Shown: positions 1 to 64,000 of the stretch, piece by piece | Layout of the letters: each line of letters begins with the position of its first letter | Position numbering within the stretch: position 1 is the first letter of the stretch | Source of the DNA: Escherichia coli | GTDB taxonomy: Bacteria; Pseudomonadota; Gammaproteobacteria; Enterobacterales; Enterobacteriaceae | Length of the DNA: 64,000 nt | Direction: 5' to 3' (one strand) | Assembly: GCF_044324875.1 (NCBI RefSeq) | Contig: NZ_CP172185.1 | The notes under the pieces: model-generated | What the model saw: only the letters and a program-made list of their open reading frames with translations | The model's database searches: none | Told to the model about the DNA's origin: nothing | Position numbers and translations under genes: made by a program

Positions 1-124
1 TTAAAGAGAAAGGGCAATATCCGATGAATAAAGTCGCGACCGATGATATCGGGTTTGCGATTTATCAGGTGGATTTGAGTAAGTAATACACTTCTTTTTC
101 GGCCTGCAAATCATCAACCGCATC

Positions 125-200
125 CGGCATTTATTGGCGGATGCGATGCTGGCGCATCTTATCCGCCCTACAAGTCATACACCGTAGGCCGCGCATCCTG
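125..200. repeat. REP-like palindromic unit(s) downstream of ytfH
   Basis: GC-rich imperfect palindromes (ggcggatgcgatgctggcgcatcttatccgccctac) resembling E. coli REP/PU elements; boundaries approximate. Confidence 0.4.
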
Positions 201-203
201 CAG

Positions 204-584
204 TTACGCCGCACGTTCATCCCGCACCGCCAACACCTCGGGCAAATTCAACTCAATCCAGTCCGCCAGTGCAGCAACCTTTTCGCTCACCTGCTCGCCC
301 AGCGGCGTGAGGCTATATTCCACATGCGGCGGCACCACCGGATACGCGATACGGTTAAGAAAACCATCCTGCTCTAGCGCCTGTAACGACTGCGCAAGCA
401 TCTTTTCACTCACCCCGCCCATTTTGCGCCGCAGGTCGCTAAAGCGATGAGTACCTTCGCGTAGCGCCACCAGAATCAACACCCCCCAACGGCTGGTGAC
501 GTGTTTCAAAACCTCGCGCGACGGACACTGTTCAGCGAAGAGATTTCCCTCTTTCAGTTGTTGCGACAGGCTAACCTGACTCAT
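204..584 (-). CDS. ytfH: HxlR-family transcriptional regulator YtfH
   Basis: Track ORF 204..695; start moved to internal Met (MSQVSLSQQLKEGNLFAEQCP...) giving 126 aa, the length I recall for YtfH; winged-helix HxlR-like sequence. Confidence 0.85.
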   Translation of the reverse strand: MSQVSLSQQLKEGNLFAEQCPSREVLKHVTSRWGVLILVALREGTHRFSDLRRKMGGVSEKMLAQSLQALEQDGFLNRIAYPVVPPHVEYSLTPLGEQVSEKVAALADWIELNLPEVLAVRDERAA

Positions 585-672
585 CTCATACTTACCTTTT
601 TGTACGTACTTACTAAAAGTAAGTTTAGGTGTTAGCGTATTTAAACACAAGACAAAACGATGGAGACTTCCT

Positions 673-1533
673 ATGATCGCAATTACTGGTGCCACTGGCC
701 AACTTGGACACTATGTTATTGAATCCTTGATGAAAACGGTTCCTGCCAGCCAAATAGTGGCTATCGTTCGTAATCCGGCAAAAGCCCAGGCACTGACAGC
801 ACAAGGCATTACCGTGCGTCAGGCTGACTACGGCGATGAAGCCGCACTGACATCTGCACTTCAGGGAGTGGAAAAACTGCTACTGATCTCTTCCAGCGAA
901 GTGGGGCAACGTGCCCCGCAGCATCGAAATGTTATTAATGCCGCTAAGGCGGCGGGCGTGAAATTTATCGCTTATACCAGCCTGCTACATGCTGATACCT
1001 CCCCGCTCGGCCTCGCCGATGAGCACATCGAGACGGAGAAAATGCTGGCTGATTCTGGCATTGCTTACACCTTGCTGCGCAACGGCTGGTACACCGAAAA
1101 CTATCTCGCCAGCGCCCCGGCAGCACTGGAGCACGGCGTATTTATCGGTGCCGCGGGCGATGGCAAAATTGCCTCGGCAACGCGGGCAGATTATGCGGCA
1201 GCTGCGGCGCTCGTGATTAGCGAAGCCGGTCACGAAGGCAAGGTTTACGAGCTGGCGGGCGATAGTGCCTGGACGCTGACACAGTTAGCGGCAGAGCTGA
1301 CCAAACAGAGCGGCAAACAGGTTACCTATCAAAATCTGAGCGAAGCCGATTTCGCCGCGGCACTGAAAAGCGTCGGACTGCCCGACGGACTGGCGGATAT
1401 GCTGGCGGATTCTGACGTTGGCGCATCGAAAGGCGGTCTGTTTGATGATAGCAAAACGCTGAGCAAATTGATTGGCCGCCCAACGACAACGTTAGCCGAA
1501 AGCGTAAGCCATCTTTTTAATGTTAATAACTAG
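673..1533 (+). CDS. qorB: NAD(P)H:quinone oxidoreductase QorB (YtfG), NmrA-like
   Basis: 286 aa ORF with N-terminal Rossmann motif ITGATGQLG; synteny with ytfH and ytfF. Confidence 0.9.
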   Translation: MIAITGATGQLGHYVIESLMKTVPASQIVAIVRNPAKAQALTAQGITVRQADYGDEAALTSALQGVEKLLLISSSEVGQRAPQHRNVINAAKAAGVKFIAYTSLLHADTSPLGLADEHIETEKMLADSGIAYTLLRNGWYTENYLASAPAALEHGVFIGAAGDGKIASATRADYAAAAALVISEAGHEGKVYELAGDSAWTLTQLAAELTKQSGKQVTYQNLSEADFAAALKSVGLPDGLADMLADSDVGASKGGLFDDSKTLSKLIGRPTTTLAESVSHLFNVNN

Positions 1534-1632
1534 TTAATTAAAGTGGCATCCTCCCGCATCCTCTCTGATAATGACGGGATGCCGGGAGCAATCATGTCTG
1601 CTTCCTGAACGTTTCTTCTGACAGACCAATGG

Positions 1633-2607
1633 ATGCCAGTAATGATTAGCGGCGTGCTGTACGCCCTGTTAGCAGGGTTGATGTGGGGGCTTATTTTTGT
1701 CGGGCCGTTGATCGTGCCGGAATACCCGGCGATGTTGCAGTCTATGGGGCGTTATCTGGCGTTAGGGTTAATTGCGCTGCCCATTGCCTGGCTGGGACGC
1801 GTGCGTCTGCGTCAGTTGGCGCGTCGCGACTGGCTTACCGCCTTGATGCTCACCATGATGGGCAACCTCATCTATTACTTCTGCCTTGCCAGTGCCATTC
1901 AACGTACTGGCGCGCCTGTTTCCACGATGATTATCGGCACCCTGCCGGTGGTGATTCCTGTCCTCGCCAATCTGCTTTATAGCCAGCGTGACGGTAAACT
2001 CGCGTGGGGGAAACTCGCCCCGGCGCTGGTTTGTATTGGCATCGGCCTGGCATGTGTAAATATTGCTGAGTTAGACCACGGACTCCCCGATTTTGACTGG
2101 GCACGTTATACCTCTGGCATCGTGCTGGCGTTAGTTTCCGTGGTCTGCTGGGCGTGGTATGCCTTGCGCAACGCCCGTTGGCTGCGGGAAAACCCAGACA
2201 AACATCCGATGATGTGGGCGACGGCGCAGGCGCTGGTCACGCTGCCGGTTTCGCTCATCGGTTATCTTGTCGCCTGTTACTGGCTGAATACGCAAACGCC
2301 GGACTTCTCCCTACCTTTTGGCCCCCGTCCGCTTGTATTTGTTAGCCTGATGATTGCGATAGCTGTGCTTTGCTCATGGGTCGGCGCACTTTGCTGGAAC
2401 GTCGCCAGCCAGCGATTACCGACCGTGATTCTCGGGCCGCTGATTGTTTTCGAAACGCTGGCAGGTTTGCTGTACACCTTTTTACTCCGCCAGCAAATGC
2501 CGCCGCTGATGACGCTAAGCGGTATCGCGCTGTTAGTGGTTGGCGTGGTCATTGCAGTCAGAGCAAAACCGGAAAAGCCTTTAACTGAATCTGTCTCAGA
2601 AAGTTGA
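1633..2607 (+). CDS. ytfF: DMT/EamA-family inner membrane transporter YtfF
   Basis: 324 aa strongly hydrophobic multi-helix ORF; alternative start at 1642 (MISGVLY) possible. Confidence 0.85.
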   Translation: MPVMISGVLYALLAGLMWGLIFVGPLIVPEYPAMLQSMGRYLALGLIALPIAWLGRVRLRQLARRDWLTALMLTMMGNLIYYFCLASAIQRTGAPVSTMIIGTLPVVIPVLANLLYSQRDGKLAWGKLAPALVCIGIGLACVNIAELDHGLPDFDWARYTSGIVLALVSVVCWAWYALRNARWLRENPDKHPMMWATAQALVTLPVSLIGYLVACYWLNTQTPDFSLPFGPRPLVFVSLMIAIAVLCSWVGALCWNVASQRLPTVILGPLIVFETLAGLLYTFLLRQQMPPLMTLSGIALLVVGVVIAVRAKPEKPLTESVSES

Positions 2608-2665
2608 CACGCTGGCAGTGAGTTAAATAAGCCTCTGCTACGTAAGGGTTATAGCATTTGCCTTA

Positions 2666-2688
2666 AAGATGCATTTAAAATACATCTT
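2666..2688. promoter_or_regulatory. NsrR operator (inverted repeat AAGATGCATTT-A-AAATACATCTT) upstream of ytfE
   Basis: Perfect 11-1-11 inverted repeat seen about 27 bp upstream of the ytfE start codon; matches the known NsrR binding motif; nsrR itself lies at 32551..32976. Confidence 0.8.
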
Positions 2689-2714
2689 ATATTATTAAGA
2701 ATGAGGTATCAGCT

Positions 2715-3377
2715 ATGGCTTATCGCGACCAACCTTTAGGTGAACTGGCGCTCTCTATTCCTCGCGCTTCGGCTCTGTTTCGTAAATATGATATGGATTA
2801 CTGCTGCGGCGGTAAGCAAACGCTGGCGCGTGCGGCGGCACGTAAAGAGCTGGATGTTGACGTCATTGAAGCTGAACTGGCAAAGCTTGCTGAACAACCG
2901 ATTGAGAAAGACTGGCGCAGCGCCCCGCTGGCTGAAATCATCGACCATATCATCGTGCGCTACCACGATCGCCACCGCGAGCAGCTGCCGGAGCTGATCC
3001 TGCAAGCGACTAAAGTCGAGCGCGTTCACGCCGACAAACCGAGCGTGCCAAAAGGGCTGACAAAATACCTGACCATGCTGCATGAAGAGCTTTCCAGCCA
3101 CATGATGAAAGAAGAGCAGATCCTCTTCCCGATGATCAAACAAGGCATGGGCAGCCAGGCGATGGGGCCAATCAGCGTAATGGAAAGCGAGCACGATGAA
3201 GCGGGCGAACTGCTGGAAGTGATCAAACACACTACCAATAACGTCACACCGCCGCCAGAAGCCTGCACCACCTGGAAAGCGATGTATAACGGCATTAATG
3301 AACTGATTGATGACCTGATGGAGCACATCAGCCTGGAAAATAATGTGCTGTTCCCACGCGCGCTGGCGGGTGAGTGA
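2715..3377 (+). CDS. ytfE: Iron-sulfur cluster repair di-iron protein YtfE (RIC)
   Basis: 220 aa [36 protein letters not shown]...; hemerythrin-like repeats. Confidence 0.93.
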
Positions 3378-3384
3378 TTTGTTC

Positions 3385-3418
3385 GATCAACGATCCTGAC
3401 ATGGGCAGGATCGTTGAT
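3385..3418. terminator. Hairpin between convergent ytfE and island gene A (likely bidirectional terminator)
   Basis: Inverted repeat gatcaacgatcctg / caggatcgttgat with a 7-nt loop in the 44-bp gap between two convergent stop codons. Confidence 0.5.
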
Positions 3419-3421
3419 TAT

Positions 3422-4906
3422 TCAGTCATTCAGTGGAAATAATTCATTGTTGTAACTGGTGTACTCACCTTCAACGGTAAGCAAACTGCCGTTTTTATCA
3501 AGATGCGCCGCATCGAGTTGTCGAGTCTCATTACGCCGCTTCGCATCACGTACCAGTCCATCGCCTACGTAATAAATATAGTGGTCATCATGAGCAAAGG
3601 TATCTGATAATTGACCATTGGCGTATTTAAACCACGTCCATTGGCCTTTCAGTTCAAAATGCTCAACCGTGTCTTCATCAATAAAATACGTATAGCGATC
3701 GTCATGTGCTAAATAATTTAATGGTGTGCCATCGGGGCTTTTATACCACTGCCATTGCCCATTAATATCAAAAATAGTCACATCATCGCTCGCAATGAAA
3801 TAAACTTTATCCCCTACAATATTAACACCTTCCTGTAATTCTTGTTGCGGGTCTGGTAAATGAATGACCGACAGCGTTTTTTCGACCGCAGAAACATACT
3901 TCACCAGATAGAGCGAATCTTTATATTGCGCCACATTCTCCGTCAGCGGGCGAAAATATTCCGGATCAACATCAGGAATAGTCGCAACCCGGCAGTCATT
4001 AGCACGCCTGGAAGCATCACGCGTCAACCATGTTACTTTATCCCGCTGCAGGTCAAACGTACTCCGACAATTTTTACCGAACGCATAACGTTTCTCCCCG
4101 TCTTTATCGCGATAAATTAGCAGTGAACCGGCTATCCAGCGCACAATATGAAAGGTATCCGGATCGGCGTTGATGGCATCTCCATTCACAAAGACCTGTG
4201 ATTTAGTCCGCCAGATTGTATCCCAGGGTCCCGGATTACTTTTGCTTTGGCAGCTATTGGGGGAAAATAAAATAATTCGTCGGTCCCAGGATTTAACGCC
4301 AAGAATAGAATACCCTTGCGCACTGCCCAACCAGTGCCCCTGAAAGTAAATATTGTGACGATCTTTCAGCACATCCGCGGAATCACCTGAACCGCCGACT
4401 TGTTGCAACGAATCCATATCGACCTGCTTTTCGTCGCGATTATCATCCGTGCGTTCACCATCAAAATAGAGACTATCTTTATCGGCGGCAAAACGCCCCC
4501 ACGCGCGGAATGTTGCAACATCAACTTTCGGTGTTCCCGGCGGGTTCTGGACTATTTTCCCTGCCCATAAAATATGGCGGCCATCGGTTAACCAGTCGAA
4601 ACGCCAGCCGCCATTTGACCGATAGCCAGAGAAGGGAGCCACCCGCACAAAATCATTATTGATATCATCAGGTGAATCGTATTCACCATCAGTGCCGTTG
4701 GGTACGCGGCGAAGTTGTTTGAACTTTACCTGCGGCAAATGAATATCCGGAAAATCGATACCGTAACCGTCACTATCTTCAACGATATATTTTGTGCCTT
4801 GCCCCCACGGCTGGTAGTAAAACGCAGCATAAGGCACGCCGGAGCAGGCTATCGAAGCGGTTGAAAATAAAGCCAGTGCGAGACAAACGGGTTTAATTGG
4901 CAACAT
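3422..4906 (-). CDS. Secreted/lipoprotein-like protein of unknown function, island paralog A (494 aa), repeated DK..Y(F/Y) and W.W aromatic motifs
   Basis: Long uninterrupted ORF; N-terminal hydrophobic signal (MLPIKPVCLALALFSTASIACSG); shares several conserved blocks with the upstream gene (WLTDGR.ILWAGK, FAADK.S.YFDG.RTDDN, HWLGSA.G, VDPEYF); absent from K-12 at this locus as I recall. Confidence 0.7.
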   Translation of the reverse strand: MLPIKPVCLALALFSTASIACSGVPYAAFYYQPWGQGTKYIVEDSDGYGIDFPDIHLPQVKFKQLRRVPNGTDGEYDSPDDINNDFVRVAPFSGYRSNGGWRFDWLTDGRHILWAGKIVQNPPGTPKVDVATFRAWGRFAADKDSLYFDGERTDDNRDEKQVDMDSLQQVGGSGDSADVLKDRHNIYFQGHWLGSAQGYSILGVKSWDRRIILFSPNSCQSKSNPGPWDTIWRTKSQVFVNGDAINADPDTFHIVRWIAGSLLIYRDKDGEKRYAFGKNCRSTFDLQRDKVTWLTRDASRRANDCRVATIPDVDPEYFRPLTENVAQYKDSLYLVKYVSAVEKTLSVIHLPDPQQELQEGVNIVGDKVYFIASDDVTIFDINGQWQWYKSPDGTPLNYLAHDDRYTYFIDEDTVEHFELKGQWTWFKYANGQLSDTFAHDDHYIYYVGDGLVRDAKRRNETRQLDAAHLDKNGSLLTVEGEYTSYNNELFPLND

Positions 4907-4939
4907 AGCATCATCCTGAAGCTGTTAGCGTGTAAGAGG

Positions 4940-6103
4940 TTATTTAAATAAGGGTTTCAGACCGCTCGGGGGTTGCTTCACCGTAGACCATTCTGCTGAA
5001 ATGGGGTTGTAACGCAGCCATTCAGTTTGCTCGTAGTGTTTTCCGTCGATTGTGGTTAATCCACTAAGTTCGTGACTGTAGAGTTGCCCGTCTGTAGTGA
5101 TATACATGTAGCCAGTTACCATGCTTTCCCTATCTAATAATTCAAAAACATCCTCTGGCTTGGGTGTTATCAGTTCACCTTCACCTAATGCATTGGTTTT
5201 AACCTTATAGAATTGATCTTTGTAATAGCCTACCGACCCGGTAAGTAAGGTAAAATATTCCGGATCAACTCCTTTAAGCGTTTCATAAACACAATCACTG
5301 CCCGCAGGCGTCGCTTCTTGTTTGAGCCTGGACACATTCTTCAAACCGATATTAAATAACGCACAACTGTGACCAATATCTTCCAACGTATAGTCATGCT
5401 CGCCGCTTTTATCGCGATAAACTAACCGTTCGCCAGGCATCCAGCGGATTATCTGAAAGGTTTTGCGATCGGCGGGCAGCGGCTTGCCATTAACAATCAC
5501 CTGCGAATTTGTCATTACAACAAATTGCAGGGATGAATCATGCCGCAGGATTTGAAACCCGTCAGCGCTGCCCAACCAGTGCCCCTTATGCCAAAGACTA
5601 TTTTTATCACGCAGTAAATTCCAGATGTCCGTCTCTTCAAGCGTTGACATATCCACCTGCTTATCACCGCTATTATCATCGGTACGCTGGCCGTCAAAAT
5701 AGATACTGCGTTTATCAGCAGCGAAAGCGCCGAATGCCTTAAAACTGGCGGCATCGACATTAGGTTCACCGGATGGATTTTTCAGGACTTTGCCTGCCCA
5801 AAGGACAGAACGTCCATCGGTGAGCCAGGTATGCTGGCAATCCCCCTCGTCATCACAGTCGAACTTATCGGGATTAAAATCGGAGAGCAGCCGGGTTTCT
5901 TGTTTATTGGCTAAATTGGCAATGCGCCAGAGGCGGGAAAAATTAACGTCTGGTAATTCGGAGAGGATCTCATCTTCTTTTCCCTTCTGTTCGGCAACGT
6001 AAACCGTGCCTTTTTCATGCTGGCGGTAATAAAAATCCGCGCCCCAGGAAGGTGAAATGGAGAGAGGTAATGCGGCGATTAATAACCAACTGCGCTTAAC
6101 CAT
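4940..6103 (-). CDS. Secreted protein of unknown function, island paralog B (387 aa from MVKRSWLLIAALPLSISPSWGA)
   Basis: Track ORF 4940..6331; start placed at the internal Met that begins a Sec-type signal peptide; paralogous to 3422..4906; lies 33 bp upstream of it on the same strand (probable two-gene operon). Confidence 0.65.
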   Translation of the reverse strand: MVKRSWLLIAALPLSISPSWGADFYYRQHEKGTVYVAEQKGKEDEILSELPDVNFSRLWRIANLANKQETRLLSDFNPDKFDCDDEGDCQHTWLTDGRSVLWAGKVLKNPSGEPNVDAASFKAFGAFAADKRSIYFDGQRTDDNSGDKQVDMSTLEETDIWNLLRDKNSLWHKGHWLGSADGFQILRHDSSLQFVVMTNSQVIVNGKPLPADRKTFQIIRWMPGERLVYRDKSGEHDYTLEDIGHSCALFNIGLKNVSRLKQEATPAGSDCVYETLKGVDPEYFTLLTGSVGYYKDQFYKVKTNALGEGELITPKPEDVFELLDRESMVTGYMYITTDGQLYSHELSGLTTIDGKHYEQTEWLRYNPISAEWSTVKQPPSGLKPLFK

Positions 6104-6195
6104 AGTGAACTCTGCAACGAGTGGCAAAGATTCACGGTAAGCTCGCGCCTGAGGGCTGTCTATGATGGTAGATATTTTTAAGAATATATAAAGAC

Positions 6196-6217
6196 AAAGG
6201 CACCCGCAGGTGCCTTT
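6196..6217 (-). terminator. cycA rho-independent terminator
   Basis: Hairpin aaaggcacc-cgc-aggtgccttt immediately downstream of the cycA stop, followed on the minus strand by a T-rich tract. Confidence 0.6.
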
Positions 6218-6236
6218 CAGAGCTATAAACGCAGCA

Positions 6237-7640
6237 TTACTTCGCCATGCGTTTTTTACCAATAAACAACCAGCCCAGCCCCAGAGCGATAAACCACAGC
6301 GGGGTAACCAGCAGCGCCTGGCGGGTATCATCTTCCAGTGTCAGCAGCACGACCACGAACACAAAGAATGCCATACATACCCAGCACATCAGCTTGCCGA
6401 GCGGCATCTTGTAGATCGACTTATCATGCAGGTGTGGACGCTGTTTGCGGTACACCAGGTACGAGCAAAGGATAATCGTCCAGACGAACATAAACAGAAT
6501 CGCGGAAACGGTTGTAATCATCGTGAACGCGCCAATCACGCTGGGATTCACATACAACATCACCACGCCGCCGAGCAGACAGATACAAGAGAAGGTCAGC
6601 CCTTTCGCGGGTACTGCGCGCTTAGAGAGTTTAGCGAACGCTTTCGGTGCCACACCTTCCTGCGCCAGACCAAACAGCATACGGCTGGTAGAGAAGACAC
6701 CGCTGTTAGCGGAAGACGCCGCAGAGGTCAGCACCACAAAGTTGATCACGCTGGCAGCCGCAGGCAAACCTACCAACACAAACAGCTCAACGAACGGGCT
6801 TTTCTCCGGGACTACCGAACTCCACGGCGTCACGGACATAATCACAATCAACGCGAAGACGTAGAACATAATGATACGGATCGGAATGGAGTTAATCGCG
6901 CGTGGCAGTGATTTCTCTGGATCTTTGGTTTCCGCAGCTGTTGTACCTACCAGCTCAATCCCCACGAAAGCGAAAACCGCTATCTGGAATCCGGCAAAGA
7001 AGCCACTTAAACCTTTCGGGAACCAGCCGCCGTCATTCCACAAATGCGCGAATGACGCTTCTACACCGGTCGGTGACTGAAAGTGCATCGCCACCATGAC
7101 CAGGCCGACGACTATCAGCGACACAATGGCGACGATTTTGATCATCGCAAACCAGAACTCCATCTCACCGAACATTTTCACGGTGGCGAGGTTGAGCGTC
7201 AGCAGCAGCACTATCACCGCCAGCGAGGCGACCCAGTCGGAGAGATCGGGGAACCAGAACTGAGCATAAGCCGTGATCGCCACCACGTCTGCCATACCGG
7301 TTACAACCCAGCAGAACCAGTAAGTCCAGCCGGTGAAATATCCTGCCCACGGCCCGAGTAAATCGGAAGCGAAGTCACTAAAAGATTTGTATTCCAGATT
7401 CGAAAGCAGCAATTCCCCCATTGCCCGCATCACGAAAAAGAGCATAAAACCAATGATCATATAAACAAAAATGATCGACGGCCCGGCAAGGCTAATCGTT
7501 TTGCCGGACCCCATAAACAACCCCGTACCAATGGCACCGCCAATGGCAATAAGCTGAATATGTCGGTTTGTGAGATTGCGCCGTAGCGACTGTTCAGCCG
7601 GAGCCTGATCATCGGCAACGACTTTTACCTGATCTACCAT
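6237..7640 (-). CDS. cycA: D-serine/D-alanine/glycine:H+ symporter CycA (APC family)
   Basis: 467 aa ORF, MVDQVKVVADDQAPAEQSLRRNLTNRHIQLIAIGGAIGTGLF...; amino acid permease signature. Confidence 0.95.
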   Translation of the reverse strand: MVDQVKVVADDQAPAEQSLRRNLTNRHIQLIAIGGAIGTGLFMGSGKTISLAGPSIIFVYMIIGFMLFFVMRAMGELLLSNLEYKSFSDFASDLLGPWAGYFTGWTYWFCWVVTGMADVVAITAYAQFWFPDLSDWVASLAVIVLLLTLNLATVKMFGEMEFWFAMIKIVAIVSLIVVGLVMVAMHFQSPTGVEASFAHLWNDGGWFPKGLSGFFAGFQIAVFAFVGIELVGTTAAETKDPEKSLPRAINSIPIRIIMFYVFALIVIMSVTPWSSVVPEKSPFVELFVLVGLPAAASVINFVVLTSAASSANSGVFSTSRMLFGLAQEGVAPKAFAKLSKRAVPAKGLTFSCICLLGGVVMLYVNPSVIGAFTMITTVSAILFMFVWTIILCSYLVYRKQRPHLHDKSIYKMPLGKLMCWVCMAFFVFVVVLLTLEDDTRQALLVTPLWFIALGLGWLFIGKKRMAK

Positions 7641-7948
7641 GTTTTTTTCTTCCTGTACCTGTCTGTGTTGTTCAGGCTCTACGGCCTTTAGTCAGTCTAT
7701 GATACGACGAATCTGTATCGGGACTCATCGATATTAGGTAACAATACGCGGGATGAATACTAAGATTTAGATCTAATGTTAATGTTATGTTTAAAGTGAG
7801 TGTCATATCACGGTGATAACGCGAAACAGCTCACAAAAATACACGCTTACGGGGTCTTTGCAACACAAAATAGCGCCGTTTGGCAAACTGAAGGGTTTAT
7901 TGCTGAATGCCTGCTCCCCTCTGGCTCGAGGGGAACAGAATGCGCTGC

Positions 7949-8569
7949 TTAGAGGATTTCCAGCAGTTCGACTTCAAACACCAGGGTGCTGAACGGAGGG
8001 ATGGACGCGCCTGCGCCACGCTCACCATATGCCAGTTCCTGCGGGATAGTCAGTTCCCATTTAGAACCTACCGGCATCAGAGTCAGCGCTTCAATCCAGC
8101 CTGGGATCACGCCGTTAACCGGGAATTCAGCTGGCTCGCCGCGAGCAACGGAGCTGTCAAACACGGTGCCGTCGATCAGTTTTCCGGTGTAATGAACACG
8201 AACGCGGTCGGTACGTGCCGGAATTGCGCCTTCGCCCTGGTTGATCACGCGGAATTGCAGGCCAGATTCGGTGCTATTCACACCTTCTTTTTTGGCGTTT
8301 TCTTCCAGGTATTTCACACCTTCAGCAGCCATCGCCTGGAAACGCTGACGACGAACGGCATCGGCGCGTTCGTGGATTTCACGCAGCGCGCGGTGCACCA
8401 CATCAACCGGAACAGCCGGATGTTTGCCTTCCAGCGCATCAGCAATGCCTGCAACCAGTGCTTCTGGCAGCAGCCCTTCCAGGCCAGATTCACTCAGTTG
8501 TTGCCCTACCTGCAAACCAATGCCGTAGCTTGCTTGCGCTTCGATGGTGTCAAAAGTTGGGGTGGTCAT
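7949..8569 (-). CDS. fklB: FKBP-type peptidyl-prolyl cis-trans isomerase FklB
   Basis: Track ORF 7949..8728; start moved to [20 protein letters not shown]... giving 206 aa; FKBP domain at C-terminus. Confidence 0.92.
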
Positions 8570-8786
8570 CGTATTTCCTTTCTTAGGGTATAAAGTAGCG
8601 GGCAGCATATCAGCCACACTTCTTTGGGTAAAACTTTGTCGCGGGAATGATGACAAATCCCGGGGAAAAAGAAACAATAGCAATATCCCGTATGAATATA
8701 ATAAAGGCGGGTTTACCACGGACATCATAGCGTTAGCTTATTCATAGGCTATGATTGAGGAACAAGACGCGGAGCAGGAGGAAACC

Positions 8787-9425
8787 ATGCCCGGGCGCTT
8801 TGAACTAAAACCAACCCTGGAGAAAGTCTGGCACGCGCCGGACAATTTTCGCTTCATGGACCCGCTGCCGCCGATGCATCGTCGGGGGATCATTATTGCC
8901 GCCATTGTATTGGTGGTCGGATTTCTGCTTCCATCTGATGATACGCCCAACGCGCCAGTGGTGACGCGTGAAGCGCAGTTAGATATTCAGTCGCAATCAC
9001 AACCGCCGACAGAAGAACAGCTGCGGGCGCAGCTAGTTACGCCACAAAATGATCCTGATCAGGTGGCCCCGGTCGCTCCAGAACCTATACAGGAAGGCCA
9101 GCCAGAAGAGCAGCCGCAAACTACCCAAACGCAACCATTCCAGCCAGATAGCGGAATTGATAATCAATGGCGCTCTTACCGTGTCGAACCCGGTAAAACG
9201 ATGGCGCAGCTGTTCCGCGACCACGGACTGCCCGCTACCGATGTCTATGCAATGGCGCAGGTAGAAGGCGCGGGTAAGCCGCTGAGTAATTTGCAAAACG
9301 GGCAGATGGTGAAAATCCGCCAGAACGCCAGCGGCGTGGTGACGGGCTTAACCATTGATACGGGGAATAATCAACAGGTCCTGTTTACCCGCCAGCCGGA
9401 TGGCAGTTTTATTCGTGCGCGGTAG
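8787..9425 (+). CDS. ytfB: Cell-division OapA/LysM-like protein YtfB
   Basis: Track ORF 8751..9425; start at MPGRFELKP gives 212 aa; single TM segment then Pro/Gln-rich linker and C-terminal OapA-like domain. Confidence 0.85.
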
Positions 9426-9525
9426 ATGAAGGGTCAACCAAAAGCCAGCTAAGGATTGTCTCTTTGATGACCTTACGTCTGGCTTCCAGTGCCTGAGGTG
9501 AAACCATACTGATATGTTGACATCC

Positions 9526-9547
9526 TCCACGCCCTGAAGGACGTGGA
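9526..9547. repeat. IS200/IS605 subterminal hairpin, tnpB-proximal (presumed RE)
   Basis: 6-bp stem TCCACG/CGTGGA with loop CCCTGAAGGA, 25 nt beyond the tnpB stop. Confidence 0.7.
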
Positions 9548-9571
9548 TCCCTGCTACGTTCAGGCTGTCGC

Positions 9572-10768
9572 CTAAATCATTTCGGGGGGTTCCTGCTTCA
9601 ACGAGCGGCCTGACTGCACCATCTCTCCACAGGCAAGAACGGCGTGCCCCGCCGCTAAAATGTTACGAGCGCCATTTACATCGGCGTTCGCTGTATATCC
9701 ACATGCCTGGCATCTGAATTTACTTTGTGACAGGCGATTTTCTTTCGCTGTATGACCACAGCACGCGCAACGCTGGCTTGTGTACGCTGGCGGAACAGCA
9801 AGCACCTGACCGCCACGCCAGAGCTGCTTGTACTCAAGCTGGCGGCGCATTTCATACCAGCCCTGATCCAGTATCGAACGGTTTAAACCTGATTTTGCCC
9901 GGACATTGCGCCCCGGCTGGCTGACCGTACCCGCTGCTGACTTTGACATGTTGCTGACCTTCAAATCCTCAATGACTATCATTGCGTGGTTTTTGCTGAC
10001 GGTCGTTGTGACTTTGTGAAGGTAGTCCCTGCGGATATTTGCGATACAGGAATGCAGTCGCTGTATTTTGCGTTTCTGCTTCTGCCAGTTATTGCTGAAT
10101 TTGACCTTGCGGCTTAACTGTCGCTGAAGTCTCGCCAGCTTCTTCTGGTTTTTCTGAAAACTGTTTACAGGCTCAAAGACTGTGCCATCTGACAGCGTGG
10201 CGAGTTTAGCCACGCCAGCATCCAGCCCGACCATTGATGCTGAAGGGTGAACCGGAGTTGATACTTCATTTTCAGTCTGAATACTGATGTACCACTTACC
10301 GCAGGACTGGCTGACAGTGACATTTTTCACAACACCCGTGACCTGACGGCTATTCCGGTAGCGCATCCAGCCAAGTTTCGGCAGAAAAATACGGCTGTTT
10401 TCCTGATCGAGCTTAACGCCCTGCGGGTAGCGGAATGCATCATTCTGTCCCCGCTTTTTGAATCGGGGAAAAGCAGCCCGCTTCTGGAAGAAGTTTTTGT
10501 AAGCCCGCTCAAGGTCTTTCAGTGACTGTTGCAATGGCTGTGAGGGCGAATCTTTAAGCCATTGCGTTTCAGTGGCGTTTTTCCACTCAACCAGCCAGGA
10601 AGCCATTTTCCCGTAAGGGATGTATTTATTACCGGCCTCATGATTCTCATTCTGACGTGCCAGAGCACGATTGAAAACGAAACGACATGCGCCTGCGAAG
10701 CGCCTCATTTCACGCTCCTGTTGACCACCGGGTCTTAACTGGAATTTAAATGCCTGTAGTCGTTTCAC
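9572..10768 (-). CDS. tnpB: IS200/IS605-family TnpB (OrfB), RuvC-like RNA-guided nuclease family
   Basis: 398 aa; N-terminal [13 protein letters not shown]..., RuvC-I-like IEDLKV, C-terminal zinc finger CACCGH...CQACG and RuvC-III-like DVNGARNI; full length with no internal stops. Confidence 0.9.
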
Positions 10769-10775
10769 AGGCCAA

Positions 10776-11390
10776 ATGATACTTTGGTCTGTGAGAAAAG
10801 AAACCGATATCCGGCGTGGAAGGCATTGTGTTTTCCTGATGCATGTTCACCAGGTCTTTGTCACCAAATACCGACGTCAGATTTTTGACCATGACGCGAC
10901 AGAAAAACTACGCACTTACTTTTCAAATGTATGTGCTGATTTTGAAGCTGAACTGGTTGAAATGGATGGCGAACCAGATCACGTCCATTTGTTAATTAAC
11001 TATCCTCCCAAACTGGCGATATCCAGTCTGGTAAACAGCCTCAAAGGCGTATCGGGTAGGTTACTGCGACGAGATCGACCAGATATTGCAGTCAGGTATT
11101 ACTACAAAGGCGTTTTGTGGAGTCCTGGCTATTTTGCCAGTAGCTGCGGAGGTGCGCCAATATCCGTCATCCGCCAATACATTGAACAACAGCAAACACC
11201 TGATCAGGTGGAAAACCGCGCCTTATATCCCCGCCCTGAAGGACGGGGTTTTACGGCGCACCGGATAAACCAGGCCAAGCGTATGCTGGTTGATCAAATA
11301 ATATCCCCCAAGCGCAGCAATATTAATATTCACCTGCAATGGGTCGATATCTGGCTTAAAAATATTGTGTTTCCTCCCTTCATCCAATAA
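10776..11390 (+). CDS. tnpA: IS200/IS605-family HuH transposase TnpA; ORF reads through the subterminal hairpin, so the functional C-terminus is uncertain
   Basis: HuH motif ([11 protein letters not shown]) and catalytic Tyr region ([22 protein letters not shown]); about 55 extra codons follow and cross the 11229..11248 hairpin. Confidence 0.75.
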
Positions 11391-11483
11391 GGATTCCATT
11401 AACTGCAAGTGCGCATGATTAATTTCTAAGAGACACTGTGATTTTGCATAATGCACACCTTTACTTTGGTTTTCACTATGCAC
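11223..11483 (-). pseudogene. ytfA-like regulator fragment whose 3' end is encoded by IS-end sequence
   Basis: 86-aa ORF at the position where K-12 carries ytfA (as I recall); its last codons overlap the IS hairpin, suggesting the IS inserted into or next to the gene's 3' end. Confidence 0.3.
11229..11248. repeat. IS200/IS605 subterminal hairpin, tnpA-proximal (presumed LE)
   Basis: 5-bp stem CCCCG/CGGGG with the same loop CCCTGAAGGA as the hairpin at 9526..9547. Confidence 0.7.
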
Positions 11484-11832
11484 AATTTTTAAAAACCAGG
11501 GATTAGCAATATAATAATCCCAGGTAAAATCGATGATTTTTTCAATGGCTTTTTGTGGCTGGTTAACCTGCTGATTAACAAACGCACCGATACCGACAGC
11601 GTAGAATAATTACATACCGCACAACAAGAATGTATGGTGTAAGGCGTTGTCAGTCATCTCCCTCCCTGGGTGCATCGTTATATCCGTGATGAGCGATTTT
11701 TGATATTAATATCTTTCACCATCCGCTATTTTCACTACTTCAGAAAACAAACTTATTTTTATTAATATCGATTCTTTTTCTTTGAGCATTTAACTACGAT
11801 ATTTATAAAAAAATTAAACAGGCAAAAATACA

Positions 11833-12627
11833 ATGACATTACCAACCACTATTTATTCATTTCCTGCATATTCACCCCGTTTTTCGTCCACCGACAAACC
11901 AGTAAAATTAAAATTTCATCAATACGCACGCGCTACATTACTTTCAAATCGTGGAAGAGATCATAATTGCGATGGCAGACATACTGTTGAGATCCACAAA
12001 CTAGATCTCTCAGACTGGCAAGCATTCAATAAACTAGCGATGGCGTGTAATGCTTACGATGGAATAACAATGAATGGTGATAATTCTTTTGGATGGAACC
12101 ATGAGGCTACATTAGATAATATTCACGCCCAGAAATACAATAAAGCTTACGCGGGTGCGAGGTTAACCGCAGAACTGAAATATTTATTGCAAGATGTCGA
12201 ATCCTTCGAACCCAACAGTAAATACACAATACACGAGGTTGTTTTGGGTCCAGGTTATGGTACTCCAGACTATACCGGCCAAACGATAGGATACGTTGTA
12301 ACCCTTCCTGCCCAAATGCCTAATTGCTGGTCATCTGAACTACCAACAATCGATCTTTATATCGACCAACTTCGCACTGTTACAGGCGTTTCTAATGCCC
12401 TCGGATTCATCATTGCTGCATTGCTAAACGCGTATTCTGATTTACCCCATGATTTGAAAATTGGTCTGCGTTCCTTATCAAGTTCAGCAGCAATCTACTC
12501 GGGTTTGGGTTTCGAGCGAGTGCCGCAGGACCGAGACATAAGGTGCGATCATATGCATCTAACGCCAGCAAACCATCCTGAATTATGGACACAAGAGAAT
12601 GGTGAATGGATCTACTTACGAAACTAA
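11833..12627 (+). CDS. yjfZ: Uncharacterized protein YjfZ
   Basis: 264 aa ORF at the expected syntenic position next to rplI, preceded by a very AT-rich upstream region (11650..11832). Confidence 0.7.
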   Translation: MTLPTTIYSFPAYSPRFSSTDKPVKLKFHQYARATLLSNRGRDHNCDGRHTVEIHKLDLSDWQAFNKLAMACNAYDGITMNGDNSFGWNHEATLDNIHAQKYNKAYAGARLTAELKYLLQDVESFEPNSKYTIHEVVLGPGYGTPDYTGQTIGYVVTLPAQMPNCWSSELPTIDLYIDQLRTVTGVSNALGFIIAALLNAYSDLPHDLKIGLRSLSSSAAIYSGLGFERVPQDRDIRCDHMHLTPANHPELWTQENGEWIYLRN

Positions 12628-12650
12628 TACCTGACGAAAAATAGAAAGCA

Positions 12651-12677
12651 AAACGCCGACCACTGGTCGGCGTTTTT
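12651..12677. terminator. Bidirectional rho-independent terminator between yjfZ and rplI
   Basis: Hairpin aaacgccgacc-actg-gtcggcgttt flanked by T-runs on both strands, between convergent stop codons. Confidence 0.7.
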
Positions 12678-12697
12678 ACGTCTCGTTGAATAACGAA

Positions 12698-13159
<462 letters not shown>

Positions 13160-13188
13160 TCAAAGTCGTATTAATGGACCGTGACCGA

Positions 13189-13735
<547 letters not shown>

Positions 13736-13741
13736 CAGAAA

Positions 13742-14155
<414 letters not shown>

Positions 14156-14463
14156 TTATTCAGCCTCCTGTCTGGGTCAGCCGAATCCCGGGGAGGCAAG
14201 GAACGTGTTAAAGGTCGGCTGAAAAATGACGCGTTATAGTACTGACATACCCCGCTAAACTCAAGGCCAGCCGACAAATAAATCTCATCTTTCACCAAAT
14301 CGTACTAACACGCTGATTTGAAGTTCATCACACTTCATCATGGTGTTTTTTTGAACAACTGCATCAGAAATGGTCACCATCAACTTCTTTATCATTGATT
14401 AAAATTAAATCAGAAGATCATCACAGAGGAGAGCACACAAAGTCAGCCGTTGAGGAGGTATCT

Positions 14464-14739
14464 ATGTTCAGTCGTGTTTTAGCCCTTCTGGCTGTGCTTT
14501 TGCTAAGTGCAAATACATGGGCAGCCATTGAAATTAATAACCACCAGGCCAGAAATATGGACGATGTGCAAAGCTTAGGCGTGATTTATATCAACCATAA
14601 CTTCGCCACTGAAAGTGAAGCACGTCAGGCATTAAATGAAGAGACAGATGCGCAGGGCGCAACGTACTACCATCCGATCCTGATACGGGAACCGGGAAGT
14701 AACGGCAATATGCACGCCAGCGCGGATATTTATCGCTAG
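14464..14739 (+). CDS. yjfY: Small secreted DUF-type protein YjfY (YdgH/BhsA/McbA family)
   Basis: Track ORF 14395..14739; start at MFSRVLALLAVLLLSANTWA (signal peptide) gives 91 aa. Confidence 0.8.
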   Translation: MFSRVLALLAVLLLSANTWAAIEINNHQARNMDDVQSLGVIYINHNFATESEARQALNEETDAQGATYYHPILIREPGSNGNMHASADIYR

Positions 14740-14779
14740 CACCAGGTATAACCAACGAAACATTGCCATAGTTTGCTTT

Positions 14780-14805
14780 GCCCCCTTCGCAGGGGGCTTT
14801 TTTTT
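14780..14805 (+). terminator. Rho-independent terminator downstream of yjfY
   Basis: gcccccttcgcagggggc hairpin followed by an 8-T run. Confidence 0.8.
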
Positions 14806-14868
14806 GAAAAACGGCTGCGGAATTAGACCAGTTATCTCCCGAAGAAGGAAATTTCCGCAGCGCGTGTT

Positions 14869-15555
14869 TTACTTCTGCCCGTAATAAGCGTTGGGACCAT
14901 GCTTACGCATGAAGTGTTTATTCATCAGGTAGCTGTCGATGTGATTCAGTTGTGGGTTAATGCCGCGGGCAATCCACGCCATTTTTGCCACTTCTTCCAT
15001 CACCACCGCATTATGCACCGCATCGTGGGCATCTTTCCCCCAGGCGAACGGCCCGTGCTGGTACACCACAATCCCCGGTGTATGCAGAGGCTCGGCGTTG
15101 CCCAGCGTTTCGATAATCACTTTGCCGGTGTTCAGTTCATACTCGCCCTGCACCTCTTCTTCGCTTAACCCGCGCGTACACGGGATATCGCCAAAGAAGT
15201 AGTCGGCGTGCGTGGTGCCTAACGCCGGGATCGCCAGCCCCGCCTGCGCCCATGCGGTAGCATGAGTGGAGTGGGTATGGACAATGCCGCCAAGCGACGG
15301 ATAACGACGGTAGAGTTCGAGATGCGTCGCAGTGTCGGAAGACGGACGATACTCCCCTTCCACCACCTTACCGCTCATATCGACCACCACCATATCGTCT
15401 GCTTTCATGGTTTCGTAGGCGACACCGCTGGGCTTGATCACCACCAGCCCGCGTTCGCGGTCAATGGTGCTGACGTTGCCCCAGGTAAAGGTCACCAACC
15501 CATAGCGCGGCAGATCCATGTTGGCTTCAAACACCTGCTGTTTTAGCTTTTGCAT
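14869..15555 (-). CDS. ulaF: L-ribulose-5-phosphate 4-epimerase UlaF
   Basis: Class II aldolase/epimerase sequence; start at [12 protein letters not shown] gives 228 aa; last gene of the ula operon. Confidence 0.92.
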
Positions 15556-16409
15556 TATGCCGCCTCCACCATGCCTGCTTTGGCCATGCGCGCTTTCACC
15601 CAATCACGCGCTTTCGCCACTTCTGCCGCCGGGTCTTCCGCCGTTTCGCTCCACATCTCAATCAGGTACGGCCCGCAATAGCCACTCTGTTTGAGCGTTT
15701 CGAAGCAACGTTCGAAATCCACTACACCCTCACCAAACGGCACGTTTTTGAAGACGCCCGGTTTGGTGTCTTTCACATGCACCGCGACGATATGCCCGAT
15801 TCCGGCCTGCAACTCCATCTGCACGTCGTTATCCCACGCCGACAGGTTGCCGATATCCGGGTAGAGCTGGAACCACGGGTTGTTGAGATAGTGCGTGTAA
15901 CCCAACGCCTTACTGATGGAGTTCATCAACGGGTAATCCATGATCTCCATCGCCAGCGTCACCTGCGCGCGGCTTGCCATCTCAACGCTCTCTTTCAGCC
16001 CGTCACGGAAACGACGACGCGTTTCGTTATTGGCTTCCTGATAGTAAACGTCATAGCCCGCCAGCTGGATCACGCGAATACCGACGTCCTGGGCGAACTG
16101 GATAGCTTTGCGCATAATCTCCAGCCCCTGCGCCCGTACCGCGTCATCTTCGCTGCCCAGCGGGAAACGACGATGAGCAGAAAGGCACATGGACGGCACG
16201 CGCACGCCAGTTTCAACAATCGCATTCACCAGCGCCAGACGCTGCTCGCGGCTCCAGTCGAGGCGCGACAGGCGATCGTCAGTTTCATCTACCGACATCT
16301 CGACAAAATCGAAGCCTAACGTTTTTGCCAGTTGCAGCCGTTCCAACCAGCACTCCCCGGCGGGGAGCGCTTTTTCATAGATGCCAAGCGGGATTTGTTT
16401 GGACAACAT
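15555..16409 (-). CDS. ulaE: L-xylulose-5-phosphate 3-epimerase UlaE
   Basis: 284 aa, [42 protein letters not shown]... Confidence 0.93.
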
Positions 16410-16418
16410 ATCCGCTCC

Positions 16419-17069
16419 TTAGCCCCACAGTTCGGCGATGGAACGTTTGAACTGACGCGCGGCTTCAACCGGAGAAGCGGCATCACGGATACTGCGACCA
16501 GCGATAAACACGTGAATCGGAATGCCTTTGAACAGCGGCAGATCTTCCAGCGCCAGGCCACCGGTGACGGTCACTTTGAAGCCCATATCGGAAAGACGTT
16601 TGATCGCGGTAATGTCCGCTTCGCCCCACGCCACGCCTGCGGCCTGTGCGTCACGGCTGCGGTGATAAACCACCTGTTGAATGCCTGCGTCGCGCCACTG
16701 TTGCGCCTGTTCCCAGGTCCAGTAGCCGGTCAGCTCGATCTGCACGTCGCCGTTAAACTCTTTTGCCACGTCCAGCGCACCTTTGGCGGTGTTGATATCC
16801 GCACAGCAAATCACGGTCACCCAGTCAGCGTTGGCTTCAAAGCACATACGAGAAAGGATTTTGCCCGCATCGGCAATTTTGGCGTCTGCCAGTACGATTT
16901 TGTGCGGGTAAAGCGCTTTCAGATCGCGAACCGCACGCACGCCTTCGCCCACGCACAGAATGGTGCCCACTTCGATAATGTCGACTTCTTCGGCAATCAG
17001 GCGAGTGGTTTCGTAGGCGCTATCCATAGTCTGGTTGTCCAGCGCGACTTGCAACATTGGTAATGACAT
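16419..17069 (-). CDS. ulaD: 3-keto-L-gulonate-6-phosphate decarboxylase UlaD
   Basis: Start at [23 protein letters not shown] gives 216 aa; OMP-decarboxylase-like fold family. Confidence 0.92.
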
Positions 17070-17082
17070 CTTCAATTCCTTC

Positions 17083-17547
17083 TTAAGCTGCCGCGTTGGT
17101 GCGGTCAATTAAATCCAGTACTTCCTGCTCGGTACGGCAGGCGCGTAAACGGTCGAAATTCTCTTCATCTTCAAACAGGTTAACGATCTGCATGATGCCC
17201 ACTTCCTGGTGGGTGTTGGCATCAACCGCCGCCATGGTGATGAGGATATCCACCGGATCGTTATCTTCGTGGTTGAACTCCAGCGGCTTTTTCAGCGTCA
17301 CCAGCGCAAAACCGGTTTTCTTAACGCCCTCTTCCGGGCGACCGTGCGGCATTGCCAGGCCTGGTGCGAGCACAAAGTACGGACCGTGCTGTTCAACCGC
17401 ATCCAGAATCGCCTGGTAGTAACGCGGCTCGACAACATCCGCCGCCACCAGCAGGTCAACGCCGATTTTTACTGCGTCCTGCCATGTCTCAGCTTCAGCC
17501 TGCAGGCGGATGGATTTATTCTCCGCCAGCGAATCACGTAATTTCAT
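17083..17547 (-). CDS. ulaC: Ascorbate-specific PTS enzyme IIA UlaC
   Basis: 154 aa, [26 protein letters not shown]... Confidence 0.93.
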
Positions 17548-17556
17548 GGCGCGTCC

Positions 17557-17862
17557 TTACTTCACATCCTGCGGGAAATGCTCTTTGATCACTTCCAGCA
17601 GTTTCGGGCCAAAGTCGGCAGGAGAGAGCATGTTGCGCACACCAACCACGTATTTGTTGCCGGTCACGGTGATTTCGCCCGCAATGTGCGTAGAAGCGAT
17701 GATGATATCCGCGCCGCTCAACTCGCTTTTGTATTCGCCAACCGCGCAGCTGTTTACCGTGTGGTCAATGTTTGATTGGGTTAAAAACTGGTCCACTTTC
17801 ATCTTCATGATCATGGAACTGCCTTGTCCGTTGCCACACACAGCCAGAATACGTACGGTCAT
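17557..17862 (-). CDS. ulaB: Ascorbate-specific PTS enzyme IIB UlaB
   Basis: About 101 aa, [23 protein letters not shown]..., active-site Cys in the CGNGQGSS loop. Confidence 0.92.
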
Positions 17863-17877
17863 AATCAAAACTCCTTA

Positions 17878-19629
<1,752 letters not shown>

Positions 19630-20694
19630 ATGAGTAAAGTGAAAAGTATCACCCGAGAATCCTGGATCCTGAGCACTTTCCCGGAGTGGGGTAGCTGGCT
19701 GAATGAAGAAATTGAACAAGAACAGGTCGCCCCTGGCACATTTGCGATGTGGTGGCTAGGCTGCACCGGGATCTGGCTGAAATCAGAAGGTGGCACCAAC
19801 GTTTGCGTTGATTTCTGGTGCGGCACTGGCAAACAAAGTCACGGTAACCCGTTAATGAAACAGGGTCACCAGATGCAGCGCATGGCTGGCGTGAAAAAAC
19901 TGCAGCCAAACCTGCGTACCACCCCGTTTGTTCTTGATCCGTTTGCGATTCGCCAGATCGACGCGGTACTGGCGACTCACGATCACAACGATCATATCGA
20001 CGTTAACGTCGCTGCTGCCGTGATGCAGAACTGTGCTGATGACGTACCGTTTATCGGACCGAAAACCTGTGTGGATTTGTGGATTGGCTGGGGCGTACCG
20101 AAAGAGCGTTGCATCGTGGTCAAACCGGGCGATGTTGTAAAAGTGAAAGACATTGAAATTCATGCGCTTGACGCTTTCGACCGTACTGCACTGATCACCC
20201 TACCTGCCGATCAAAAAGCGGCTGGCGTACTGCCAGATGGCATGGACGATCGCGCAGTAAACTACCTGTTCAAAACCCCTGGCGGTTCCCTGTATCACAG
20301 TGGCGATTCCCACTACTCTAACTATTATGCGAAGCACGGTAACGAACATCAGATCGATGTGGCGTTAGGATCGTACGGTGAGAACCCGCGCGGTATTACC
20401 GACAAAATGACCAGCGCCGATATGCTGCGTATGGGTGAAGCCCTGAATGCGAAAGTGGTTATCCCGTTCCACCACGACATCTGGTCAAACTTCCAGGCCG
20501 ATCCGCAAGAAATCCGCGTGCTGTGGGAGATGAAAAAAGATCGTCTGAAGTATGGCTTCAAGCCGTTTATCTGGCAGGTGGGCGGCAAATTTACCTGGCC
20601 GTTGGATAAAGACAACTTCGAGTACCACTATCCGCGTGGTTTCGATGATTGCTTCACTATTGAACCGGATCTGCCGTTCAAGTCATTCCTGTAA
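19630..20694 (+). CDS. ulaG: L-ascorbate-6-phosphate lactonase UlaG (metallo-beta-lactamase fold)
   Basis: 354 aa from [21 protein letters not shown]...; HDHNDH metal-binding motif. Confidence 0.93.
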
Positions 20695-20801
20695 TCTGTC
20701 GTTTATACCGGATAGCGTGGAGTAGTTCGCGCTATCCGGCGTAGTATTTCCTGGCTATTTCAAATATCATCTAAAAAAATCAAATTTTATCGGAATAGCT
20801 C

Positions 20802-21557
20802 ATGACTGAAGCACAAAGACATCAAATCCTCCTGGAAATGCTCGCACAATTGGGCTTTGTGACCGTTGAGAAAGTCGTTGAGCGTCTGGGAATTTCGCCT
20901 GCCACTGCGCGACGCGATATCAATAAACTTGACGAAAGCGGCAAACTGAAAAAAGTGCGCAATGGCGCAGAAGCTATTACCCAGCAGCGCCCGCGCTGGA
21001 CGCCGATGAATCTGCATCAGGCGCAGAATCACGATGAAAAAGTACGTATTGCTAAAGCGGCCTCGCAGCTGGTTAATCCGGGCGAAAGCGTAGTCATCAA
21101 CTGCGGCTCCACCGCGTTTCTGCTTGGGCGGGAAATGTGTGGCAAGCCTGTGCAAATCATCACTAATTATCTACCGCTGGCAAATTACCTGATCGATCAG
21201 GAGCATGACAGTGTGATCATTATGGGCGGACAATACAACAAAAGTCAGTCCATCACTTTAAGCCCGCAAGGCAGCGAAAACAGTCTCTATGCCGGGCACT
21301 GGATGTTTACCAGCGGCAAAGGGCTGACAGCAGAAGGGTTGTATAAAACCGATATGCTGACGGCAATGGCAGAGCAGAAGATGCTAAGCGTGGTAGGGAA
21401 ACTGGTGGTACTGGCTGATAGCAGTAAGATCGGCGAACGCGCGGGAATGCTTTTTAGCCGTGCCGATCAAATCGATATGCTGATCACCGGCAAAAATGCT
21501 AACCCGGAAATCCTGCAACAACTGGAAGCGCAAGGGGTCAGCATTCTGCGTGTTTAA
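20802..21557 (+). CDS. ulaR: DeoR-family repressor UlaR
   Basis: 251 aa, [43 protein letters not shown]... (HTH) plus sugar-binding domain. Confidence 0.93.
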
Positions 21558-22303
21558 AGATGCTGGCGGAAAAATGTCACGGCAGCATCTAACGCCTCAG
21601 GCGTAATGCGGTGACGCACGCCTGGCTGCCATGAACAGGTTAGCAGTTTATCCCGTCCCGTCTCGCTTAAGGCCTGCTGCAAACGTAGTGATTCGTCGGC
21701 AGGCACGACGTCATCGTCAAGGCCATGCCACAGCAGTAGAGGTCTGTCAGCAAGTTGTTCCAGGTGGTTTGTCGCTTCCCACTCTGCCAGCGGCGCGACA
21801 ATGTTATTGAATTCATTCTGCTGTGCTGCCGTTTCAGGTATCAGCGGTGGAAACAGTGAACGGGCGAGCGATGTAAAATAGCCCGATCCCATCATGCTGG
21901 CGGTACATTTCACCGTGGAGTGGCGAGCGGTAATTCCCAGTGCCGTCATCGCGCCCATCGACGCGCCACCGACTGCCAGACGGTCAGCAAGCAGCCAGTT
22001 TTCTTCGGCTATTGCCGCACGTAACGTAGTGAATTCCTGCATACTTTGTAGCAAGATTTGCCAGAATTGATTTAACCGCCGCGCTGCGTCGCCACTAAAA
22101 CGACTACCGTGATCGGGCGCATCCGGCATGATCACCCGCAAACCAGCCTGCGCCAGCGCAACGGCAAAATAGCTATACACCAGACTGGACGAAGTAAAGC
22201 CGTGATAAAAAATCGCGCACGGTAACGGGGTATCTTTTTGCCCGACAGGATAAGCATGAAGAACGGGAATATCTGCCAGCTCGCGTGATTCTATTTCAAT
22301 CAT
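21554..22303 (-). CDS. yjfP: Alpha/beta-hydrolase esterase YjfP
   Basis: 249 aa, GGASMG nucleophile elbow motif. Confidence 0.88.
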
Positions 22304-22484
22304 CTGTCTCTCCTTTTTGTCTGGTATGACATGAAGAAATCCTTAGCACAAGTTTCTGCTGGCGGTATTAGTTCATAATGTTGAGATGTGGGTTACGCTT
22401 TCATCACGTTTTCATTCGAAAATCGCGTACCAGGTAACAATTCGGGAACATTCCCCCAAAGTTAAATTAATAAGGCACTACACT

Positions 22485-22814
22485 ATGGTTAGCAGGAAAC
22501 GTAATAGCGTTATTTACCGGTTTGCCAGTTTATTATTGGTGTTGATGTTAAGTGCCTGTAGCGCACTACAAGGTACGCCACAGCCAGCACCGCCAGTAAC
22601 CGACCATCCGCAAGAGATTCGCCGCGACCAGACGCAAGGGTTACAGCGAATAGGTAGCGTAAGCACGATGGTTCGGGGTTCTCCGGATGACGCATTAGCA
22701 GAAATCAGAGCGAAAGCTGTCGCTGCAAAAGCTGATTATTACGTTGTCGTCATGGTGGACGAAACCATCGTGACAGGACAGTGGTATTCACAAGCCATTT
22801 TGTACCGTAAATAA
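22485..22814 (+). CDS. bsmA: Biofilm stress and motility lipoprotein BsmA (YjfO)
   Basis: Track ORF 22386..22814; start at MVSRKRNSVIYRFASLLLVLMLSACSA (lipobox LSAC) gives 109 aa. Confidence 0.85.
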   Translation: MVSRKRNSVIYRFASLLLVLMLSACSALQGTPQPAPPVTDHPQEIRRDQTQGLQRIGSVSTMVRGSPDDALAEIRAKAVAAKADYYVVVMVDETIVTGQWYSQAILYRK

Positions 22815-22962
22815 ATCAGACAACTTACATAGTCAGCTTTACATTGCTTTGCGTCCCTATGCGTTTACCTGTGCACAATAAATTACCGGCTGGAAGCCTG
22901 GGCGTTTATTACCGCGATGGAATGCCCTGCAACATGTGGGGAAACGAAAAATGGAGCTGACG

Positions 22963-23238
22963 ATGAAACAATTACTTGCCTCACCCTCGCTGCAATTAGT
23001 GACTTATCCTGCGAGCGCCACGGCACAGTCTGCAGAATTCGCCAGTGCTGACTGCGTGACGGGCCTGAATGAAATAGGTCAGATCTCAGTTAGCAATATT
23101 TCAGGGGATCCGCAGGACGTGGAACGTATCGTGGCGTTAAAGGCCGATGAACAAGGTGCGTCATGGTACCGCATTATTACCATGTACGAAGACCAGCAGC
23201 CTGATAACTGGCGCGTACAGGCGATACTGTATGCATGA
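22963..23238 (+). CDS. yjfN: Small protein YjfN (DUF1471/YdgH-BhsA family)
   Basis: Track ORF 22936..23238; start at MKQLLASPSLQL gives 91 aa. Confidence 0.8.
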   Translation: MKQLLASPSLQLVTYPASATAQSAEFASADCVTGLNEIGQISVSNISGDPQDVERIVALKADEQGASWYRIITMYEDQQPDNWRVQAILYA

Positions 23239-23262
23239 GTGTCATCTACAGCAAATGAACAA

Positions 23263-23297
23263 TGCCGGATGCGGCGCGAGCGCCTTGTCCGGCCTAT
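23263..23297. repeat. REP element
   Basis: tgccggatgcggcgcgagcgccttgtccggcctat, a classic E. coli REP palindromic unit, between convergent yjfN and aidB. Confidence 0.7.
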
Positions 23298-23354
23298 AAT
23301 TTTCACATATTTCATTGAGTTAATTGAAACCAGCGTTGCATCAGTCGTATACGC

Positions 23355-24980
23355 TTACACACACACTCCCCCCGTCGCCCGCAGCAATAAATCATTCTGG
23401 ATCTGCTCTGACAACCGTACGCCGCCGCGCGTATCTAACATCACCTGACACCACGCCTGCGCCATTGGCGGAGAGGCATATTTCAACATTTGCGCACCGC
23501 AGCCCAGCAGGAATAGCTGATGAGTAATCTCTCGCCCCAGTTCTTCAGCAGGCTTACGCAGCTGCTGCTGTAAACGACGAACCGCGCGATCAAAATAGCG
23601 ATCCTGCCCTTTCACTTCCACAAATGCTTCCGACAATAAGTCGTATACACCCGCTTGCTTATTGAGAACGCGCAGCACATCCAGGCACATAATATTGCCG
23701 GAACCTTCCCAAATACTGTTTACCGGCATCTCCCGGTAAAGCCGCGGCAGCTCGCTCTCCTCGCAATAACCAATGCCGCCCAGCACCTCCATCGCTTCGG
23801 CCACAAACGGCATACCTCGTTTGCAGATCACAAATTTTGCCGCAGGCGTAAATAAACGCGCCCACAGGGCTTCTTTGGCATCGGCACGCCGGTCCCACGC
23901 TCGCGCAAGACGAAACAGCAACGCCGTTTGCCCTTCAAGCTGAAGTGCCATGCGACTTAAGACATGACGCATAAGGGGCTGTTGGATCAATGGATTACCA
24001 AAAACATGGCGTTGATGTGCATGATAAATCGCCAGCGAAAATGCACGGCGCATCATGGCATGGCTACCCAGGGCGCAATCAAAACGCGTCATCCCCCCCA
24101 TTTTCAGGATCAGACGAATTCCTTCCCCTTCCTGCCCCAACAACCAGCCAATGGCATCCTGAAACTCCACTTCGCAGCTGGCGTTAGAGCGATTACCCAG
24201 CTTATCTTTCAGCCGCTCGAGGCGAATCGCGTTGCGTTGCCCGTCAGGCAAAAAGCGCGGCACAAAAAAGCAGGATAAACCGCCCGTAGTCTGCGCCAGC
24301 ACCAGATGCGCATCGCTTTGCGGCACCGAGAAAAACCATTTATGCCCCACCAGCCGATAAGAGCCATCTTCCAGACGCTCTGCGCGGGTGGTGTTGCTCA
24401 TGACATCGGAACCGCCCTGCTTTTCCGTCATTCCCATGCCAATCAACAAACCGCGTTTTTGCCCACCTGGCAATAAGTGAGAATCGTAGCGATCGCTCAA
24501 CAGCGGCGTGGTCCAGTCCTGAAACGGCGCGGGTAACATCTGTAACAGCAATGGCGTGGCGGCAAAGGTCATCGTTATCGGACATAACGACCCTGCCTCA
24601 ACCTGTGCGTGCAACATAAAACGCGCCGCGCGCGCCACAAATGCGCCGGAGCGAGCGTCTTCTTCCCAGGCAAGATTGTGCACCCGATTGGTACATAGCG
24701 CCTGCATCAGCAAGTGCCAGGCGGGGTGAAAACGCACATCGTCCAGATGGCGTCCTTGCGCATCGTAGCGCAATAATTCAGGCGGATTCACATTCGCCAG
24801 CCGCCCCAGTTCAAGGGATTCAGCCGTCCCTAACTGCTGACCAATACTAGCTAGAAAATCGCTATCCCAGCCAGCACCTTCACGCGTTACCGCTTCGCAG
24901 AGCGCGCCATCAGACAGGTATAAGTTGCTGTTATTTAATGGTATAGGTTGATTAAAAACGGTGTGAGTTTGCCAGTGCAC
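23355..24980 (-). CDS. aidB: Adaptive-response acyl-CoA-dehydrogenase-like protein AidB
   Basis: Track ORF is 547 aa from an upstream ATG; K-12 AidB is 541 aa as I recall, which fits a GTG start at the Val of ...TVHWQTHTVFNQ. Confidence 0.9.
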   Translation of the reverse strand: MHWQTHTVFNQPIPLNNSNLYLSDGALCEAVTREGAGWDSDFLASIGQQLGTAESLELGRLANVNPPELLRYDAQGRHLDDVRFHPAWHLLMQALCTNRVHNLAWEEDARSGAFVARAARFMLHAQVEAGSLCPITMTFAATPLLLQMLPAPFQDWTTPLLSDRYDSHLLPGGQKRGLLIGMGMTEKQGGSDVMSNTTRAERLEDGSYRLVGHKWFFSVPQSDAHLVLAQTTGGLSCFFVPRFLPDGQRNAIRLERLKDKLGNRSNASCEVEFQDAIGWLLGQEGEGIRLILKMGGMTRFDCALGSHAMMRRAFSLAIYHAHQRHVFGNPLIQQPLMRHVLSRMALQLEGQTALLFRLARAWDRRADAKEALWARLFTPAAKFVICKRGMPFVAEAMEVLGGIGYCEESELPRLYREMPVNSIWEGSGNIMCLDVLRVLNKQAGVYDLLSEAFVEVKGQDRYFDRAVRRLQQQLRKPAEELGREITHQLFLLGCGAQMLKYASPPMAQAWCQVMLDTRGGVRLSEQIQNDLLLRATGGVCV

Positions 24981-25063
24981 TGTGTCTCCCTCCATCAATG
25001 GCAGTCACCCTTAGTATGGTCACTGCCATGGATTCCTGACAGAAAGAGATTGCTAAAACATTC

Positions 25064-26227
25064 TTATCCAGCAATGTAATGCGGAACGAAACGTGAGGTG
25101 TCTTTGGTGATCAGCGTGTTATCTTCACGGATCCCCATTCCGCACGCTTCATCATCGACAATCCAGCTACCGATGAGTGTGTAGCTATCGCCAAATCGCG
25201 GCAGAGGTTGAAGCGCCTGGTAGATCATCGGTTCATCGGCGTAATCACCATCAGCGTGGTCAACGACGTTATTCTGACCGTCGAAAATGGTGACGTTTCC
25301 GCCTTCGCGTGAGTAGATCGGTTTACGCACATAGCTTTCGCCAGCGGCAATCTGCGGTTTTTCGCCCTCAAACCAGGATGCAAGAAGGTTAGGATGACCA
25401 GGAAAGAAACGCCAAAGCAGCGGCATTAACCCTTTGTTGCTCAAGATACTTTTCCATAACGGCTCCACCCATTGCTCGCGACGCTTGCGCAGCAGCGGAC
25501 CGTTATCGTCACGCATCATCCACTCTAGCGGATACAGCTTAAATGCACGCTGGATGACATTATCATCAAGATCGGTCAGTACACCGCCGACGCCCAAACC
25601 GAGATCTTCAATGTAGATAAACCGCGACTCCTGCCCAGCCTGCTGGGCGCAGTCCTGCAAGTACAGCACGGTAGTCCTGTCTTCATCGGTGTCCTGACAG
25701 CAGCAAAAATAAAACGGTTCCCGACTGTAAAGCTCACTAAAGCGCGAAATCAGGCGTTCCTGAATGGCATTGTACTGATCGGCGTCACGTGGAATAACGC
25801 CGCTGCGCCGGGCATCTTCCAGCCACAGCCACTGGAAATAAGCCGATTCATACAACGAGGTTGGCGTATCGGCGTTGTACTCCAGCAGCTTCACCGGCGC
25901 ATTGCCACACCAGGCAAAATCCATCCGGCCATACAGCGAAGGATCGCGTGCGCGCCAGCTTTCGGCGATCACATCCCAGTACAACGGCGGGATCGCCAGT
26001 TGCGTCAGGATCTCTTCGTCTTTAACCGCGCGATCTACCACCTCAAGGCACATCTGATGCAGTTCCGCAGTCGGTTTTTCGATCTGCTCTTCAATCTGGC
26101 GCAGGGTAAAGCGGTAAGCCCGACTCTCATCCCAATAGATTTCATTGTCGATGATATGAAAGTCGAAACCGTTGTCAGCGGCGATCTGGTCCAGATCCCA
26201 CCGTACAGGAACGTTGTGTCTCAGCAT
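25064..26227 (-). CDS. yjfC: Glutathionylspermidine-synthase-like ATP-grasp protein YjfC
   Basis: Track ORF 25064..26242; start at MLRHNVPVRWDLDQIAADNG gives 387 aa. Confidence 0.85.
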   Translation of the reverse strand: MLRHNVPVRWDLDQIAADNGFDFHIIDNEIYWDESRAYRFTLRQIEEQIEKPTAELHQMCLEVVDRAVKDEEILTQLAIPPLYWDVIAESWRARDPSLYGRMDFAWCGNAPVKLLEYNADTPTSLYESAYFQWLWLEDARRSGVIPRDADQYNAIQERLISRFSELYSREPFYFCCCQDTDEDRTTVLYLQDCAQQAGQESRFIYIEDLGLGVGGVLTDLDDNVIQRAFKLYPLEWMMRDDNGPLLRKRREQWVEPLWKSILSNKGLMPLLWRFFPGHPNLLASWFEGEKPQIAAGESYVRKPIYSREGGNVTIFDGQNNVVDHADGDYADEPMIYQALQPLPRFGDSYTLIGSWIVDDEACGMGIREDNTLITKDTSRFVPHYIAG

Positions 26228-26229
26228 GA

Positions 26230-26868
26230 TTAGCCTCCCCAATGCCCACGGGCGCTGGAAGAACGACCATAGCCGCCGCGAGAAACGGTTGACGCTTTTT
26301 TGGTGGTAAAGCCGCCCGAAGAATAGGACTCTTTTTTGCCAGAACCGGAGCGCCAGGAGTAATCACCGGAAGTGTTGCGCCAGACGGGGCGCGAAGCAAA
26401 AGAGGAACCGCCGCTGTTATACACAAACTGCTCGTCGCGATCTTTACGAATAACCCGGCTTAACAAAAATCCAGAAACAACCGGGATCCAACTCTGTTCA
26501 ACGTTGTCGTAGTAACAATTTTCATACTTAGACTGACAATTCTGCTGAGTCATATTCTTTGGAACATCGGCATAAAACGCCGCTTTGGCGTTGTTCCAGC
26601 CATGAGCACAGATATCTGAATTATTACCGTCATCAATACAATCCTGCACAGTCGAGTAAAACGTTCCGTCGCCGTCGTTATCGACATCGCCACTATCGCC
26701 ACAACCTTTCAATACGAAAAAAGCGGCACCGCCCATTAGCGCCAACGTTAAGTATTTTTGTGCGTAACGATTGCGACGCGGTTCAAAAGGATTATTCGGT
26801 CTACCAATGCGACTGATCGCTCCGTGACCAATTTTACTGTTATTTCTTGATTTGCGTTTTCTGGCCAT
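26230..26868 (-). CDS. yjfM: DUF1190-family protein YjfM
   Basis: 212 aa, basic N-terminus, TM segment, Gly/Ser-rich C-terminus. Confidence 0.8.
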   Translation of the reverse strand: MARKRKSRNNSKIGHGAISRIGRPNNPFEPRRNRYAQKYLTLALMGGAAFFVLKGCGDSGDVDNDGDGTFYSTVQDCIDDGNNSDICAHGWNNAKAAFYADVPKNMTQQNCQSKYENCYYDNVEQSWIPVVSGFLLSRVIRKDRDEQFVYNSGGSSFASRPVWRNTSGDYSWRSGSGKKESYSSGGFTTKKASTVSRGGYGRSSSARGHWGG

Positions 26869-26877
26869 GATCGTCCA

Positions 26878-27276
26878 TTACCATGTCATACAAGCTGCGT
26901 TAAAAATACCGCCAGCCAGTGCGGCGGTTCCCATAAACATTCCTGCTGCGGTATTGTGATTAATAATTTTTTCGCTTAATGCGGGCATATAAAGTCTGAC
27001 GCCAGCAAAAACGAGTAACTGAATCACCAGTGCGATCCCGCCCCAGGCGAAATAGTCTGGAATACTCACCGCATTGATTGCCGCACTGGATAAGGGGATC
27101 ACGTAACCCAACAATGTACCGCTGAACGCCAGTGACGCCGCGGTATTATTGTTTTTGATTAACTGCCATTCGTTGTGCGGTGTAATTTTTGAATAGATAA
27201 ACAGAAAAATAATCACCATAGCCACGCCAATAAAAAAATAGGCACTAAAGGCAAGAAGAGAATCCAGTATATGCAT
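26878..27276 (-). CDS. yjfL: DUF350-family inner membrane protein YjfL
   Basis: Track ORF 26878..27357; start at MHILDSLLAFSAYFFIG gives 132 aa; four predicted TM helices. Confidence 0.8.
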   Translation of the reverse strand: MHILDSLLAFSAYFFIGVAMVIIFLFIYSKITPHNEWQLIKNNNTAASLAFSGTLLGYVIPLSSAAINAVSIPDYFAWGGIALVIQLLVFAGVRLYMPALSEKIINHNTAAGMFMGTAALAGGIFNAACMTW

Positions 27277-27293
27277 TGTAAACGTCCTTGTAA

Positions 27294-27953
27294 TTAACCA
27301 ATAATATGAAGTGATGTCAGCGGGATATCGACACCCAACGCGCGCGAAAATAACCACTCTGGCTCGCCGAGATCGTTAAAAGATTCCTCACCATTTAGCA
27401 GCAAATATTCGTAAGTATCTTCGGTTACTTGCCGTTGGTAGCCCATGGTAAAATTATGTACTTCCCATTTGGCATGGTTTTGATTTTCTACTTTTTCCAG
27501 CATGTAGACGGGTTCGATATTTCCCGGTTCTTCGCTGTTAAAAAATCGCTGCCAGCGTTTTTCCTGCCAGTTTAAGGTCATTGCCCCCATCGCTTTGGCA
27601 TTGATCGTCTCGCGCCAGTGACTCTCTTTACTGATACCGTAGCTCTCTTCATAGACAAAGAGCTTGATATCATCAATGTTATCAATATTTTCGCCGCCGG
27701 TGGTATTGATTTGCAGAAACTCATCGCCTGAAGTGTAGTAGCGGAAAATCTGGCTACCGCCGCCCAGATCGATGTGACTGACAGCGGCTACCGTAAATTC
27801 CTCACCCGGCAGCGCAATCAGCAATTCATCTTCCAGCAAACGAAACGCTAACGTGTCGAGCGTAAAGCCACTATTGAGATGAAGTCCCAGCGGACCGCGA
27901 GCGATAGCAGGCTTATTATCCTTGCCAAACAGACGCTGGAAAAAACCAGACAT
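27294..27953 (-). CDS. yjfK: DUF2491-family protein YjfK
   Basis: 219 aa, MSGFFQRLFGKDNKPAIARGPLGLHLN... Confidence 0.8.
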   Translation of the reverse strand: MSGFFQRLFGKDNKPAIARGPLGLHLNSGFTLDTLAFRLLEDELLIALPGEEFTVAAVSHIDLGGGSQIFRYYTSGDEFLQINTTGGENIDNIDDIKLFVYEESYGISKESHWRETINAKAMGAMTLNWQEKRWQRFFNSEEPGNIEPVYMLEKVENQNHAKWEVHNFTMGYQRQVTEDTYEYLLLNGEESFNDLGEPEWLFSRALGVDIPLTSLHIIG

Positions 27954-28003
27954 ATTTTATCCTTAAAATAGTTGCCAGCCTTGCAGTGAGGCTGGCAAAA
28001 AAA

Positions 28004-28702
28004 TTACTCGCCCTGTTGGCGTTGCAGTCTTGCTAATACATCCTGGGCGCTACTTTTATTGCTACCGCCTATTCCGGCTTCCGCCAGCTTTTCATCAAGA
28101 TCGCGACCGTCTGCGACTTTTTCCAACTGTGCAGCAGCATCCAGGCGAGCCTGACGTTCGGCCTGACGCGTTTGCAGGCGTTTTAAGGATTCTGCCGCTG
28201 TCGAAACGCTGGAAGATGCGCCAACGGTAGAGGTCGTTACAGCCTGTTGTGCACGCTGCATGGCTTCAGTAGCTTTAACGACTTCCATTTGCTGCTCAAA
28301 CTGAGCGATACGCTGCGCTGTCGCTGTAACTGCTTTTTCCACGCCATCACGAGAGACTTCCAGATTCGACAACACTTGCTCTTCAGCGGTAATGAGATTC
28401 TCAAGGCGCGCGATTTCTTCAGCAACTTCGTTAATCAACGACGGATTAACGTTCTTGCTTAACGCTTCCAGCGCACGGGCTTCCAGACTGGCTTTGCGCT
28501 CACGTAAATCTTTCAGCTTATCGTGACTTAATTTCACCCGCGCCAGCAGATCAACGCGAGATTTTCCGGCTTTATCGAGTTCAGCTTTAGCGTCACGAAT
28601 ATGCTGTTCCAGCATGCGCACGCCCTGGGTTTCTTCAATGGATTCTTCCGCCTGAGAGATAAACGATTTCCCCAGCGTAAATAAACTTTTTAAAATTCCC
28701 AT
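28004..28702 (-). CDS. yjfJ: PspA/IM30-family protein YjfJ
   Basis: 232 aa, coiled-coil-rich, MGILKSLFTLGKSFISQAEESIEETQ... Confidence 0.85.
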   Translation of the reverse strand: MGILKSLFTLGKSFISQAEESIEETQGVRMLEQHIRDAKAELDKAGKSRVDLLARVKLSHDKLKDLRERKASLEARALEALSKNVNPSLINEVAEEIARLENLITAEEQVLSNLEVSRDGVEKAVTATAQRIAQFEQQMEVVKATEAMQRAQQAVTTSTVGASSSVSTAAESLKRLQTRQAERQARLDAAAQLEKVADGRDLDEKLAEAGIGGSNKSSAQDVLARLQRQQGE

Positions 28703-28720
28703 AAATACCCGTCCTTGTAA

Positions 28721-29122
28721 TTAGTGTGAATATTCTTCTGTAATTTCAGCCAGATCCAATGCGTTATCTACCAGCGAGGTTATCTCAAGCAGGATATCTT
28801 CAAGAGAAGATTTAAGCGATAACGCACCGAAAACAATGTAATACTCTTCATGTTGCACGCTGGAGATCCCTACCGATGACAACGGCATCATCTTCTGATT
28901 TCTTAATAAGAAGGTATTAAATTCATCTGGATTGCTGATACTACTTACCGGACAAATAAAGGTTTCGATAATCATTTGGCGGGAAGTAAATAGAATATTG
29001 ATTTGCAAATCGCCATAATCATTCATTTTAATAATTAATGCGTTCTCGCCATTTGTTACATCAATATTTTGTTCAGGTACAGTTTGCAGCGCCGTCGCCA
29101 GCGCCAACGGATTCCATGTCAT
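28721..29122 (-). CDS. yjfI: DUF2170-family protein YjfI
   Basis: 133 aa ORF at the head of the yjfIJKLM cluster. Confidence 0.8.
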   Translation of the reverse strand: MTWNPLALATALQTVPEQNIDVTNGENALIIKMNDYGDLQINILFTSRQMIIETFICPVSSISNPDEFNTFLLRNQKMMPLSSVGISSVQHEEYYIVFGALSLKSSLEDILLEITSLVDNALDLAEITEEYSH

Positions 29123-29248
29123 ATATTATTCCATATAAATTAAGTTTAAATATTAATAAAATGAATATTTGCAGTACGTAATTATCTTACCAGCTATAGA
29201 CAAAAAAAAACCATCCAAATCTGGATGGCTTTTCAAAATTCAGAGGAA

Positions 29249-29980
29249 CTAGCTGCGCTGTCGCACCGCTTCAAATAAGCAAATCCCTGTCGCCACAGAA
29301 ACGTTCAGGGAAGAAACGCTTCCTGCCATTGGGATGCTGATCAACTCGTCGCAATGTTCACGAGTCAGGCGACGCATACCTTCACCTTCCGCGCCCATCA
29401 CCAGTGCCAGCCGTCCGGTCATTTTGCTCTGATAAAGTGTATGATCCGCCTCACCTGCCGTACCGACGATCCAGATATTCTCTTCCTGCAACATACGCAT
29501 GGTGCGCGCAAGGTTAGTCACCCGAATCAGCGGAACGCTTTCTGCCGCGCCGCAGGCTACTTTTTTCGCCGTGGCGTTGAGCTGTGCGGAGCGATCTTTC
29601 GGCACAATCACCGCATGAACACCTGCGGCGTCCGCGCTACGCAGGCACGCGCCGAGGTTGTGCGGATCGGTTACGCCGTCGAGGATCAGCAGGAACGGTT
29701 GATCGAGCGAAGCGATCAGATCCGGCAGATCGTTTTCCTGATACTGACGTCCTGGCTTCACACGGGCAATAATGCCCTGATGCACGGCACCGTCGCTTTT
29801 CTCGTCGAGATACTGACGGTTCGCCAACTGGATAACCACGCCCTGGGACTCAAGGGCGTGAATCAGCGGTAACAGACGTTTATCTTCACGGCCTTTTAAA
29901 ATAAAGACTTCCTGAAAACGTTCAGGGGCGCGCTCCAGCAGGGCCTGCACTGCGTGGATGCCGTAAATCATTTCGCTCAT
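29249..29980 (-). CDS. rlmB: 23S rRNA (guanosine2251-2'-O)-methyltransferase RlmB
   Basis: 243 aa SpoU/TrmH-family sequence, [25 protein letters not shown]... Confidence 0.93.
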
Positions 29981-30070
29981 TAATGTACTCGTTGTTTACG
30001 TTTTGCCGGGAGCGCCACGCTTGCCCGGCCTACGGATAATTCACCCTCTTCTGTTTGAAGAGGGTTATGA

Positions 30071-32512
30071 TCACTCTGCCACTTTTTTCTTCGCCGCACG
30101 CTTCGCTTTGGTCGCTGCGGCTATTTTCTGCGTTTTAGCCGATAGCTTTTTCGCTTTTCTCGCGTCTTTCTTCGCCGCTTTCGGCTTCGTTTTTTTCTCA
30201 CCGCGGAAGGCGCTGTCTGGCTCAAAGTTTACCTTTTTACCGACCTGACGACGCTTGCCGCCTTTTTTACCTGCATCGCCTTTTTTCGCTTTCTCGCGCG
30301 CCGTTTTACCGACGTTGCGCGGTGCGCGTTCGCTGGAGATCAGGCTAAAGTCGATTTTGCGCTCGTCCATATTAACCGCTTCGACGCGAACTTCTACGCG
30401 ATCGCCCTGGCGATAAGTCTGGCCACTGGATTCACCCATCAGGCGTTGCCCTACCTGGTCAAAGCGATAGTAGTCATTGTCCAGCGAAGAGACATGGACC
30501 AGACCATCAATGAACAAGTCGTCCAGACGGACGAAGAAGCCAAAGCCAGTGACGCTGGAAATTACGCCTTTAAAGACGTTACCTACCTGGTCGAGCATGA
30601 AGTCACACTTCAGCCAGTCAGCTACATCGCGTGTTGCTTCGTCGGCACGACGTTCCGCCATCGAACAGTGCTGACCCAGTTGCAGCATCTCTTCCATCGA
30701 ATAATGGTAACCGCCGGTTTCAGTAGTGTTGCCCTGATGCCCCTGCTCTTTCGCCAGCAGATACTTAATGGCGCGGTGCAGCGTCAGGTCAGGATAACGA
30801 CGAATCGGCGAAGTAAAGTGCGCATAGGACTGCAATGCCAGGCCGAAGTGACCACGGTTTTCCGGATCGTAAATCGCCTGTTTCATCGAGCGCAGCAGCA
30901 TGGTTTGCAGCATTTCTGCATCAGGACGATCGGCAACCGACTCCAGCAGCTCCGCGTAGTCACGCGGTTCCGGCTTGTTACCGCCCGGCAATTCCAGCCC
31001 CAGCTCCGCCAGCACTGAACGGAAAGAGGTAATTGCTTCGGTGCTCGGCTTATCGTGAATACGGAACAGTGCCGGTTCTTTCGCTTTCTCAACGAAACGC
31101 GCCGCCGAGATATTCGCCAGAATCATACACTCTTCAATTAATTTGTGTGCGTCGTTACGCTGGGTCTGTTCGATACGTTCAATACGGCGTTCAGCGTTGA
31201 AAATGAACTTCGCTTCTTCGCTCTCAAATGAGATCCCACCGCGTTCTTCACGGGCTTTATCCAGCACTTTATAGAGGTTATGCAACTCTTCGAGATGCTT
31301 AACCAGCGGGGCGTACTGCTCGCGCAGATCCTGATCGCCCTGCAGAATATGCCAGACTTTGGTGTAGGTCAGACGTGCGTGAGAGCTCATTACCGCTTCA
31401 TAGAATTTGTAGCCAGTCAGGCGGCCTTTCGACGAAACCGTCATCTCGCACACCATACACAGGCGGTCTACCTGCGGGTTAAGCGAACATAGACCGTTAG
31501 AGAGCACTTCCGGCAGCATCGGGATAACCTGCGAAGGGAAGTACACCGACGTACCACGGTTACGCGCTTCTCTGTCCAGCGGCGTTGGAGGGCGCACATA
31601 GTAGCTGACGTCGGCAATCGCGACCCATAAACGCCAGCCGCCGCCGCGTTTTTTCTCGCAGTAAACCGCATCGTCAAAGTCACGGGCGTCTTCGCCATCA
31701 ATGGTGACCAGCGGTAAATCGCGCAGATCAACACGGCCCGCTTTTGCTTCTTCCGGCACTTCTTCTTTCAGCCCGGCAACCTGTTGCTCAACAGCCTGCG
31801 GCCAGATGTACGGAATTTCATGGGTACGCAGAGCAATATCAACCGCCATGCCGGTGCCCATATTGTCGCCCAGCACTTCGACGATTTTACCCACCGCTTT
31901 GGTACGGCGAGTCGGGCGTTGGGTCAGTTCAACAACCACCACAAAGCCCATCCGCGCGCCCATGATCTGATCGGGCGGGATTAAGATATCGAAGCTCAAA
32001 CGACTGTCGTCAGGAACCACAAAGCCGACGCCCGCTTCGGTAAAGTAGCGACCAACAATCTGGCTGGTTTTTGGCACCAGTACGCGGACAATACGCGCTT
32101 CACGACGACCTTTACGGTCAGCACCCAGCGGCTGCGCCAGCACCTGATCGCCATGAATGCAGGTTTTCATCTGCTCGCTGGAGAGATACAAATCATCTTT
32201 ACGCCCTTCAACCCGCAGAAAGCCGTAGCCATCACGGTGGCCAATAACGGTACCTTTCACCAGGTCGAGGCGTTCCGGCAGCGCATAGCACTGACGACGA
32301 GTGAAGACCAGTTGACCATCGCGCTCCATCGCGCGCAAGCGGCGACGCAGGCCTTCAAGCTGCTCTTCGCCTTCAATGTGCAGTTCTACCGCCAGCTCAT
32401 CACGGCTGGCCGGTTTTTCACGTTTGGTTAAATGTTCGAGGATAAATTCCCGACTAGGGATGGGATTCGCGTATTTTTCAGCTTCGCGTTCCTGGAAAGG
32501 ATCTTGTGACAT
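30071..32512 (-). CDS. rnr: Ribonuclease R
   Basis: Track ORF 30071..32554; start at [20 protein letters not shown] gives 813 aa; RNB domain, S1 domain and Lys-rich basic C-terminal tail. Confidence 0.93.
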
Positions 32513-32550
32513 CTCGGTTCCTCCGTTGTCATCTCTGATGAAGATTTTCG

Positions 32551-32976
32551 TCACTCCACCAGCAATAATTTATAAAGCGGTTGATTCTCTTCAACCAAAT
32601 CGGCAAGCGTGTAGTTATCAAGTTCCGTAAGAAAACTTTGCACGGCCTTAGAAAGCGCCTGTTTCAACCGACAGGCAGGTGTAATGTGGCAAAACTCACT
32701 GCTGCAATTCACCAGCGATAAGGGCTCCAGCTCGCGCACCACATCACCAATACGTATCGCACTCGCCGGTTTACCCAGACGAATGCCGCCATTTTTTCCA
32801 CGAACAGCAGTCACGTAGCCGGCACGACTAAGTTGATTGATTATTTTGACCATATGATTACGGGAGACGCCGTAGACGTCAGTCACTTCAGAAATACTGG
32901 TCATCCGCCCTTCTGGCAATGACGCCATGTAGATCAGCGCACGTAATCCGTAATCAGTGAAACTCGTTAACTGCAC
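32551..32976 (-). CDS. nsrR: Nitric-oxide-sensing Rrf2-family repressor NsrR
   Basis: 141 aa, [49 protein letters not shown]..., three-Cys cluster ligand region. Confidence 0.95.
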
Positions 32977-33180
32977 ATCAACCTCAAAAGGGAAATCGGG
33001 AAAAAATACATTTATATTGATGATAAACCAGCCACAAGCTGTGTCGCTAATTTATTTCAGTTCGGGGAAGGAAAAAAGCGAGGATTTAACACTGTGTCGG
33101 ATAGCGTAATGGCTTAACCGACACAGCAATGTATCACACTGTTAGCCCGGCAGGCAAAATATCTGCCAGGCGTACCAGAA

Positions 33181-34482
<1,302 letters not shown>

Positions 34483-34582
34483 TCAAAATCACCGTTTGCT
34501 TAAAAATGGATTCTACCATCGCTTTTTCAGAGTTACAGCACTTTTTGCACTCAAAAATGACCTCGATCAGTCTGTTTTTTGT

Positions 34583-34780
34583 TCAGCCAATCGTTTTCCT
34601 CAACATGTAGTAGACCACAACGCCCGCAACCACAAGTCCACCGCCAAAACGACGTAAAATATTATCGGGCAAATTGGTCATCGCAGAGATCATCTTCTTC
34701 CATGCCTTCGGGTAAAGCATCGGCCCTAAACCTTCCAGTACCAAAACCAGGGCAAGCGCCAGCCAGATTGTCGAATTCAT
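34583..34780 (-). CDS. yjeT: DUF2065 small membrane protein YjeT
   Basis: 65 aa hydrophobic ORF immediately downstream of hflC. Confidence 0.8.
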   Translation of the reverse strand: MNSTIWLALALVLVLEGLGPMLYPKAWKKMISAMTNLPDNILRRFGGGLVVAGVVVYYMLRKTIG

Positions 34781-34861
34781 TCATTATCCTTATAGAAAAA
34801 GAAAACCACCGACATCCCTGAGGATGCGGTGGCTTTATTGACCTGTACCGCAGTCGTTATA

Positions 34862-35866
34862 TTAACGCGTTGCGGAAGTCGGCGTCTTCATGTAGCGGAA
34901 GAAATCGCTGTCCGGGCTCATGACCATCACGTCCTGATTGCCAGAGAAGCTGTTCTCATAAGCACGCAGGCTACGGATGAATGCGTAGAAGTCCGGATCT
35001 TTACTGAATGCATCAGCAAACAGTTTGGCTGCTTCGGCATCGCCTTCACCACGCATGATGCGGCCCTGACGCTCAGCTTCTGCCAGCGTTCTGGTCACTT
35101 CATAGTCGGCAGTCGCGCGCAGTTTTTCAGCTTCTTCCTGACCTTGTGAACGGTGACGACGCGCTACCGCTTCACGCTCGGCGCGCATACGGTTGTAGAT
35201 CGCTTCAGACACTTCGGTCGGCAGGTTGATCTGCTTGATACGCACATCGACAACTTCAATACCCAGCGCCGCCATACTGTTCGGGTTGATGACCGGAACT
35301 TTGCCCTTCGTCTCAGCCGTTACGCGCTCTGCCGCTTCGGCAATGGCGTTATCTGCCGCCGGGGTAGTAACTTCATCTTCTGTACCCGCAGAACCGGAGT
35401 TCAGCGCGTCACGTACTTCGAGGGTCAGACGACCACGGGAATCAGTGACGATATCTTTCACGTCCAGGCGACCAATTTCAGAACGCAGACGGTCAGAGAA
35501 CTTACGTTTCAACAGCACTTCCGCTTGCGAAATGTCGCCACCGCCCGTTGCCAGGTAGTAACGGCTGAAATCGCTGATGCGCCATTTGATGTAAGAGTCG
35601 ACGATCAGGTCTTTCTTCTCTTTGGTCACAAAGCGGTCGGCCTGGTTGTCCATGGTCTGAATACGTGCGTCGAGCATTTTCACCGTTTCAATGAACGGTA
35701 TCTTGAAATGCAGACCCGGCTCATAAACCAGAGGTTTGTTGTCATCGTCACGCAGTACCTTACCAAAACGCAGCGTAATACCGCGCTCACCTTCTTTGAC
35801 GACAAAGACAGACATGTAAAGCACTACCAGCACGATGATGATAATCGCGATAACTGACTTACGCAT
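34862..35866 (-). CDS. hflC: FtsH modulator HflC (SPFH/band-7)
   Basis: 334 aa, MRKSVIAIIIIVLVVLYMSVFVVKEGERGITLRFGKV... Confidence 0.96.
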   Translation of the reverse strand: MRKSVIAIIIIVLVVLYMSVFVVKEGERGITLRFGKVLRDDDNKPLVYEPGLHFKIPFIETVKMLDARIQTMDNQADRFVTKEKKDLIVDSYIKWRISDFSRYYLATGGGDISQAEVLLKRKFSDRLRSEIGRLDVKDIVTDSRGRLTLEVRDALNSGSAGTEDEVTTPAADNAIAEAAERVTAETKGKVPVINPNSMAALGIEVVDVRIKQINLPTEVSEAIYNRMRAEREAVARRHRSQGQEEAEKLRATADYEVTRTLAEAERQGRIMRGEGDAEAAKLFADAFSKDPDFYAFIRSLRAYENSFSGNQDVMVMSPDSDFFRYMKTPTSATR

Positions 35867-35868
35867 CG

Positions 35869-37128
35869 TTATTCCCCCTGACGCTGGTAGTCGTTACGCT
35901 GCGCGTTGGCGCGGCGTTGGTCCATAATATCGCCCTGACTGGTGGACGACGTGTTGCTTGCTCCACTGGTTGTGGAGGAAGAGGCTGGCGGCAGACGCAG
36001 CAGATTGCTGGCACCGTTATCGCTCTTCGCCGCAGGGGCGTTACCACCTTTCAGCATCTGGTCTAACGGCAGAACCATCAGGTTGCCACCTTTGTCGTTA
36101 ACCAGCACTTTGCGGGTGTTACCCAACACTTTTTCCATCGTCTCGATATACAGACGCTCGCGAGTAATTTCCGGCGCAGCTTTATATTCCGGCAGAAGTT
36201 TAGCAAAGCGCGCCACTTCACCCTGAGCTTCCAGGATGGTCTGGGCCTTGTACGCACGTGCCTCTTCGAGGATACGTTGCGCCTGACCGTTCGCACGCGG
36301 CTGAACTTCGTTGGTATACGCTTCTGCTTCACGAATGTATTGCTGTTCGTTTTCACGCGCGGCAATCGCATCGTCAAACGCCGCTTTTACTTCTTCTGGC
36401 GGACGAGCTGCCTGGAAGTTGACGTCCAGCAGAGTGATGCCCATGTCATACGGACGAATCGTCTCTTCCAGTTCGCGCTGAGTATCGCTACGAATCACGG
36501 TACGACCTTCCGTCAGAATGCGGTCCATGGTGTATTTACCGATAACCCCGCGCAGGGCGCTGTCGGTAGCCTGACGCAGGCTGTCATCCGGGCTGGTCAC
36601 GCTATACAGATATTTTTCCGGATCGGTGACGCGGTACTGCACGTTCATCTCAACGCGCACTACGTTCTCGTCCGACGTCAGCATCACACCAGAAGCTGCC
36701 AGTTCACGCACGGCTTCCACGTTCACTGGTTTGACTTCGTCAATAAACGTCGGTTTCCAGTTCAAACCCGGCTCAACCAGATGGCTGAATTTACCAAAGC
36801 GTGTTACCACGCCGCGTTCGGCTTCTTTAATGGTATAGAAACCACTGGCCGCCCAGATAATGACAATCGCTGCCGCTGCGATGGTAACGACGCGACCGCC
36901 AAGCTGCGGGCGCGGGCCTTGCGATGAACTGCCACCGCCAGATCCGGTGCCTTTACCGCCGCCCAGACCACCGAGCTTTTTGCTCAGCTTGCGGAAGATA
37001 TCATCTAAATCAGGTGGCCCTTGATCGCGACCGCCTTTGTTTCCATTTCCCTCAGAGTTGCCGCCAGGTTTGCTGCTTCCCCACGGGTCGCGGTCTTGTC
37101 CGTTATTACCGGGCTGATTCCACGCCAT
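35869..37128 (-). CDS. hflK: FtsH modulator HflK (SPFH/band-7)
   Basis: 419 aa, Gly-rich N-terminus then SPFH domain. Confidence 0.96.
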   Translation of the reverse strand: MAWNQPGNNGQDRDPWGSSKPGGNSEGNGNKGGRDQGPPDLDDIFRKLSKKLGGLGGGKGTGSGGGSSSQGPRPQLGGRVVTIAAAAIVIIWAASGFYTIKEAERGVVTRFGKFSHLVEPGLNWKPTFIDEVKPVNVEAVRELAASGVMLTSDENVVRVEMNVQYRVTDPEKYLYSVTSPDDSLRQATDSALRGVIGKYTMDRILTEGRTVIRSDTQRELEETIRPYDMGITLLDVNFQAARPPEEVKAAFDDAIAARENEQQYIREAEAYTNEVQPRANGQAQRILEEARAYKAQTILEAQGEVARFAKLLPEYKAAPEITRERLYIETMEKVLGNTRKVLVNDKGGNLMVLPLDQMLKGGNAPAAKSDNGASNLLRLPPASSSTTSGASNTSSTSQGDIMDQRRANAQRNDYQRQGE

Positions 37129-37213
37129 GTTTGTGCTCCATATTTGTTATGCGGTGATCCCTGTTGTCTTTCGACGCCAGAGGATATGACTCCACGCTTC
37201 AGACGCTACGCCG

Positions 37214-38494
37214 TTAGATCAGGTAATCGATCAACGCCGGTTCTTGTTTACAGAGGCGACGCCAGTCAACGATCGGCATACGAACTTGCAGACTTACGCT
37301 GCCGTCCTCCTCCATCCACTCTTTTTCTATTGCCTGAAGCTGATAAAAACGACTTCTCAGACGCCCTTCCTGCGGTGGCAGACGCAATGTATGCTGCGCC
37401 ACCTCGCCGGAAAGCCGCTCCGTCAAAGCCTGAAAAAGCTGTGGTATCCCCGCTCCGGTCTGTGCGGAAAGCCAGACACGGATCGGTTTGTTCTCTTCGT
37501 CCCGATCAATACGCGGTTCGAAATCTTCCAGCATATCGATCTTGTTCATCACCAGCAGGGTTGGGATCTCGTGAGCGTCGATCTCTTCAAGAACCGTATT
37601 CACCGCTTCGATGTTTTCTTGTACACGTACATCCGCCGCATCAATGACGTGCAGCAGCAATGTGGCTTGCCGCGTCTCTTGTAACGTGGCTTTAAATGCC
37701 GCCACCAGATCGTGCGGCAGGTGGCGAATAAACCCTACGGTATCTGCCAACACGGTTTCACCGACATCCGCGACGTCAATACGCCGCAACGTCGGGTCGA
37801 GGGTGGCAAACAACTGGTCTGCCGCGTAGACCCGCGCTTCGGTGATGCGATTGAAAAGGGTAGATTTACCGGCGTTGGTATATCCCACCAGCGAAACAGT
37901 AGGAACGTCGGCTTTGATACGCGATTGCCGCCCCTGCTCACGCTGCTTTTCAACTCTTTCCAGGCGCGACTGTATCTGCACGATGCGATTACGCAACAAA
38001 CGACGGTCGGTTTCGAGCTGGGTTTCACCCGGACCACGCAAACCTATCCCGCCTTTCTGTCTTTCAAGGTGGGTCCAGCCACGCACCAGGCGCGTAGCCA
38101 GATGGCGCAGCTGCGCCAGCTCAACCTGCAACTTACCCTCATGGGTACGCGCACGTTGGGCGAAAATATCTAAAATAAGGCCGGTGCGGTCGATAACACG
38201 ACACTCGCACAAACGCTCCAGGTTACGCTCTTGCGCCGGGCTCAGGGCATGGTCAAAAAGAACGACCGAAGCACCCGTCGCTTTGACAGCTTCCGCAATT
38301 TCAACTGCTTTACCTTCACCTACAAAATACTTTGGGTGCGGCGCTTTACGGCTACCGGTAATCACCTGCAATGCTTCGACACCGGCGGAAGAGACCAGAG
38401 ATTCAAACTCCTGGAGGTCTTCCATATCTTTGTCTTGCGTAAAATAGATGTGTACCAGTACCGCCTGCTCACCAGCATCATAACGGTCAAACAA
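37214..38494 (-). CDS. hflX: Ribosome-associated GTPase HflX
   Basis: 426 aa, G-domain motifs GYTNAGKST and DTVGF. Confidence 0.96.
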
Positions 38495-38569
38495 GCGTAT
38501 AACCCTCTAAATAGATCAGCGGGGAACGCAGGATCGCTGGCTCCCCGTGTAAAAAAACAGCCCGAAACC

Positions 38570-38890
<321 letters not shown>

Positions 38891-38963
38891 TTATATGCTT
38901 ATTTGTACTTTGAACCTTTCGATTCTGAAAAAATTGCGCACGATACGTCTCAATTGTACACAT

Positions 38964-39914
38964 TCAGCCTGCGATAGCACCAACAACCTGTAATACTTCG
39001 TCACGCGCTTGTTCTGGTTTTTCACTGTCAAGCCAGTGAACCCCTTCCCAACCACGCAGCCAGGTTATCTGCCGCTTCGCCAACTGTCTCGTGGCGCAAA
39101 CACCTCGATAAACCATTTCATCGTATGAGATTTCGCCTTCAAGGTAAGACCACATCTGGCGATAACCCACGCAACGAATGGAAGGCAAGTCCGTATGCAA
39201 ATCTCCTCGGGCAAAAAGCGCCCGGACTTCTGCTTCAAAACCTGAAGCCAACATCTGATGAAAACGCTGCTCAATTCGTTGATGGAGCAGTTCACGGCTC
39301 GCCGGGGCGATGGCGAACTGATGCACCTGATACGGTAGAGCGTCTCCTGACGTTTGCGTCAGTTCCGTTAAAGTTTTACCCGAAATGAAAAAAACTTCCA
39401 GTGCCCGGGAAAGCCTTTGTGGATCATTTGGATGAATCCTTGCTGCCGCAACCGGATCGATCTCCTGAAGTTGACGATGCAATGACTCCCAACCTTGCTC
39501 TGCCGCCTGTTGCTCAATTCTGGCCCGCACTTCCGGGTCTGCCGACGGTAGCGGCGACAACCCTTCCAGCAATGCCTTGAAATACAACATCGTACCGCCC
39601 ACTAACAGTGGGATCCGCCCCGCCGCGGTGATATCGGCCATTTCCGCCAGCGCATCGCGGCGAAAATCAGCAGCCGAGTAAGCCTGCGACGGATCGCGAA
39701 TATCCAGCAATCGGTGCGGCGCGGCGAGTAACTCTTCAGCGTTCGGCTTCGCCGTCCCGATATCCATCCCTTTGTAAATAAGGGCAGAATCAACGCTTAT
39801 CAACTCTACTGGTAAAATTTTACGCAGCTCAATGGCTAACGCCGTTTTACCGGAGGCCGTCGGCCCCATCAAAAAAATCGCCTTAGGCAGGCTCGCCTTA
39901 CTGATATCACTCAT
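38964..39914 (-). CDS. miaA: tRNA dimethylallyltransferase MiaA
   Basis: 316 aa, P-loop GPTASGKT. Confidence 0.96.
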
Positions 39915-41754
39915 CTTTCAGGGCTTTTATCGCCGGATGTAAATCAACAGATTGTAACAGACCACCCGGCGGCGTTTTCACAAGTTGCGGACATAACCGT
40001 TCCACGTCCGCCAGCAGGGTTATGGCCTGCGCCATTGACCACTGCGCATGTTCGCTCATCAGATTTCGTGCAATCCACTGCGCAATATTGCCAGGTTCGA
40101 ATACGGACTGCTTCGCCAGGTAGCCTATCAGTTCAGGAATCAAGATTTGTAAATTTTGTTGGCGTAAGGGTAAAGGCACGGCCCTGATGGTCACATGCTG
40201 CGCATCGGACTGGAAATCAATACCCAATTCCGCCAGGGCAGACTGCGCTTTTTCTAATGCCGATTTTTCTTCGCCAGAAACTTTTAGCCGCAGCGGAATC
40301 AGCAACGGCTGGGCGCAAACTGGCGCTTCACCCGGCGTCAGTTGCGCCTGACGCAGCCAACGTTCTGCCACTGACAAGGCTAAAAGTGAAATGTTGCCGT
40401 CGCGCTCCAGCAACGCACAGTCGGAATGGACGATAGTCAGTACCCGACCAAAACTCTGACTGTTCGCCGCAAGTGCAGATTCCTGCGGTTCTGGCGCTTT
40501 TGGTTTTTGCATCGGCGCGGGCGTTTGCAAAAGCTGGCGATACACTTCACCTTGCTGTTTCTGGTAGCCTGGCTGCGCATTCGGCCAGGGGGCAGCCGGA
40601 CGACTGCCTGAGGCGGGCGCAGGAGAGTAGCGCGGAGCTACCGGCTCACGAGCTGCCGGTTCAGCAAAATGATTGCGCCCCGCCGCCACGCGGTTTTCCG
40701 GGATGGCGCGCGGTGCAGGTTGTGGTTCATCGTCCAGCGGCAGCGGCGTTTCCAGTTGCTGTTGTAGCACGCTCAGCACGCCCTGATAGATAAAATCATG
40801 CACCAGACGCGACTGATGGAAACGCACTTCGTGTTTGGCAGGGTGCACGTTGACGTCCACCTGATGTGGGTCGATCTCCAGATACAGCACAAATGCCGGT
40901 TGCTGATCGGCCCCCAGTTTGTCTTCACAGGCCTGGCGGATCGCGTGATTGATCAGGCGATCGCGCATCATGCGACCATTCACATAGCAATACTGAATTT
41001 CCGCCAGTGCGGGCGTGGTGTGATTCGGATCTGCCACCCAGCCGCGCAGCGTAAGATCGCCGTGTTGCCATTCAATCGCCAGCGCTTGTTCGAGAAAAGC
41101 GGTACCGCAAATCGCGCCTAAGCGCCGTTCTTTTTGCCCGCCTTCCGGCACTGCGCGGTACTGACGCACAATTTTACCGTTATGCGACAGGTTGATCGTG
41201 ACGTCGAAACGCGCCAGCGCAATGCGGCGGATGATCTCATCAATGTGGTTAAATTCGGTTTTCTCGGTGCGCAGGAATTTGCGCCGCGCCGGGGTGTTGT
41301 AGAACAGATCCAGCACCTCCAGCGTCGTTCCCACAGGATGCGCCGCCGGTTTTACCGTCACGTCCATATCGCGCCCTTCGGCATAGGCCTGCCAGGCTTC
41401 CTGCTGTTCTGCGGTACGTGAAGTGAGCGTCAGGCGGGAAACCGAACTGATACTCGCCAGCGCCTCACCGCGAAAGCCCAGGCTGATAATGGCTTCGAGA
41501 TCGTCCAGAGAGGCGATTTTACTGGTGGCATGACGAGCCAGCGCCAGCGCCAGCTCATCTTTTTTGATACCGCAGCCGTTATCACGAATGCGGATAAGTT
41601 TCGCCCCACCGCGTTCGATATCAATATCGATACGCGTCGCACCTGCATCGAGGCTGTTTTCCACCAGTTCTTTGACTACCGACGCAGGTCGCTCGACCAC
41701 CTCACCTGCGGCAATCTGGTTCGCCAGTTGTGGCGGTAAGACCTGAATTGGCAT
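39907..41754 (-). CDS. mutL: DNA mismatch repair protein MutL
   Basis: 615 aa from [39 protein letters not shown] (GHKL ATPase); 3' end overlaps the miaA start by 8 nt. Confidence 0.96.
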
Positions 41755-41763
41755 CAATAATCC

Positions 41764-43101
41764 TTAGTTTGGCAGCGTGCGATCTGGCGTCGTCACCGTA
41801 CTGGCCGTTTGTGCCGCTGCACCCTGCGGCGCAGATTGCATCGGATGCGCAAGGAAATAATTGCGCAGGCCTTTGTAAATGGCTTCTGCCAGCTGTTGTT
41901 GGTAATCGTCGCTCGCCAGCAAACGTTCTTCGCTGTTGTTGCTGATAAAACCGGTTTCGACCAGTACTGATGGGATATCCGGCGAACGCAGAACGCCAAG
42001 GCTGGCGTGTTCTGGTCGACGTTTATGTATTTCGCCAATGCGTTGCAACTGGCTGATCATACTGGTCGCTACATCATACCCTACACGCTGGGAATGACCG
42101 AACTGTAAATCCAGCACCGCCTGGCTTAAATAGGGGTCAGACTGACTGTTCGCCAGCACATCGCCCGCTCCGCCCAATAGCTCCGACTGTTTCTCATGCT
42201 GTTCCAGCCAGCTTGCCATCTCGCTGTTTGCACGACGGTTAGAGAGCACCCATACGGAAGCGCCAGTCGCACTGCGGTTTGGTGCGGCATCAGCGTGAAT
42301 CGACACGAGGAAATTGGCGTTTTGCTTACGTGCCACATCGCTGCGCCCCATCACCGAAATAAAGTAATCCCCATCACGAGTTAAAACGCCTTTAAACATC
42401 GGATCGTCATTGAGCAAGGTACGTAATTTACGCGCAATGGCGATGGTGACATTTTTCTCCCGCGTACCGCCGGGGCCGATAGCGCCAGGATCCTGACCGC
42501 CGTGTCCGGCATCAATAGCGATGATAATTTTATCGCCAGTGTTAGCCGTCGCGCGCGCTGCCGGACGCGTTACCGTATTACTGCTGATAACCCCCGTAGT
42601 GCGGTTACTTTCGGTTTTAAACGGATTGCGCGCCGGTTCGCTGACGCGCGGTGCGACAACCGCAGGTGTTTCAACGCGTTTCGCAACCACGGGCGGCGGA
42701 GGAGGCGGTGGCGGCGCATCGGCGTTAATCGTAAAGACGACAGTGTAATTGCTGCCATTCTGCCGCTTCACCGCTTCGGTTTTACCATTTTCGGTAAGAT
42801 CGACCACCAGCCGTAGCGTTTGTGCATCTTTAGGCGTTCCAGAGCGAATCGCCTTCACCAGATTATTGCCGCTGAACAACAACGGCAGTCCCTGAATCAC
42901 GCCCGTTTGTTTGATATCGAGCGCCACGGTGCGTTTGCTTTGATGGCTAAACGCATAATCAGGATCGCCAATAAAACTCAACGTTATCCGCGCCTGTTGG
43001 TTGCCGTTAGAAACCTGAATATCAGAGAGCGTCGCGGCACCCACCTGCGCGCACAGCAGCAGCAACGTCGCTACCAACCAATTTCTGATGCGATACATCA
43101 T
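41764..43101 (-). CDS. amiB: N-acetylmuramoyl-L-alanine amidase AmiB
   Basis: Track ORF 41764..43116; start at MMYRIRNW gives 445 aa; signal peptide, poly-Pro linker, amidase_3 domain. Confidence 0.93.
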
Positions 43102-43119
43102 CCCGCCACCTTTCAAAGG

Positions 43120-45098
<1,979 letters not shown>

Positions 45099-45100
<2 letters not shown>

Positions 45101-46238
45101 GTCAGAGCCCCTCGATCTCAATCAGTTAGCGCAAAAAATTAAACAGTGGGGGCTGGAACTGGGCTTTCAGCAGGTAGGTATTACCGATACCGATCTCAGC
45201 GAGTCCGAGCCCAAACTGCAAGCATGGCTGGACAAACAATACCACGGAGAAATGGACTGGATGGCGCGTCACGGTATGCTGCGCGCTCGCCCCCATGAGT
45301 TATTGCCCGGTACGCTGCGCGTGATCAGCGTGCGGATGAATTACCTTCCTGCTAACGCCGCATTTGCCAGCACGCTGAAAAACCCTAAGCTCGGCTATGT
45401 GAGCCGTTATGCGCTGGGCCGTGACTATCACAAACTTCTGCGCAACCGACTCAAAAAGCTGGGCGAGATGATTCAGCAACATTGTGTTTCGCTGAATTTT
45501 AGACCGTTTGTCGATTCTGCGCCTATTCTCGAGCGCCCGTTAGCTGAAAAAGCTGGGCTCGGCTGGACAGGTAAGCACTCACTTATCCTCAATCGCGAGG
45601 CCGGTTCATTCTTCTTTTTAGGCGAATTGCTGGTCGATATTCCGCTGCCCGTGGATCAACCAGTCGAGGAAGGATGCGGTAAATGCGTGGCCTGTATGAC
45701 GATTTGCCCGACCGGAGCCATCGTCGAGCCATATACCGTCGATGCTCGCCGCTGTATCTCTTATCTCACCATCGAACTGGAGGGGGCGATCCCGGAAGAG
45801 TTGCGACCGTTAATGGGAAACCGTATTTACGGTTGCGATGACTGCCAGCTTATCTGCCCGTGGAATCGCTATTCGCAACTCACTACAGAAGACGATTTCA
45901 GCCCGCGTAAGCCGCTACACGCACCGGAACTCATTGAGTTATTCGCCTGGAGTGAAGAGAAGTTTTTAAAAGTCACGGAAGGTTCGGCGATTCGCCGTAT
46001 AGGTCACCTGCGTTGGCTGCGTAATATCGCCGTAGCATTAGGCAATGCCCCCTGGGATGAAACGATTTTGACAGCGCTGGAAAGTCGTAAAGGTGAGCAC
46101 CCACTTCTCGATGAGCACATAGCGTGGGCGATTGCGCAGCAAATCGAGAGGCGAAATGCGTGCGTGGTCGAAGTGCAATTACCGAAAAAACAGCGTCTGG
46201 TTCGGGTGATTGAAAAAGGGTTACCGCGTGACGCCTGA
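45099..46238 (+). CDS. queG: Epoxyqueuosine reductase QueG (YjeS)
   Basis: Track ORF 44991..46238; start at MSEPLDLNQLAQKIKQWG gives 379 aa; 4Fe-4S Cys motifs (CGKCVACMTICP, CDDCQLICP). Confidence 0.9.
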
Positions 46239-46507
46239 TTCATCCACAGCTTGTGAATAAAAATAAAAACACATTGCAATTCAAGACGAATAAAATCGTC
46301 AAGTGATCGACTCGACAAAACGGAATCTTAATTTTCAACCTATATATCAATAAGTTAAAAAAATACTATTCACCGTGCGAAGTTTCTTTGAAATTAAGAT
46401 TACGGCCTGAGGCTGTGGATAACTCTGTTTACAAGAGTTTGTCAGAGACAACAAAAACCAGCAATAACGCATTGCGTCGCTGTGGATATTTTATTGAGAG
46501 AAGAATT

Positions 46508-46583
<76 letters not shown>

Positions 46584-46618
46584 TTGGGTGGTCTGTGCTT
46601 TACAGCACTTTCAAATTT

Positions 46619-46694
<76 letters not shown>

Positions 46695-46851
46695 TTAATC
46701 TTCGTCTTTCGAACCGCTACTGCCTTGGCTGCCTTCACTCACCTTAGTCACTTACTTTTGTAAGCTCCCAAGGATTCGTTCAGTTGCCGCCTTGTCGCAA
46801 TTCGAAATACTGCGATTGGGTGGTCTGTGCTTTGCAGCACTTTTCAAATTT

Positions 46852-46927
<76 letters not shown>

Positions 46928-47137
46928 GTACTACTTAATTTTGCTTTCGTAATTTTCGCATTTCTGCGTCGTTACGGGAGGCGCATTATACGAGAAATCT
47001 TTCCCTCTGCAACCCCCCTAAAAAATTTTTTTTGAGTTTTTATCTCAAATGCTGAAATTATCAGCAAGACGTTCAATTTAGCGTCAAAATCACGCCGCCG
47101 CAAGTGGATTCCGGCGCTTACGTGACCAGGAAAAATT

Positions 47138-47683
47138 TTACAGCTTGATAAAATGCTCGCGATAGTAAGCCAGTTCTGCCACCGACTCACGGATATCATC
47201 CATCGCCTGATGCGTCCCCTGCTTGGTAAAACCATCAAGAATTTCCGGCTTCCAGCGGCGCGCCAGCTCTTTCAGCGTGCTGACATCGAGATAACGGTAG
47301 TGGAAGTAGGCTTCCAGCTCCGGCATGTATTTAAACAGGAAGCGACGATCCTGGCCGATGCTGTTACCGCAAATCGGCGATTTTCCCGCAGGCACCCACT
47401 GTTTTAAGAATTCGAGCGTTGCCAGTTCAGCTTCACGATCGCCCATTGTGCTCGCTTTCACGCGCTCCACCAGCCCGCTGGCGGTATGGGTGCGCACGTT
47501 CCAGTCATCCATCAGCGCCAGCTGTTCATCAGACTGGTGTACTGCAATGGTCGGCCCTTCTGCCAGAATATTCAGGTTGGCATCGGTCACCAGCGTGGCA
47601 ATCTCAATAATGCGATCGCGCTCGGGATCCAGACCGGTCATCTCAAGATCGATCCAAATCAGGTTGTTTTCATTGGCACTCAT
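47138..47683 (-). CDS. orn: Oligoribonuclease Orn
   Basis: Track ORF 47138..47827; start at [29 protein letters not shown] (DEDDh exonuclease motif) gives 181 aa. Confidence 0.93.
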
Positions 47684-47777
47684 GCTATTTTCCACCCATT
47701 CACAGTGACTATATTGATCCACAATTGCGTGTATCATAGATGTTTTGCCCATCAGGGGCGACCAGGAGTCTGTACGA

Positions 47778-48830
47778 TTGAGTAAAAATAAACTCTCCAA
47801 AGGCCAGCAGCGCCGCGTGAACGCCAATCACCAGCGTCGTCTTAAAACGTCTAAGGAGAAGCCCGACTACGACGACAATCTGTTTGACGAGCCTGATGAA
47901 GGTATCGTCATCAGCCGCTTTGGTATGCACGCTGATGTGGAATCCGCCGATGGCGACGTTCACCGCTGCAATATTCGCCGTACCATCCGTTCACTGGTGA
48001 CCGGCGACCGCGTAGTCTGGCGTCCGGGTAAACCGGCGGCGGAAGGCGTAAATGTCAAAGGGATCGTGGAAGCGGTGCATGAGCGCACCTCGGTGTTGAC
48101 GCGTCCGGATTTCTACGACGGCGTGAAACCTATTGCCGCCAACATCGACCAGATTGTCATTGTCTCCGCCATTTTGCCGGAGCTGTCGCTCAATATTATC
48201 GACCGTTACCTGGTGGCCTGCGAAACCTTGCAGATTGAGCCGATTATTGTGCTCAACAAGATAGACCTGCTGGACGACGAAGGTATGGAGTTCGTCAACG
48301 AGCAGATGGATATCTACCGCAATATCGGTTATCGCGTATTGATGGTTTCCAGCCATACTCAGGATGGGCTGAAACCGCTGGAAGAGGCGTTGACCGGGCG
48401 CATCAGCATTTTTGCCGGGCAGTCTGGCGTCGGTAAATCCAGCCTGCTGAACGCGTTGCTGGGGCTGCAAAAAGAGATCCTGACCAACGATGTCTCTGAC
48501 AACTCGGGTCTCGGTCAGCACACCACGACCGCCGCTCGGCTGTATCACTTCCCGCACGGCGGTGATGTGATTGACTCCCCAGGAGTGCGTGAGTTCGGCC
48601 TCTGGCACCTGGAGCCGGAACAAATCACTCAGGGCTTTGTCGAATTCCATGACTACTTAGGTCTGTGTAAATATCGCGATTGCAAACACGATACCGATCC
48701 GGGCTGCGCTATCCGGGAAGCGGTTGAGGAAGGAAAAATCGCGGAAACCCGTTTCGAAAACTATCACCGTATTCTGGAAAGCATGGCGCAGGTAAAAACG
48801 CGTAAAAACTTTTCTGATACGGATGACTGA
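47778..48830 (+). CDS. rsgA: Ribosome small-subunit-dependent GTPase RsgA (YjeQ)
   Basis: Track ORF 47745..48830; K-12-length 350 aa requires a TTG start at ...ttg agt aaa aat aaa ([13 protein letters not shown]); G motifs GQSGVGKSS. Confidence 0.88.
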
Positions 48831-48926
48831 CAATTAAGCTAACCGTCGTTAGAATCGTCCCCTTTTTTTCAGGATCCGGCATGTAGGCCGGATCAGGAAC
48901 GACAAAACAATGGCCTGGAGGCTACC

Positions 48927-49895
48927 TTGTTAAATTCATTTAAACTTTCGCTACAGTACATTCTGCCGAAACTATGGCTTACTCGCCTGGCGGGTTGGGG
49001 CGCAAGCAAGCGGGCAGGATGGCTGACAAAACTGGTTATCGATCTGTTCGTTAAATACTACAAGGTCGACATGAAAGAGGCGCAAAAGCCGGATACCGCC
49101 AGCTACCGCACCTTTAACGAATTCTTTGTCCGTCCGCTGCGTGACGAAGTACGCCCAATCGATACCGATCCGAATGTACTGGTTATGCCTGCCGATGGCG
49201 TTATCAGCCAGTTGGGTAAAATCGAAGAAGATAAAATCCTGCAAGCCAAAGGCCACAACTACAGCCTCGAAGCCCTGCTGGCAGGCAACTATCTGATGGC
49301 GGACCTGTTCCGCAACGGTACGTTTGTGACCACTTACCTCTCCCCGCGTGACTACCACCGCGTACACATGCCGTGCAACGGTATTCTGCGTGAGATGATC
49401 TACGTGCCAGGCGATCTCTTCTCCGTTAACCATCTCACCGCTCAGAACGTGCCGAATCTGTTTGCCCGTAACGAACGCGTGATCTGCCTGTTCGATACCG
49501 AATTTGGCCCGATGGCGCAGATTCTGGTCGGTGCGACGATTGTAGGCAGCATTGAGACGGTCTGGGCGGGCACCATTACGCCGCCGCGCGAAGGCATCAT
49601 CAAGCGCTGGACCTGGCCTGCCGGGGAAAACGACGGTTCTGTGGCACTGCTGAAAGGCCAGGAAATGGGTCGCTTTAAACTCGGTTCCACCGTTATCAAC
49701 CTGTTTGCACCGGGTAAAGTGAATCTGGTTGAGCAACTGGAAAGCCTGTCTGTTACGAAAATTGGCCAGCCGCTGGCAGTATCTACCGAAACCTTTGTTA
49801 CGCCAGACGCTGAACCCGCCCCGCTTTCTGCTGAAGAGATCGAAGCAGAACACGACGCCAGCCCATTGGTTGACGATAAAAAAGACCAGGTCTAA
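48927..49895 (+). CDS. psd: Phosphatidylserine decarboxylase proenzyme
   Basis: 322 aa with the LGST self-cleavage motif near the C-terminus ([11 protein letters not shown]). Confidence 0.95.
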
Positions 49896-49916
49896 TCCAT
49901 CAAAGGAAACGCTGAC

Positions 49917-52900
49917 GTGCGCCTGATTATCACTTTTCTGATGGCCTGGTGCCTCAGTTGGGGGGCGTACGCCGCGACGGCCCCCGATAGCAAACAAATC
50001 TCACAAGAACTGGAGCAGGCAAAAGCGGCGAAACCCGCGCAACCGGAAGTCGTAGAGGCGCTCCAGTCTGCCTTAAATGCGCTTGAGGAACGGAAAGGTT
50101 CCCTTGAGCGCATCAAGCAATATCAAGAAGTCATTGATAATTATCCGAAACTCTCCGCTACTCTGCGCGCGCAATTAAACAACATGCGTGACGAGCCGCG
50201 CAGCGTGTCACCGGGAATGTCTACCGACGCGCTGAATCAGGAAATTCTCCAGGTCAGCAGCCAGTTGCTGGATAAAAGCCGTCAGGCCCAGCAAGAGCAG
50301 GAACGCGCCCGCGAGATTGCCGATTCGCTGAATCAACTGCCGCAACAGCAAACCGATGCCCGCCGTCAGTTAAATGAAATCGAGCGCCGCCTGGGGACGC
50401 TTACCGGCAATTCCCCGCTCAATCAGGCACAAAATTTCGCGTTGCAGTCTGACTCCGCACGCCTGAAAGCGCTCGTCGATGAACTGGAACTGGCGCAGCT
50501 GTCCGCCAATAACCGCCAGGAATTAGCGCGCTTACGCTCAGAGCTGGCGGAAAAAGAGAGCCAGCAACTGGATGCGTATTTGCAGGCCTTACGTAATCAG
50601 TTGAACAGCCAACGTCAGCTTGAGGCGGAGCGGGCGCTGGAAAGTACCGAATTGCTGGCAGAAAACAGCGCCGATTTGCCGAAAGACATCGTCGCGCAAT
50701 TCAAAATTAACCGCGAACTATCAGCGGCGCTGAATCAACAGGCGCAGCGGATGGATCTCGTTGCCTCGCAACAGCGTCAGGCTGCCAGCCAGACGTTACA
50801 GGTCCGGCAAGCGTTGAATACGCTGCGTGAACAGTCGCAATGGCTGGGATCGTCCAATCTGCTCGGCGAAGCGTTGCGGGCGCAGGTGGCACGGCTGCCG
50901 GAAATGCCAAAACCACAACAGCTTGATACCGAAATGGCGCAGTTGCGTGTGCAACGGTTACGTTATGAGGATCTGCTTAATAAACAGCCGCAGCTACGGC
51001 AAATCCATCAGGCCGACGGTCAGCCGCTGACCGCCGAGCAAAACCGTATTCTGGAAGCACAGCTACGCACTCAGCGTGAGTTGCTGAACTCATTGTTGCA
51101 GGGTGGAGACACGCTACTACTGGAACTGACCAAGCTGAAAGTCTCCAACGGGCAACTGGAGGATGCGCTGAAAGAGGTGAATGAAGCGACGCACCGCTAT
51201 CTGTTCTGGACCTCTGACGTGCGCCCGATGACCATCGCCTGGCCGCTGGAAATCGCCCAGGATCTGCGTCGTCTCATTTCGCTGGACACCTTCAGTCAGT
51301 TGGGCAAAGCCAGTGTGATGATGCTGACCAGTAAAGAGACAATTTTACCGCTGTTTGGCGCGTTGATTCTGGTCGGTTGCAGTATTTACTCACGCCGCTA
51401 TTTCACCCGTTTTCTTGAACGTTCGGCGGCGAAAGTCGGCAAAGTGACTCAGGATCACTTCTGGCTGACGTTACGCACTCTTTTCTGGTCGATTCTCGTC
51501 GCGTCACCGCTACCGGTGCTGTGGATGACGCTGGGTTACGGCTTGCGCGAGGCGTGGCCTTATCCGCTGGCGGTCGCGATTGGTGATGGCGTAACGGCCA
51601 CCGTGCCGCTGCTGTGGGTAGTGATGATTTGCGCCACCTTTGCCCGCCCGAACGGCTTGTTTATCGCTCATTTTGGCTGGCCGCGCGAACGGGTTTCCCG
51701 TGGGATGCGCTACTACCTGATGAGCATCGGGCTTATTGTGCCGCTGATTATGGCGCTGATGATGTTCGATAACCTCGACGACCGTGAATTCTCCGGTTCG
51801 CTGGGACGGCTTTGCTTTATCCTCATTTGCGGTGCGCTGGCGGTGGTCACTCTCAGTCTGAAAAAGGCCGGGATCCCGCTGTATCTCAACAAAGAAGGCA
51901 GCGGTGACAACATTACCAACCATATGCTGTGGAACATGATGATTGGCGCACCGCTGGTTGCCATTCTGGCGTCGGCGGTGGGTTATCTGGCAACGGCGCA
52001 GGCGCTGTTAGCGAGGCTTGAAACCTCGGTTGCCATCTGGTTTTTGCTACTGGTGGTTTATCACGTTATCCGCCGCTGGATGCTGATCCAACGCCGCAGG
52101 CTGGCGTTTGACCGGGCGAAGCATCGCCGGGCAGAGATGTTAGCGCAACGTGCGCGTGGCGAAGAGGAAGCACATCATCACAGTAGCCCGGAAGGGGCAA
52201 TTGAAGTCGATGAAAGCGAAGTCGATCTCGATGCCATCAGTGCGCAGTCCTTGCGGCTGGTGCGCTCAATTTTGATGTTGATCGCCCTGCTTTCGGTCAT
52301 TGTGCTGTGGTCAGAAATCCATTCCGCTTTCGGCTTCCTCGAAAATATTTCGCTGTGGGATGTCACCTCCACGGTACAGGGCGTAGAAAGTCTGGAGCCG
52401 ATTACCCTCGGTGCGGTGCTGATTGCCATTCTGGTGTTTATCATCACCACGCAGCTGGTGCGCAACCTGCCCGCGCTGCTGGAACTGGCGATTTTGCAGC
52501 ACCTGGATTTAACGCCGGGTACAGGTTACGCCATCACCACCATCACCAAATATCTGCTGATGCTGATTGGCGGGCTGGTCGGCTTCTCAATGATTGGTAT
52601 TGAGTGGTCGAAATTGCAGTGGCTGGTCGCCGCGCTCGGTGTTGGTCTCGGTTTTGGTTTGCAGGAAATTTTCGCCAACTTTATCTCTGGCCTGATCATC
52701 CTGTTCGAAAAACCGATTCGCATTGGCGATACGGTAACGATCCGCGATCTTACTGGTAGCGTGACGAAAATTAACACCCGCGCCACCACCATCAGCGACT
52801 GGGACCGTAAAGAGATAATCGTGCCGAACAAGGCGTTTATTACCGAGCAGTTTATCAACTGGTCGCTCTCTGACTCGGTCACGCGCGTGGTGTTGACGAT

Positions 52901-53240
52901 TCCGGCCCCTGCCGATGCCAACAGTGAAGAAGTGACGGAAATCCTGCTCACCGCAGCGCGTCGCTGCTCGCTGGTGATCGACAACCCGGCACCGGAAGTC
53001 TTCCTGGTGGATCTGCAACAGGGGATTCAGATTTTCGAGCTGCGTATTTACGCCGCTGAGATGGGTCACCGTATGCCGCTACGCCATGAGATCCACCAGC
53101 TAATTCTGGCAGGCTTCCATGCCCACGGTATCGATATGCCATTCCCGCCCTTCCAGATGCGTCTGGAAAGCCTGAATGGTAAACAAACGGGGAGAACATT
53201 AACTTCTGCGGGCAAAGGTCGTCAGGCGGGAAGTTTGTAA
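49917..53240 (+). CDS. mscM: Miniconductance mechanosensitive channel MscM (YjeP), MscS family
   Basis: 1107 aa; signal peptide, long periplasmic coiled-coil region, multi-TM region and C-terminal MscS-like domain; GTG start. Confidence 0.93.
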   Translation: MRLIITFLMAWCLSWGAYAATAPDSKQISQELEQAKAAKPAQPEVVEALQSALNALEERKGSLERIKQYQEVIDNYPKLSATLRAQLNNMRDEPRSVSPGMSTDALNQEILQVSSQLLDKSRQAQQEQERAREIADSLNQLPQQQTDARRQLNEIERRLGTLTGNSPLNQAQNFALQSDSARLKALVDELELAQLSANNRQELARLRSELAEKESQQLDAYLQALRNQLNSQRQLEAERALESTELLAENSADLPKDIVAQFKINRELSAALNQQAQRMDLVASQQRQAASQTLQVRQALNTLREQSQWLGSSNLLGEALRAQVARLPEMPKPQQLDTEMAQLRVQRLRYEDLLNKQPQLRQIHQADGQPLTAEQNRILEAQLRTQRELLNSLLQGGDTLLLELTKLKVSNGQLEDALKEVNEATHRYLFWTSDVRPMTIAWPLEIAQDLRRLISLDTFSQLGKASVMMLTSKETILPLFGALILVGCSIYSRRYFTRFLERSAAKVGKVTQDHFWLTLRTLFWSILVASPLPVLWMTLGYGLREAWPYPLAVAIGDGVTATVPLLWVVMICATFARPNGLFIAHFGWPRERVSRGMRYYLMSIGLIVPLIMALMMFDNLDDREFSGSLGRLCFILICGALAVVTLSLKKAGIPLYLNKEGSGDNITNHMLWNMMIGAPLVAILASAVGYLATAQALLARLETSVAIWFLLLVVYHVIRRWMLIQRRRLAFDRAKHRRAEMLAQRARGEEEAHHHSSPEGAIEVDESEVDLDAISAQSLRLVRSILMLIALLSVIVLWSEIHSAFGFLENISLWDVTSTVQGVESLEPITLGAVLIAILVFIITTQLVRNLPALLELAILQHLDLTPGTGYAITTITKYLLMLIGGLVGFSMIGIEWSKLQWLVAALGVGLGFGLQEIFANFISGLIILFEKPIRIGDTVTIRDLTGSVTKINTRATTISDWDRKEIIVPNKAFITEQFINWSLSDSVTRVVLTIPAPADANSEEVTEILLTAARRCSLVIDNPAPEVFLVDLQQGIQIFELRIYAAEMGHRMPLRHEIHQLILAGFHAHGIDMPFPPFQMRLESLNGKQTGRTLTSAGKGRQAGSL

Positions 53241-53268
53241 GGTTTTGTGCCGGATGAACCCATCCGGC

Positions 53269-53583
53269 TCACAAACAAAACTGATAGCGCAGAAAAAACT
53301 GCCACAGCCAGTAGCCGAAAATAGCCAGCGCGGTGGCGTACATAAACCAGCCGCGTTTTTTTCGCCACAAAGCGAACCAGAGAAAAGGGAAAAAGAGCGG
53401 TAACGTCATTATCACACCGACATCGCGAGTATCGTCATCTTCGAGATACATCAAAACATCACAGACGTTGTTAATCCCGCGTCCATCAATCATCCACTCT
53501 TTGTCCAGCGCGGAGGTAATGGTTATCCAGAGGAACGCCACAATGAACCAGATGCAGCACAAGACAAACATGCGCGCACTCAT
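53269..53583 (-). CDS. yjeO: Small inner-membrane protein (YjeO-like)
   Basis: 104 aa hydrophobic ORF between mscM and yjeM; gene name from remembered synteny, not verified. Confidence 0.55.
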   Translation of the reverse strand: MSARMFVLCCIWFIVAFLWITITSALDKEWMIDGRGINNVCDVLMYLEDDDTRDVGVIMTLPLFFPFLWFALWRKKRGWFMYATALAIFGYWLWQFFLRYQFCL

Positions 53584-53680
53584 GAGATAACCCGTAGTTT
53601 AATTTCGCTATAGCACATACGAAATCCCACTAATTCCCTGTCATTGCGCCCTATCGTCAGACAGACGATAGGGCATCGGG

Positions 53681-55183
53681 TTATTCCACCACCCACTGCG
53701 GATTTTTTGCCACTCTGCTGCAATAGTTCTGGTAAATCGCCATCGCTAACAGCGAGAAGAAGACAGGGCCGCCAATCATCCACAATGTGCTGTCCCAGTC
53801 TCCGGCTTCAACCACAGGTTGAATGATGGTGAAGACGTTCGCAAATGTCACAACCAGTACGACAACCACCGTCGCAATCATTGCCGACATACGCGTTTTG
53901 AAAATCACAAACGGTCTGTCGAGATCCTGACGTGCTTTAAAGAATGGGAAAGCCAGCGCGAGGAACAAGTAAGGAAGCGTCATAGACACGTTCGCCATCA
54001 GAGTCAGTTTGTTAAAGAACGCCGATGCGGTGCCACCGCCAAACGAAACCAGAAGAATGAAGATAGTAACCAACCCGCACTGCATCCACATGGCGATAGA
54101 AGGCATACCCATCGTATTCAGGCGCGTCATCGGTTCCGGCCACAACGCTTTCGGCGTTCCCTGGATGATGGCTTTCAGCGGTGAATAGCAAAGCGTAAAG
54201 AACGCACCGGTATAAGCGAGGAACATCGAAAGCCCGGTAATACGCGCAAACCATACGCCCAGCGACAATGACGCTTCTGGTGACAAATGCAGTGCGTTAC
54301 CCAGCGTCACCCCGAGGCTCTTCATCAGCACATAGGTAATATTGCCGAGGTTAACGGAACCATTACTTAATACCTGCTGCCAGTTTGTGCTGACGCCCCA
54401 TAAAAATATTGCCAGCGAATAACCGATTGAAATAACAATAGCGGCAAAAACAATACCTTTGGCAAAGTTCTTTTCTGGATTTTCCGTTTTATCGACCAGA
54501 CCACCAACCGCTTCAATTCCGCCATAGGCAAAAATAGCAAATACCACAAACGATAGCATTGCCAGACCGGACTGATAACCTGGATTCGGTGATGCAAGGA
54601 AATTAATATCCTGCGCGAAATGCCCACCATTTAATAACAAAATAGTAATGCTTACTAACAGCAATACTAAATTCAGACACATTACTGCAATACCGCCCAC
54701 CGCAGTAATGCGGGCAATTTTATTAATCCCTTTTGAAGCAACGACGGTGACCAGAATCATCCATGCCACTGCCAGCAGACCAACCACCTGCGTAGGCTCC
54801 AGTCCGGCAATATGCCAGTGCTGGGTCATGTCGCTACCATAGAGGAATGTTGAGAACGGTACCCAAACTTTCGCGGAGGTACTCACCATCCAGATGATAT
54901 AAGAGGAAAACCACATAAACGTACCAATGAAGGCAAAACGTGGTCCGACACTATTATTCATCCAGGAATAGATACCGCCTTCTTCTTTGCGATAAGCAGC
55001 TCCCATTTCAGCCATCATTAAGGCGAATGGAATAAAGAATAACAATGCAGAAAATATATAAAAGGGAATCGCACTATAACCCATTAAGTAATAAGCCGAT
55101 GGGCTATTGGCAAATCCAAATACGGAAGTAAAGATCATCAATATGAGTCCTATCAGACTCATCTTTTTTATCGTGTGAGGCAT
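53681..55183 (-). CDS. yjeM: APC-superfamily amino acid/polyamine transporter YjeM
   Basis: Track ORF 53681..55225; start at MPHTIKKMSLIGLILMIF gives 500 aa; 12-TM permease. Confidence 0.88.
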   Translation of the reverse strand: MPHTIKKMSLIGLILMIFTSVFGFANSPSAYYLMGYSAIPFYIFSALLFFIPFALMMAEMGAAYRKEEGGIYSWMNNSVGPRFAFIGTFMWFSSYIIWMVSTSAKVWVPFSTFLYGSDMTQHWHIAGLEPTQVVGLLAVAWMILVTVVASKGINKIARITAVGGIAVMCLNLVLLLVSITILLLNGGHFAQDINFLASPNPGYQSGLAMLSFVVFAIFAYGGIEAVGGLVDKTENPEKNFAKGIVFAAIVISIGYSLAIFLWGVSTNWQQVLSNGSVNLGNITYVLMKSLGVTLGNALHLSPEASLSLGVWFARITGLSMFLAYTGAFFTLCYSPLKAIIQGTPKALWPEPMTRLNTMGMPSIAMWMQCGLVTIFILLVSFGGGTASAFFNKLTLMANVSMTLPYLFLALAFPFFKARQDLDRPFVIFKTRMSAMIATVVVVLVVTFANVFTIIQPVVEAGDWDSTLWMIGGPVFFSLLAMAIYQNYCSRVAKNPQWVVE

Positions 55184-55401
55184 GAAACCATCCTTCATTT
55201 CAGCGCGTGTATAAAACGCGCCCACTGAACTGCACTGCCCAACATTGAGCGGGCAGCGTAAAAACCAATACAGAATTGATACCTGGATGATATCAAATAT
55301 CCAGTCTTAAATTGTGGCCTTTGGCGGAAAAATGAAAACATATGCTACAGAATGGCGCTTATCACGCCATTCTTCGCGGTTAATTCAGTAATTTTTCAGA
55401 A

Positions 55402-56379
55402 TTATGCCCGGTCAACGCTAAAGGCGATGACTTCAGCCAGTGTCTCCGCGCCCAGCGCCAACATCACCAGACGATCAACACCTAATGCCACGCCGGAACA
55501 GTCAGGCATACCGACTTTCAAGGCTTCAATCAGATTCTGGTCAATGGGGTGCTGCGGCAAACCGCGCGCCGCGCGCTTACGGTTATCTTGTTCAAAGCGT
55601 TGTTGCTGCTCACGGGCATCCGTCAATTCATGGAAACCATTCGCCAGCTCAATACCTTTATAATAAACCTCAAAGCGTTCAGCGACCCGATGATCTTCGG
55701 TACTGATTTGCGCCAGTGATGCCTGGCTGGCTGGAAAGTGATACACAAAGGTCGGTTTTTCTTTGCCAATATTTGGCTCTACGCCAAAGGTAAACAGCAA
55801 TTGTAGCAACGTGTCGCGGTCTTCTTCGGTATCAGCAACGTTGCTTAAATCCAGTTTCGCTGCCACTTCCCGCAGTTGCGTTTTGTCGGCAGAGAGCGGG
55901 TCAATTTCCAGATAACGCAAGAAAGCTTGTTGATAAGAAAGGCTTTCTGCTGCCGGGCAGTCCAGCACTTGTTGTAAGAGATCGTCCACCTCGTTCATCA
56001 ACCGGTACATATCATAGTGCGGTCGATACCACTCAAGCATAGTGAACTCAGGGTTGTGATAACGCCCCATCTCTTCATTACGGAAGCTGCGGCACAGCTG
56101 GAATACCGGCCCACAACCGGCAACCAGCAGGCGCTTCATATGGTATTCCGGGCTGGTCATTAACCAGAGATTCATCCCCTGCGAATGCCCGGGGCCAACG
56201 AAACGTGTCTCAAACGGGACCAAATGAATATCGGTTACCGTCGCCTGGCTCATACAAGGCGTCTCCACCTCCAGCACTCCACGATCGGCAAAGAAACGAC
56301 GGATCTCCGCCATAATCGCCGCGCGTTTTAATAAGTTAGGAATGGATGCGCTCGGCTGCCAGGATGCCGTTTCGCTCAT
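55402..56379 (-). CDS. epmA: Elongation factor P-(R)-beta-lysine ligase EpmA (PoxA/YjeA)
   Basis: Track ORF 55402..56424; start at [30 protein letters not shown] gives 325 aa; class II aaRS-like (LysRS paralog). Confidence 0.93.
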
Positions 56380-56556
56380 AGTTAAATCTCCAGTTTTTGA
56401 CAAGGGCACGAAGTCTACTCGCAACGCGACGGCGAGACAAATTTTACGCAGGAATCAAACAAGGGTGGGCTGTGACTAAAAAAAGCACGATCTGATGGTT
56501 TAGTAATTAAATTAATCATCTTCAGTGATAATTTAGCCCTCTTGCGCACTAAAAAA

Positions 56557-56572
56557 ATCGATCTCGTCAAAT
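56557..56572. promoter_or_regulatory. Candidate FNR site in the frdA promoter region
   Basis: atcgatctcgtcaaat sits about 130 bp upstream of the frdA GTG start; resembles an FNR half-site pair (TTGAT-N4-ATCAA) and frd is known to be FNR-activated. Confidence 0.4.
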
Positions 56573-56703
56573 TTCAGACTTATCCATCAGACTATACTGT
56601 TGTACCTATAAAGGAGCAGTGGAATAGCGTTCGCAGACCGTAACTTTCAGGCACTTACCCTGAAGTACGGGGCTGTGGGATAAAAACAATCTGGAGGAAT
56701 GTC

Positions 56704-58504
56704 GTGCAAACCTTTCAAGCCGATCTTGCCATTGTAGGCGCCGGTGGCGCGGGATTACGTGCTGCAATTGCTGCCGCGCAGGCAAATCCAAATGCAAAAA
56801 TCGCACTAATCTCAAAAGTATACCCGATGCGTAGCCATACCGTTGCTGCAGAAGGGGGCTCCGCCGCTGTCGCGCAGGATCATGACAGCTTCGAATATCA
56901 CTTTCACGATACAGTAGCGGGTGGCGACTGGTTGTGTGAGCAGGATGTCGTGGATTATTTCGTCCACCACTGCCCAACCGAAATGACCCAACTGGAACTG
57001 TGGGGGTGCCCATGGAGCCGTCGCCCGGATGGTAGCGTCAACGTACGTCGCTTCGGCGGCATGAAAATCGAGCGTACCTGGTTCGCCGCCGATAAGACCG
57101 GCTTCCATATGCTGCACACGCTGTTCCAGACCTCTCTGCAATTCCCGCAGATCCAGCGTTTTGACGAACATTTCGTGCTGGATATTCTGGTTGATGATGG
57201 TCATGTTCGCGGCCTGGTAGCAATGAACATGATGGAAGGCACGCTGGTGCAGATCCGTGCTAACGCGGTCGTTATGGCTACCGGCGGTGCGGGTCGCGTT
57301 TATCGTTACAACACCAACGGCGGCATCGTTACCGGTGACGGTATGGGTATGGCGCTAAGCCACGGCGTTCCGCTGCGTGACATGGAATTCGTTCAGTATC
57401 ACCCAACCGGTCTGCCAGGTTCCGGTATCCTGATGACCGAAGGCTGCCGCGGTGAAGGCGGTATTCTGGTCAACAAAAATGGCTACCGTTATCTGCAAGA
57501 TTACGGCATGGGCCCGGAAACTCCGCTGGGCGAGCCGAAAAACAAATATATGGAACTGGGTCCACGCGACAAAGTTTCTCAGGCCTTCTGGCACGAATGG
57601 CGTAAAGGCAACACCATCTCCACGCCGCGTGGCGATGTGGTTTATCTCGACCTGCGTCACCTCGGCGAGAAAAAACTGCATGAACGTCTGCCGTTCATCT
57701 GCGAACTGGCGAAAGCGTACGTTGGCGTCGATCCGGTTAAAGAACCGATTCCGGTACGTCCGACCGCACACTACACCATGGGCGGTATCGAAACCGATCA
57801 GAACTGTGAAACCCGCATTAAAGGTCTGTTCGCCGTGGGTGAATGTTCCTCTGTTGGTCTACACGGTGCAAACCGTCTGGGCTCCAACTCCCTGGCGGAA
57901 CTGGTGGTCTTCGGCCGTCTGGCCGGTGAACAAGCGACAGAGCGTGCAGCAACTGCCGGTAATGGCAACGAAGCGGCAATTGAAGCGCAGGCAGCTGGCG
58001 TTGAACAACGTCTGAAAGATCTGGTTAACCAGGATGGCGGCGAAAACTGGGCGAAGATCCGCGACGAAATGGGCCTGGCTATGGAAGAAGGTTGCGGTAT
58101 CTACCGTACGCCGGAACTGATGCAGAAAACCATCGACAAGCTGGCAGAGCTGCAGGAACGCTTCAAGCGCGTGCGCATCACTGACACTTCCAGCGTGTTC
58201 AACACCGACCTGCTCTACACCATTGAACTGGGCCACGGTCTGAACGTTGCTGAATGTATGGCGCACTCCGCAATGGCACGTAAAGAGTCCCGCGGCGCAC
58301 ACCAGCGTCTGGACGAAGGTTGCACCGAGCGTGACGACGTCAACTTCCTCAAACACACCCTCGCCTTCCGCGATGCTGATGGCACGACTCGCCTGGAGTA
58401 CAGCGACGTGAAAATTACTACGCTGCCGCCAGCTAAACGTGTTTACGGTGGCGAAGCGGATGCAGCCGATAAGGCGGAAGCAGCCAATAAGAAGGAGAAG
58501 GCGA

Positions 58505-58512
<8 letters not shown>
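56704..58512 (+). CDS. frdA: Fumarate reductase flavoprotein subunit
   Basis: 602 aa, GTG start, FAD-binding [16 protein letters not shown] and the covalent-FAD His region (SHTVAAEGG). Confidence 0.97.
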
Positions 58513-59645
<1,133 letters not shown>

Positions 59646-59655
59646 GGAGCCTGAG

Positions 59656-61211
<1,556 letters not shown>

Positions 61212-61299
61212 AATTTCATCGGGTCCGAATTTTTGGACCTTTTCTCCGCTTTTCCTTGCTGTCATCTACACTTAGAAAAAAACCAGTAAGGAAACATTT

Positions 61300-61833
61300 A
61301 TGCGCCTGCTCCCTCTCGTTGCCGCAGCGACAGCTGCATTTCTGGTCGTTGCCTGCAGTTCTCCTACGCCGCCCCGTGGCGTGACAGTAGTGAATAATTT
61401 CGATGCTAAACGCTATCTCGGTACCTGGTATGAGATTGCCCGTTTTGATCACCGCTTTGAACGTGGACTGGAAAAAGTCACCGCAACATACAGCCTGCGG
61501 GATGACGGCGGCCTGAATGTCATTAATAAAGGCTATAACCCTGACAGAGAAATGTGGCAGCAGAGTGAAGGGAAAGCGTACTTTACCGGCGCACCAACTC
61601 GCGCTGCGCTGAAAGTGTCATTCTTTGGTCCTTTCTATGGCGGTTATAACGTTATTGCACTCGATCGGGAATACCGCCATGCGCTGGTTTGCGGCCCGGA
61701 CCGCGACTACCTGTGGATACTCTCCCGCACGCCAACCATTTCTGACGAAGTGAAACAGGAGATGCTGGCAGTCGCGACCCGGGAAGGGTTTGATGTCAGT
61801 AAGTTTATTTGGGTACAGCAGCCCGGTAGTTAG
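61300..61833 (+). CDS. blc: Outer-membrane lipocalin Blc
   Basis: 177 aa, lipobox VVACSS, lipocalin motif GTWYEIAR. Confidence 0.95.
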
Positions 61834-62147
61834 TGAGTGCTGAGTTTCAGACCAATAATCCCCAATACGATTAACGCCAGACTCGCCAGGCGCATCGGGT
61901 TAGCGGACTCGCCGAGCAGCACAATGCCGGTGATGGCCGCGCCGACTGCGCCAATACCCGTCCACACGGCATAAGCCGTCCCTACTGGTAACGATTTCAT
62001 CGCCCAGGCAAGTAGCGCCATACTGACAATCATCGCCGTCACAGTAATAACACTTGGCGTCAAACGACTAAAGCCGTGGGTATATTTCAGGCCAACGGCC
62101 CATACCACTTCCAGCAGACCAGCAATAACTAAGATAATCCAGGACAT
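61830..62147 (-). CDS. sugE: SMR-family guanidinium exporter Gdx (SugE)
   Basis: Track ORF 61830..62210; start at [22 protein letters not shown] gives 105 aa; four-TM SMR protein with the conserved Glu in TM1. Confidence 0.93.
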
Positions 62148-62165
62148 ATCAGGCTCCGGAGAATT

Positions 62166-62210
62166 GGGGCCGTCCCCGGTGAAAAGAGGCGTTTGCAGGT
62201 CGTCCTGCAA
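62166..62210 (-). ncRNA. Guanidine-II riboswitch (mini-ykkC) in the sugE 5' leader
   Basis: On the minus-strand transcript: two short GC hairpins with ACGR tetraloops, ttgcagg-ACGA-cctgcaa and gggg-ACGG-cccc, separated by about 10 nt and ending about 20 nt before the sugE ATG. Confidence 0.8.
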
Positions 62211-62321
62211 AGCTGATGGTTGAACGGATATTTTGCCAGGTGGCAGGGGAATTTCAACTATTACCTTTGTGACTATCGCAAAAAAACAAACGGCACGACA
62301 TAACTGTCGTACCGTTATTGC

Positions 62322-62468
62322 TTACTGCTGCGCTTTCGTTGCTGCGCCAGAAATCGCGTTACCGCCATCAGAAATGTCTTCACCAACGCCACGCGTGGTG
62401 TTGCAGGCAGTTAATACTGTTGAAAGCACCAGAACAGAAAAGATCGCTGCAATTGTCTTCTTCACCAT
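62322..62468 (-). CDS. ecnB: Entericidin B (small lipoprotein)
   Basis: Manual translation of the minus strand gives [48 protein letters not shown] (48 aa, lipobox LTAC); absent from the ORF track, presumably because of its short length. Confidence 0.9.
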
Positions 62469-62578
62469 AACGTCTTCCTTTTAGGTAATGTTATTTATGT
62501 TTGCCTATAGCAAATTAATAATAGACAACATCACCAAAAATGATGGAAATCTGATGATTTTTCGGAAGAGAAGAAAAA

Positions 62579-62704
62579 TTAGCTGGCAGCGCGGGAGATG
62601 GAATTACCGAGATGTTTAATGTCTTCACCGAAACCGCGAGCGGTGTTACAGCCCGTGAGCAGCGCACTGGCAAGCAAAACAAGAACGATAAGGCGTTTCA
62701 TCAT
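62579..62704 (-). CDS. ecnA: Entericidin A (small lipoprotein)
   Basis: Manual translation gives MMKRLIVLVLLASALLTGCNTARGFGEDIKHLGNSISRAAS (41 aa, lipobox LTGC). Confidence 0.9.
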   Translation of the reverse strand: MMKRLIVLVLLASALLTGCNTARGFGEDIKHLGNSISRAAS

Positions 62705-62755
62705 CTCTGGCCTGAATAAGTGATGGTGCAGCCTGCAGGCCGCACCACAACCGCA

Positions 62756-63322
62756 TTACTTCACGCGAGAGACGTATTCACCAGAGCGGGTATCCACTTT
62801 GATGACTTCGCCGATCTGCACGAACAGCGGAACTTTAACCACAGCGCCAGTAGACAGGGTAGCTGGTTTGCCGCCAGTACCTGCGGTATCACCTTTCAGG
62901 CCCGGATCGGTATCAACGATTTCCAGTTCAACGAAGTTCGGCGGAGTAACGGAGATCGGCTGACCATTCCACAGAGTTACGATACACTCTGCCTGATCAA
63001 GCAGCCATTTCGCGTTGTCGCCAATTGCTTTTGCGTCAGCAGACAGCTGCTCGAAAGTTTCGTTGTTCATGAAGTGCCAGAACTCACCGTCGTTGTACAG
63101 GTAAGTCAGGTTCATATCGACAACATCAGCGCCTTCAGCGGAATCAGTAGATTTGAAGGTTTTTTCTACGCGAGTACCGGTCAGCAGACGACGCAGTTTA
63201 ACGCGAGCAAATGCCTGGCCTTTACCCGGTTTTACGAATTCACTCGCTTCAACCGCGTAAGGTTCGCCGTCTAACATGATTTTAAGACCAGCACGAAAAT
63301 CGTTGCTATAGTACGTTGCCAT
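62756..63322 (-). CDS. efp: Elongation factor P
   Basis: 188 aa, [58 protein letters not shown]... (modified Lys34 in the KPGKGQA loop). Confidence 0.98.
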
Positions 63323-63362
63323 AAGGCCCTCTGAAATTTGTTAATTGGTAGCTAAGCCACAA

Positions 63363-64000
63363 AATGGCGCATATTGTAACCCTAAATACCCCATCCAGAG
63401 AAGATTGGTTAACGCAACTTGCCGATGTTGTGACCGATCCTGATGAACTTCTGCGTCTTTTGAATATAGACGCGGACGAAAAACTGTTGGCCGGACGCAG
63501 CGCCAAAAAGCTTTTTGCCCTGCGTGTGCCCCGCTCATTTATCGATCGCATGGAGAAAGGCAATCCGGACGATCCTCTTTTGCGTCAGGTACTTACCTCG
63601 CAAGATGAGTTTGTCGTCGCGCCCGGATTCTCCACCGACCCACTGGAAGAACAGCACAGCGTAGTGCCTGGTTTGTTGCATAAATACCACAACCGGGCGC
63701 TTTTGCTGGTCAAAGGCGGCTGCGCGGTAAATTGCCGCTATTGCTTCCGTCGTCACTTCCCCTATGCCGAAAATCAGGGCAACAAGCGTAACTGGCAGAC
63801 TGCACTTGAGTATGTTGCTGCGCATCCGGAACTGGACGAGATGATTTTCTCCGGCGGCGATCCGCTGATGGCGAAAGATCACGAGCTGGACTGGTTGCTC
63901 ACACAACTGGAAGCCATCCCGCATATCAAACGTCTGCGGATTCACAGCCGTCTGCCGATTGTGATCCCGGCACGCATCACAGATGCGCTGGTTGAACGCT
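63363..64000 (+). CDS. epmB: EF-P beta-lysylation enzyme EpmB (YjeK; lysine 2,3-aminomutase-like radical SAM), 3'-truncated by the window edge
   Basis: Manual translation from the ATG at 63363: MAHIVTLNTPSREDWLTQLADVV... with radical-SAM motif CAVNCRYCFRR; no stop before the window end, which is why it is missing from the ORF track. Confidence 0.88.

Follow-up and report, generated by a model that had tools for sequence, protein, structure and literature searches.

The NsrR binding site of ytfE in Escherichia coli K-12 was reportedly described by Bodenmiller and Spiro in 2006 and by Partridge et al. in 2009. In strain CFT073, the ytfE site lies under an NsrR ChIP-seq peak with 9.65-fold enrichment and is the best 11-1-11 site of the genome according to PatSer (ln P -25.13); nitrate-derived NO raises ytfE expression 69.6-fold (Mehta et al., 2015; PMC5320621). 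The motif was predicted upstream of dnrN/ytfE, hmp, and hcp (Rodionov et al., 2005). The [4Fe-4S] form of NsrR represses, while the nitrosylated form does not, and YtfE and NsrR have been presented as a pair monitoring cytosolic nitrite (Crack et al., 2022). The structure of the enterobacterial NsrR has not been solved (PMC10783083). In a Salmonella nsrR mutant, ytfE was up 544-fold, and in EHEC the ytfE promoter region serves as an NsrR-dependent NO reporter. The function of YtfE itself is debated: Fe-S cluster repair has been proposed on the one hand, and NO-generating nitrite reductase activity on the other.

Comparison of the DNA studied here (64,000 nucleotides, hereafter the window) with K-12 MG1655 demonstrated that both carry the same 23-mer, AAGATGCATTTAAAATACATCTT, at the same distance of 26 nt from the ytfE start codon and between the same flanking genes, ytfF and ytfE; the 23-mer of strain C4 is also identical. 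Within the 107-nt ytfF-ytfE intergenic region, the window and K-12 differ by only two substitutions, both outside the operator (A2656 versus T and A2692 versus C). The site of CFT073 occupies the same locus and has the same arms; however, at the position of A2682 it carries G and is therefore a perfect palindrome. NsrR binding and NO-dependent derepression have been reported for both the identical K-12 site and the CFT073 variant. A further difference from K-12 was observed downstream of ytfE, where the window contains two paralogous genes of the DKNYY family (PF13644), located at 3422..4906 and 4940..6103 on the minus strand between ytfE and cycA. K-12 MG1655 lacks this pair, which strain C4 and others have. 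An upstream extension of the second ORF to 6331 would give 463 aa.

The NsrR operator of hmp in E. coli and Salmonella has the arm AAGATGCATTT and the 11-1-11 layout in common with the ytfE site. However, its second arm is more degenerate (TTGATGTATCT in CFT073), and the score on our NsrR matrix is 20.5 bits versus 30.3 for ytfE. FNR and further factors also act on the hmp promoter. The NsrR protein of Streptomyces coelicolor, whose known regulon consists of only three targets, shares about 39% identity with the NsrR encoded in the window. Its complex with the hmpA1 operator (PDB 7B0C) shows a homologous Rrf2 repressor (E = 1.5e-19) with aligned cysteines, bound as a dimer to a palindromic operator.

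The NsrR operator upstream of ytfE

The site upstream of ytfE is almost certainly the operator through which NsrR, encoded in trans, represses this gene, with NO relieving the repression. Its identity follows from the weight-matrix score, the identity with K-12, and the assignment of both genes, all observed here, together with the in vivo binding and NO response known from the literature. The coordinates are summarized in Table 1.

Table 1. Features of the ytfE-nsrR regulatory pair in the window.
Feature	Position	Strand	Evidence
Conserved block TGCTACGTAAGGGTTA upstream of the operator	2636..2651	+	ytfE upstream alignment; comparison with the NarL/NarP consensus
NsrR operator of ytfE	2666..2688	.	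sequence; comparison of arms; weight matrix; identity with K-12; orthologous CFT073 ChIP-seq
Candidate -10 hexamer TAAAAT, operator centre	2676..2681	+	read from the sequence
Shine-Dalgarno GAGG, 7 nt upstream of the ytfE ATG	2704..2707	+	sequence; at least 90% conserved in the ytfE upstream alignment
ytfE (RIC/YtfE di-iron protein, 220 aa), repressed target	2715..3377	+	ORF; NF008221; Pfam
nsrR (Rrf2-family NO-sensing repressor, 141 aa, GTG start), first gene upstream of rnr	32551..32976	-	ORF; NF008240; Pfam

The 23-mer occurs only once in the window, within 2660..2714. The left arm (2666..2676, AAGATGCATTT) and the right arm (2678..2688, AAATACATCTT) are separated by a single A at 2677, and two inverted 11-bp arms around a 1-bp spacer constitute the layout of the E. 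coli-type NsrR operator. The reverse complement of the left arm, AAATGCATCTT, agrees with the right arm at 10 of 11 positions, the mismatch being an A in place of G at 2682. The first-pass annotation had described a perfect 11-1-11 inverted repeat just upstream of ytfE; the repeat was indeed found there, its 3' end 26 nt upstream of the ATG (2715), but it is not perfect. Most of the published functional 11-1-11 sites are less symmetric (Mehta et al., 2015; PMC5320621). Six inverted repeats of this layout with at most one mismatch were observed in the window, where first-order Markov nulls predict 0.65; the five others are rich in G+C. It is the match to the NsrR motif, and not palindromy alone, that sets this site apart.

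The motif match was evaluated with a symmetric log-odds position weight matrix (PWM) built from the 11-1-11 sites in Table 4 of the CFT073 study (Mehta et al., 2015; PMC5320621). The training set comprised 25 published CFT073 sites, with ytfE and one duplicate left out. The ytfE site of the window scored 30.34 bits, above all 25 training sites (12.3-26.7 bits); the perfectly palindromic variant scored 31.14 bits, so the A at 2682 costs 0.8 bits. The second-best match in the window reached 13.47 bits, while the best matches in 200 Markov-generated sequences of 64 kb averaged 14.1 +/- 2.3 bits with a maximum of 21.9. Thus, the scan proposed in the first-pass annotation, for which an insignificant score at this site would have counted against NsrR, returned the site as the top hit, far above the null maximum. 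Apart from it, the PWM detected no full NsrR site beyond chance in the 64 kb, and the window therefore contains exactly one full site by this measure. This result is in line with the ChIP-seq data of CFT073, whose table lists no promoter peak other than ytfE in the ytfE-nsrR stretch.

The runner-up at 10913..10935 (13.5 bits) was rejected as an NsrR site: it falls within an IS element, in a tnpA-like ORF, and does not exceed chance. The element itself is an IS200/IS605-type insertion at 9409..11558 in the ytfA/TetR pseudogene region. Two ORFs belong to it, one TnpB/InsQ-like (9572..10768, minus strand) and the tnpA-like one (10776..11390, plus strand), the latter annotated as a pseudogene in strain C4.

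The gene downstream of the operator was assigned by the NCBIfam equivalog model NF008221 (417.7 bits versus a cut-off of 254) and by the Pfam domains ScdA_N (PF04405) and Hemerythrin (PF01814), the combination expected of a YtfE/RIC di-iron protein; ytfE is annotated in 5414 E. coli genomes. The operator is thus located in the promoter region of a nitrosative-stress gene. It is an already described and ordinary NsrR operator, and the NsrR-ytfE pair forms part of the textbook nitrosative-stress response, a picture that the present findings leave unchanged. We retained the suggested use of the locus as an internal control for motif-based annotation, solely as a positive control: as this is the strongest NsrR operator in E. 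coli, a motif scanner that misses it must be faulty, and a sound one should return exactly one full site in these 64 kb.

The nsrR gene and its distance from ytfE

The product of nsrR matched the equivalog model NF008240 with 292.8 bits (cut-off 182), which means that the cognate repressor is encoded in the same genome as the operator. The Pfam domain Rrf2 covers residues 3-130. The protein has only three cysteines, C91, C96, and C102; the residues aligned with them in S. coelicolor NsrR (5N07/7B0C) are cysteines too, and are replaced by alanines in the variant chain 5N08. The assignment to NsrR was thus based on the equivalog match, the Rrf2 winged-helix domain, and the three aligned C-terminal cysteines; the gene is also annotated in strain C4. 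The coordinates previously given for nsrR were exact, to which we add that the gene lies on the minus strand.

Upstream of nsrR, an NsrR-like half-site, AAAATACATTT (13.3 bits), was noticed at 33003..33013, 27 nt before the GTG start and overlapping a TATAAA box. Autoregulation of nsrR through this half-site was considered and rejected: three half-sites of at least 13 bits were observed across the window versus 1.9 expected, and no promoter peak is listed at this position in CFT073.

The operator and nsrR are 29.9-30.3 kb apart. One could suppose that this proximity is functionally meaningful, having been selected for co-inheritance or for local repressor concentration. Both genes do fall within one 64-kb window, and in several non-enteric genomes an nsrR-like gene is the immediate neighbour of an operator-bearing gene, as in at least 14 divergent pairs of nsrR-like and truncated-globin genes. 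However, 35 unrelated annotated features intervene between the site and nsrR, including ribosomal protein genes, the ula operon, aidB, and rnr. In CFT073, the other strong NsrR sites, those of hmp, hcp, ygbA, and yeaR, lie at distances of megabases (Mehta et al., 2015; PMC5320621). For dispersed targets on a 5-Mb chromosome, the probability of finding one or more of them no further than 30.3 kb from nsrR on either side amounts to 7% with six targets, 28% with 27, and 45% with 49. A functional role of the proximity therefore appears very unlikely. The 30-kb spacing is roughly at chance level and does not represent cis-linkage; the regulon of NsrR is dispersed and controlled in trans, so that the co-occurrence has no mechanistic meaning. 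Accordingly, the description of the locus as a textbook NO-responsive regulatory pair holds for its members, the operator by the PWM and both genes by the equivalog models, but not for their proximity.

The ytfE promoter and the proposed mode of repression

The candidate -10 hexamer at the operator centre matches the -10 consensus at five of six positions, and every operator variant in front of ytfE (TAAAAT, TAATAT, and TAACAT) preserves the pattern T-A-x-x-A-T. A scan with the sigma-70 consensus detected no full -35/-10 pair at the operator. By hand inspection, either TAAAAT or TATATT (2688..2693) could serve as the -10 element, neither with a convincing -35. No mapped transcription start of ytfE was found in the literature searched. 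Most likely, the NsrR operator overlaps the -10 element and the transcription start of the ytfE promoter. We infer this occlusion from the geometry of the region and the very large derepression ratios reported.

The proposed mechanism is as follows. NsrR, produced from its distant gene on the minus strand, acts as a dimeric Rrf2-family winged-helix protein with an iron-sulfur cluster, and the cluster-bound form would place one subunit on each 11-bp arm of the 11-1-11 site. Because the operator probably covers the -10 region and the start point, the bound repressor would block RNA polymerase at the ytfE promoter. Nitric oxide would then nitrosylate the cluster, NsrR would leave the DNA, and ytfE would become strongly derepressed.

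In 46 of 50 ytfE upstream regions taken from other Enterobacterales, the block TGCTACGTAAGGGTTA upstream of the operator keeps a fixed distance of 21-22 nt between its centre and the operator's first base. In the window, its match to the NarL/NarP 7-2-7 consensus TACYYMT-NN-AKRRGTA is weak (10 of 14 positions, a value of at least 10 being reached by about 21% of shuffled 50-mers). The same aligned block in most other genera matches at 11-13 of 14 positions, and the mean of the shuffled best matches is 8.9. NarP control of dnrN/ytfE was predicted in enterobacteria (Rodionov et al., 2005). The block may be an activator site or a substitute for the -35 element. If transcription starts near 2687/2688, the block would be centred at about -43.5/-44.5. 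The yeaR promoter has such a geometry. It is conceivable, though rather unlikely, that the ytfE promoter is a two-input promoter in which the -10 element is buried in the NsrR operator, no recognisable -35 exists, and the NarL/NarP-like block is present, so that nitrate/nitrite and NO would be integrated directly; the A/G difference at 2682 might then tune the NO threshold between lineages.

The site or the surrounding A/T-rich DNA could also be thought of mainly as a target of Fur, FNR, or another Rrf2 protein such as IscR, with NsrR playing a secondary role. Derepression of ytfE in E. coli fur and fnr mutants would fit this, as would its 10-fold increase in a Salmonella fur mutant together with a putative Fur motif; IscR is, in addition, the next-closest solved relative of NsrR. 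However, a review of the RIC proteins recognised no Fur or FNR sites in the ytfE promoter, and the fur and fnr effects are thought to be indirect. The site outscores every training site on the NsrR matrix and is covered by the NsrR ChIP-seq peak in CFT073, and deletion of nsrR alone accounted for the 544-fold derepression in Salmonella. We therefore regard a primary role of these other regulators as highly improbable, and repression by NsrR is retained as the explanation of the site.

Finally, there is next to no chance that the repeat, although it lies 58 nt past the stop codon of ytfF and a U-rich stretch (UAUAUUAUU) comes after it, acts as RNA, either as a hairpin terminating ytfF or by structuring the ytfE leader: the fold of the repeat region is unremarkable (-4 kcal/mol, z = -0.66, with 44 of 200 shuffles folding at least as well), which excludes a hairpin or terminator, a spacer of 1 nt is too short for a loop, and the recurrence of the operator sequence in front of hmp, hcp, and globin genes, in surroundings otherwise unrelated, fits the site of a trans-acting factor. 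No stable G+C-rich hairpin with a U-tract that folds better than shuffled sequences was present at 2666..2688; the terminator scan of 2450..3500 found none, and the Rfam search returned no family at the operator position.

Strain variation and genomic context of the operator

About 4186 of 5426 complete E. coli genomes (~77%) have the imperfect form of the site with A at 2682, as do the window and K-12, and about 967 (~18%) have the perfectly palindromic form with G, known from CFT073. The alleles were counted with 46-nt queries, for which a 28-nt seed requirement should make the two sets mutually exclusive; thus, the imperfect site is the majority allele of E. coli.

The ytfF-ytfE segment of the window (1600..3500) reached at most 97.3% identity to any of the 5426 complete E. 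coli genomes, while the region 30-42 kb of the window, i.e., the 12 kb around nsrR, showed 99.4% identity to E. coli. The former value had pointed to another species, a reading rejected in view of the latter: the window is E. coli. Together, the values suggest local divergence or recombination at 1600..3500. Records labelled as plasmids also gave a few matches to this stretch of the chromosome.

The context of the operator in other species was explored with the exact pattern AAGATGCATTTNANATRCATC, representing the operator core, in one genome per species, which yielded at least 120 matching loci. For each match, the first ORF on each side was called, and the ORFs were clustered and the clusters named. 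The search was conditioned on the motif, and 120 matches are listed out of at least that number; the counts therefore show context specificity and not unbiased conservation. Among the 120 matches listed, 100 adjoin ytfE, hmp, hcp, an nsrR-like gene, or a truncated globin gene. The core is flanked by ytfE in 49 of them, 31 with the same 26-nt distance, and by hmp in 28, of which 19 have glyA as the divergent gene. An nsrR-like Rrf2 gene and/or a truncated globin gene adjoins 21 of the matches listed, tehB eight, and hcp two. The remaining 12 of those listed have none of the named genes beside them; one of these adjoins a norB-type NO reductase gene.

Among the matches listed with the operator oriented toward ytfE, the perfect form (G) was found 16 times and the form of the window (A) 15 times. 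In 50 ytfE upstream regions, the mean identity to the window was 0.96 for the operator, 0.68 for the 20 nt before it, 0.70 for the 26 nt after it, and about 0.38 further upstream; as these regions were chosen for carrying the operator, only the flank identities are informative.

In at least 14 loci from Methylobacter and other gammaproteobacterial MAGs, the operator core is located between a divergent nsrR-like Rrf2 gene and a gene encoding a 126-aa truncated globin (PF01152). This arrangement is a compact cassette of regulator, operator, and target, in contrast to the dispersed layout of enterobacteria. In at least 18 loci of the Enterobacter/Lelliottia/Kluyvera type, a gene of a methyl-accepting chemotaxis protein replaces ytfF as the divergent neighbour of ytfE, which places the NsrR operator in the intergenic region shared by the two genes.

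The Rfam search of the window, at the gathering threshold, also identified a guanidine-II (mini-ykkC) riboswitch at 62165..62211, an RpsF leader at 14135..14219, and three tandem tRNA genes at 46511..46927, all on the minus strand; the tRNA genes are annotated as tRNA-Gly in strain C4.

Follow-up and report, generated by a model that had tools for sequence, protein, structure and literature searches.

The described systems that come closest to the locus studied here include, besides a paralogous locus compared below, the following. First, the DKNYY family (PF13644) comprises uncharacterised repeat proteins, many of them annotated as lipoproteins, with Tenacibaculum, Leptotrichia, and Parvimonas proteins among those encountered. 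Second, the beta-propeller envelope proteins, such as BamB and the TolB-like/DUF5050 proteins, are among the closest known systems. Third, mosaic proteins of the CdiA-CT, Rhs-CT, and colicin type likewise have an N-terminal body that is conserved and a C-terminal module that recombines and is trans-specific. In full-text searches, ‘DKNYY’ appeared only once, in a gene table, and PF13644 was named in no paper; we found no literature on DKNYY function, nor any on function for either the ytfE/cycA island or the cyaY/dapF lipoprotein. Here, we describe a pair of Escherichia coli genes, A and B, that we read as an old two-gene unit whose products form an envelope recognition or protection module, rather than a metabolic one, a reading to which we assign a probability of roughly 0.55 and whose functional part draws solely on localisation signals, on the class of fold, and on how the sequences vary.

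The pair lies in a 64,000-nucleotide stretch of E. coli DNA (hereafter, the window), between ytfE and cycA, with the following features:

2715..3377, plus strand: ytfE
3385..3418: hairpin found by folding, in the gap where ytfE (stop at 3377) and gene A (stop at 3422) converge
3422..4906, minus strand: gene A, an open reading frame of 494 aa
4907..4939, minus strand: spacer between B and A, 33 bp, with an AGGA ribosome-binding site and without a terminator
4940..6103, minus strand: gene B, an open reading frame of 387 aa
6177..6195, minus strand: AT-rich conserved motif GTCTTTATATATTCTTAAA, from cross-species alignment
6196..6217, minus strand: intrinsic terminator hairpin of cycA, with a 9-bp stem and a T-rich tail, just upstream of the B leader
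6237..7640, minus strand: cycA

This layout matches the original prediction, made from the bare sequence, which had placed two same-strand genes 33 bp apart between ytfE and cycA, had given the gap between ytfE and cycA as short in K-12 (it is 44 bp in K-12-type genomes), and had described the segment as AT-richer than its flanks and bounded by hairpins. The unit runs B then A and is transcribed convergently to ytfE; the gene B reading frame stays open up to 6331, inside cycA, and the RefSeq annotation of identical DNA gives a 1164-nt gene. Both hairpins are stable. That at 3385..3418 folds at -21.7 kcal/mol on the plus strand and -19.5 kcal/mol on the minus strand (z about -5.8 to -5.9; 0 of 200 shuffles were equally good) and is likely a bidirectional terminator, and the K-12-type empty site also carries a hairpin, of a different sequence. 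The one at 6196..6217 (-16.1 kcal/mol, z -3.5, followed by the T-rich tail, by terminator scan and folding) is the cycA terminator. A right junction inside cycA, whose product is 467 or 470 aa long, is ruled out by an enterobacterial metagenome contig (L013) that carries both a 470-aa CycA (ending KKRMANLRK) and the cassette; a 3-codon indel within a divergent tail accounts for the two lengths, and the breakpoint lies downstream of the cycA stop. GC content is 0.46 in the segment versus 0.53-0.54 in ytfE and cycA, and GC3 is 0.44-0.47 versus 0.62-0.65. That the GC is still this low despite the long residence inferred below counts against an old locus.

The signals around the two genes are those of an operon, namely the 33-bp gap, a Shine-Dalgarno sequence (AGGA, read from the sequence) 8 nt before the A start codon, the absence of any terminator in the spacer by terminator scan, and a hairpin at each end. 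B and A would be co-transcribed, either through read-through or from a promoter of their own that lies after the cycA terminator and ahead of B. A promoter scan gave no convincing sigma-70 promoter upstream of B, and there was no Rfam match in 2500-8000. The motif at 6177..6195 sits about 75-90 nt upstream of the B start codon and, compared across E. coli (two alleles), E. albertii, Salmonella, and the metagenome locus, retains 13 invariant positions (G.CTT.ATA.ATTC..A.A) though the surrounding spacer has diverged; it is a candidate promoter -10 element or regulator site.

The intact pair is present in 268 of 5426 complete E. coli genomes (182 at >=99% and about 86 at about 91%), a remnant of B only, truncated or replaced, is found in about 360 more, and the rest are empty, such that the slot is empty in 88% of complete genomes and about 95% lack an intact pair. 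The locus is absent from K-12 and accessory, as first proposed, but the accompanying proposal of a strain-specific insertion is not supported, since the same cycA-ytfE slot holds a B+A pair in E. albertii, Salmonella enterica, and the metagenome contig, and B homologues carry the names of E. marmotae and E. fergusonii as well. Further, the synonymous divergence of the cassette is similar to or higher than that of its flanks: between the window and E. albertii or Salmonella, respectively, dS is 0.65 and 1.05 for A, 0.49 and 0.88 for cycA, 0.28 and 0.77 for ytfE, and 0.63 and about 2.0 (near saturation) for B, the faster of the pair. No direct or inverted repeats flank the locus, no integrase, transposase, or tRNA reading frame or feature lies within 3378-6236, and the nearest insertion sequence is an IS200/IS605 tnpA/tnpB at 9572-11390, 3.3 kb off, past cycA, fklB, and a 224-aa reading frame (8751..9425). 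No true plasmid or phage copies were found, the plasmid and phage matches being mislabelled chromosomes.

A recent horizontal insertion of a foreign two-gene islet into a few E. coli lineages would account for the low GC and GC3 relative to the flanks (0.53 and 0.62-0.65), for the patchy occurrence in about 5% of complete genomes, and for the related pairs at unrelated sites in Pseudocitrobacter and Leminorella, which indicate that the module moved at some time. We nevertheless regard it as very unlikely, given that other species and genera share the occupied slot, that the dS of the cassette is not below that of its flanks, that the borders lack the marks of mobility and the family is missing from real plasmids and phages, and that the B remnants represent decay from an earlier occupied state. 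Cross-genus synteny, dS, the remnants, and the lack of a mobility signature instead favour retention with loss or replacement in most lineages. The pair thus appears to have sat between cycA and ytfE for at least as long as Escherichia and Salmonella have been separate lineages, and most E. coli, including K-12, appear to have lost it or had it overwritten. Hence, low GC and absence from K-12 do not mean recent insertion, as synteny across genera marks the locus as old and repeatedly lost.

Such losses raise the question of whether the genes are a decaying relic, no longer functional and on their way out of E. coli. This would agree with the absence from 88% of complete genomes, with the truncation or replacement seen in about 360, with an IS5 disruption of the cassette in one strain (NMBU-W13E19), and with the failure of the scan to find a clear promoter. 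In ACN002-type genomes, the cassette is replaced by a 355-aa reading frame that is unrelated to A and has no NCBIfam match and no significant Pfam match. Conversely, both reading frames are intact in four genera or species, conservation extends to the signal peptides, to the lipobox Cys, and to further Cys residues, the A core retains 75-97% identity, the upstream motif is kept across species, and dN/dS is 0.13-0.25 for the pair (0.13-0.20 for A), as compared with 0.00-0.06 for the flanking genes. By these ratios, A and B are both under purifying selection, and we consider a relic every bit as improbable as a recent insertion.

The product of gene A is predicted to be an outer-membrane lipoprotein, and that of gene B its soluble periplasmic paralogue, each with a DKNYY-like beta-repeat core. 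Both N-termini look like signal peptides, as the original prediction had held. That of A ends ...FSTASIA-C21-SG, a canonical lipobox with Ser at +2, and by the +2 rule Ser at this position, with no Asp, predicts Lol export to the outer membrane. That of B is of the Sec/SPase-I type and has no Cys (MVKRSWLLIAALPLSISPSWG followed by ADFYY, with cleavage between SPSWG and AD); it shows on inspection a basic n-region, a hydrophobic core, and small residues at -3/-1, and is Cys-free in every B-type sequence. The signal peptides and the lipobox were judged by inspection. In the paired alignment, two Cys of A besides that of the lipobox are invariant and one Cys of B is nearly so, as would be expected for periplasmic disulfides. 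The two proteins share 35% identity in a 380-residue alignment (E 2e-65), far more than chance would give, and the conserved blocks that had first suggested their paralogy fall within it. A and B are diverged paralogues, and the further claim of an old duplication is supported.

A and B belong to a small family, known only from Enterobacterales, that appears to be a distant relative of the DKNYY family in sequence and fold. Searches of 1.84 billion cluster representatives returned 143 matches at E<=1e-3, with all named homologues in Enterobacterales. Across 46 family members, the PF13644 profile matched 7 at E<=1e-3 and 25 at E<=0.1 (best 6.5e-7), and each of our two proteins has a single weak domain match: in B at i-E 6.9e-4 (20.7 bits) and in A at i-E 0.019 (16.0 bits), the latter above the usual E-value limit. 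By regular-expression scan, both proteins contain FAADK..[LI]YF, B contains LLRDKNSLW, and the A tail has two units of the form AHDD.Y.Y[FY]; units of the types YRDK... and Y[YQ]KD..Y can also be read from the sequence, and self-searches for internal repeats with unit HMMs scored weakly, at 1-5 bits. The fold is similar to that of predicted DKNYY structures. A Foldseek search of AFDB50 returned only the family itself, and neither a relative by sequence or fold nor any DKNYY structure emerged in the PDB (the sequence-profile search gave noise, E about 1). The initial guess of a DKNYY-like resemblance thus stands for the repeat units and for the fold of predicted structures, with profile matches that are weak. 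The impression that no catalytic motif is evident also stands, as scans against NCBIfam, PADLOC (0 families at E<=1), and PHROGs gave no matches to A or B, and these together with Pfam revealed no enzyme family.

Three aspects of the locus had been missed by the original prediction. The first two are the lipobox asymmetry, with a Cys in A and none in B, and its recurrence as a pairing rule at other loci. In 12 of 12 gene pairs, drawn from four chromosomal contexts, one member has a Cys-type and the other a Cys-free signal peptide; the Cys at the signal peptide end is invariant in the Cys-type member of all 12, and, by our reading, the PROSITE PS51257 lipobox pattern is fit by 8 of the 12, and by all 8 pairs of the clade that includes A. 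Among the nine loci examined, there was no solitary intact family gene. Because this rule is kept in every pair and context, it argues for a joint function of A and B, without which it would be hard to explain. A neighbour-joining tree did not cleanly separate Cys-type from Cys-free proteins, and so did not resolve an ancient split into a lipoprotein-type and a periplasmic-type paralogue.

The third aspect is the hypervariable C-terminal module of each protein, a ~100-aa extension in A that includes its two ‘AHDD[RH]Y.Y[FY]’ units, and ~85 aa in B. Residues 394-494 of A are 100% identical to those of the IAI39-type E. coli allele (sampled in strain 24AR0376) and only 40-47% identical to those of E. 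albertii and Salmonella, whereas the 75-97% identity of the A core holds across all three. Similarly, two E. albertii B alleles share 95% of their core and 55% of their C-terminal module, while for the 387-aa-type B the E. albertii and E. coli versions share 89% and 85%, respectively. Conserved cores of beta-hairpin repeats thus carry C-terminal modules that are swapped among alleles and held in common across Escherichia species. The C-terminal types of B and A assort independently, the window and one other locus (L002) having the same A type and different B types, which makes mutual binding of the two variable ends less likely.

Taken with the predicted locations, these patterns suggest a non-enzymatic envelope binding pair. 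A would be lipidated and then Lol-sorted to the outer membrane, and B would be released into the periplasm; their conserved cores may act as binding scaffolds that touch each other or a conserved envelope component, and the variable C-terminal modules may recognise a partner that differs among strains, such as a phage, a bacteriocin, an effector protein, or a host or envelope ligand. No neighbouring gene is conserved across the family loci. Alternatively, A and B could act independently, for example as a surface-exposed lipoprotein adhesin or antigen and a periplasmic binding protein, with their pairing a legacy of tandem duplication. Repeat-type beta folds often serve as binding modules, which fits this alternative, as do the independent assortment of C-terminal types and a fused-chain AF2 model (B-linker-A), which gave no clear complex (pLDDT 72.6, pTM 0.56, from 12 paired sequences only and without PAE) but is in itself neutral as to whether A and B bind each other. 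The unbroken pairing rule and the lack of solitary genes in nine loci speak against independence, which we hold to be rather unlikely. A further alternative is that the proteins are orphan immunity or exclusion decoys, neutralising envelope-targeting toxins (T6SS, CDI, colicin) or blocking phage entry and diversifying with their attackers. It is an improbable reading, one that draws on the predicted periplasmic or outer-membrane location, on the accessory status of the genes, with two replacement hotspots and tandem arrays of 2-4 paralogues, and on the C-terminal polymorphism common to several species.

The B+A locus offers a tractable entry to DKNYY proteins in E. coli and Salmonella, as the pair is self-contained, the localisation of its products is clearly predicted, and presence/absence and allele variants occur naturally; roughly a quarter of E. 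coli carry a second, paralogous locus. Should the variable modules recognise phages, toxins, or host factors, the pair would add a new class to the polymorphic envelope determinants; otherwise, it would be one more conserved hypothetical accessory operon.

The second locus provides the first comparison. Pairs at lptM(yifL)/dapF-cyaY occur in E. coli, Shigella, Salmonella, and Klebsiella spallanzanii (for example, 492-aa and 441-aa proteins in locus L008), are annotated ‘DKNYY family protein’, and belong to the same family, at 33-35% identity to A (E 3e-70). Like B+A, they consist of two genes, one with a Cys-type and one with a Cys-free signal peptide, and are accessory: K-12 lacks them, and 1395 of 5426 E. 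coli genomes carry them intact. Unlike B+A, they occupy another chromosomal slot in reversed order, with the Cys-type gene first, and their box is a non-canonical ‘AWG-C’, which signal peptidase I might cut instead; four-gene arrays are found in K. spallanzanii and related contigs. As a speculation to which we give low odds, the cycA-ytfE and lptM-cyaY pairs could constitute an unrecognised polymorphic envelope system of Enterobacterales, a conserved two-protein scaffold with interchangeable C-terminal recognition modules kept trans-specific by frequency-dependent selection, acting in phage or bacteriocin exclusion, envelope-toxin neutralisation, or strain (kin) recognition. The likeness to CdiA-CT, Rhs-CT, and colicin-type mosaics is limited to the pattern of variation, as A and B lack a toxin domain, a cognate immunity gene, and dedicated secretion, and have only Sec-type signals. 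With respect to DKNYY proteins, for which we know of no description of such traits, the Enterobacterales clade is very small and is set apart by its own N-terminal region, its hypervariable C-terminal modules, and its obligate pairing of a Cys-type with a Cys-free member.

Between ytfE and cycA lie two minus-strand genes, here A and B and together the cassette, and every particular of the originally predicted layout (coordinates, 33-bp gap and hairpins) was borne out:

2715..3377, plus strand: ytfE
3385..3418: hairpin separating the stop codons of ytfE and A, which converge here (-21.7 kcal/mol, z -5.9)
3422..4906, minus strand: gene A, ORF of 494 aa
4940..6103, minus strand: gene B, ORF of 387 aa (a 1164-nt gene in the RefSeq annotation of identical DNA)
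6177..6195, minus strand: conserved 19-nt motif G.CTT.ATA.ATTC..A.A, AT-rich and partly palindromic, 5' of B
6196..6217: cycA terminator hairpin with a T-rich tail (-16.1 kcal/mol, z -3.5)
6237..7640, minus strand: cycA

The mechanical ORF of B extends to 6331, overlapping cycA, and RefSeq uses the 1164-nt gene instead. No terminator was found in the 33-bp A-B spacer, and an AGGA ribosome-binding site lies 8 nt 5' of the A start codon. The products align by BLASTP at 35% identity over 380 residues (E 2e-65), an alignment that includes every conserved block on which the prediction of diverged paralogues had been founded, and both N-termini resemble signal peptides. The segment is also AT-richer than its flanks, as had been proposed; a comparison of GC and codon positions gave GC 0.46 and GC3 0.44-0.47, against GC 0.53-0.54 and GC3 0.62-0.65 in ytfE and cycA.

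The further claim, that the pair is a strain-specific insertion, did not stand. The same slot is filled in E. albertii (B then A, about 80% amino acid identity), in Salmonella enterica (A 77%, B 55%) and in L013, a 421-kb enterobacterial metagenome scaffold, and named homologues of B come from E. marmotae and E. fergusonii as well. Between the window and E. albertii or Salmonella, respectively, dS is 0.65 and 1.05 for A and 0.63 and about 2.0 (near saturation) for B, compared with 0.49 and 0.88 for cycA and 0.28 and 0.77 for ytfE; A thus slightly exceeds the flanking genes, and B evolves faster. Neither direct nor inverted repeats flank the cassette, no integrase, tRNA or IS lies at its borders, and no Rfam match was found around it. 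A tblastn search of plasmid and phage collections with protein A matched only evidently chromosomal records, 1.0-4.9 Mb in size or a 98-kb Salmonella genome contig, that had been misfiled (PLSDB NZ_CP141089.1, NZ_OL790696.1 and CP061233.1; INPHARED AFYI01000004.1). A recent insertion of the cassette, contradicted by the shared slot, by dS at least equal to that of the flanks and by the missing mobility signature, is therefore largely excluded. Most simply, the locus is an old resident that was lost or overwritten repeatedly, a reading that does not account for the persistently low GC of the cassette. At dN/dS of 0.13-0.25, compared with 0.00-0.06 for the flanks, A and B are under purifying selection, looser than that on their housekeeping neighbors; that they are a decaying relic is quite improbable.

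The nearest IS is an IS200/IS605-family element at 9572-11390, past cycA, fklB and the next ORF. It comprises a TnpB RNA-guided endonuclease (9572..10768, minus strand; NF040570, E 3.5e-116) and a divergent IS200-type TnpA (10776..11390, plus strand; E 3.4e-42). Beyond TnpA, GC falls to 0.36-0.39 at about 11.25-12 kb, and a 264-aa ORF in this AT-rich stretch (11833..12627) had no NCBIfam match.

Among 5426 complete E. coli genomes, a flank-spanning query matched 5416 but reached at least 80% coverage in only 268, and a cassette-only query matched 628. Specifically, 182 genomes carry the full-length cassette at 99% identity or more (the window's allele), about 86 carry it at about 91% identity (the IAI39 type), about 360 retain just the initial ~430 nt of B, and about 88% show no trace. 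K-12-type genomes have 44 bp between ytfE and cycA, with a different terminator hairpin. These counts and this empty site make it an accessory locus in E. coli, intact in 268/5426 genomes and absent from K-12, as first supposed. In E. coli NMBU-W13E19, an IS5 lies inside A (L001:2360-3340), which is annotated as a pseudogene in an otherwise 100%-identical cassette. The remnant genomes of the E. coli ACN002 type, which include O26 and O111 STEC, carry a B fragment, annotated as a truncated pseudogene, that adjoins an unrelated 355-aa ORF and REP sequences. In ACN002 itself (L003:2125-3725), this ORF, WP_001345317.1, and REP/BIME-like sequence stand in place of A and the greater part of B, making a third cycA-ytfE haplotype; the ORF had no NCBIfam match and no significant Pfam match (best E 0.19). 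With a third haplotype in about 360 genomes, the slot acts like a hotspot of gene replacement.

CycA has 467 aa in all examined Escherichia genomes with the cassette or its remnant (ending KKRMAK; window 6237-6262) and in the Salmonella carrier (RKRKLAK), whereas the K-12-type empty genome examined encodes 470 aa (KKRAAELRK). A cassette junction inside cycA, considered from this difference, was rejected because L013 carries the cassette yet has a 470-aa CycA. Its ending, KKRMANLRK, is intermediate between KKRMAK and KKRAAELRK, and therefore indicates gain or loss of 3 codons within a divergent tail, with the breakpoint beyond the cycA stop. In the six loci compared, the indel went with the haplotype.

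The guess that the proteins are of DKNYY type draws weak support from sequence and better support from the predicted fold. Scans of A and B against NCBIfam, PADLOC and PHROGs found no match, and the sole Pfam match was DKNYY (PF13644; i-E 6.9e-4 for B, 0.019 for A), the name RefSeq already gives B ("DKNYY domain-containing protein"). Across 46 family members, DKNYY scored E<=1e-3 in 7 and E<=0.1 in 25 (best 6.5e-7). A family profile run against 1.84 billion cluster representatives retrieved 143 proteins at E<=1e-3, 37 of them at E<=1e-30 and many of them fragments; its weak tail consists of long proteins matching in 4-9 stretches, as expected of repeat proteins. Named homologues are all from Enterobacterales (Escherichia, Shigella, Salmonella, Klebsiella spallanzanii, Pseudocitrobacter, Atlantibacter, Leminorella and Budvicia). 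An AF2 model of B from the 46-sequence alignment is confidently all-beta, with successive hairpins (pLDDT 84.6, pTM 0.75), and we infer a non-enzymatic, DKNYY-like beta-repeat fold.

The partners differ in a regular way. The signal peptide of A ends in a canonical lipobox (TASIA-C-SG) with Ser at +2, a residue that under the +2 rule forecasts outer-membrane sorting by Lol, while that of B ends SPSWG|AD and contains no Cys. In 12/12 gene pairs, exactly one partner has Cys at the signal-peptide end; these come from cycA-ytfE (four taxa and two E. coli alleles), lptM/dapF-cyaY (two genes in E. coli, four each in K. spallanzanii and a related contig), a Pseudocitrobacter site near MFS and GH28 genes, and a Leminorella site after hda. 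The paired alignment shows no variation at this Cys or at two more Cys of A. Read by eye, the eight pairs of A's clade fit the PROSITE lipobox pattern; the lptM-type pairs have a non-canonical AWG-C box, and the Leminorella member (PSTA-C) also falls outside the strict pattern. No neighboring gene recurs between contexts, and the pair therefore appears self-contained. Same-family pairs between lptM(yifL)/dapF and cyaY were seen at L008:3526-6326, L011:1911-7392 and L014:2253-7747. In E. coli this second pair (492 and 441 aa) is accessory too, intact in 1395/5426 complete genomes, with divergent alleles in many others and only a 77-nt trace in K-12, which lacks the pair.

By sliding-window identity, both proteins have a core that is conserved and a C-terminus that is hypervariable. 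Over residues 394-494, A matches the IAI39-type allele, represented by strain 24AR0376, at 100% identity but E. albertii and Salmonella at just 40-47%, against 75-97% in the core. The last ~70 residues of B share 30% identity between the two E. coli alleles, and B types cut across Escherichia species: two E. albertii alleles agree at 95% in the core and 55% in the C-terminus, while the 387-aa E. albertii type matches the window at 89% and 85%. To judge from the alignments, modules seem to have been exchanged, or a balanced polymorphism to have persisted for long. The types of A and of B assort independently (the window shares its A type with L002, another comparison locus, and differs from it in B), suggesting that the variable ends face something other than each other.

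The pair is old and under selection. It carries export signals, consistently couples a lipoprotein-type with a non-lipoprotein member, and ends in swappable C-terminal modules. A and B would be co-transcribed from the ~90 nt of leader that separate B from the cycA terminator, where the 6177..6195 motif, kept in E. coli, E. albertii, Salmonella and L013 while the remaining leader diverged, could be a -10 region or regulator site; a sigma-70 scan 5' of B found no good site. A would be an outer-membrane-anchored protein and B a free periplasmic one, with conserved cores that bind one another or some conserved component of the envelope. A fused-chain A-B AF2 model from only 12 paired sequences reached pTM 0.56 and pLDDT 72.6, values that speak neither for nor against A-B association. 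That A and B are two independent binders is unlikely. The variable ends may recognize a strain-variable ligand, and orphan immunity or exclusion proteins are an improbable alternative. The importance of the pair would rise sharply if these modules mediate phage, toxin or kin recognition. In the full-text papers searched, "DKNYY" occurs only in one gene table and PF13644 in no paper, and no family function was found. A and B are fresh members of this known DKNYY-like family lacking an assigned function, to which our analysis adds the pair rule, trans-specific C-terminal modules and, at lptM-cyaY, a second accessory locus with paralogous pairs.

Follow-up and report, generated by a model that had tools for sequence, protein, structure and literature searches.

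What makes the CycA protein of an Escherichia coli strain end at residue 467, when its K-12 counterpart has 470 residues, at the very point where a two-gene block begins? Both D-cycloserine and D-serine enter the cell through CycA. The locus lies in the stretch of 64,000 nucleotides of E. coli DNA analysed here, hereafter called the window. A preliminary description of it had placed a two-gene insertion directly after the cycA stop and had proposed that the junction may have replaced the last few codons of the gene. The question is thus whether the short end of this protein is an error, the scar of an insertion or a cycA end in its own right.

The window gene is cycA by every criterion examined, namely sequence identity, synteny, RefSeq name and Pfam. 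BLASTP aligns its product with K-12 CycA at 464/467 identities (~99%), the sole differences being E405D and the residues after R464. The AA_permease domain (PF00324) is matched over residues 27-466 with an E-value of 1.9e-134 and a score of 449.3 bits against a cutoff of 24.6, and the gene order ytfB-fklB-cycA...ytfE-ytfF is common to the window and K-12. The K-12 MG1655 gene (NC_000913.3, 4429864..4431276; NP_418629.1) measures 1413 nt, encodes 470 aa and ends in ...GKKRAAELRK, whereas the protein of the window ends in ...WLFIGKKRMAK (full ORF end LGWLFIGKKRMAK) after 467 aa. A sequencing, assembly or ORF-calling error that would yield an apparently short CycA was considered, and no evidence supporting it was found. 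The finished genome of strain 118UI is 100% identical to the window over positions 5900..6600 (701 bp), the RMAK tail recurs in 626 complete genomes as well as in other species, and 467-aa CycA proteins are annotated by RefSeq, which names that of strain 118UI cycA (WP_000228342.1) and holds another one under WP_000228344.1. The short CycA is therefore not an artefact, and the probability left to such an error is negligible.

The position at which the two chromosomes part was mapped by blastn, using 8 kb of the K-12 region against the window. Homology to K-12 is lost at window position 6250 and regained at 3378. The block delimited in this way (Table 1), hereafter the islet, has a G+C content of 46.3%, compared with 52-53% on either side. 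The 65 bp of K-12 for which it stands in are composed of the last 22 nt of cycA and of a 43-nt spacer with one hairpin, GCTGGATGGCGCAATGCCATCCAGC-TTTT. The short allele of K-12 comprises the last six cycA codons, for AAELRK, the stop and one bidirectional terminator common to cycA and ytfE. On the other side of the islet, the stop codon of ytfE is located 1 nt from the block boundary.

Table 1. Features of the cycA-ytfE region of the window, with the evidence on which each one is based.
Feature	Coordinates	Strand	Basis and remarks
ytfE (Fe-S cluster repair protein), intact	2715..3377	+	RefSeq annotation of 118UI mapped to the window
Whole variable block, 2,871 bp	3379..6249		blastn against K-12; stands in for 65 bp of K-12
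Perfect 13-bp inverted repeat ATCAACGATCCTG / CAGGATCGTTGAT	3386..3418		Between the DK2 stop and the ytfE stop
DK2, 494-aa paralogue of DK1, lipoprotein-like signal (…STASIAC/SG)	3422..4906	-	Pfam; lipobox predicted from the sequence
DK1, 387-aa DKNYY-domain protein, signal peptide MVKRSWLLIAALPLSISPSWG/AD	4940..6103	-	Pfam; RefSeq start 6103
Spacer 5' of DK1, 92 bp (presumed promoter/5' UTR)	6104..6195	-	Position only
cycA intrinsic terminator AAAGGCACC-TGCG-GGTGCCTTT, then GTCTTTATAT	6196..6217	-	Terminator scan; 19 nt past the stop
Haplotype-specific cycA end, codons 462-467 and TAA	6237..6257	-	Codon comparison, blastn break
cycA (D-serine/D-alanine/glycine:H+ symporter), 467-aa allele	6237..7640	-	ORF, K-12 identity, Pfam, RefSeq

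The end of the gene was then compared codon by codon between six islet-bearing sequences (the window, E. coli L105 and HS, E. fergusonii, E. marmotae and E. albertii) and five islet-free ones (K-12, L100, L103, L104 and the divergent Escherichia genome L005). The reading from codon 462 onwards is AAA AAA CGC ATG GCG AAG TAA in islet-bearing E. coli and in E. fergusonii, and AAG AAG CGG GCT GCT GAA CTG CGG AAA TAA in islet-free K-12. The remaining Escherichia sequences compared fit either pattern with minor variants only, such as ATA in E. marmotae (tail RIAK) or ACT at codon 465 in L104 (tail TAELRK). Fixed differences between the haplotypes set in at codon 462 (window 6257), and the protein sequence is affected from codon 465 onwards (MAK vs AAELRK). 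Upstream of this point, at codons 452, 455 and 458, the SNPs are shuffled between the islet-bearing and the islet-free classes; the haplotype boundary must therefore be placed between window 6257 and 6269, and linkage extends no deeper into cycA. The islet-free L103 resembles the window more than do some islet-bearing strains when codons 1-464 are compared, and over the last 142 nt it is nearer to it than the islet-bearing HS or L105. These results bear out the preliminary description where it gave the window protein 467 aa ending in GKKRMAK against 470 aa for K-12 (ORF and BLASTP agree), where it expected a C-terminus different from the K-12 one, the alignment giving MAK and AAELRK instead of identical ends, and where it located the junction within 6237..6260, an interval that contains both the blastn break and the beginning of the fixed differences.

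Several other accounts of this region were discarded along the way. The last ~600 bp of cycA are 94-95% identical to K-12, and an imported tract could be suspected there; the SNPs concerned, however, also occur in islet-free strains. A recent import from E. albertii was rejected as well, the window cycA being no closer to that species than the K-12 gene is, except over the last 66 bp. The similarity of the two Escherichia haplotypes after codon 464, evaluated by Smith-Waterman alignment with 1,000 shuffles, is not significant (p 0.57 for K-12 vs the window, 0.08 for the best pair), and a 9-nt indel relating the two tails, possible by eye, was abandoned on the basis of these same values.

The content of the islet is simple. 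The hairpin that follows cycA fits, as a pattern match, a rho-independent terminator with a 9-bp stem (5 G-C pairs), a 4-nt loop and then GTCTTTATAT, and it is conserved in islet-bearing Escherichia. The spacer located between this hairpin and DK1 carries an inserted REP-like sequence in the HS, E. albertii and E. marmotae variants. A mechanically called ORF at 4940..6331, overlapping cycA, was not retained for DK1: its 5' extension crosses the terminator, and the start given by RefSeq is 6103. At the other end, the perfect inverted repeat presumably acts as a bidirectional terminator for the convergent DK2 and ytfE genes. It is kept in E. fergusonii, E. marmotae and other E. coli, and the arms of the ytfE-side hairpin, AACGATCCTG / CAGGATCGTT, can be recognised in the Salmonella islet described below. 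No Rfam family was found in window 3000..8000. An inverted match of 37 nt at 70% between positions 5890-5926 and the end of cycA was judged to be due to chance. The annotation of the block lists two genes only, both DKNYY or hypothetical, with neither an integrase nor a transposase among them, and a search for att-like direct repeats, a target-site duplication or end repeats linking the boundaries 3379 and 6249 found none. The block thus falls outside the classical integrase-type islands: of the three defining features, atypical composition is present and the other two are absent.

Both genes of the islet encode proteins that pass the gathering threshold of the DKNYY family (PF13644), with 28.0 bits for DK1 and 32.3 bits for DK2 against a cutoff of 25. 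DK1 is named 'DKNYY domain-containing protein' by RefSeq and is 35% identical to DK2. The AlphaFold (AF2) model of DK1 is all-beta with a pLDDT of 78, and a fold search of the PDB with this model returned nothing at E < 0.001, with TM-scores <=0.19. A beta-propeller or Kelch-type kinship was considered for DK1, most of the top-ranked PDB matches being of this kind, and was set aside, none of them being significant. In the literature searched, the function of DKNYY proteins is not described and the name appears only in passing. Between the window and Salmonella, DK1 and DK2 are respectively 51% and 58% identical, and CycA 95%. More generally, the DKNYY proteins show 51-58% identity between the two genera and 77-98% within Escherichia. 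The alleles of DK1 cut across species: identity is 79% between two alleles from E. coli and reaches 98% between an E. coli allele and one from E. albertii, a distribution consistent with recombination between species. DKNYY paralogues are also found in Klebsiella spallanzanii, at a different locus.

The frequency of the two haplotypes was evaluated in a survey set of 5,426 complete E. coli genomes. The RMAK tail is found in 626 of them (~11.5%), the islet junction including the start of DK1 in 624 and the K-12 junction in 4,788. The linkage of the tail with the islet is nearly complete in E. coli, and the same association is observed in further E. coli contigs examined beside an identical YtfE, where a 467-aa CycA goes with the islet and a 470-aa CycA with its absence. 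The full two-gene block is limited to 268 genomes. Other tail-bearing genomes include the form of HS and O111:H8, in which a DK1 pseudogene, a REP-like insert and an unrelated 355-aa gene are present, likewise paired with a 467-aa CycA. The cycA-ytfE site is thus a hotspot, if a small one, in which no fewer than three states occur.

This analysis can be extended beyond E. coli, using one genome per species together with look-ups of DK1 relatives. The same two-gene block is present at this site, beside a 467-aa CycA, in E. albertii and E. fergusonii (both GKKRMAK) and in E. marmotae (GKKRIAK), and Escherichia sp. E4385 likewise carries the islet at this site. In Salmonella enterica, a two-gene islet at this site accompanies a 467-aa CycA ending in …FLRKNKLAK. 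Among ten Salmonella contexts sharing one common FklB, nine are islet-free with a 469-aa CycA (…IGKKRMAGMR) and one has the islet with 467 aa; the two haplotypes are 96-100% identical in every 150-nt interval until they break abruptly at about codon 457. Across Escherichia and Salmonella, the pairing is therefore that of the islet with 467 aa, and of its absence with 469 or 470 aa. No DKNYY gene was found between cycA and ytfE in the other genera sampled (Citrobacter, Enterobacter, Klebsiella, Pluralibacter, Kluyvera and others). Islet-free Salmonella resembles Citrobacter, with its RMAGMR tail and REP-like repeats.

Is the short tail a real cycA end, or does the gene simply run into foreign DNA until a stop is encountered? 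Among 80 relatives, the total length of CycA ranges from 463 to 478 aa. A CycA of 467 aa ending in KKRLAK exists in Klebsiella oxytoca and Pluralibacter, which are islet-free, and a KKRMAG[MV]R tail in Citrobacter, Enterobacter and Salmonella, whose codons CGK ATG GCR are matched by CGC ATG GCG in the window. In the islet-bearing Salmonella the break falls at another codon, and CycA nevertheless ends in ...LAK at exactly 467 aa. The hairpin of the cycA terminator, GGCACCTGCGGGTGCC, is similarly informative: in 1.34 Mb of loci searched with <=2 mismatches, it occurs almost only 3' of cycA. An identical 21-mer of it lies between cycA and ytfE in the islet-free Mangrovibacter, and K. oxytoca has GGCGCCTGCGGGCGCC, with a compensatory change in the stem, directly adjoining ytfE. 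The 65 bp of K-12 with their hairpin were found, among the loci compared, in islet-free Escherichia only. The likeness of the tail to other genera spans only 3-5 codons, the best short match being the K. oxytoca tail with a shuffle p of ~0.03, and that of the hairpin could in principle reflect convergence of a GC-rich stem. Taken as sequence comparisons, these data indicate that the islet-linked tail is probably a true alternative 3' end of cycA with its terminator, and not island DNA read up to a chance stop. They also suggest an order in which an authentic cycA 3' end and its terminator come first and the DKNYY genes follow. The two remaining claims of the preliminary description have to be amended accordingly. 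The islet does adjoin cycA, but a 133-bp spacer containing the terminator hairpin comes before the start of the first gene at 6103. The boundary is indeed situated in the last codons, with tail and islet linked (626 vs 624 genomes), but an overwriting of these codons by island sequence is unsupported, in view of the KKRMA and ...AK tails and of the dedicated terminator found elsewhere.

The favoured explanation, to which a probability of about 0.7 is given, is that the cycA-ytfE gap is a polymorphic site where alternative, non-homologous alleles are exchanged by recombination, the tail being genuine and transport probably unchanged. The short allele, as in K-12, would be the 65-bp segment and the long one, as in the window, a 2.87-kb segment made, from cycA, of codons 462-467, their own terminator, the two DKNYY genes and the hairpin ending DK2 and ytfE. 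These alleles would be exchanged by homologous recombination, both inside single Escherichia species and from one of them to another, with a parallel exchange inside Salmonella; the conserved coding sequences of cycA and ytfE would serve as recombination arms. Block exchange of this kind would account for the sharp boundaries, the lack of mobility functions, the mosaic flanks and the DK1 alleles shared across species. On the cycA side, a boundary inside the gene would be tolerated if the short, basic, cytoplasmic tail following the last hydrophobic segment or TM helix (residues ~441-461) is under weak constraint, as may be presumed because tail length varies across the relatives of CycA. An earlier, classical insertion is still needed, because the block is richer in A+T and is absent from this site in other genera.

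It can be argued instead that this insertion is the whole story, a single foreign segment having entered a K-12-like ancestor with deletion of the 65 bp, so that MAK and its stop would be island sequence read to the first stop codon. The composition of the block, the absence of the islet between cycA and ytfE in every genus sampled other than Escherichia and Salmonella, and the lack of significant similarity between the haplotypes after codon 464 (p 0.08-0.57) all agree with such an event, as do the 470-aa tails of the form ...xxLRK that are common in other genera. It would nevertheless leave unexplained why the tail matches real CycA ends elsewhere (KKRMA..., KKRLAK and stop), why the Salmonella islet, broken at another codon, still gives ...LAK and a stop at 467 aa, and why a dedicated terminator follows at once, with positional counterparts in the islet-free K. 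oxytoca and Mangrovibacter. Moreover, the 65 bp of K-12 have no counterpart outside Escherichia among the loci compared, and neither target-site duplications nor mobility genes accompany the block. A single insertion is consequently held to be unlikely. Turning the polarity around, the islet could be ancestral to Escherichia, and perhaps to Salmonella too, the K-12 form having arisen by loss of the islet and replacement of its tail. The location shared by E. coli, E. albertii, E. fergusonii, E. marmotae, Escherichia sp. E4385 and Salmonella speaks for this polarity, and so does the deep divergence of the DKNYY proteins (51-58% between genera, 77-98% within Escherichia). The islet haplotype also retains the codons that encode KKRMA in Citrobacter and Salmonella, along with a terminator like that of Klebsiella, and the K-12 hairpin is confined to Escherichia among the loci compared. 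A plain deletion, however, cannot make the 65 bp of K-12, which are missing from the islet haplotype; the Citrobacter-like character of islet-free Salmonella implies that the islet-free state is the older one at least in that clade, and all the other genera sampled lack the islet. An ancestral islet is for these reasons considered quite improbable.

Within the framework of exchanged alleles, a more speculative proposal, tentative and rather doubtful at this stage, is that the cassette is an old presence/absence polymorphism. Balancing or diversifying selection acting on the hypervariable DKNYY proteins would have maintained it in Salmonella as well as in Escherichia, for example if these proteins served, at the cell surface or in the periplasm, as targets in encounters with phages or a host. 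Recombination would carry its alleles across species, and the swap of CycA tail and terminator would merely hitch-hike or modestly retune the expression of cycA.

With respect to the transporter itself, the tails KKRMAK (window) and KKRAAELRK (K-12) have a similar net charge, and the closest solved structure, LysP (9eyd), aligns to residues 20-414 only, leaving the tail uncovered. The transport function is probably unchanged by the tail. As read from the sequence, the real changes are those of the cycA 3' UTR and terminator, the loss of the terminator shared by cycA and ytfE and the gain of two predicted exported proteins. The 467-aa CycA is a normal and widespread allele of E. coli, other Escherichia and some Salmonella, neither a truncation nor an error, and the 470-aa form of K-12 is unsuited as a universal CycA reference. 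Since CycA takes up D-cycloserine and D-serine, the RMAK tail should therefore not be flagged as a lesion when resistance or virulence is scored. The locus provides in addition a neat case of a replacement polymorphism bounded within the last codons of a gene, and it draws attention to an uncharacterised, fast-evolving pair of predicted exported DKNYY proteins that may merit a study of its own.

Compared with known systems, the window gene shares with K-12 CycA (b4208, APC superfamily) the AA_permease architecture and the gene neighbourhood, with ytfB and fklB on the upstream side and ytfE on the downstream side. It differs in being no longer directly convergent with ytfE and in having another 3' UTR and terminator. 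DK1 and DK2 match the Pfam DKNYY family weakly, are far longer than its 141-position model and possess export signals. No report joining cycA, ytfE, Escherichia coli and genomic island was found in the literature searched. Strain-variable islets, or replacement indels, located between core genes and spread by flanking homologous recombination are nevertheless familiar in E. coli and Salmonella. The cycA-ytfE block is similar to these enterobacterial islets in being small, AT-rich, sharp-ended and free of mobility genes, with mosaic flanks and several alternative contents. It departs from the usual islets in that its boundary lies inside a coding sequence, giving rise to alternative C-termini, and in that the dimorphism is present in two genera.

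The DK1 gene, one of the two paralogous secreted DKNYY-family genes of the islet, is hypervariable when considered with its relatives (P0001-P0041), with alleles that are not sorted by species. Two E. coli alleles share 79% identity and two Salmonella alleles 73%, while an E. albertii allele reaches 98% identity with one E. coli allele. This pattern suggests diversifying selection, exchange between species, or both. The ATG at 6103 is the credible start for this gene, giving a product of 387 aa with a signal peptide in agreement with RefSeq. A longer, mechanically predicted ORF of 463 aa, which shares 95 nt with the 3' end of cycA, was rejected because its 5' extension from 6331 crosses the cycA terminator and the RefSeq annotation starts at 6103.

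Besides the full islet and the K-12 junction, the cycA-ytfE site has a third state, detected in E. coli HS and O111:H8 (L106). In these strains the 467-aa CycA is kept, a REP-like element lies 3' of the cycA terminator, DK1 is a pseudogene, and the place of DK2 is taken by an unrelated hypothetical gene of 355 aa (WP_001345317.1), for which a Pfam search returned no match. The hairpin found downstream of cycA in the window, GGCACCTGCGGGTGCC, is encountered again, with a compensatory stem change, in the cycA-ytfE interval of the islet-free Klebsiella oxytoca, and an identical 21-mer of it is present in that of Mangrovibacter. Among the loci compared, the K-12 hairpin occurs only in islet-free Escherichia.

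Within cycA itself, codon 405 encodes aspartate where K-12 has glutamate (E405D), a conservative change located in the loop preceding the penultimate hydrophobic segment. The 3' end of the gene also shows a 37-nt inverted match, 70% complementary, to the DK1 antisense, both segments sharing TTGTTTATTGG; this match is probably fortuitous, as a 3-kb sequence should contain about one 11-mer seed.

Features and their coordinates (window positions unless a comparison locus, L, is named)
Feature	Position	Strand
DK1	4940-6103	minus
463-aa ORF	4940-6331	minus
cycA-downstream hairpin	6196-6217; L014 ~4216; L056 ~7439 and ~7601	
Inverted match	5890-5926 / 6243-6279	
cycA codon 405	6426-6428	
IS200/IS605-family element	9517-11263	
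TnpB/InsQ	9572-10768	minus
Third state, E. coli HS	L003 3104-4704	
K. spallanzanii cluster	L098 3235-8716	

Next to ytfB, an IS200/IS605-family element of 1,747 bp, extra relative to K-12 and carrying TnpB/InsQ with a partial tnpA past it, lies within the ytfA/TetR-family pseudogene. At this site other strains (HS) possess an intact TetR regulator and additional genes, which K-12 lacks.

Finally, four DKNYY-like paralogues of 495, 425, 439 and 463 aa are clustered in Klebsiella spallanzanii, with dapF and an xerC-like gene of the phage-integrase family close by. This locus is distinct from cycA-ytfE, and the DKNYY family is therefore not confined to that site.

Follow-up and report, generated by a model that had tools for sequence, protein, structure and literature searches.

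A full-length IS609 in the ytfA pseudogene of Escherichia coli with an apparently functional TnpB/omega-RNA and a probably impaired tnpA

The 64,000-nt stretch of Escherichia coli DNA analysed here (the window; NCBI RefSeq GCF_044324875.1, contig NZ_CP172185.1) carries a divergent pair of transposon genes that an earlier note had described as an IS200/IS605-family element that may be active. Which element is this, where exactly does it begin and end, and which of its parts still look able to work? By sequence identity, window positions 9517..11264 are IS609, which is catalogued in E. coli and belongs to the IS605 group within the IS200/IS605 family: identity is 98.2% over 1748/1748 bp to the repeat_region "IS609 Family: IS200/IS605" of E. 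coli O157:H7 Sakai (NC_002695.2), where the element is annotated at the same locus with identical limits. The family assignment made earlier is thereby borne out and given a name. We assign a probability of roughly 85% to the account as a whole, namely a full-length IS609 lying 3' of TTAT in a dead ytfA, with a functional-looking TnpB/omega-RNA and a tnpA that is probably impaired.

Alignment to the empty sites of strain HS-02 and K-12 places the insert at 9517..11264 or, because one G is shared at both junctions, at 9516..11263. The limits proposed before were 9516..11267. Comparison of the empty site (GATATG|ATAAAC) with the filled one indicates insertion without target duplication, and a repeat search found no terminal inverted repeats linking the IS609 termini; we accordingly rejected both as features of this element. 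The homology of relatives ends exactly at the two limits, and across 29 aligned sequences GGAGGATGTCAA is invariant or nearly so, with the sequences diverging right after it. The element does not lie between ytfB and ytfA, as had been supposed: IS609 interrupts ytfA itself, a TetR/AcrR-family pseudogene whose N-proximal part resumes at 11265 and runs upward in coordinates, and which PGAP annotates as an uninterrupted pseudogene in HS-02 and K-12. The gene was already dead, its N terminus truncated, apart from the insertion. The suggested alignment with K-12 yields a clean filled/empty relationship that defines the ends, and 3,279 other genomes show it too. The active "top" strand is the minus strand of the window, so that coordinates fall from the left end (LE) to the right end (RE) (Table 1).

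Table 1. Positions in the window of IS609, its parts and its flanks
Feature	Positions	Strand	Remarks
Complete IS609 copy	9517..11264	(-)	1748 bp; limits set by the empty sites of HS-02 and K-12
Target / left cleavage motif TTAT (plus strand ATAA)	11265..11268	(-)	directly 5' of LE
LE	11208..11264	(-)	16-nt leader CCGGTGCGCCGTAAAA, then hairpin
LE guide tetranucleotide AAAA	11249..11252	(-)	last 4 nt of leader CCGGTGCGCCGTAAAA
LE hairpin CCCCGTCC-TTCA-GGGCGGGG	11229..11248	(-)	DNA fold -7.5 kcal/mol, z -2.8
RE	9517..9550	(-)	guide tetranucleotide, hairpin, 10-nt tail
RE guide tetranucleotide GGAT	9547..9550	(-)	
RE hairpin CCACGTCC-TTCA-GGGCGTGG	9527..9546	(-)	DNA fold -7.7 kcal/mol, z -4.0
RE 10-nt tail AGGATGTCAA		(-)	ends in right cleavage motif TCAA (9517..9520)
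tnpB (insQ-type RNA-guided endonuclease)	9572..10768	(-)	398 aa, GTG start, no internal stop
tnpA ORF (Y1 HUH transposase)	10776..11390	(+)	204 aa; catalytic core aa 13-138
Divergent control region	10769..10790		between tnpB GTG (10768) and probable conserved tnpA start (10791)
Predicted omega-RNA (reRNA) scaffold core	9517..9663	(-)	overlaps last ~90 nt of tnpB, plus RE
Predicted guide flank CATATCAGTATGGTTTCACC	9497..9516	(-)	20 nt 3' of RE on the active strand
ytfA C-terminal fragment	9409..9516	(-)	PGAP annotation of identical sequence in strain 118UI

Both ends carry the subterminal structures of the family. Two hairpins had been noticed, at 9526..9547 and 11229..11248, with stems of 5 to 6 bp and 10-nt loops; their existence and direct orientation hold, but on the tnpB-sense strand each is an unbroken 8-bp stem (with one T.G) closed by the 4-nt loop TTCA. 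As DNA they fold better than shuffled sequences (z = -2.7 to -4.1), both contain the exact 14-mer CGCCCTGAAGGACG, which has 2 occurrences in the whole 64-kb window, and the repeat search recovers them as a 21-nt direct repeat of 90% identity in the same orientation; compensatory changes occur in both among relatives. The expected conserved motif of 4 to 5 nt beside the LE is there too: TTAT adjoins the LE at all six E. coli insertion sites examined, the corresponding flank in relatives is TTAT or TTAC, and insertion sequences with a TnpB are reported to be cleaved frequently at TTAT on the LE side (PMC9956272). We presume that TTAT also serves as the TAM for TnpB. The cleavage sites appear to be recognised through internal guide tetranucleotides 5' of the hairpins, following the rule described for IS608 (PMC3201880): among relatives the LE guide AAAA goes with TTAT and AAAG with TTAC, a sequence covariation with one exception, relative L009, in which a TTAC flank is found with an AAAA guide.

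TnpB is well preserved. It gives a full-length match to NF040570 (388.7 bits), and its listed Pfam set comprises HTH_OrfB_IS605 (PF12323), OrfB_IS605 (PF01385) and Cas12f1-like_TNB (PF07282). The RuvC residues D183/E267/D363 align with D191/E278/D361 of ISDra2 TnpB (8EXA/8H1J), as do both CxxC pairs of the zinc finger (C333..C336 and C353..C356), in agreement with the earlier description of a TnpB with RuvC residues, a zinc finger and no internal stop. ISDra2 TnpB, from Deinococcus radiodurans, has the same domain order and catalytic residues at a moderate overall similarity (phmmer E = 4e-55, 374/398 residues alignable). A CAG->TAG change (Q399*) makes the window TnpB 4 aa shorter than that of other IS609 copies. 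The reading frame is open in 6/6 E. coli copies examined, and pN/pS, although based on few substitutions, is 0.17-0.36 in 14 of the 15 pairs that these six copies form. On the biochemistry of IS609 TnpB, or InsQ, the literature searched offered only surveys and mobile-element listings; judged from the sequence, TnpB and its guide-RNA scaffold appear functional.

Conservation of tnpB beside a decaying tnpA, together with the fixed chromosomal position that the element occupies in about 30% of E. coli genomes, might suggest that TnpB has been domesticated for a host role, for example as a TldR-like RNA-guided repressor, and no longer belongs to a mobile element. TldR repressors, however, have lost the RuvC catalytic residues and the transposon ends. 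The window element keeps an intact D/E/D triad and zinc finger and both a complete LE and a complete RE, the guide position is the mere flank of each insertion and differs at every site, and empty sites are common. We find domestication scarcely credible on this record, and the TldR-like form of it is rejected by the intact catalytic residues and ends.

In ISDra2, the tnpB 3' end and the RE together encode the omega-RNA, its guide comes from the flank, and the TAM is the target motif of the transposon. For IS609, we infer an omega-RNA, its 5' end and its TAM from homology and covariation. An RNAalifold fold of 29 sequences, with partners slid as the control, gives helices in which pairing holds in 95-97% of cells (40-50% with slid partners) and both partners have changed in 46-53 cells (4-16 in the slid controls); two weaker helices upstream could lengthen the scaffold to about 9737. 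The mutation that shortens TnpB turns a C-G pair of one helix into U.G, and pairing is kept. Helix 7 (columns 221-224 with 232-235) is exchanged for an alternative hairpin (199-205 with 220-226) that also has covariation support and in which the usual stop codon of tnpB lies; between these two predictions, neither is firmly preferred. The Rfam families HgcC (25.2 vs 50 bits), sot0042 (18.1 vs 88) and RAGATH-18 (29.5 vs 44.9) all match at 9504..9687 (-) below their gathering thresholds, so we rejected them as family assignments and read them as a positional hint only, with the resemblance confined to the terminal hairpin and one stem. By analogy with ISDra2 and with the IS605-family literature, transcription of the flank at 9497..9516 would supply the guide of the omega-RNA; in the empty ytfA allele of HS-02, TTAT is followed by the same 20 nt as in CATATCAGTATGGTTTCACC.

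These data bear directly on whether the copy is an inert relic in which TnpA and TnpB/omega-RNA are both idle and which persists only because it costs nothing within a pseudogene. The already truncated ytfA, the decay of tnpA, the GTG codon at both starts and a -10-like box weaker than in most aligned relatives are all what such a relic would display. The low pN/pS and uniformly open frame of tnpB are not, nor are perfectly preserved ends and omega-RNA helices that survive even the mutation shortening TnpB, and we regard complete inertness as quite improbable.

The transposase presents a different picture. TnpA matches NF033573 transpos_IS200 at 143.7 bits (cutoff 55) over model positions 2-126 of 126, keeps the HUH motif (here HVH) and the Tyr (in RQYIEQQ), and matches the IS608 and ISDra2 TnpA structures in PDB. 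The ancestral stop at 11205..11207, TAG in Sakai and kept by relatives, is CAG here, so the ORF meets no stop inside the element and reads through the LE into antisense ytfA, giving 204 aa where the Sakai copy has 143 (+61 aa). L26Q, unique to the window TnpA, falls in a conserved hydrophobic strand and replaces a hydrophobic residue that all the relatives and PDB homologues keep. PGAP flags tnpA as a pseudogene, and among the six E. coli copies its pN/pS is near-neutral at ~1, with 0-2 synonymous differences per pair. Stop loss and L26Q together suggest that the tnpA of this copy is probably impaired and make its autonomous activity doubtful; the earlier "may be active" thus holds in part only, for TnpB and its guide-RNA scaffold rather than for tnpA. 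In the other respects in which the earlier note could have failed, a named IS match, a filled/empty relation and the RuvC residues are all present.

Because TnpA retains every catalytic motif, the two lesions may nonetheless be tolerated, in which case the copy would be a fully autonomous, currently active insertion sequence, mobilised by a TnpA with a 61-aa tail and retained by TnpB homing. The TnpA core is complete and lacks the TGA nonsense codon common to the K-12, yedK, yeaQ and DUF3251 copies, TnpB is intact, and so are both ends with their hairpins, guides and cleavage motifs. Against activity stand the two lesions at positions that relatives conserve, the pN/pS of about 1 in tnpA, and the distribution of the allele. 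Records whose best place is at least 99% identical to the window IS609 number 187-189, and the best 30 of these matches, all 100% identical, lie at the ytfA locus, as judged from one best place per record in the top-ranked records only. K-12 mutation-accumulation lines recorded 0 transpositions of IS609 (PMC5009759), a count qualified by the TGA that the K-12 copy carries in tnpA. We consider current autonomous activity unlikely.

Over 5,426 complete E. coli genomes, the RE junction at ytfA occurs in 1,434 and the LE junction in 1,744 (~26-32% filled), and the site is empty in 3,279 (~60%). A K-12-type copy beside ydcO is 98.1% identical to the window copy. Since TnpB/omega-RNA looks functional and tnpA is probably impaired, the window copy is most likely a long-resident, vertically inherited insertion that is non-autonomous or weakly autonomous.

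Comparison with known systems places the element within its family. IS609, an ISfinder name, as known from Sakai, and as insP/insQ in K-12, has the same 1748 bp, ends and divergent layout as the window copy, from which it differs only in alleles (tnpA TAG->CAG and L26Q; TnpB Q399* and T394P). IS608 of Helicobacter pylori likewise has a Y1 HUH TnpA (E = 2e-19 to PDB 2A6M); IS608 and IS609 share subterminal imperfect hairpins and the lack of target duplication, and the 10-nt foot-to-cut distance and TCAA of the IS609 RE match those of IS608. The two differ in target and guide (TTAT/AAAA in IS609, TTAC/AAAG in IS608), in the distance from the LE cut to the hairpin (16 nt vs 19) and in gene order, which is divergent in IS609, as in IS605/IS606, and co-directional in IS608. 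Relative to ISDra2, the presumed TAM (TTAT vs TTGAT) and the gene arrangement differ. At the sequence level the window element displays these IS200/IS605 traits: a Y1 HUH TnpA, hairpins in the same orientation in place of terminal inverted repeats, no duplication, guide tetranucleotides, a TnpB with D-E-D triad and zinc finger, and a predicted omega-RNA scaffold.

By homology, TnpA would bind both subterminal hairpins as single-stranded DNA and find TTAT| at the LE and TCAA| at the RE through the AAAA and GGAT guides, and IS609 would move by "peel-and-paste" without duplication; excision would be expected to leave a circle junction in which TCAA is joined to CCGGTGCG. TnpB would act as an RNA-guided RuvC nuclease whose omega-RNA, derived from the tnpB 3' end and the RE, reads into the flank and would therefore carry a guide matching the empty ytfA site beside the TTAT TAM, with TTAT-CATATCAGTATGGTTT as the predicted target. 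After excision, TnpB would cut the vacated site and recombination with the sister copy would restore the element, as a homing or retention model supposes.

The divergent 398-aa tnpB and tnpA are both present as the earlier note had them, but their starts are not 8 bp apart: 7 bp (10769..10775) separate the called codons, and 22 bp separate tnpB from the GTG at 10791 that is probably the conserved tnpA start. The ATG at 10776 is present in only 1 of 14 relatives translated, and the codon is ATA in the closest, L009. Each gene has a hexamer 7 nt ahead of its start codon, TATCAT for tnpB and GATACT for tnpA, read on the strand of the gene. The arrangement CAT-AGRCCAA..TATAAT-N7-ATG, or a one-base variant of its hexamer, recurs in 16/24 aligned relatives, 12 of them with an exact TATAAT; a generic sigma-70 promoter scan detected nothing close to either start. 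This conservation suggests that TATCAT and GATACT could be overlapping -10 boxes, which may stand back-to-back as AGTATAAT on the tnpB strand, equivalent to ATTATACT on the tnpA strand. Such a layout would give leaderless, mutually exclusive tnpA and tnpB transcripts; on leaderless tnpB expression we found nothing relevant in the literature. Within the Escherichia lineage, here E. coli IS609 and L009, both genes would have been attenuated by ATG->GTG at the two start codons, with a further attenuation by TATAAT->TATCAT in the E. coli copies. Purifying selection may retain TnpB/omega-RNA throughout E. coli, including in copies whose tnpA is dead, which would imply that homing or gene-drive-like conversion maintains the ytfA insertion. 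We offer the combination of overlapping -10 boxes, attenuated starts and TnpB-based upkeep at ytfA only tentatively, as a speculative reading with the odds against it; if true, the ytfA insertion would be upheld by TnpB homing or by conversion of empty alleles during recombination, independently of transposition.

IS609, its ytfA insertion (annotated in Sakai) and the TnpA/TnpB/omega-RNA mechanism of the family are already known, and the present analysis is of modest value, for annotation: the exact ends, the active strand, TTAT as target and presumed TAM, and a predicted guide set against the empty ytfA allele. To this is added the contrast in E. coli between a conserved tnpB/omega-RNA and a decaying tnpA, which agrees with the present understanding of TnpB as a factor that helps its element to be retained and makes IS609 well suited to testing that idea in a native E. 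coli setting.

The 1748-bp insert is IS609, an element that is already known and is already annotated at the ytfA site in a reference genome: the record of Sakai (E. coli O157:H7, NC_002695.2) matches it over its full length at 98.2% identity and carries, at exactly the same limits and adjoining ytfB, a repeat_region labeled "IS609 Family: IS200/IS605." This bears out the family assignment made in the earlier note, whose observation and core interpretation were correct. Further full-length copies, 97.7 to 98.8% identical, lie by ydcO (the K-12 insQ copy), by yedK, in the yeaR-yeaQ interval, and inside a DUF3251 gene, and plasmids carry partial or more divergent copies, about 90 to 97% identical. 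Surveys of E. coli mobile elements list IS609 routinely; K-12 mutation-accumulation lines gained 0 new IS609 insertions (PMC5009759).

The gene order of this E. coli chromosome segment is fklB, ytfB, insert, ytfA, yjfZ, rplI. Aligning the window with two empty sites (strain HS-02 and K-12), which read GATATG/ATAAACC, yielded a clean empty/filled relationship that sets the limits of the insert to within a 1-nt G ambiguity, slightly inside the 9516-11267 originally proposed for an element that is indeed present; no target duplication was found at its ends. The insert had been placed between ytfB and ytfA, but PGAP calls a TetR/AcrR-family pseudogene, ytfA without its N-terminus, across the insertion point in filled and empty genomes, and it is ytfA itself that the element breaks, 107 nt from its 3' end. 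Complete E. coli genomes numbering 5,426 were searched: a query joining the two flanks matched uninterrupted in 3,279, and 80-nt junction probes found the right-end (RE) junction in 1,434 genomes of the whole set and the left-end (LE) junction in 1,744. With about 26 to 32% of sites filled and about 60% empty, the ytfA insertion is an old, widespread polymorphism. A 95-aa "hypothetical protein" called by PGAP in the identical strain 118UI is an N-proximal ytfA fragment running into the IS609 left end, an annotation artifact of the insertion.

Coordinates of the IS609 insertion and its features on the window plus strand
Feature	Coordinates	Strand	Remark
IS609	9517..11264	minus (active)	LE at high-coordinate end
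RE hairpin	9526..9547	
LE hairpin	11229..11248	
Rfam sub-threshold matches	9504..9687	minus	HgcC, sot0042, RAGATH-18
Best-supported omega-RNA helices	9663..9517	minus	include RE hairpin
Lineage-variable guide position	9514	
tnpB ORF	9572..10768	minus	398 aa, GTG start called
Start-region pattern (equivalent)	10769..10791	
tnpA ORF	10776..11390	plus	204 aa, ATG start called
tnpA codon 26	10851..10853	plus	L26Q
tnpA codon 96	11061..11063	plus	TGA in other copies
Former tnpA stop	11205..11207	plus	CAG
95-aa PGAP call	11223..11510	minus	

Both direct-orientation hairpins described in the earlier note are present, sharing an exact 14-mer absent elsewhere in the 64 kb; a repeat search returned them as a 21-nt direct repeat of 90% identity and found no inverted repeat joining the termini. 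Because tnpB points to the low-coordinate end, the active strand is the minus strand, on which each hairpin has an unbroken 8-bp stem with one T.G pair and a 4-nt loop. The 10-nt loop once reported is an artifact of reading the complementary strand, where T.G appears as a C.A mismatch. All six E. coli insertions examined begin, directly 3' of TTAT on the active strand, with CCGGTGCGCCGTAAAA-CCCCGTCC-TTCA-GGGCGGGG and end with GGAT-CCACGTCC-TTCA-GGGCGTGG-AGGATGTCAA.

We retrieved 79 related loci from other species, mostly Enterobacterales, whose TnpBs are 33 to 95% identical. RE homology ends precisely after GGAGGATGTCAA in the 29 elements aligned, and LE homology of the relatives ends after TTAT or TTAC. 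The tetranucleotide just 5' of the LE hairpin is AAAG in TTAC-flanked and AAAA in TTAT-flanked elements, with one exception, L009, the closest relative. In IS608, biochemistry established that TTAC pairs with AAAG, and TCAA follows the foot of the RE hairpin at a distance of 10 nt on the 3' side (PMC3201880); judged by sequence covariation, the pattern in these relatives is that guide/cleavage-site pairing, and IS609 likewise has TCAA and a 10-nt foot-to-cut distance. A study of TnpB-carrying insertion sequences from six species, E. coli among them, already reported TTAT and TCAA as their commonest cleavage motifs (PMC9956272).

Some relatives stand apart. One sub-clade (L032-L046 and L065; Photorhabdus thracensis, P. 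khanii, P. cinerea, P. bodei, and Klebsiella pneumoniae), with TnpBs 62 to 88% identical, differs in its LE and carries a 14-nt insertion in the loop of the RE hairpin; P. thracensis holds at least 10 copies, so this lineage has expanded there. Short contigs of insect symbionts (L011, L020) start and stop exactly at the IS ends, marking a multicopy, assembly-breaking element. Contigs of 0.7 to 2 kb in two actinobacterial assemblies (L021, Streptomyces mutabilis; L062, Herbiconiux daphne), with TnpBs 83 to 87% identical, look like enterobacterial contamination.

Rfam returned sub-threshold matches at the expected place of an omega-RNA. When the final 240 nt of 29 elements were aligned, the RNAalifold prediction comprised 45 pairs; the share of paired cells is 96.7%, against 41 to 51% in controls with partners slid by 1 to 3 columns, and 46 cells are altered on both sides, against 5 to 16. 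Among the best-supported helices are the RE hairpin and a long-range one in which AAYAUUUU pairs with the terminal GGAUGU. There is also support for an alternative hairpin, which holds the usual stop codon of tnpB; its pairing survives the mutation that shortens TnpB in the window copy, since C-G becomes U.G. The putative guide would be the 20 nt downstream of RE, CATATCAGTATGGTTTCACC, and the empty ytfA allele reads TTAT followed by exactly CATATCAGTATGGTTTCACC, an arrangement by which, following the family literature, the element would be set up for the published homing and retention mechanism. The predicted guide region varies by lineage, CATATC in the window and HS-02 and CACATC in K-12 and Sakai, so guide position 3 of the omega-RNA predicted for the window copy would be a mismatch to the empty allele of K-12.

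The divergent tnpB and tnpA ORFs are both present as first described. TnpB matches the NCBIfam guided_TnpB model end to end (388.7 bits), carries the Pfam domains HTH_OrfB_IS605, OrfB_IS605, and Cas12f1-like TNB in that order, and aligns to ISDra2 TnpB (E = 4e-55) with D183, E267, and D363 on ISDra2 D191, E278, and D361 and both CxxC pairs retained, confirming the RuvC-like residues and zinc finger previously recognized. A CAG-to-TAG change in the C-terminal tail leaves it 4 aa short of the TnpBs of other IS609 copies. Among the six E. coli copies, tnpB pN/pS is 0.17 to 0.36 in 14 of 15 pairs.

The called starts are close, as noted earlier, but 7 bp rather than 8 bp apart. The earlier remark was that no conventional room for promoters is left. 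A generic promoter scan was blank there; most of the aligned relatives keep -10-like hexamers before each start. Their conserved pattern, CAT-AGACCAAAGTATAAT-N7-ATG (around position 1160-1203 in loci L009-L081), occurs as CAT-AGRCCAA..TATAAT-N7-ATG or a one-base hexamer variant in 16 of 24 aligned relatives (exact TATAAT in 12); two ATG starts lie 22 nt apart, TATAAT 7 nt before that of tnpB and TATACT 7 nt before that of tnpA on the other strand. This conservation suggests overlapping, back-to-back -10 elements, leaderless or near-leaderless tnpA and tnpB mRNAs, and -35 regions within the opposing gene. In the E. coli copies both starts read GTG, and TATCAT replaces TATAAT, a change that creates the tnpA ATG used by ORF callers; L009 has both GTGs, retains TATAAT, and reads ATA at that codon.

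TnpA has a complete catalytic domain, which covers positions 2-126 of the 126 in model NF033573, with HVH as its HUH motif and the tyrosine within RQYIEQQ. As its stop codon, tnpA has TAG in the copies of Sakai and yedK and either TAG or TAA in relatives; in the window copy that codon is CAG, so the ORF crosses LE into antisense ytfA, and PGAP labels it a pseudogene. At codon 26 the window allele is the only one with Q; the HVHLVFV strand is otherwise conserved. A TTA-to-TGA nonsense codon 96 is common to the ydcO (K-12), yedK, yeaQ, and DUF3251 copies, and the terminal TAG/CAG state is mixed among IS609 loci, a distribution that points to mobilization in trans or gene conversion between copies. 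Resting on very few substitutions, tnpA pN/pS is mostly 0.7 to 1.8. The picture, as these comparisons suggest, is of a conserved tnpB and omega-RNA beside a decaying tnpA, so the proposal that the element may be active is only half supported. The features testable by sequence all follow the IS608 and ISDra2 paradigms, and nothing in the element falls outside known biology.

Follow-up and report, generated by a model that had tools for sequence, protein, structure and literature searches.

A predicted TnpB guide RNA at the right end of a chromosomal IS609 copy in Escherichia coli

At the right end of an insertion element in an Escherichia coli chromosome, a first-pass annotation of the window (the whole 64-kb stretch of DNA that was analysed) proposed a TnpB-associated guide RNA, or omega RNA, read from the minus strand across the 3' end of tnpB and ending in a guide taken from the neighbouring DNA. 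Does this locus encode such an RNA, and what would it target? Our answer is that the minus strand from 9706/9686 to 9501 is, with a probability of about 0.88, the omega-RNA gene of a chromosomal IS609 copy, a reading in which the steps from transcription to cleavage are taken over from the mechanism of the family. The element ends, the target motif, the guide sequence, the conserved fold, the strand bias, the TnpB motifs and the matching empty site were established here.

The element, its ends and its genes

The region belongs to the E. coli chromosome and reads, in order, cycA-fklB-ytfB, the element, and ytfA-yjfZ-rplI. Two divergent genes, tnpA and tnpB, lie between ytfB and yjfZ (Table 1). 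Compared with the K-12 annotation "insertion sequence:IS609", the element has the same length (1748 bp each), the same first and last bases, and 33 mismatches with no gaps (98.1% identity); thus, the element is IS609. On this comparison, the flagged stretch is part of a known, catalogued element.

Next, we determined the ends of the element. When aligned to the K-12 empty site, the flanks fell at or below 9513 and at or above 11264, and 2 nt remained ambiguous (GT versus ATGT). An AT indel at the K-12 empty site was considered and rejected: once the ends had been fixed from independent copies, one C/T polymorphism, at guide position 3, accounted for the difference. Eleven such copies were collected from plasmids and from chromosomes filed as plasmids (E. 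coli, E. albertii, Klebsiella, Pantoea, Tatumella, Providencia, Xylella and Salmonella). All of them, except a Salmonella copy with a truncated right end, share a common sequence until ...GGAGGATGTCAA and diverge completely beyond it; on the left side, all 11 carry TTTAT or TTTAC. Together with 51 viral-contig loci, they yielded 19 different left flanks and 24 different right flanks. The element ends with ...GGAGGATGTCAA at position 9517, 9 nt outside the hairpin, and no two of the 24 independent right flanks are alike beyond GTCAA. When the two flanks of the element in the window were joined, the resulting 160-nt empty site was matched unbroken (160/160) in strain HS-02 and, with a few substitutions, elsewhere in 3240 genomes, within the TetR/AcrR gene ytfA. 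The first-pass annotation had expected a guide of about 16 nt beyond the right-end boundary. The K-12 empty site, the HS-02 match and the 24 copies all place this boundary at 9517, outside the hairpin, and a flanking guide therefore exists. The 2.7-kb stretch with the insertion was found, at a coverage of at least 80%, in 1699 of 5426 complete E. coli genomes (about 31%).

The tnpB product scored 388.7 bits with the NCBIfam model guided_TnpB (cutoff 100), and matched the ISDra2 TnpB structures 8EXA/8H1J with E = 3.7e-55. Its motifs are GLDAG at 181, IEDLK at 266, CxxC at 334 and 353, and a third motif at 361. In an alignment to a solved TnpB-family nuclease, GLDAG, IEDL and ADVNGARNI stand opposite the catalytic motifs. 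The RuvC D/E/D motifs and the four zinc-finger cysteines are present, and TnpB is intact in these respects. In other copies, tnpB encodes 402 amino acids; here, a C>T change created the stop Q399*, and the same change turns a C-G pair of the scaffold into U.G. The TnpB of this copy has only four private residues, all outside the catalytic and zinc motifs. In tnpA, the canonical TAG that is found in eight intact copies is CAG (11205..11207), so that the open reading frame runs through the left end into ytfA, and RefSeq labels the gene a pseudogene. The copy looks old and partly decayed, given the loss of the tnpA stop, the GTG start of tnpB and its four missing C-terminal residues. In such a copy, the excision event that creates the target may be rare or absent.

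Table 1. Coordinates of the IS609 copy and of the predicted omega-RNA parts in the window
Feature	Position	Strand	Remarks
IS609 copy, 1748 bp, IS200/IS605 family (IS605 group)	9517..11264	-	inside ytfA (TetR-type), without target duplication
tnpA (Y1 HUH transposase), stop codon lost	10776..11390	+	NCBIfam transpos_IS200, 144 bits
tnpB (InsQ family), 398 aa, GTG start, stop TAG 9574..9572	9572..10768	-	guided_TnpB; four codons short (Q399*)
Target/transposon-adjacent motif (TAM) TTTAT, core TTAT 11268..11265	11265..11269	-	directly 5' of the left end
Left-end subterminal hairpin CCCCGUCC-UUCA-GGGCGGGG	11229..11248	-	sequence reading
Predicted omega-RNA scaffold, structured core 9686..9517	9517..9706	-	RNAalifold consensus, pair counts, covariance model; 5' end about 9706/9686
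Hairpin A, in coding sequence, 5 pairs	9670..9686	-	columns 21-25/33-37; 98.5% of cells paired; one compensatory pair
Hairpin B, in coding sequence, loop GGGCA 9649..9645	9639..9655	-	columns 52-57/63-68; 100% paired
RAGATH-18-like kink-turn hairpin CCUGUGGAG...GUUGAAGCAGGAA, in coding sequence	9590..9633	-	RF03064 sub-threshold match
Stem-loop across the tnpB stop codon	9550..9585	-	columns 122-157; compensatory 127:151 (9 sequences) and 136:143
Right-end subterminal hairpin UCCACGUCC-UUCA-GGGCGUGGA	9526..9547	-	columns 160-181; three compensatory pairs
Scaffold 3' tail GGAUGUCAA	9517..9525	-	nearly invariant in 24 independent copies; putative right-end cleavage after TCAA
Predicted guide segment CAUAUCAGUAUGGUUU	9501..9516	-	ytfA flank DNA; 16 nt assumed by analogy

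A conserved fold on the tnpB-sense strand

The tnpB stop codon and the right-end hairpin were found on the minus strand where the first-pass annotation had put them, at 9572 and 9526..9547, and the RNA that it had drawn from about 9680 to about 9500 matches the conserved structured region 9686..9517 together with the guide. The structured region covers tnpB codons 361-398 (approximately), the stop codon and the right-end hairpin. Folded as a single sequence, it has a minimum free energy z-score of -2.9.

To examine the fold, we took 27 non-identical copies, with 79-98% nucleotide identity, and aligned their last 190 nt. RNAalifold revealed six local helices and one long-range helix. In this alignment, 98.4% of the cells are paired and 8 of 49 pairs show compensatory double changes, many of whose cells trace to a few clade splits; the aligned sequences are related. 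The covariation score was 0.168, while shuffled alignments gave 0.112±0.005 (0/500 reached 0.168) and pairing partners slid by 1-3 columns gave 0.03-0.06. In hairpin B, a G-C pair is switched to A-U at columns 57:63 in nine sequences, and both positions are synonymous third positions (GCG/GCA for Ala, CAC/CAU for His). The RAGATH-18-like hairpin has a compensatory A-U/G-C change at columns 83:103, and its outer stem changes from C-G to U-A in distant relatives. The right-end hairpin comprises nine pairs, one of which is a U.G that would be a C.A mismatch on the opposite strand. We predict a dual role for this hairpin, as the recognition hairpin of TnpA and as the last stem of the omega RNA.

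Covariance model R1, which was derived from the relatives, scored 226 bits at 9517..9706 on the minus strand, its sole match in the 64-kb window; this match is expected by construction, and thus shows just the absence of a second copy in the window. The same model also found relatives with 57-71% TnpB identity, with E-values around 1e-20 to 1e-43. With distant relatives added (alignment A3), 22 of 49 pairs were compensatory and 97.3% of the cells were paired, in an alignment that was fitted to the model and therefore leans towards the structure. Eight of the nine pairs in the stop-codon stem-loop became compensatory with this addition.

The fold depends on the strand. On the tnpB-sense strand 98.4% of the cells are paired, versus 82.6% on the antisense strand, because 16.6% of the cells are G.U. 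Synonymous divergence drops in the last 30 tnpB codons: among 18 copies, it was 0.33 in codons 1-330, 0.145 in codons 371-390 and 0.087 in codons 381-400, whereas amino-acid divergence was not reduced in these last codons. The covariation, the strand asymmetry and the low synonymous divergence together point to a constraint at the RNA level, on the tnpB-sense strand and beyond protein coding. They argue for a constraint that extends well upstream of the right-end sequences required by the transposase.

The 3' tail may also take part in a pseudoknot, for which there are two mutually exclusive candidates. One pairs the hairpin-B loop GRCA (9648..9645) with UGUC (9522..9519) and is 100% paired; the other is a nested helix, ACAUUU:GGAUGU (9663..9658 with 9525..9520), and is about 100% paired. 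Both show one-sided changes only. Nucleotides -5..-3 of the ISDra2 omega RNA are pseudoknotted with a stem loop according to cryo-EM (PMC10097598), which offers an analogy for the loop/UGUC pairing. An equation of the nested helix with the ISDra2 pseudoknot, suggested by a shared "AACAUU", was dropped, since the published numbering puts the ISDra2 pseudoknot strand at GAA in a stem loop; the hairpin-B loop was then added as an alternative, and the nested helix stays a candidate beside it.

We then searched for known RNA families. At Rfam gathering thresholds, no match was found at the omega-RNA locus in a search of the whole window. In a permissive search of 9000..11600, the three best matches all lay on the minus strand over the predicted region, and were the sole matches with E < 0.1 there: RAGATH-18 (RF03064; 9633..9590, 29.5 bits versus a gathering threshold of 44.9, E = 0.007), HgcC (RF00062; 9627..9504, 25.2 bits versus 50, E = 0.004) and sot0042 (RF02656; 9687..9526, 18.1 bits versus 88, E = 0.08), each of them below its threshold. 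The permissive search also gave a weak match of the sot0042 3' hairpin over the left-end hairpin (11228..11332, minus strand). All three are TnpB-linked RNA families: RAGATH-18 is the core of the IS607 TnpB guide RNAs (PMC11061315), and HgcC and sot RNAs overlap tnpB 3' ends (PMC4615843). The Rfam match that the first-pass annotation had named as a check was thus absent at the gathering level, and what emerged below it were three TnpB-linked families, with the strand and location expected of an omega RNA.

A promoter scan revealed no minus-strand promoter-like site near the scaffold above chance. If the RNA is cut out of the tnpB mRNA, it needs no promoter of its own; the result of the scan agrees with such an origin, without being evidence for it. 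In a terminator scan, a hairpin with a U-run downstream of the guide had a weak z-score (-1.3), and we drew on neither scan as evidence.

The guide, its target alleles and the state of this copy

The target motif of the element is read at its left end, and serves as the TAM. In the 19 independent left flanks, positions -4 to -1 are T (19), T (18), A (18) and T (15) or C (4), and position -5 is T in 14 of 19; the TAM is TTAT in 15 flanks and TTAC in four. On the other side of the element, the minus strand reads CAUAUCAGUAUGGUUU(CACC) from 9516 downwards, and the segment right after 9517 is specific to each independent copy, starting with its first base. TTTAT followed by the guide is the natural uninterrupted ytfA site of about 1862 genomes, BL21 and HS-02 included, which carry TTTAT/CAT... 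and match the guide perfectly over at least the first 14-17 nt. About 1267 genomes, including K-12 and Nissle, carry TTTAT/CAC..., with a mismatch at guide position 3; the K-12 ytfA allele is TTTAT+CACATCAG... The idea that the flank would define the target of this TnpB copy is borne out to the extent that TTTAT and the predicted guide reconstitute the empty ytfA site. Within the window, the sole near match to TAM plus guide is the right-end junction, at which TCAA replaces TTAT (2/4 TAM bases differ). In the resident locus, 1748 bp separate the TAM from the sequence that matches the guide, and TCAA stands where the motif would have to be, so that the element would escape its own nuclease. Such a replacement of the motif at the right-end junction is the usual way in which these elements avoid self-cutting.

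Herein, we describe the process that these parts would support. The RNA would be made in the tnpB sense, and would most likely be processed from the tnpB transcript. Its scaffold would consist of the last 38 or so tnpB codons, the stop codon and the right end, finishing at the boundary 9517 (...GGAUGUCAA), and the next nucleotides, about 16 of ytfA flank DNA (9516..9501, CAUAUCAGUAUGGUUU), would serve as the guide. InsQ (398 aa) would bind this RNA and cut where TTAT (TTTAT) is followed by a match to the guide. The predicted target, TTTAT+CATATCAGTATGGTTT, corresponds to the uninterrupted ytfA allele, which would be recreated by excision and is present in many other E. coli. The cut would force repair from the element-bearing copy, and the element would be kept or spread. 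In the family, TnpB and its omega RNA cut the donor joint after excision by TnpA, using the same AT-rich motif as the transposase, and repair restores the element (Meers et al., PMC10055086); TnpB can itself carve the RNA out of the tnpB mRNA (Nety et al., PMC10278001).

Can the locus be explained without a guide RNA? If no functional RNA existed, conservation would reflect protein coding together with DNA-level needs of the right end, namely the TnpA hairpin and cleavage site. Y1 transposases need the right-end hairpin and the cleavage site on the same strand, as established for IS608 and ISDra2, and the hairpin and TCAA of IS609 fit this need; the lack of a gathering-level Rfam match also speaks for such a reading. 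However, conserved and covarying helices are found as far as about 120 nt upstream from the right-end hairpin, within coding sequence for which TnpA has no known need, and at columns 57:63 the two covarying bases are both synonymous third positions. Together with a 2-4 fold drop in synonymous divergence at the 3' end only, a fold that G.U pairs make strand-specific, and homology to a scaffold that had been made synthetically as guide RNA for TnpB in earlier work (PMC12781874), these features render an absence of RNA function scarcely credible. We hold it to be very unlikely, too, that the transcript is mainly a regulatory "sotRNA", tuning tnpB/tnpA expression or host physiology instead of guiding a nuclease. 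There is a precedent in Halobacterium, where sotRNAs at tnpB 3' ends are regulated distinctly from the genes and have growth effects when overexpressed (PMC4615843), and the weak sot0042 match is in keeping with it. Against this stand the invariant boundary, the copy-specific 3' segment and the TAM, which suit a guide and which a regulator would not need; moreover, the sot/HgcC class is now explained by omega-RNA function. The sotRNA and guide roles are not mutually exclusive. The omega-RNA reading agrees at the sequence level with the position, the fold, the strand bias, the guide, the TAM, the TnpB protein and the published scaffold, and in this the first-pass annotation was right.

A different question is whether the omega RNA of this copy is still at work. 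The gene may be real by descent and idle here: with the insertion fixed, tnpA defective and tnpB slightly truncated, there would be neither a donor joint nor a regular target, and the locus would be a well-preserved relic. The pseudogene status of a tnpA without a stop codon, the Q399* and GTG start of tnpB, and the presence of the insertion in so many complete genomes (1699/5426), which suggests old vertical inheritance, all favour an idle copy. We nevertheless think it unlikely, while giving it real weight. Only four TnpB residues are specific to the copy and none is catalytic or zinc-binding; the scaffold changes specific to the window keep their pairing, including the stop-creating C>T; the tnpA stop-loss variant is also found at other loci (L012, L013), so the lineage did move; and the matching empty allele, present in about 1862 genomes, could arrive by recombination. 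Beyond these readings, two speculations seem to us rather improbable: that the copy, with its defective tnpA and intact TnpB and omega RNA, may owe its persistence in about one third of E. coli to allele-specific cutting of incoming ytfA alleles that lack the insertion, and so act as a chromosomal drive or exclusion device, or else that a RAGATH-18-type hairpin in an IS605-type coding sequence might unite the RAGATH-18, HgcC, sot and omega RNAs in one structural superfamily. If the drive speculation were true, the common TTTAT/CAC allele of K-12 and Nissle, mismatched at guide position 3, would be an escape variant.

In conclusion, the feature predicted here is a textbook IS200/IS605 omega RNA, and as such is already known, a homologous scaffold having been published. 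Its biological value is small and its practical value lies in annotation, as the RNA is unmarked in RefSeq records and in Rfam, yet occurs somewhere in nearly all E. coli. The present analysis adds exact coordinates for the scaffold, the guide and the TAM; it also identifies natural alleles that the guide would target, and supports the fold by covariation. Since a natural allele matching the guide exists in about 1862 genomes, the homing/retention model is directly testable in E. coli with native components.

Comparison with known systems

The archaeal HgcC and sot0042 RNAs resemble the IS609 RNA in position, in strand, in a terminal hairpin with a UUCA/UUUA loop and in a GAGGAnGUCA tail, and the right-end hairpin corresponds to the 3' hairpin of both models. 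They differ from it in being archaeal families with unlike upstream helices, and score far below gathering. RAGATH-18 is, in IS607, the core of the TnpB guide-RNA scaffold (reRNA; RF03064; PMC11061315), and its consensus cCUguGGAGuG...CaCGaUGAAgcAGgAA is matched in IS609 by CCUGUGGAG...CGUUGAAGCAGGAA, a likeness that stays sub-threshold. The inner stem is 17 nt in IS609 versus about 44 nt in RAGATH-18, the motif lies in the tnpB coding sequence versus an intergenic place in IS607, and the partner transposase is a Y1 enzyme of the IS605 type versus a serine recombinase.

The omega RNA of ISDra2 from Deinococcus radiodurans likewise lies on the sense strand, where it extends over the 3' end of tnpB and the right end. 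ISDra2 and IS609 share a 3' module of GGAAUC, a hairpin with a UUYA loop and GAGG..UCAA, after which ISDra2 has a 16-nt guide; they also share a kink-turn-like UGGAG...GAAG hairpin. In both, the TAM is the transposon target site, TTGAT in ISDra2 and TTAT in IS609. The extra stem-loop over the stop codon is found in IS609 and not in ISDra2.

The closest comparisons are within IS609 itself. A scaffold of the IS609 omega RNA has been published (PMC12781874, Table S3), with TTAT used as the TAM of IS609 TnpB (Table S2); that study assayed an IS609-type TnpB with its scaffold, and its text gives no activity level. The published scaffold is identical to our Pantoea relative L004 and about 81% identical to the last 230 nt in the window, is collinear with about 9722..9517, and ends, as the window does, in GGAGGAUGUCAA (GUCAA). 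The K-12 IS609 (insQ/b1432 locus) has the same 1748 bp, the same ends and the same divergent tnpA/tnpB. It is inserted at ydcL/ydcO, whereas the copy in the window lies in ytfA, and the guides therefore differ. The TnpB in the window keeps Cys336, where K-12 InsQ has Tyr in the zinc finger, and carries the Q399* change, unlike K-12 IS609. At the tnpB 3' end of this sister copy, RNA-seq of E. coli K-12 revealed sense transcripts (PMC4615843).

The tnpA and tnpB genes of the window copy and their relatives

In tnpA of the IS609 copy, CAG is found at 11205..11207 (+), where the canonical stop codon is TAG, and the open reading frame extends past the left end of the element into ytfA, encoding 204 aa versus the usual 138-143; RefSeq labels the gene a pseudogene. 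The same stop-loss variant is also found in copies at other loci (L012 and L013). In tnpB, a C>T substitution at window position 9574 (minus strand; column 133 of the alignment of omega-RNA scaffolds) creates an early stop (Q399*), leaving a TnpB 4 residues shorter than the 402 aa of the other copies, and also turns a C-G pair of an omega-RNA stem into U.G. All four zinc-finger cysteines are retained in the window TnpB. In K-12 InsQ (L069, NC_000913.3 1503161..1504908), Tyr replaces Cys336, a residue of the first zinc-finger CxxC. Among the copies compared the change is unique to this one, and it may inactivate K-12 InsQ.

The divergent start codons of tnpA and tnpB, as called, are separated by 7 bases (10769..10775). 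Since the gap is so short, the tnpA promoter would need to sit inside tnpB, and vice versa; no promoter-like site turned up there.

Insertion alleles of ytfA and possible exchange of the right end

The element splits the TetR-type gene ytfA into pieces at 9409..9516 and 11265..~11500 (-). Among 5426 complete E. coli genomes, 1699 have the insertion in ytfA. The empty allele TTTAT|CAT is found in about 1862 of them, and TTTAT|CAC, which is mismatched at guide position 3, in about 1267.

When 3' ends were compared, five relatives (L018, L051, L052, L053, and L055) had the same upstream scaffold as other copies, together with their terminal GGAGGATGTCAA. Their right-end hairpin is different and longer, and the stem spanning the stop codon also differs. 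This pattern suggests that the right end was exchanged as a module in this subgroup.

Candidate structured RNAs in the element and elsewhere in the window

The hairpin downstream of the guide could be a terminator shared by ytfA and ytfB, but with a weak fold z-score of -1.3.

Coordinates of RNA features and of the tnpA reading frame in the window
Feature	Position	Strand	Remarks
Long hairpin, then UUUU	9436..9482	-	~35 nt downstream of guide, at convergent ytfA/ytfB 3' ends
RAGATH-18-like kink-turn hairpin	9590..9633	-	Within coding 3' end of tnpB
tnpA ORF	10776..11390	+	Stop codon lost at 11205..11207
RpsF leader	14135..14219	-	Rfam gathering-level match
Three tRNA genes	46511..46927	-	Rfam gathering-level matches, identical scores
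Guanidine-II riboswitch	62165..62211	-	Rfam gathering-level match

The co-occurrence of RAGATH-18 has been described as restricted to IS607 TnpBs (PMC11061315). The RAGATH-18-like hairpin of the window lies in an IS605-type tnpB whose partner is a Y1 transposase.

Follow-up and report, generated by a model that had tools for sequence, protein, structure and literature searches.

Two overlapping open reading frames where the left end of a resident IS609 copy meets the ytfA pseudogene of Escherichia coli

IS608 and IS605 from Helicobacter pylori, together with ISDra2, are the mechanistically characterised members of the IS200/IS605 family of insertion sequences. They encode a Y1 HUH transposase (TnpA) and a TnpB protein, and their ends carry subterminal hairpins rather than inverted repeats. 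Insertion takes place 3' of a fixed tetra- or pentanucleotide, which is TTAC for IS608 and TTGAT for ISDra2, and the target is not duplicated. IS609 of E. coli K-12 MG1655 (1503161..1504908, comprising the yncK pseudogene and insQ) is the same element as the one described here, with 33 differences over 1748 bp (98.1% identity). The K-12 copy has been reported as inactive (PMC2891674) and gave no new insertions in mutation-accumulation lines (PMC5009759).

We analysed a stretch of 64,000 nucleotides of E. coli DNA (assembly GCF_044324875.1, contig NZ_CP172185.1), referred to below as the window, in which the region of interest corresponds to the E. coli rplI-yjfZ-ytfA-ytfB neighbourhood. A sequence-only reading had described two overlapping open reading frames (ORFs) here, at 10776..11390 (+) and 11223..11483 (-), and had proposed that a frameshift or a substitution deprived TnpA of its natural stop, that the insertion junction lies inside the 3' end of ytfA and generated a chimeric C-terminus, or both. 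The ORF listing confirms both ORFs at these coordinates, with lengths of 204 and 86 aa, and they overlap by 168 nt (11223..11390). In our interpretation, to which we assign a probability of roughly 0.93, the left end of a resident IS609 joins the ytfA pseudogene in this interval, and the two ORFs run across the junction by accident.

IS609 is complete at 9517..11264 (1748 bp) and has its top strand on the minus strand of the window, with its left end (LE) towards 11264 and its right end (RE) towards 9517. Its boundaries were set by comparison with empty sites in K-12 MG1655 and strain PBP5 and with the IS copy at ydcO/ydcL. The length equals that of the mobile-element feature labelled IS609 in the annotation of K-12 MG1655, and the termini are the same in 14 copies from seven loci. 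GGTTTAT/CACATCAG at the empty site compares with TTTAT[IS]CATATCAG at the filled one, so there was no target duplication; on the top strand the junctions are ...GGTTTAT/CCGGTGCGCCGTAAAACCCCGTCCTTCAGGGCGGGG... at LE and ...CCACGTCCTTCAGGGCGTGGAGGATGTCAA/CATATCAG... at RE (the slash marks the insertion point). The unduplicated target tetranucleotide TTAT (ATAA on the plus strand) lies at 11265..11268 (-), directly 5' of LE on the top strand. All 14 E. coli copies, at all seven loci, have TTAT 5' of LE and TCAA at the RE terminus, the latter located at 9520..9517 in the window. The LE of the window copy is whole, running to ...CACCGG and then TTAT as in all other copies compared.

Both ends of the element contain a subterminal hairpin, and terminal inverted repeats are absent. 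In LE, an imperfect palindrome at 11218..11259 (-) was supported by fold predictions (z = -3.35 for the top-strand DNA and z = -2.55 for the plus-strand RNA) and by a motif homologous to the RE hairpin. Its core hairpin at 11229..11248 reads CCCCGCC-CTGAAG-GACGGGG on the plus strand, and in the outer stem GCGCC pairs with GGCGC. The RE hairpin, CCACGTCCTTCAGGGCGTGG on the top strand, is located at 9527..9546 (-) and shares with the LE hairpin the motif CC(C/A)CG(T/C)CCTTCAGGGCG(G/T)GG. With a Y1 TnpA, a TnpB, subterminal palindromes, a fixed target entered without duplication and near-identity to IS609, the element carries all family-defining features of IS200/IS605 that can be read from sequence. 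It lacks the intact transposase ORF of an autonomous element, as the tnpA stop codon TAG is changed to CAG and an invariant leucine to glutamine (L26Q).

Next to the LE hairpin, positions 11249..11254 occur in two forms, TTTTAC in most E. coli copies and in Morganella, and ATATAA in the E. coli copy at yidH and on a Klebsiella plasmid. The ATATAA form turns the long LE stem into a perfect palindrome. On the top strand, these positions correspond to the site of the guide tetranucleotide in IS608. The Klebsiella plasmid copy is flanked by TTAC and not by TTAT, whereas the yidH copy with the same ATATAA form is still flanked by TTAT.

The second gene of the element, tnpB/insQ, is located at 9572..10768 (-) and encodes a protein of 398 aa with HTH_OrfB_IS605, OrfB_IS605 (RuvC-like) and Cas12f1-like_TNB (zinc-finger) domains (PF12323, PF01385 and PF07282, all above cutoff). 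It is divergent from tnpA, the two start codons being 7 bp apart. In the window, a TAG at 9572..9574 (-) ends the protein prematurely, at 398 instead of 402 aa. This TAG occurs in no other of the 14 copies. The remaining 13, all from E. coli, have CAG there, as does a Klebsiella relative, and the change from CAG to TAG in tnpB thus mirrors the change from TAG to CAG in tnpA of the same element. The premature TAG is situated in the region of the tnpB 3' end and RE, where the omega-RNA is expected. An Rfam scan of 9000..12000 yielded no match in the interval 11223..11390 and only sub-threshold ones at the tnpB 3' end, at 9504..9687 (-), namely HgcC with 25.2 bits (gathering threshold 50), RAGATH-18 with 29.5 bits (44.9) and sot0042 with 18.1 bits (88). 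The TnpB omega-RNA would be expected at 9504..9687, with the 3' flank CATATCAGTATGG... by TTAT providing its guide and TAM.

The conserved part of tnpA comprises 143 codons at 10776..11204 (+) and encodes a Y1/HUH transposase whose O157 orthologue (WP_000604943.1) is 143 aa long. Pfam domain PF01797 (Y1_Tnp) covers aa 18-139 of the 204-aa ORF, with the full 121-position model matched (E = 3e-41), and NCBIfam model NF033573 (transpos_IS200) covers aa 13-138 with 143.7 bits against a cutoff of 55; neither Pfam nor NCBIfam gave a domain match for aa 139-204. The HUH motif reads DHVHLL, and the Y of the terminal ...RQYIEQQ is the putative catalytic tyrosine, assigned by analogy to characterised members of the family. 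A protein search with TnpA returned 6955 relatives. Among the matches listed, we aligned 83 from other genera, including Salmonella, Photorhabdus, Proteus, Morganella, Klebsiella and Yersinia, which were 138, 143 or 146 aa long and 80-87% identical. All C-termini from other genera among those listed end at the same residue, ...QYIEQQQTP[G/S/D/C/N]. This alignment with family proteins had been proposed in the sequence-only reading as a check, and none of these references shares the long extension of the window protein, the expected stop falling at the end of the 143-aa form.

At the same ytfA site, the IS609 copy of O157:H7 has TAG at the equivalent of 11205..11207 (+), where the window has CAG in an ungapped alignment of 525 nt. 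TAG is also found at this codon in three of three outgroup DNAs (Salmonella, the Klebsiella plasmid and Morganella), which makes TAG the ancestral state of this former stop and CAG a derived T-to-C transition at 11205. As judged from these alignments, the tnpA stop was removed by a T-to-C substitution and not by a frameshift, so that the proposed loss of the natural stop proved right in its substitution variant only. The codon preceding the former stop is GAT in the window and GGT in O157 and other E. coli copies, resulting in a G143D exchange. A second probable inactivating lesion is L26Q, as codon 26 (10851..10853, +) is CAG (Gln) in the window and encodes Leu in 83 of 83 relatives as well as in the O157 copy.

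We also observed that two lineage-specific substitutions, one at 11203 (G to A) and the other at 11205 (T to C), together form a perfect 14-nt palindrome, CACCTGATCAGGTG, at 11197..11210, which includes a GATC (Dam) site; copies other than those with the window allele read CACCTGGT(C/T)AGGTG at these positions. A Dcm-site deamination hotspot was considered for the recurrent C/T change and rejected on inspection, as CCTGG at 11199..11203 in the GGT alleles puts no methylated C at 11205. For the polarity of TAG and CAG we relied on the outgroups, since the neighbour-joining tree of 14 E. coli copies was star-like and the copies themselves mosaic.

The distribution of these alleles was typed in 5426 complete E. 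coli genomes with 53-mers in which any 28-nt megablast seed covers both variable bases; the resulting numbers refer to copies rather than loci and do not include copies with other nearby variants or codons. The window allele, GAT-CAG, was found in 179 of the 5426 genomes with one copy each, and all sampled matches lay over tnpA and an adjacent "hypothetical protein", like the annotation of the ytfA locus in the window. GGT-CAG was present in 4217 genomes at 6714 places and GGT-TAG in 1573 genomes at 1766 places. CAG therefore makes up about 80% of the 8659 typed IS609 copies, that of K-12 included, and CAG copies occupy about ten loci. The ytfA site itself carries the IS in approximately 1699 genomes. 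Among the 14 copies sampled, ones with CAG and ones with TAG occurred at ytfA, yeaQ/DUF1869 and yfeD/gltX, only CAG at ydcO/ydcL and yfaV/yfaY, and only TAG at yidH and yedK. Loss of the tnpA stop is thus widespread among copies and by no means restricted to the one in the window. Since CAG is the majority allele and is found at about ten loci, a private lesion cannot be the whole picture; copies without the stop were still able to move, or else gene conversion spread the CAG allele.

The 14 copies differ from each other at 1 to 53 of the 1748 positions. Pairs at the same locus in different strains show 12-45 differences and are about as divergent as pairs at different loci, the exception being two yfaY copies with a single difference. 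The four-gamete test failed for 652 of 1711 informative site pairs. The E. coli copies of IS609 are thus long-standing residents, passed on vertically and mosaic in their history, and gene conversion between copies is the simplest route to one polymorphism at several loci. Intact tnpA was found in three of the 14 copies, other lesions including internal stops and frameshifts, while tnpB is full length in 13 of the 14.

Given that CAG is in the majority, the loss of the tnpA stop might be functional rather than a matter of decay, either through a non-stop mRNA terminated at the LE hairpin and its UUUU, the product of which would be tmRNA-tagged and degraded so that the transposase is silenced and tnpB kept, or as a reversible switch between CAG and TAG that turns the transposase on and off. 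The co-occurrence of both alleles at the three loci named above would fit this idea, as would the fact that CAG to TAG is the sole single-step way back to a stop, the contrast between mostly full-length tnpB (402 aa) and rarely intact tnpA, and the TTTTA that follows the LE hairpin on the plus strand. However, a scan with a consensus terminator did not identify the LE hairpin as one that would end tnpA transcripts, there being only four T after the stem. Moreover, other tnpA lesions are equally common, as predicted by neutral decay, and in mosaic copies gene conversion alone can account for the shared polymorphism. We therefore regard functional stop loss as highly improbable, and a functional reading of the majority allele, be it silencing or a toggle, is possible but unsupported. 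It appears distinctly unlikely to us that selection or recurrence lies behind the stop-less tnpA of E. coli IS609, in which case the transposase would be silenced and a one-base C-to-T toggle would separate a mobile IS from a domesticated TnpB/omega-RNA module.

On the other side of the junction, the relevant reference is strain PBP5, which bears an intact 215-aa TetR/AcrR gene (WP_001298021.1) at the ytfA position. K-12 ytfA (b4205), a pseudogene by annotation, covers only residues 83-215 of this protein and has no helix-turn-helix (HTH) domain. The window remnant, ytfA', has the same 5' truncation as K-12, and what precedes PQKAIEK in this frame is unrelated and follows a stop. IS609 splits ytfA' between codons 180 and 181 of the ancestral 215-codon TetR gene, the Y180 codon TAT belonging to the TTAT target. 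Both K-12 ytfA and the intact 215-aa TetR lose homology with the window exactly at 11264/11265 and regain it at 9516. The middle fragment at 11265..11558 (-) holds residues 83-180, as seen from translations, alignments and the TetR_C_29 domain, and the N-terminal HTH is absent. The C-terminal fragment with residues 181-215 and the stop was displaced by the IS to 9409..9516 (-), where its translation is identical to the C-terminus of K-12 ytfA. Between 11223 and 11264 (-), the ytfA' frame continues into an IS-encoded chimeric tail of 13 codons followed by TAA (11225..11223).

According to the ORF listing, the 86-aa ORF at 11223..11483 (-) combines this IS-encoded tail with the longest stretch of the ytfA' remnant that begins with GTG. 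It matches PF17938 (TetR_C_29) at model positions 27-109 of 119 (E = 9e-16) and thus retains the C-terminal ligand/dimerisation domain of TetR proteins, while the N-terminal HTH and a complete ORF are missing. The domain match and the ytfA pseudogene at this position confirm that the ORF sits where K-12 has ytfA. Its last "12 or so" codons had been assigned to the hairpin region; they are indeed encoded by the IS, their exact number being 13 plus the stop. The suggested alignment with K-12 ytfA left the C-terminus of the ORF unaligned beyond the junction. The junction accordingly lies inside ytfA and did create a chimeric C-terminus, but at codon 180 of 215 and not at the 3' end of the gene. 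With stop loss and an insertion into ytfA established side by side, it was the "or both" of the earlier proposal that applied.

Upstream of the ytfA remnant, at 11559..11832, the window and K-12 have yjfZ (DUF2686). In the PBP5 stretch compared with it (1796..2426 of that sequence), the intact TetR gene lies beside a 3-ketoacyl-ACP reductase gene, and the 5' truncation of ytfA coincides with this replaced neighbouring gene content. A short piece of the window, 11563..11647, matches PBP5 with 81% identity about 545 bp further on.

The PGAP annotation of a 100%-identical sequence lists a TetR/AcrR gene "missing N-terminus" at 9409..9516, at 10776..11201 a tnpA "incomplete, missing C-terminus", and at 11223..11591 (-) a "hypothetical protein" of 122 aa (WP_227897769.1). 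By coordinate conversion, the start of this 122-aa model is an ATC codon (11591..11589). In the O157 annotation the ytfA'/LE stretch is a TetR fragment missing both termini. The significant TetR_C_29 match and the PGAP call of a coding sequence might indicate that the 86-aa ORF or the 122-aa model is a functional small TetR-C-domain protein with an IS-derived tail. Such a protein, however, would lack residues 1-82 of its 215-aa parent, the DNA-binding N-terminal part, as well as the 35 residues at the C-terminus. The pseudogene status of the K-12 counterpart, the annotation as a fragment in O157, the start of the PGAP model at ATC and a 13-aa tail that is LE read in a fortuitous frame further argue against this option, which we find scarcely believable. 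The 122-aa "hypothetical protein" is an annotation artefact of the ytfA'/LE fusion and not a credible gene.

The run-on of the tnpA frame occupies 11208..11390 (+), with 11208..11264 encoded by LE, 11265..11387 antisense to ytfA' and the stop TAA at 11388..11390. Measured against the 143-aa reference, it amounts to 61 codons including the former stop, of which 20 are encoded by LE (11205..11264) and 41 by the flank (11265..11387); the "about 55 codons" given earlier were of the right order. The LE-encoded codons include the hairpin at 11229..11248, which is therefore translated in this frame just as had been noticed. The ancestral TAG sits 57 nt inside IS609 and upstream of the LE hairpin, tnpA points toward the left end, and there is no in-frame stop between 11205..11207 and the IS end. 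The tails following ...FTAHRI vary by locus, reading NQAKRML..., KSAI (stop), NLVMRRQPC (stop), RWPSGYL..., SLEIIYT..., KTCRPYR..., NKKRQGY... and KHGLLTT.... As the tail differs for each insertion locus, the extension is encoded by the flank and is not part of the protein family. The fourth tail codon begins with A at every locus, this A being the last base of ATAA, the complement of the TTAT target. Stop-less run-on ORFs at other loci range from 152 to 254 aa.

These tails also bear on the question of whether the 204-aa ORF might be the native full-length transposase with a genuine long C-terminus, for which one could cite the thousands of database members with 204 aa (clusters P0001 and P0002) and the predominance of the CAG allele in E. 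coli. The extension passes the IS boundary at 11264 with a sequence that depends on the insertion site and lies outside every domain model, and the relatives examined from other genera end at the O157 residue (143 aa as numbered in E. coli), all three outgroup DNAs having TAG; the locus-dependent tails already refute the idea, which we give practically no chance. A frameshift or a truncated LE as the source of the extension, as might be suspected from the PGAP label "missing C-terminus" on the identical sequence, can be dismissed just as firmly, because the 525 nt aligned with the O157:H7 copy contain no indels, only substitutions distinguish the window tnpA from TAG-bearing copies, LE is complete and flanked by TTAT like that of other copies, and the 1748 bp equal the length of K-12 IS609.

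The overlap between the two ORFs can be explained by their register. The tnpA and ytfA frames are antisense codon on codon, plus-strand codon 11265..11267 lying opposite minus-strand codon 11267..11265, and in this register a plus-strand stop arises solely opposite the Leu or Ser codons TTA, CTA or TCA. The TAA that terminates the run-on faces a Leu TTA codon in ...SLLDEG.... Together, TTA, CTA and TCA account for about 2.5% of E. coli codon usage. With this figure, the probability that the 41 flank codons are free of stops is approximately 0.35; under a uniform-codon model the probability for all 61 codons is approximately 0.05. Given a stop-free probability of about 0.35 in the antisense register, the 168-nt overlap is unremarkable.

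As for the history of the junction, the N-terminal HTH half of the TetR gene was already gone, in this lineage as in K-12, when IS609 arrived. The element inserted by its top strand directly 3' of TTAT, at codons 180/181 of the TetR gene and without duplication, and the ytfA' frame thereby came to run 13 codons into LE and to end at the first TAA. With the T-to-C change at 11205, translation of the tnpA frame would pass through 20 LE codons, across the junction and through 41 codons antisense to ytfA' up to a TAA. Having lost its stop and acquired L26Q in the invariant core, the tnpA of the window is most probably a decaying pseudogene that is crippled or without function, as far as its sequence suggests. 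The 61-aa C-terminal tail, which starts nine residues after the putative catalytic tyrosine, and the 86-aa TetR fragment are both presumably without function. We infer that this IS609 copy persists as a vertically inherited resident with an essentially intact tnpB.

The junction ORFs of IS609 and ytfA are ordinary gene decay and nothing new in kind, and RefSeq already annotates the identical sequence as pseudogenes. For annotation, this means that the 204-aa "transposase" and the 86-aa or 122-aa "hypothetical protein" should be treated as pseudogene fragments; they are neither a pair of overlapping genes nor a novel isoform of TnpA. The replacement of the tnpA stop in most E. coli IS609 copies alongside an intact tnpB fits the notion of TnpB/omega-RNA modules outliving the transposase. 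The alternative of TAG or CAG at a single position further provides a simple marker for the spread of IS609 alleles between loci.

The window copy shares with the K-12 element divergent tnpA and tnpB, the LE and RE hairpins, the TTAT flank, the TCAA end and CAG in place of the ancestral TAG. K-12 IS609 differs from it in being located at ydcL/ydcO instead of ytfA and in having an internal TGA at tnpA codon 96, whereas the window copy has L26Q, G143D and a tnpB shorter by four codons. The O157:H7 copy has an identical insertion site and flanks, and 9201..12000 of the window is 97.4% identical to it; unlike the window copy, it keeps TAG and L26, and its tnpA is annotated as intact (WP_000604943.1, "IS200/IS605-like element IS609 family transposase"). 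As for the disrupted gene, the fragments at 11265..11558 and 9409..9516 together make up the K-12 ytfA pseudogene (residues 83-215), which in the window, unlike in K-12, is split by IS609 after codon 180 and has gained a 13-aa IS-encoded tail. Among the mechanistically characterised elements, IS608 has the same TCAA right end and IS605 the same divergent arrangement of tnpA and tnpB. The window element is set apart from IS608 and ISDra2 by its target TTAT and by a tnpA that is probably dead.

Follow-up and report, generated by a model that had tools for sequence, protein, structure and literature searches.

The AT-rich DNA in front of yjfZ in Escherichia coli raises the question of what such a segment does when it lies between a decayed regulator gene with an insertion sequence (IS) nearby and an accessory gene: it could be a promoter silenced by H-NS, a promoter whose control has been changed by the IS, or an ordinary spacer that is simply poor in G+C. 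The window considered here, a stretch of 64,000 nucleotides, is E. coli chromosome and is 99.9% identical to strain ECONIH1 over the yjfZ locus, where the gene order is fklB, ytfB, the ytfA remnants with the IS, yjfZ, rplI-rpsR-priB-rpsF, yjfY and the ula operon. As a working model, to which we assign a probability of roughly 0.7, this DNA holds the native promoter and 5' leader region of yjfZ and forms the AT-rich core of a low-G+C patch of about 840 bp that would be controlled in the manner typical of H-NS. The features on which this reading and its competitors rest are collected in Table 1.

Table 1. Features of the yjfZ locus, with positions in the 64,000-nucleotide window
Feature	Position	Strand	Basis and description	Identity to K-12 (%)
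ytfA' C-terminal fragment (TetR/AcrR, ~aa 181-215)	9409-9516	-	PGAP pseudogene in ECONIH1; tblastn 36/39 identities	
IS609-like IS200/IS605 element	9517-11263	.	1747 bp, G+C 0.50; junctions set against the K-12 empty site	
tnpB/insQ	9572-10768	-	Pfam OrfB_IS605 E = 1.2e-34, Cas12f1-like_TNB	
tnpA	10776-11201, ORF on to 11390	+	Pfam Y1_Tnp E = 1.9e-41	
IS-end hairpin	11229-11248		CCCCG...CGGGG; counterpart near 9525-9545	
ytfA' middle fragment (TetR aa 83-181, ligand-binding domain only)	11264-11559	-	tblastn 97/105; 296 bp; G+C 0.368	96.6
Low-G+C patch	11264-12100		837 bp, G+C 0.368 (36.8%)	
Promoter-like site	11488-11515	+	TTTAAA-16-TATAAT, inside the ytfA fragment, towards yjfZ	
3-ketoacyl-ACP reductase relic (aa 31-58)	11563-11648	+	85 bp; blastn 79-85% to L003/L005 reductase genes	94.0
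Second-deletion junction zone	11641-11668	.	28 bp; overlapping blast matches, alignments	
AT-rich yjfZ 5' region (the segment)	11650-11832	+	Composition; homology to the MFS-yjfZ spacer of island-bearing strains	90.6
Conserved distal block	11669-11765	+	3 variable sites in 97 bp, six-allele alignment	
Perfect palindrome	11702-11713		GATATTAATATC, in the distal block	
Candidate promoter pair, distal	11731-11736 and 11754-11759		TTCACT-17-TATTTT, 8/12, weak, found by eye only	
15-nt inverted repeat	11756-11770 / 11797-11811			
Polymorphic proximal block	11766-11832	+	16 variable sites in 67 bp, six-allele alignment	
Candidate promoter pair, proximal	11782-11787 and 11804-11809		TTGAGC-16-TATAAA, weak, found by eye	
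SD-like AGG	11820-11822		10 nt before the yjfZ ATG	
yjfZ	11833-12627	+	264 aa, DUF2686, Pfam E = 1.8e-151; G+C 0.421	96.9
Hairpin (13-bp perfect stem, A/T-run flanks)	12650-12676	.	Between convergent yjfZ and rplI	
rplI, rpsR-priB-rpsF				99.3-99.6

The composition of the segment is real and non-random. Its G+C content is 0.306 over 183 bp compared with 0.517 across the whole window, equally AT-rich 183-bp windows make up only 0.28% of all those in the 64 kb, and the 64-kb minimum for a window of this length (0.257) begins at position 11678, within the segment. Seven runs of at least four A or T bases place the segment in the top 1% of windows by run count, and the description in the earlier note of roughly 180 strongly AT-rich base pairs dominated by A/T runs is thereby borne out. 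The window nevertheless has three or four sites of this kind, of which this is one. Among its 37 annotated intergenic spacers of at least 60 bp, which have a median G+C of ~0.46, the ytfA'-yjfZ spacer (274 bp, G+C 0.35) is the second lowest; the rlmB-yjfI spacer (126 bp, 0.246) is the sole one below it, and the ulaG-ulaA spacer (0.353) lies just above. The segment forms the core of a longer low-G+C patch, which takes in the ytfA fragment and the spacer and reaches through the first third of yjfZ. With a G+C content of 0.306 (segment, 183 bp) and 0.368 (patch, 837 bp) in a background of 0.517, both have the AT content of an H-NS-silenced region, and yjfZ, like genes found behind such regions, is accessory or of foreign composition (low G+C, a patchy distribution and a family restricted to Escherichia). 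The start codon of yjfZ directly follows the segment, and the segment lies directly 5' of yjfZ in every architecture examined (K-12, O157, ECONIH1, 201609, AHS8C65RI and 25-07338). The yjiC-type paralogue in E. albertii likewise lies behind ~500 bp of DNA with a G+C content of 0.25-0.33.

H-NS binding in E. coli follows AT content over several hundred base pairs rather than a strict motif, and patches of such composition are what H-NS coats in this organism. Binding studies are available for the K-12 counterpart of the segment, in part from genomic SELEX, an in vitro method in which AT-rich DNA is often a hit. In that work the spacer listed as yjfZ<HNS>ytfA binds both RpoD holoenzyme and H-NS (Shimada et al. 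2014, Table 1; PMC3946193) and is placed in the type-A class, among the 'constitutive' RpoD promoters (PMC3946193). Furthermore, 'yjfZ' is named as an H-NS-bound transcription unit in a ChAP-seq study (Higashi et al. 2016, S2 Table; PMC4720273), an indirect support, since the name is given in the row for rpsF. A weak FlhDC peak has also been reported near the yjfZ spacer. None of the expression, transcription start site (TSS) and ChIP tables searched in literature supplements mentions yjfZ, and the supplements of PMC4288151 are likewise without mention of it. A yjfZ spacer that binds H-NS and RNA polymerase is already catalogued in K-12, so that the finding is real but ordinary and the 'AT-rich promoter next to an IS' has small significance beyond annotation.

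The K-12 yjfZ/ytfA spacer is also the known system that the segment most directly resembles. It occupies the same locus with 90.6% identity, its G+C content is ~20 points below the genome average, and in both cases a low-G+C patch of several hundred base pairs precedes a narrowly distributed accessory gene. In K-12 the spacer binds RNA polymerase and H-NS in vitro. In contrast to K-12, the window carries a different allele, in which most changes fall in the 67 bp before the ATG, and an IS609-like element 570 bp upstream that is missing from K-12. The binding of RpoD holoenzyme and H-NS is known from the literature for the K-12 allele, and the window allele would be expected to bind both proteins as well.

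The segment was further probed for features that mark the classical H-NS targets. The nucleation motif used for this purpose (10 bp, TCGATAAATT or TCGATATATT) reportedly derives from Lang et al. 2007 and the wedge curvature parameters are reportedly those of Bolshoy et al. 1991, in a rough form. The segment contains nine motif matches with at most three mismatches, compared with 6.4 +/- 2.5 in composition-matched shuffles (P = 0.19), and the best match has two mismatches. Phasing of A-tracts at 10.5 bp is absent (resultant 0.10), and with the rough wedge parameters the modelled curvature of the segment averages 7.2 degrees/turn versus a window mean of 7.6, while its maximum reaches the 84th percentile. 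In modelled curvature the segment is exceeded by the ytfA fragment (11340-11560). The earlier note had called the segment typical of curved, H-NS-bound promoter DNA. The curvature is not found by either measure; the H-NS binding is upheld for the K-12 allele by SELEX (PMC3946193) and by the ChAP-seq unit name (PMC4720273), but the nucleation motif is not enriched. The segment thus shares its AT-richness, its A/T runs and its location at a promoter with curved H-NS targets such as the proU negative regulatory element, bgl and the hns promoter, but it differs from them in having no phased A-tracts, average curvature and no match to TCGATAAATT or TCGATATATT beyond what composition yields.

A search for the promoter itself gave candidates of low quality. 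A sigma-70 scan of the yjfZ-proximal spacer (9/12 or better) made no call in the window, K-12 or 201609 alleles, so that the yjfZ promoter is not located by this approach, and a terminator scan of the same three alleles made no call in this spacer. The distal candidate pair would set the TSS where the conserved block meets the variable one. The K-12 counterpart of the proximal pair is GTGAAC-16-TATAAA. The best promoter-like site of the neighbourhood lies outside the segment, in the ytfA fragment (Table 1), and the density of such sites in 11200-12750 (5 found) is not above the 4.7 expected from shuffles. This last result bears on a comparison with the 'promoter islands' of the Ozoline group, which are reportedly AT-rich, contain many overlapping promoter-like sites, are bound by RNA polymerase and H-NS and are poorly transcribed. 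Similar to these islands, the segment is AT-rich, lies beside horizontally acquired-looking DNA, has no evident dominant promoter and, in its K-12 form, binds both proteins in vitro. Unlike the islands, it shows no excess of promoter-like sites over shuffled sequence.

Taken together with the binding studies, these observations are consistent with a mechanism in which RNA polymerase would bind at weak sigma-70-like hexamers in the segment while H-NS would polymerise over the low-G+C patch, with yjfZ held at low expression under laboratory conditions. The silencing of yjfZ by H-NS binding is a step that we infer. Two deletions, also present in K-12, left yjfZ no more than 274 bp from a TetR gene fragment, and the IS609-like element split that fragment later, 570 bp upstream of yjfZ.

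An alternative account is that the segment is a plain AT-rich spacer, the product of a low-G+C yjfZ module and the AT bias of non-coding DNA, with a weak constitutive promoter and with H-NS exerting no meaningful effect in vivo in this strain. The placement of the K-12 spacer in the 'constitutive' RpoD class (PMC3946193) agrees with this account, as do the lack of motif enrichment and of predicted curvature and the presence of three other spacers in the window that are nearly as AT-rich. On the other hand, the same table flags the spacer for H-NS (PMC3946193), the ChAP-seq study names yjfZ as H-NS-bound (PMC4720273), and the low G+C extends over the 837 bp of the patch (36.8% G+C), the scale of hundreds of base pairs on which H-NS tracks AT content. 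We regard a plain spacer as unlikely.

The structural history of the locus can be read from other strains. Four locus architectures were encountered among complete genomes. The type I locus (ETEC H10407 and EC21Z-137) contains ytfB, an intact ytfA encoding a 215-residue TetR/AcrR protein, and a divergent operon that extends up to rplI and encodes an SDR reductase, a sugar-phosphate isomerase/epimerase-family protein, an enoyl-CoA hydratase, a CoA-transferase, a fumarate-reductase-like flavoprotein and a three-gene TRAP transporter; yjfZ is absent. The type II locus (201609, AHS8C65RI and 25-07338) is organized as in type I, but the TRAP genes, which H10407 has in this place, are replaced by an MFS transporter gene followed by yjfZ. 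The type III locus (K-12) has lost the operon as well as the N-terminal part of the TetR coding region, and the type IV locus (this window, ECONIH1 and O157) is a type III locus with an IS609-like element in the TetR remnant.

Compared with strain 201609, a 545-bp deletion took TetR residues 1-82 with the helix-turn-helix, the whole 212-bp spacer between the divergent genes and 88 bp from the start of the reductase gene, while a second deletion of ~7.3 kb took what was left of the operon together with 79 bp downstream of the MFS gene. The total missing is ~7.8 kb, comprising the DNA-binding half of the TetR gene ytfA, the divergent promoter and a six-gene catabolic/transport operon, with five enzyme genes and the MFS transporter gene lost and the relic of the reductase gene left between the two deletions. 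A CRP site, TGTGATCACTATCGCA, has been reported in H10407 (PMC4287617), and in alignment it falls in the divergent spacer that is deleted from the window. An intact ytfA homologue has its TetR_N domain at residues 19-61, whereas the window keeps only residues 83-215, in two pieces that are separated by the IS; because TetR_N is missing, ytfA in the window is a pseudogene and not a functional regulator. The C-terminal piece (G+C 0.47) was identified with the intact TetR of EC21Z-137 as the tblastn query, and the DNA of the middle piece is 97% identical to intact TetR genes. Since ytfA is reported to be always present in E. albertii and E. fergusonii (PMC6790063), the truncation is the derived state. 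The reductase relic (tblastn 18/28) contains two in-frame stops.

The DNA from ~11641 to the yjfZ ATG corresponds to the yjfZ-proximal ~190 bp of the MFS-yjfZ spacer (269 bp) in type II strains. Within the junction zone of the second deletion, the reductase gene is similar in sequence to the MFS-yjfZ spacer found in island-bearing strains. The window has the spacer-like version of this zone and K-12 and O157 have a more reductase-like version, a difference that may stem from two events or from later recombination; the crossover point is not fixable because over ~28 bp the parents are alike and the window differs from K-12. Both deletion junctions are present in K-12 too. The structural event that borders the segment is a deletion scar common to K-12 rather than the end of the IS. 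The K-12 ytfA pseudogene, annotated as 'missing N-terminus', is the corresponding gene-loss scar, with the same two junctions and the same truncated TetR gene; the window remnant differs in being additionally split by the IS and in the 28-bp junction zone. The earlier note had placed the segment between an IS element with a ytfA remnant and yjfZ. The remnant is indeed upstream and yjfZ downstream, but the IS is not adjacent, as it ends 387 bp before the segment, with the 296-bp ytfA fragment and the 85-bp reductase relic in between. The local picture is thereby corrected to one in which a 7.8-kb deletion scar shared with K-12 borders the region, the IS insertion is ancient and widespread, and yjfZ is accessory.

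Of 5426 complete E. coli genomes, 2519 (~46%) contain the yjfZ upstream region, and 2225 of the 5426 have the deletion architecture (at least 80% of 11200-12700 covered). The window allele belongs to a minority, with 274 genomes at 95% identity or more and 2215 in the 90-95% band, and the closest allele is that of the type II strain 201609 (96.6%). By the earlier note, identity to K-12 in sequence and expression, with no H-NS occupancy, would speak against its proposal; in sequence the two alleles differ, with 15 substitutions and 2 indels in 181 bp. This region is the most diverged piece of the locus relative to K-12, and its changes are concentrated in the last 67 bp ahead of the ATG. H-NS-bound DNA has been reported to diversify faster (PMC4720273), and the identity of 90.6% here, versus 96.9% for the yjfZ coding sequence and more than 99% for the ribosomal protein genes, fits that report. 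Insertions of IS1 into the same yjfZ spacer occur in other strains.

The uneven distribution of differences suggests a second alternative, in which the distal block with its palindrome GATATTAATATC would bind a dedicated transcription factor for yjfZ. The contrast between the distal (3/97) and proximal (16/67) variable sites yields a Fisher P of 7.5e-5, a value that is merely indicative because the six alleles are related, and the contrast may reflect recombination history alone. The palindrome is invariant in all six full alleles and a related half-site lies 56 bp downstream, but the allele alignment shows that this second copy is not conserved, and a 12-bp palindrome in DNA of 70% AT is estimated to arise by chance at roughly the 0.1 level. 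Moreover, the neighbouring TetR regulator has lost its DNA-binding domain and no factor is known for the site. A specific operator is improbable.

Alternatively, the IS could have modified the regulation of yjfZ relative to K-12, either by transcriptional read-out from tnpA or by interrupting a tract over which H-NS spreads. The element has the hallmarks of the IS200/IS605 family (a Y1 TnpA and a TnpB, divergent genes, no target duplication and hairpin-bearing ends), and its TnpB is 98% identical to that of IS609 from O157. The tnpA gene is co-directional with yjfZ and has lost its stop codon in this strain (TAG to CAG), which extends the open reading frame to 11390. Furthermore, the deletion removed a terminator-like hairpin located just after the MFS gene where the island is present, although this hairpin was recognized by eye and the scan made no call, and the IS (G+C 0.50) sits between the C-terminal ytfA' fragment (0.47) and the AT-rich patch (0.37). 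Against these points, the IS ends 570 bp from the ATG and the 837-bp patch is contiguous on the yjfZ side, and the G+C-rich hairpin followed by TTTT at the IS end (11229-11254) could stop read-out. The identical IS/ytfA' junction is found in 1744 of 5426 complete E. coli genomes, O157 included, and the IS-free state of K-12 is the minority among deletion-type strains. The insertion is thus an old, common one, and it does not represent a regulatory event particular to this strain. An effect of the IS on yjfZ is quite improbable.

That the segment encodes a structured leader, an sRNA or a small protein is scarcely credible: it contains a 15-nt inverted repeat and 21-31-codon frames on both strands, but the changes in other alleles break the repeat without compensation and rule it out as a conserved structure, the frames lack homology support and lie in hypervariable or AT-biased sequence, the RNA fold of 11650-11860 is no more stable than shuffles (z = -0.64), and Rfam 15 scans of 9000-13500 and 11500-11950 gave nothing near threshold in the segment (best E = 5.8, far below gathering scores).

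The gene downstream of the segment provides several minor leads, together with the hypervariable 67 bp, the conserved palindrome and the IS1 insertions in the spacer. The yjfZ gene is an accessory gene, found in ~46% of complete genomes, and not a universal E. coli marker. The DUF2686 family is restricted to Escherichia and consists of YjfZ and its paralogue YjiC. A plasmid origin of yjfZ was considered and rejected, as all 'plasmid' matches are mislabelled chromosomes or the yjiC paralogue. A search of the PDB with the YjfZ sequence gave no match. A single-sequence AF2 model was discarded (pLDDT 35), and a model from a shallow alignment is poor (pLDDT 44, pTM 0.43) with a GNAT-like order of strands and helices; all of its top 50 Foldseek matches in the PDB are GNAT acetyltransferases. 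A GNAT-like topology of YjfZ is thus a lead only, held with low confidence.

Two further readings, which may hold together, are speculative and very improbable: that the distal block is a selected, conserved operator or promoter accompanied by 67 variable base pairs, and that YjfZ is a divergent acyltransferase of GNAT fold silenced by H-NS. If the contrast between the blocks did reflect selection, every lineage would have kept a dedicated operator or promoter, and yjfZ would be tuned or counter-silenced in an allele-specific way; if such tuning occurred, read-out from the co-directional, stop-less tnpA could add to it in IS-bearing strains. Downstream of yjfZ, the hairpin between this gene and the convergent rplI is likely to be a bidirectional terminator.

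The AT-rich DNA upstream of yjfZ can be divided into two blocks that differ in their variability among six aligned alleles. The proximal block, lying directly before the yjfZ start codon, is variable at 16 of its 67 positions, whereas only 3 of the 97 positions in the distal block vary. Selection, relaxed constraint, or recombination history may each account for this contrast. The distal block also contains a 12-bp perfect palindrome, GATATTAATATC, that is unchanged across all full alleles. Related 10-mers are present 56 bp downstream (11760–11769) and within the ytfA fragment (11320–11329), and the palindrome could be either a chance product of AT-rich DNA or a putative protein-binding site.

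Immediately 5′ of this region is a double deletion scar that K-12 also carries; in this strain, the scarred DNA further includes the two pieces of the TetR/AcrR regulator remnant ytfA′ (11264–11559 and 9409–9516). Approximately 7.8 kb has been lost at the scar. The missing DNA encoded residues 1–82 of the TetR protein, an MFS transporter, and five enzymes, and it held a divergent promoter bound by CRP; an 85-bp reductase relic is the remainder. The version of the 28-bp junction zone found in this strain differs from that of K-12 and O157.

IS1 elements are present in or near this locus in other strains. In strain HCP17S3_I4, an IS1 element (1888–2585 of the extracted locus) takes the place of all sequence beyond ~115 bp 5′ of the yjfZ ATG, and in NZ_OZ501674.1 an IS1A lies inside the stretch matching 11200–12700. 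Therefore, the AT-rich yjfZ spacer may be a repeated IS1 target. In the IS609-like element that splits ytfA′, the TAG stop codon of tnpA in O157 SS17 is replaced by CAG, lengthening the open reading frame by 61 codons, past the end of the element and into ytfA′ in antisense; tnpA is marked incomplete by PGAP, the NCBI annotation pipeline. Sub-threshold Rfam matches to RAGATH-18 (29.5 bits) and HgcC (25.2 bits) at 9504–9633 (minus strand) fall where tnpB/insQ finishes and the neighbouring IS end begins, the place in which the guide (omega) RNA of TnpB would be expected.

Features in and around the yjfZ upstream region
Feature	Coordinates	Remark
tnpA ORF of IS609-like element	10776–11390	stop codon lost
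ytfA fragment with the highest predicted curvature nearby	11340–11560	
Double deletion scar	11563–11668	
Distal block	11669–11765	
Palindrome	11702–11713	
Proximal block	11766–11832	
yjfZ	11833–12627	
ulaG-ulaA spacer	19276–19629	G+C 0.353, very AT-rich
rlmB-yjfI spacer	29122–29247	G+C 0.246, lowest of any spacer in the window

The yjfZ product belongs to the DUF2686 family, which is confined to Escherichia and has YjfZ and YjiC as members. Its low-confidence AF2 model (pLDDT 44) has a predicted GNAT-like topology, and GNAT acetyltransferases make up all 50 of the 50 best PDB matches to this model in Foldseek. The upstream region of yjfZ is found in only ~46% of complete genomes, despite a proposal to use the gene as a universal qPCR marker for E. 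coli (PMC11057252). Furthermore, yjfZ is frameshifted in the island-bearing strain AHS8C65RI (2792–3587 of that locus), suggesting that the gene is dispensable.

In E. albertii (4400–5000 of the extracted locus), a yjiC-type DUF2686 paralogue flanked by a GPW_gp25-family gene and uxuR is preceded by ~500 bp with a G+C of 0.25–0.33, and thus both DUF2686 paralogues have very AT-rich upstream regions. Like the K-12 yjfZ/ytfA spacer, the ulaG-ulaA spacer carries an 'HNS' flag in Shimada et al. 2014 (PMC3946193). In a rough wedge model, the highest predicted curvature nearby falls in the ytfA fragment and not in the yjfZ upstream region, at 12–19 degrees per turn (above the 95th percentile of the window).

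Elsewhere, two additional genes lie between cycA and ytfE in this strain (~3420–6100); one encodes a DKNYY-domain protein and the other a hypothetical protein of 494 aa. In EC21Z-137 and 201609, cycA directly adjoins ytfE.
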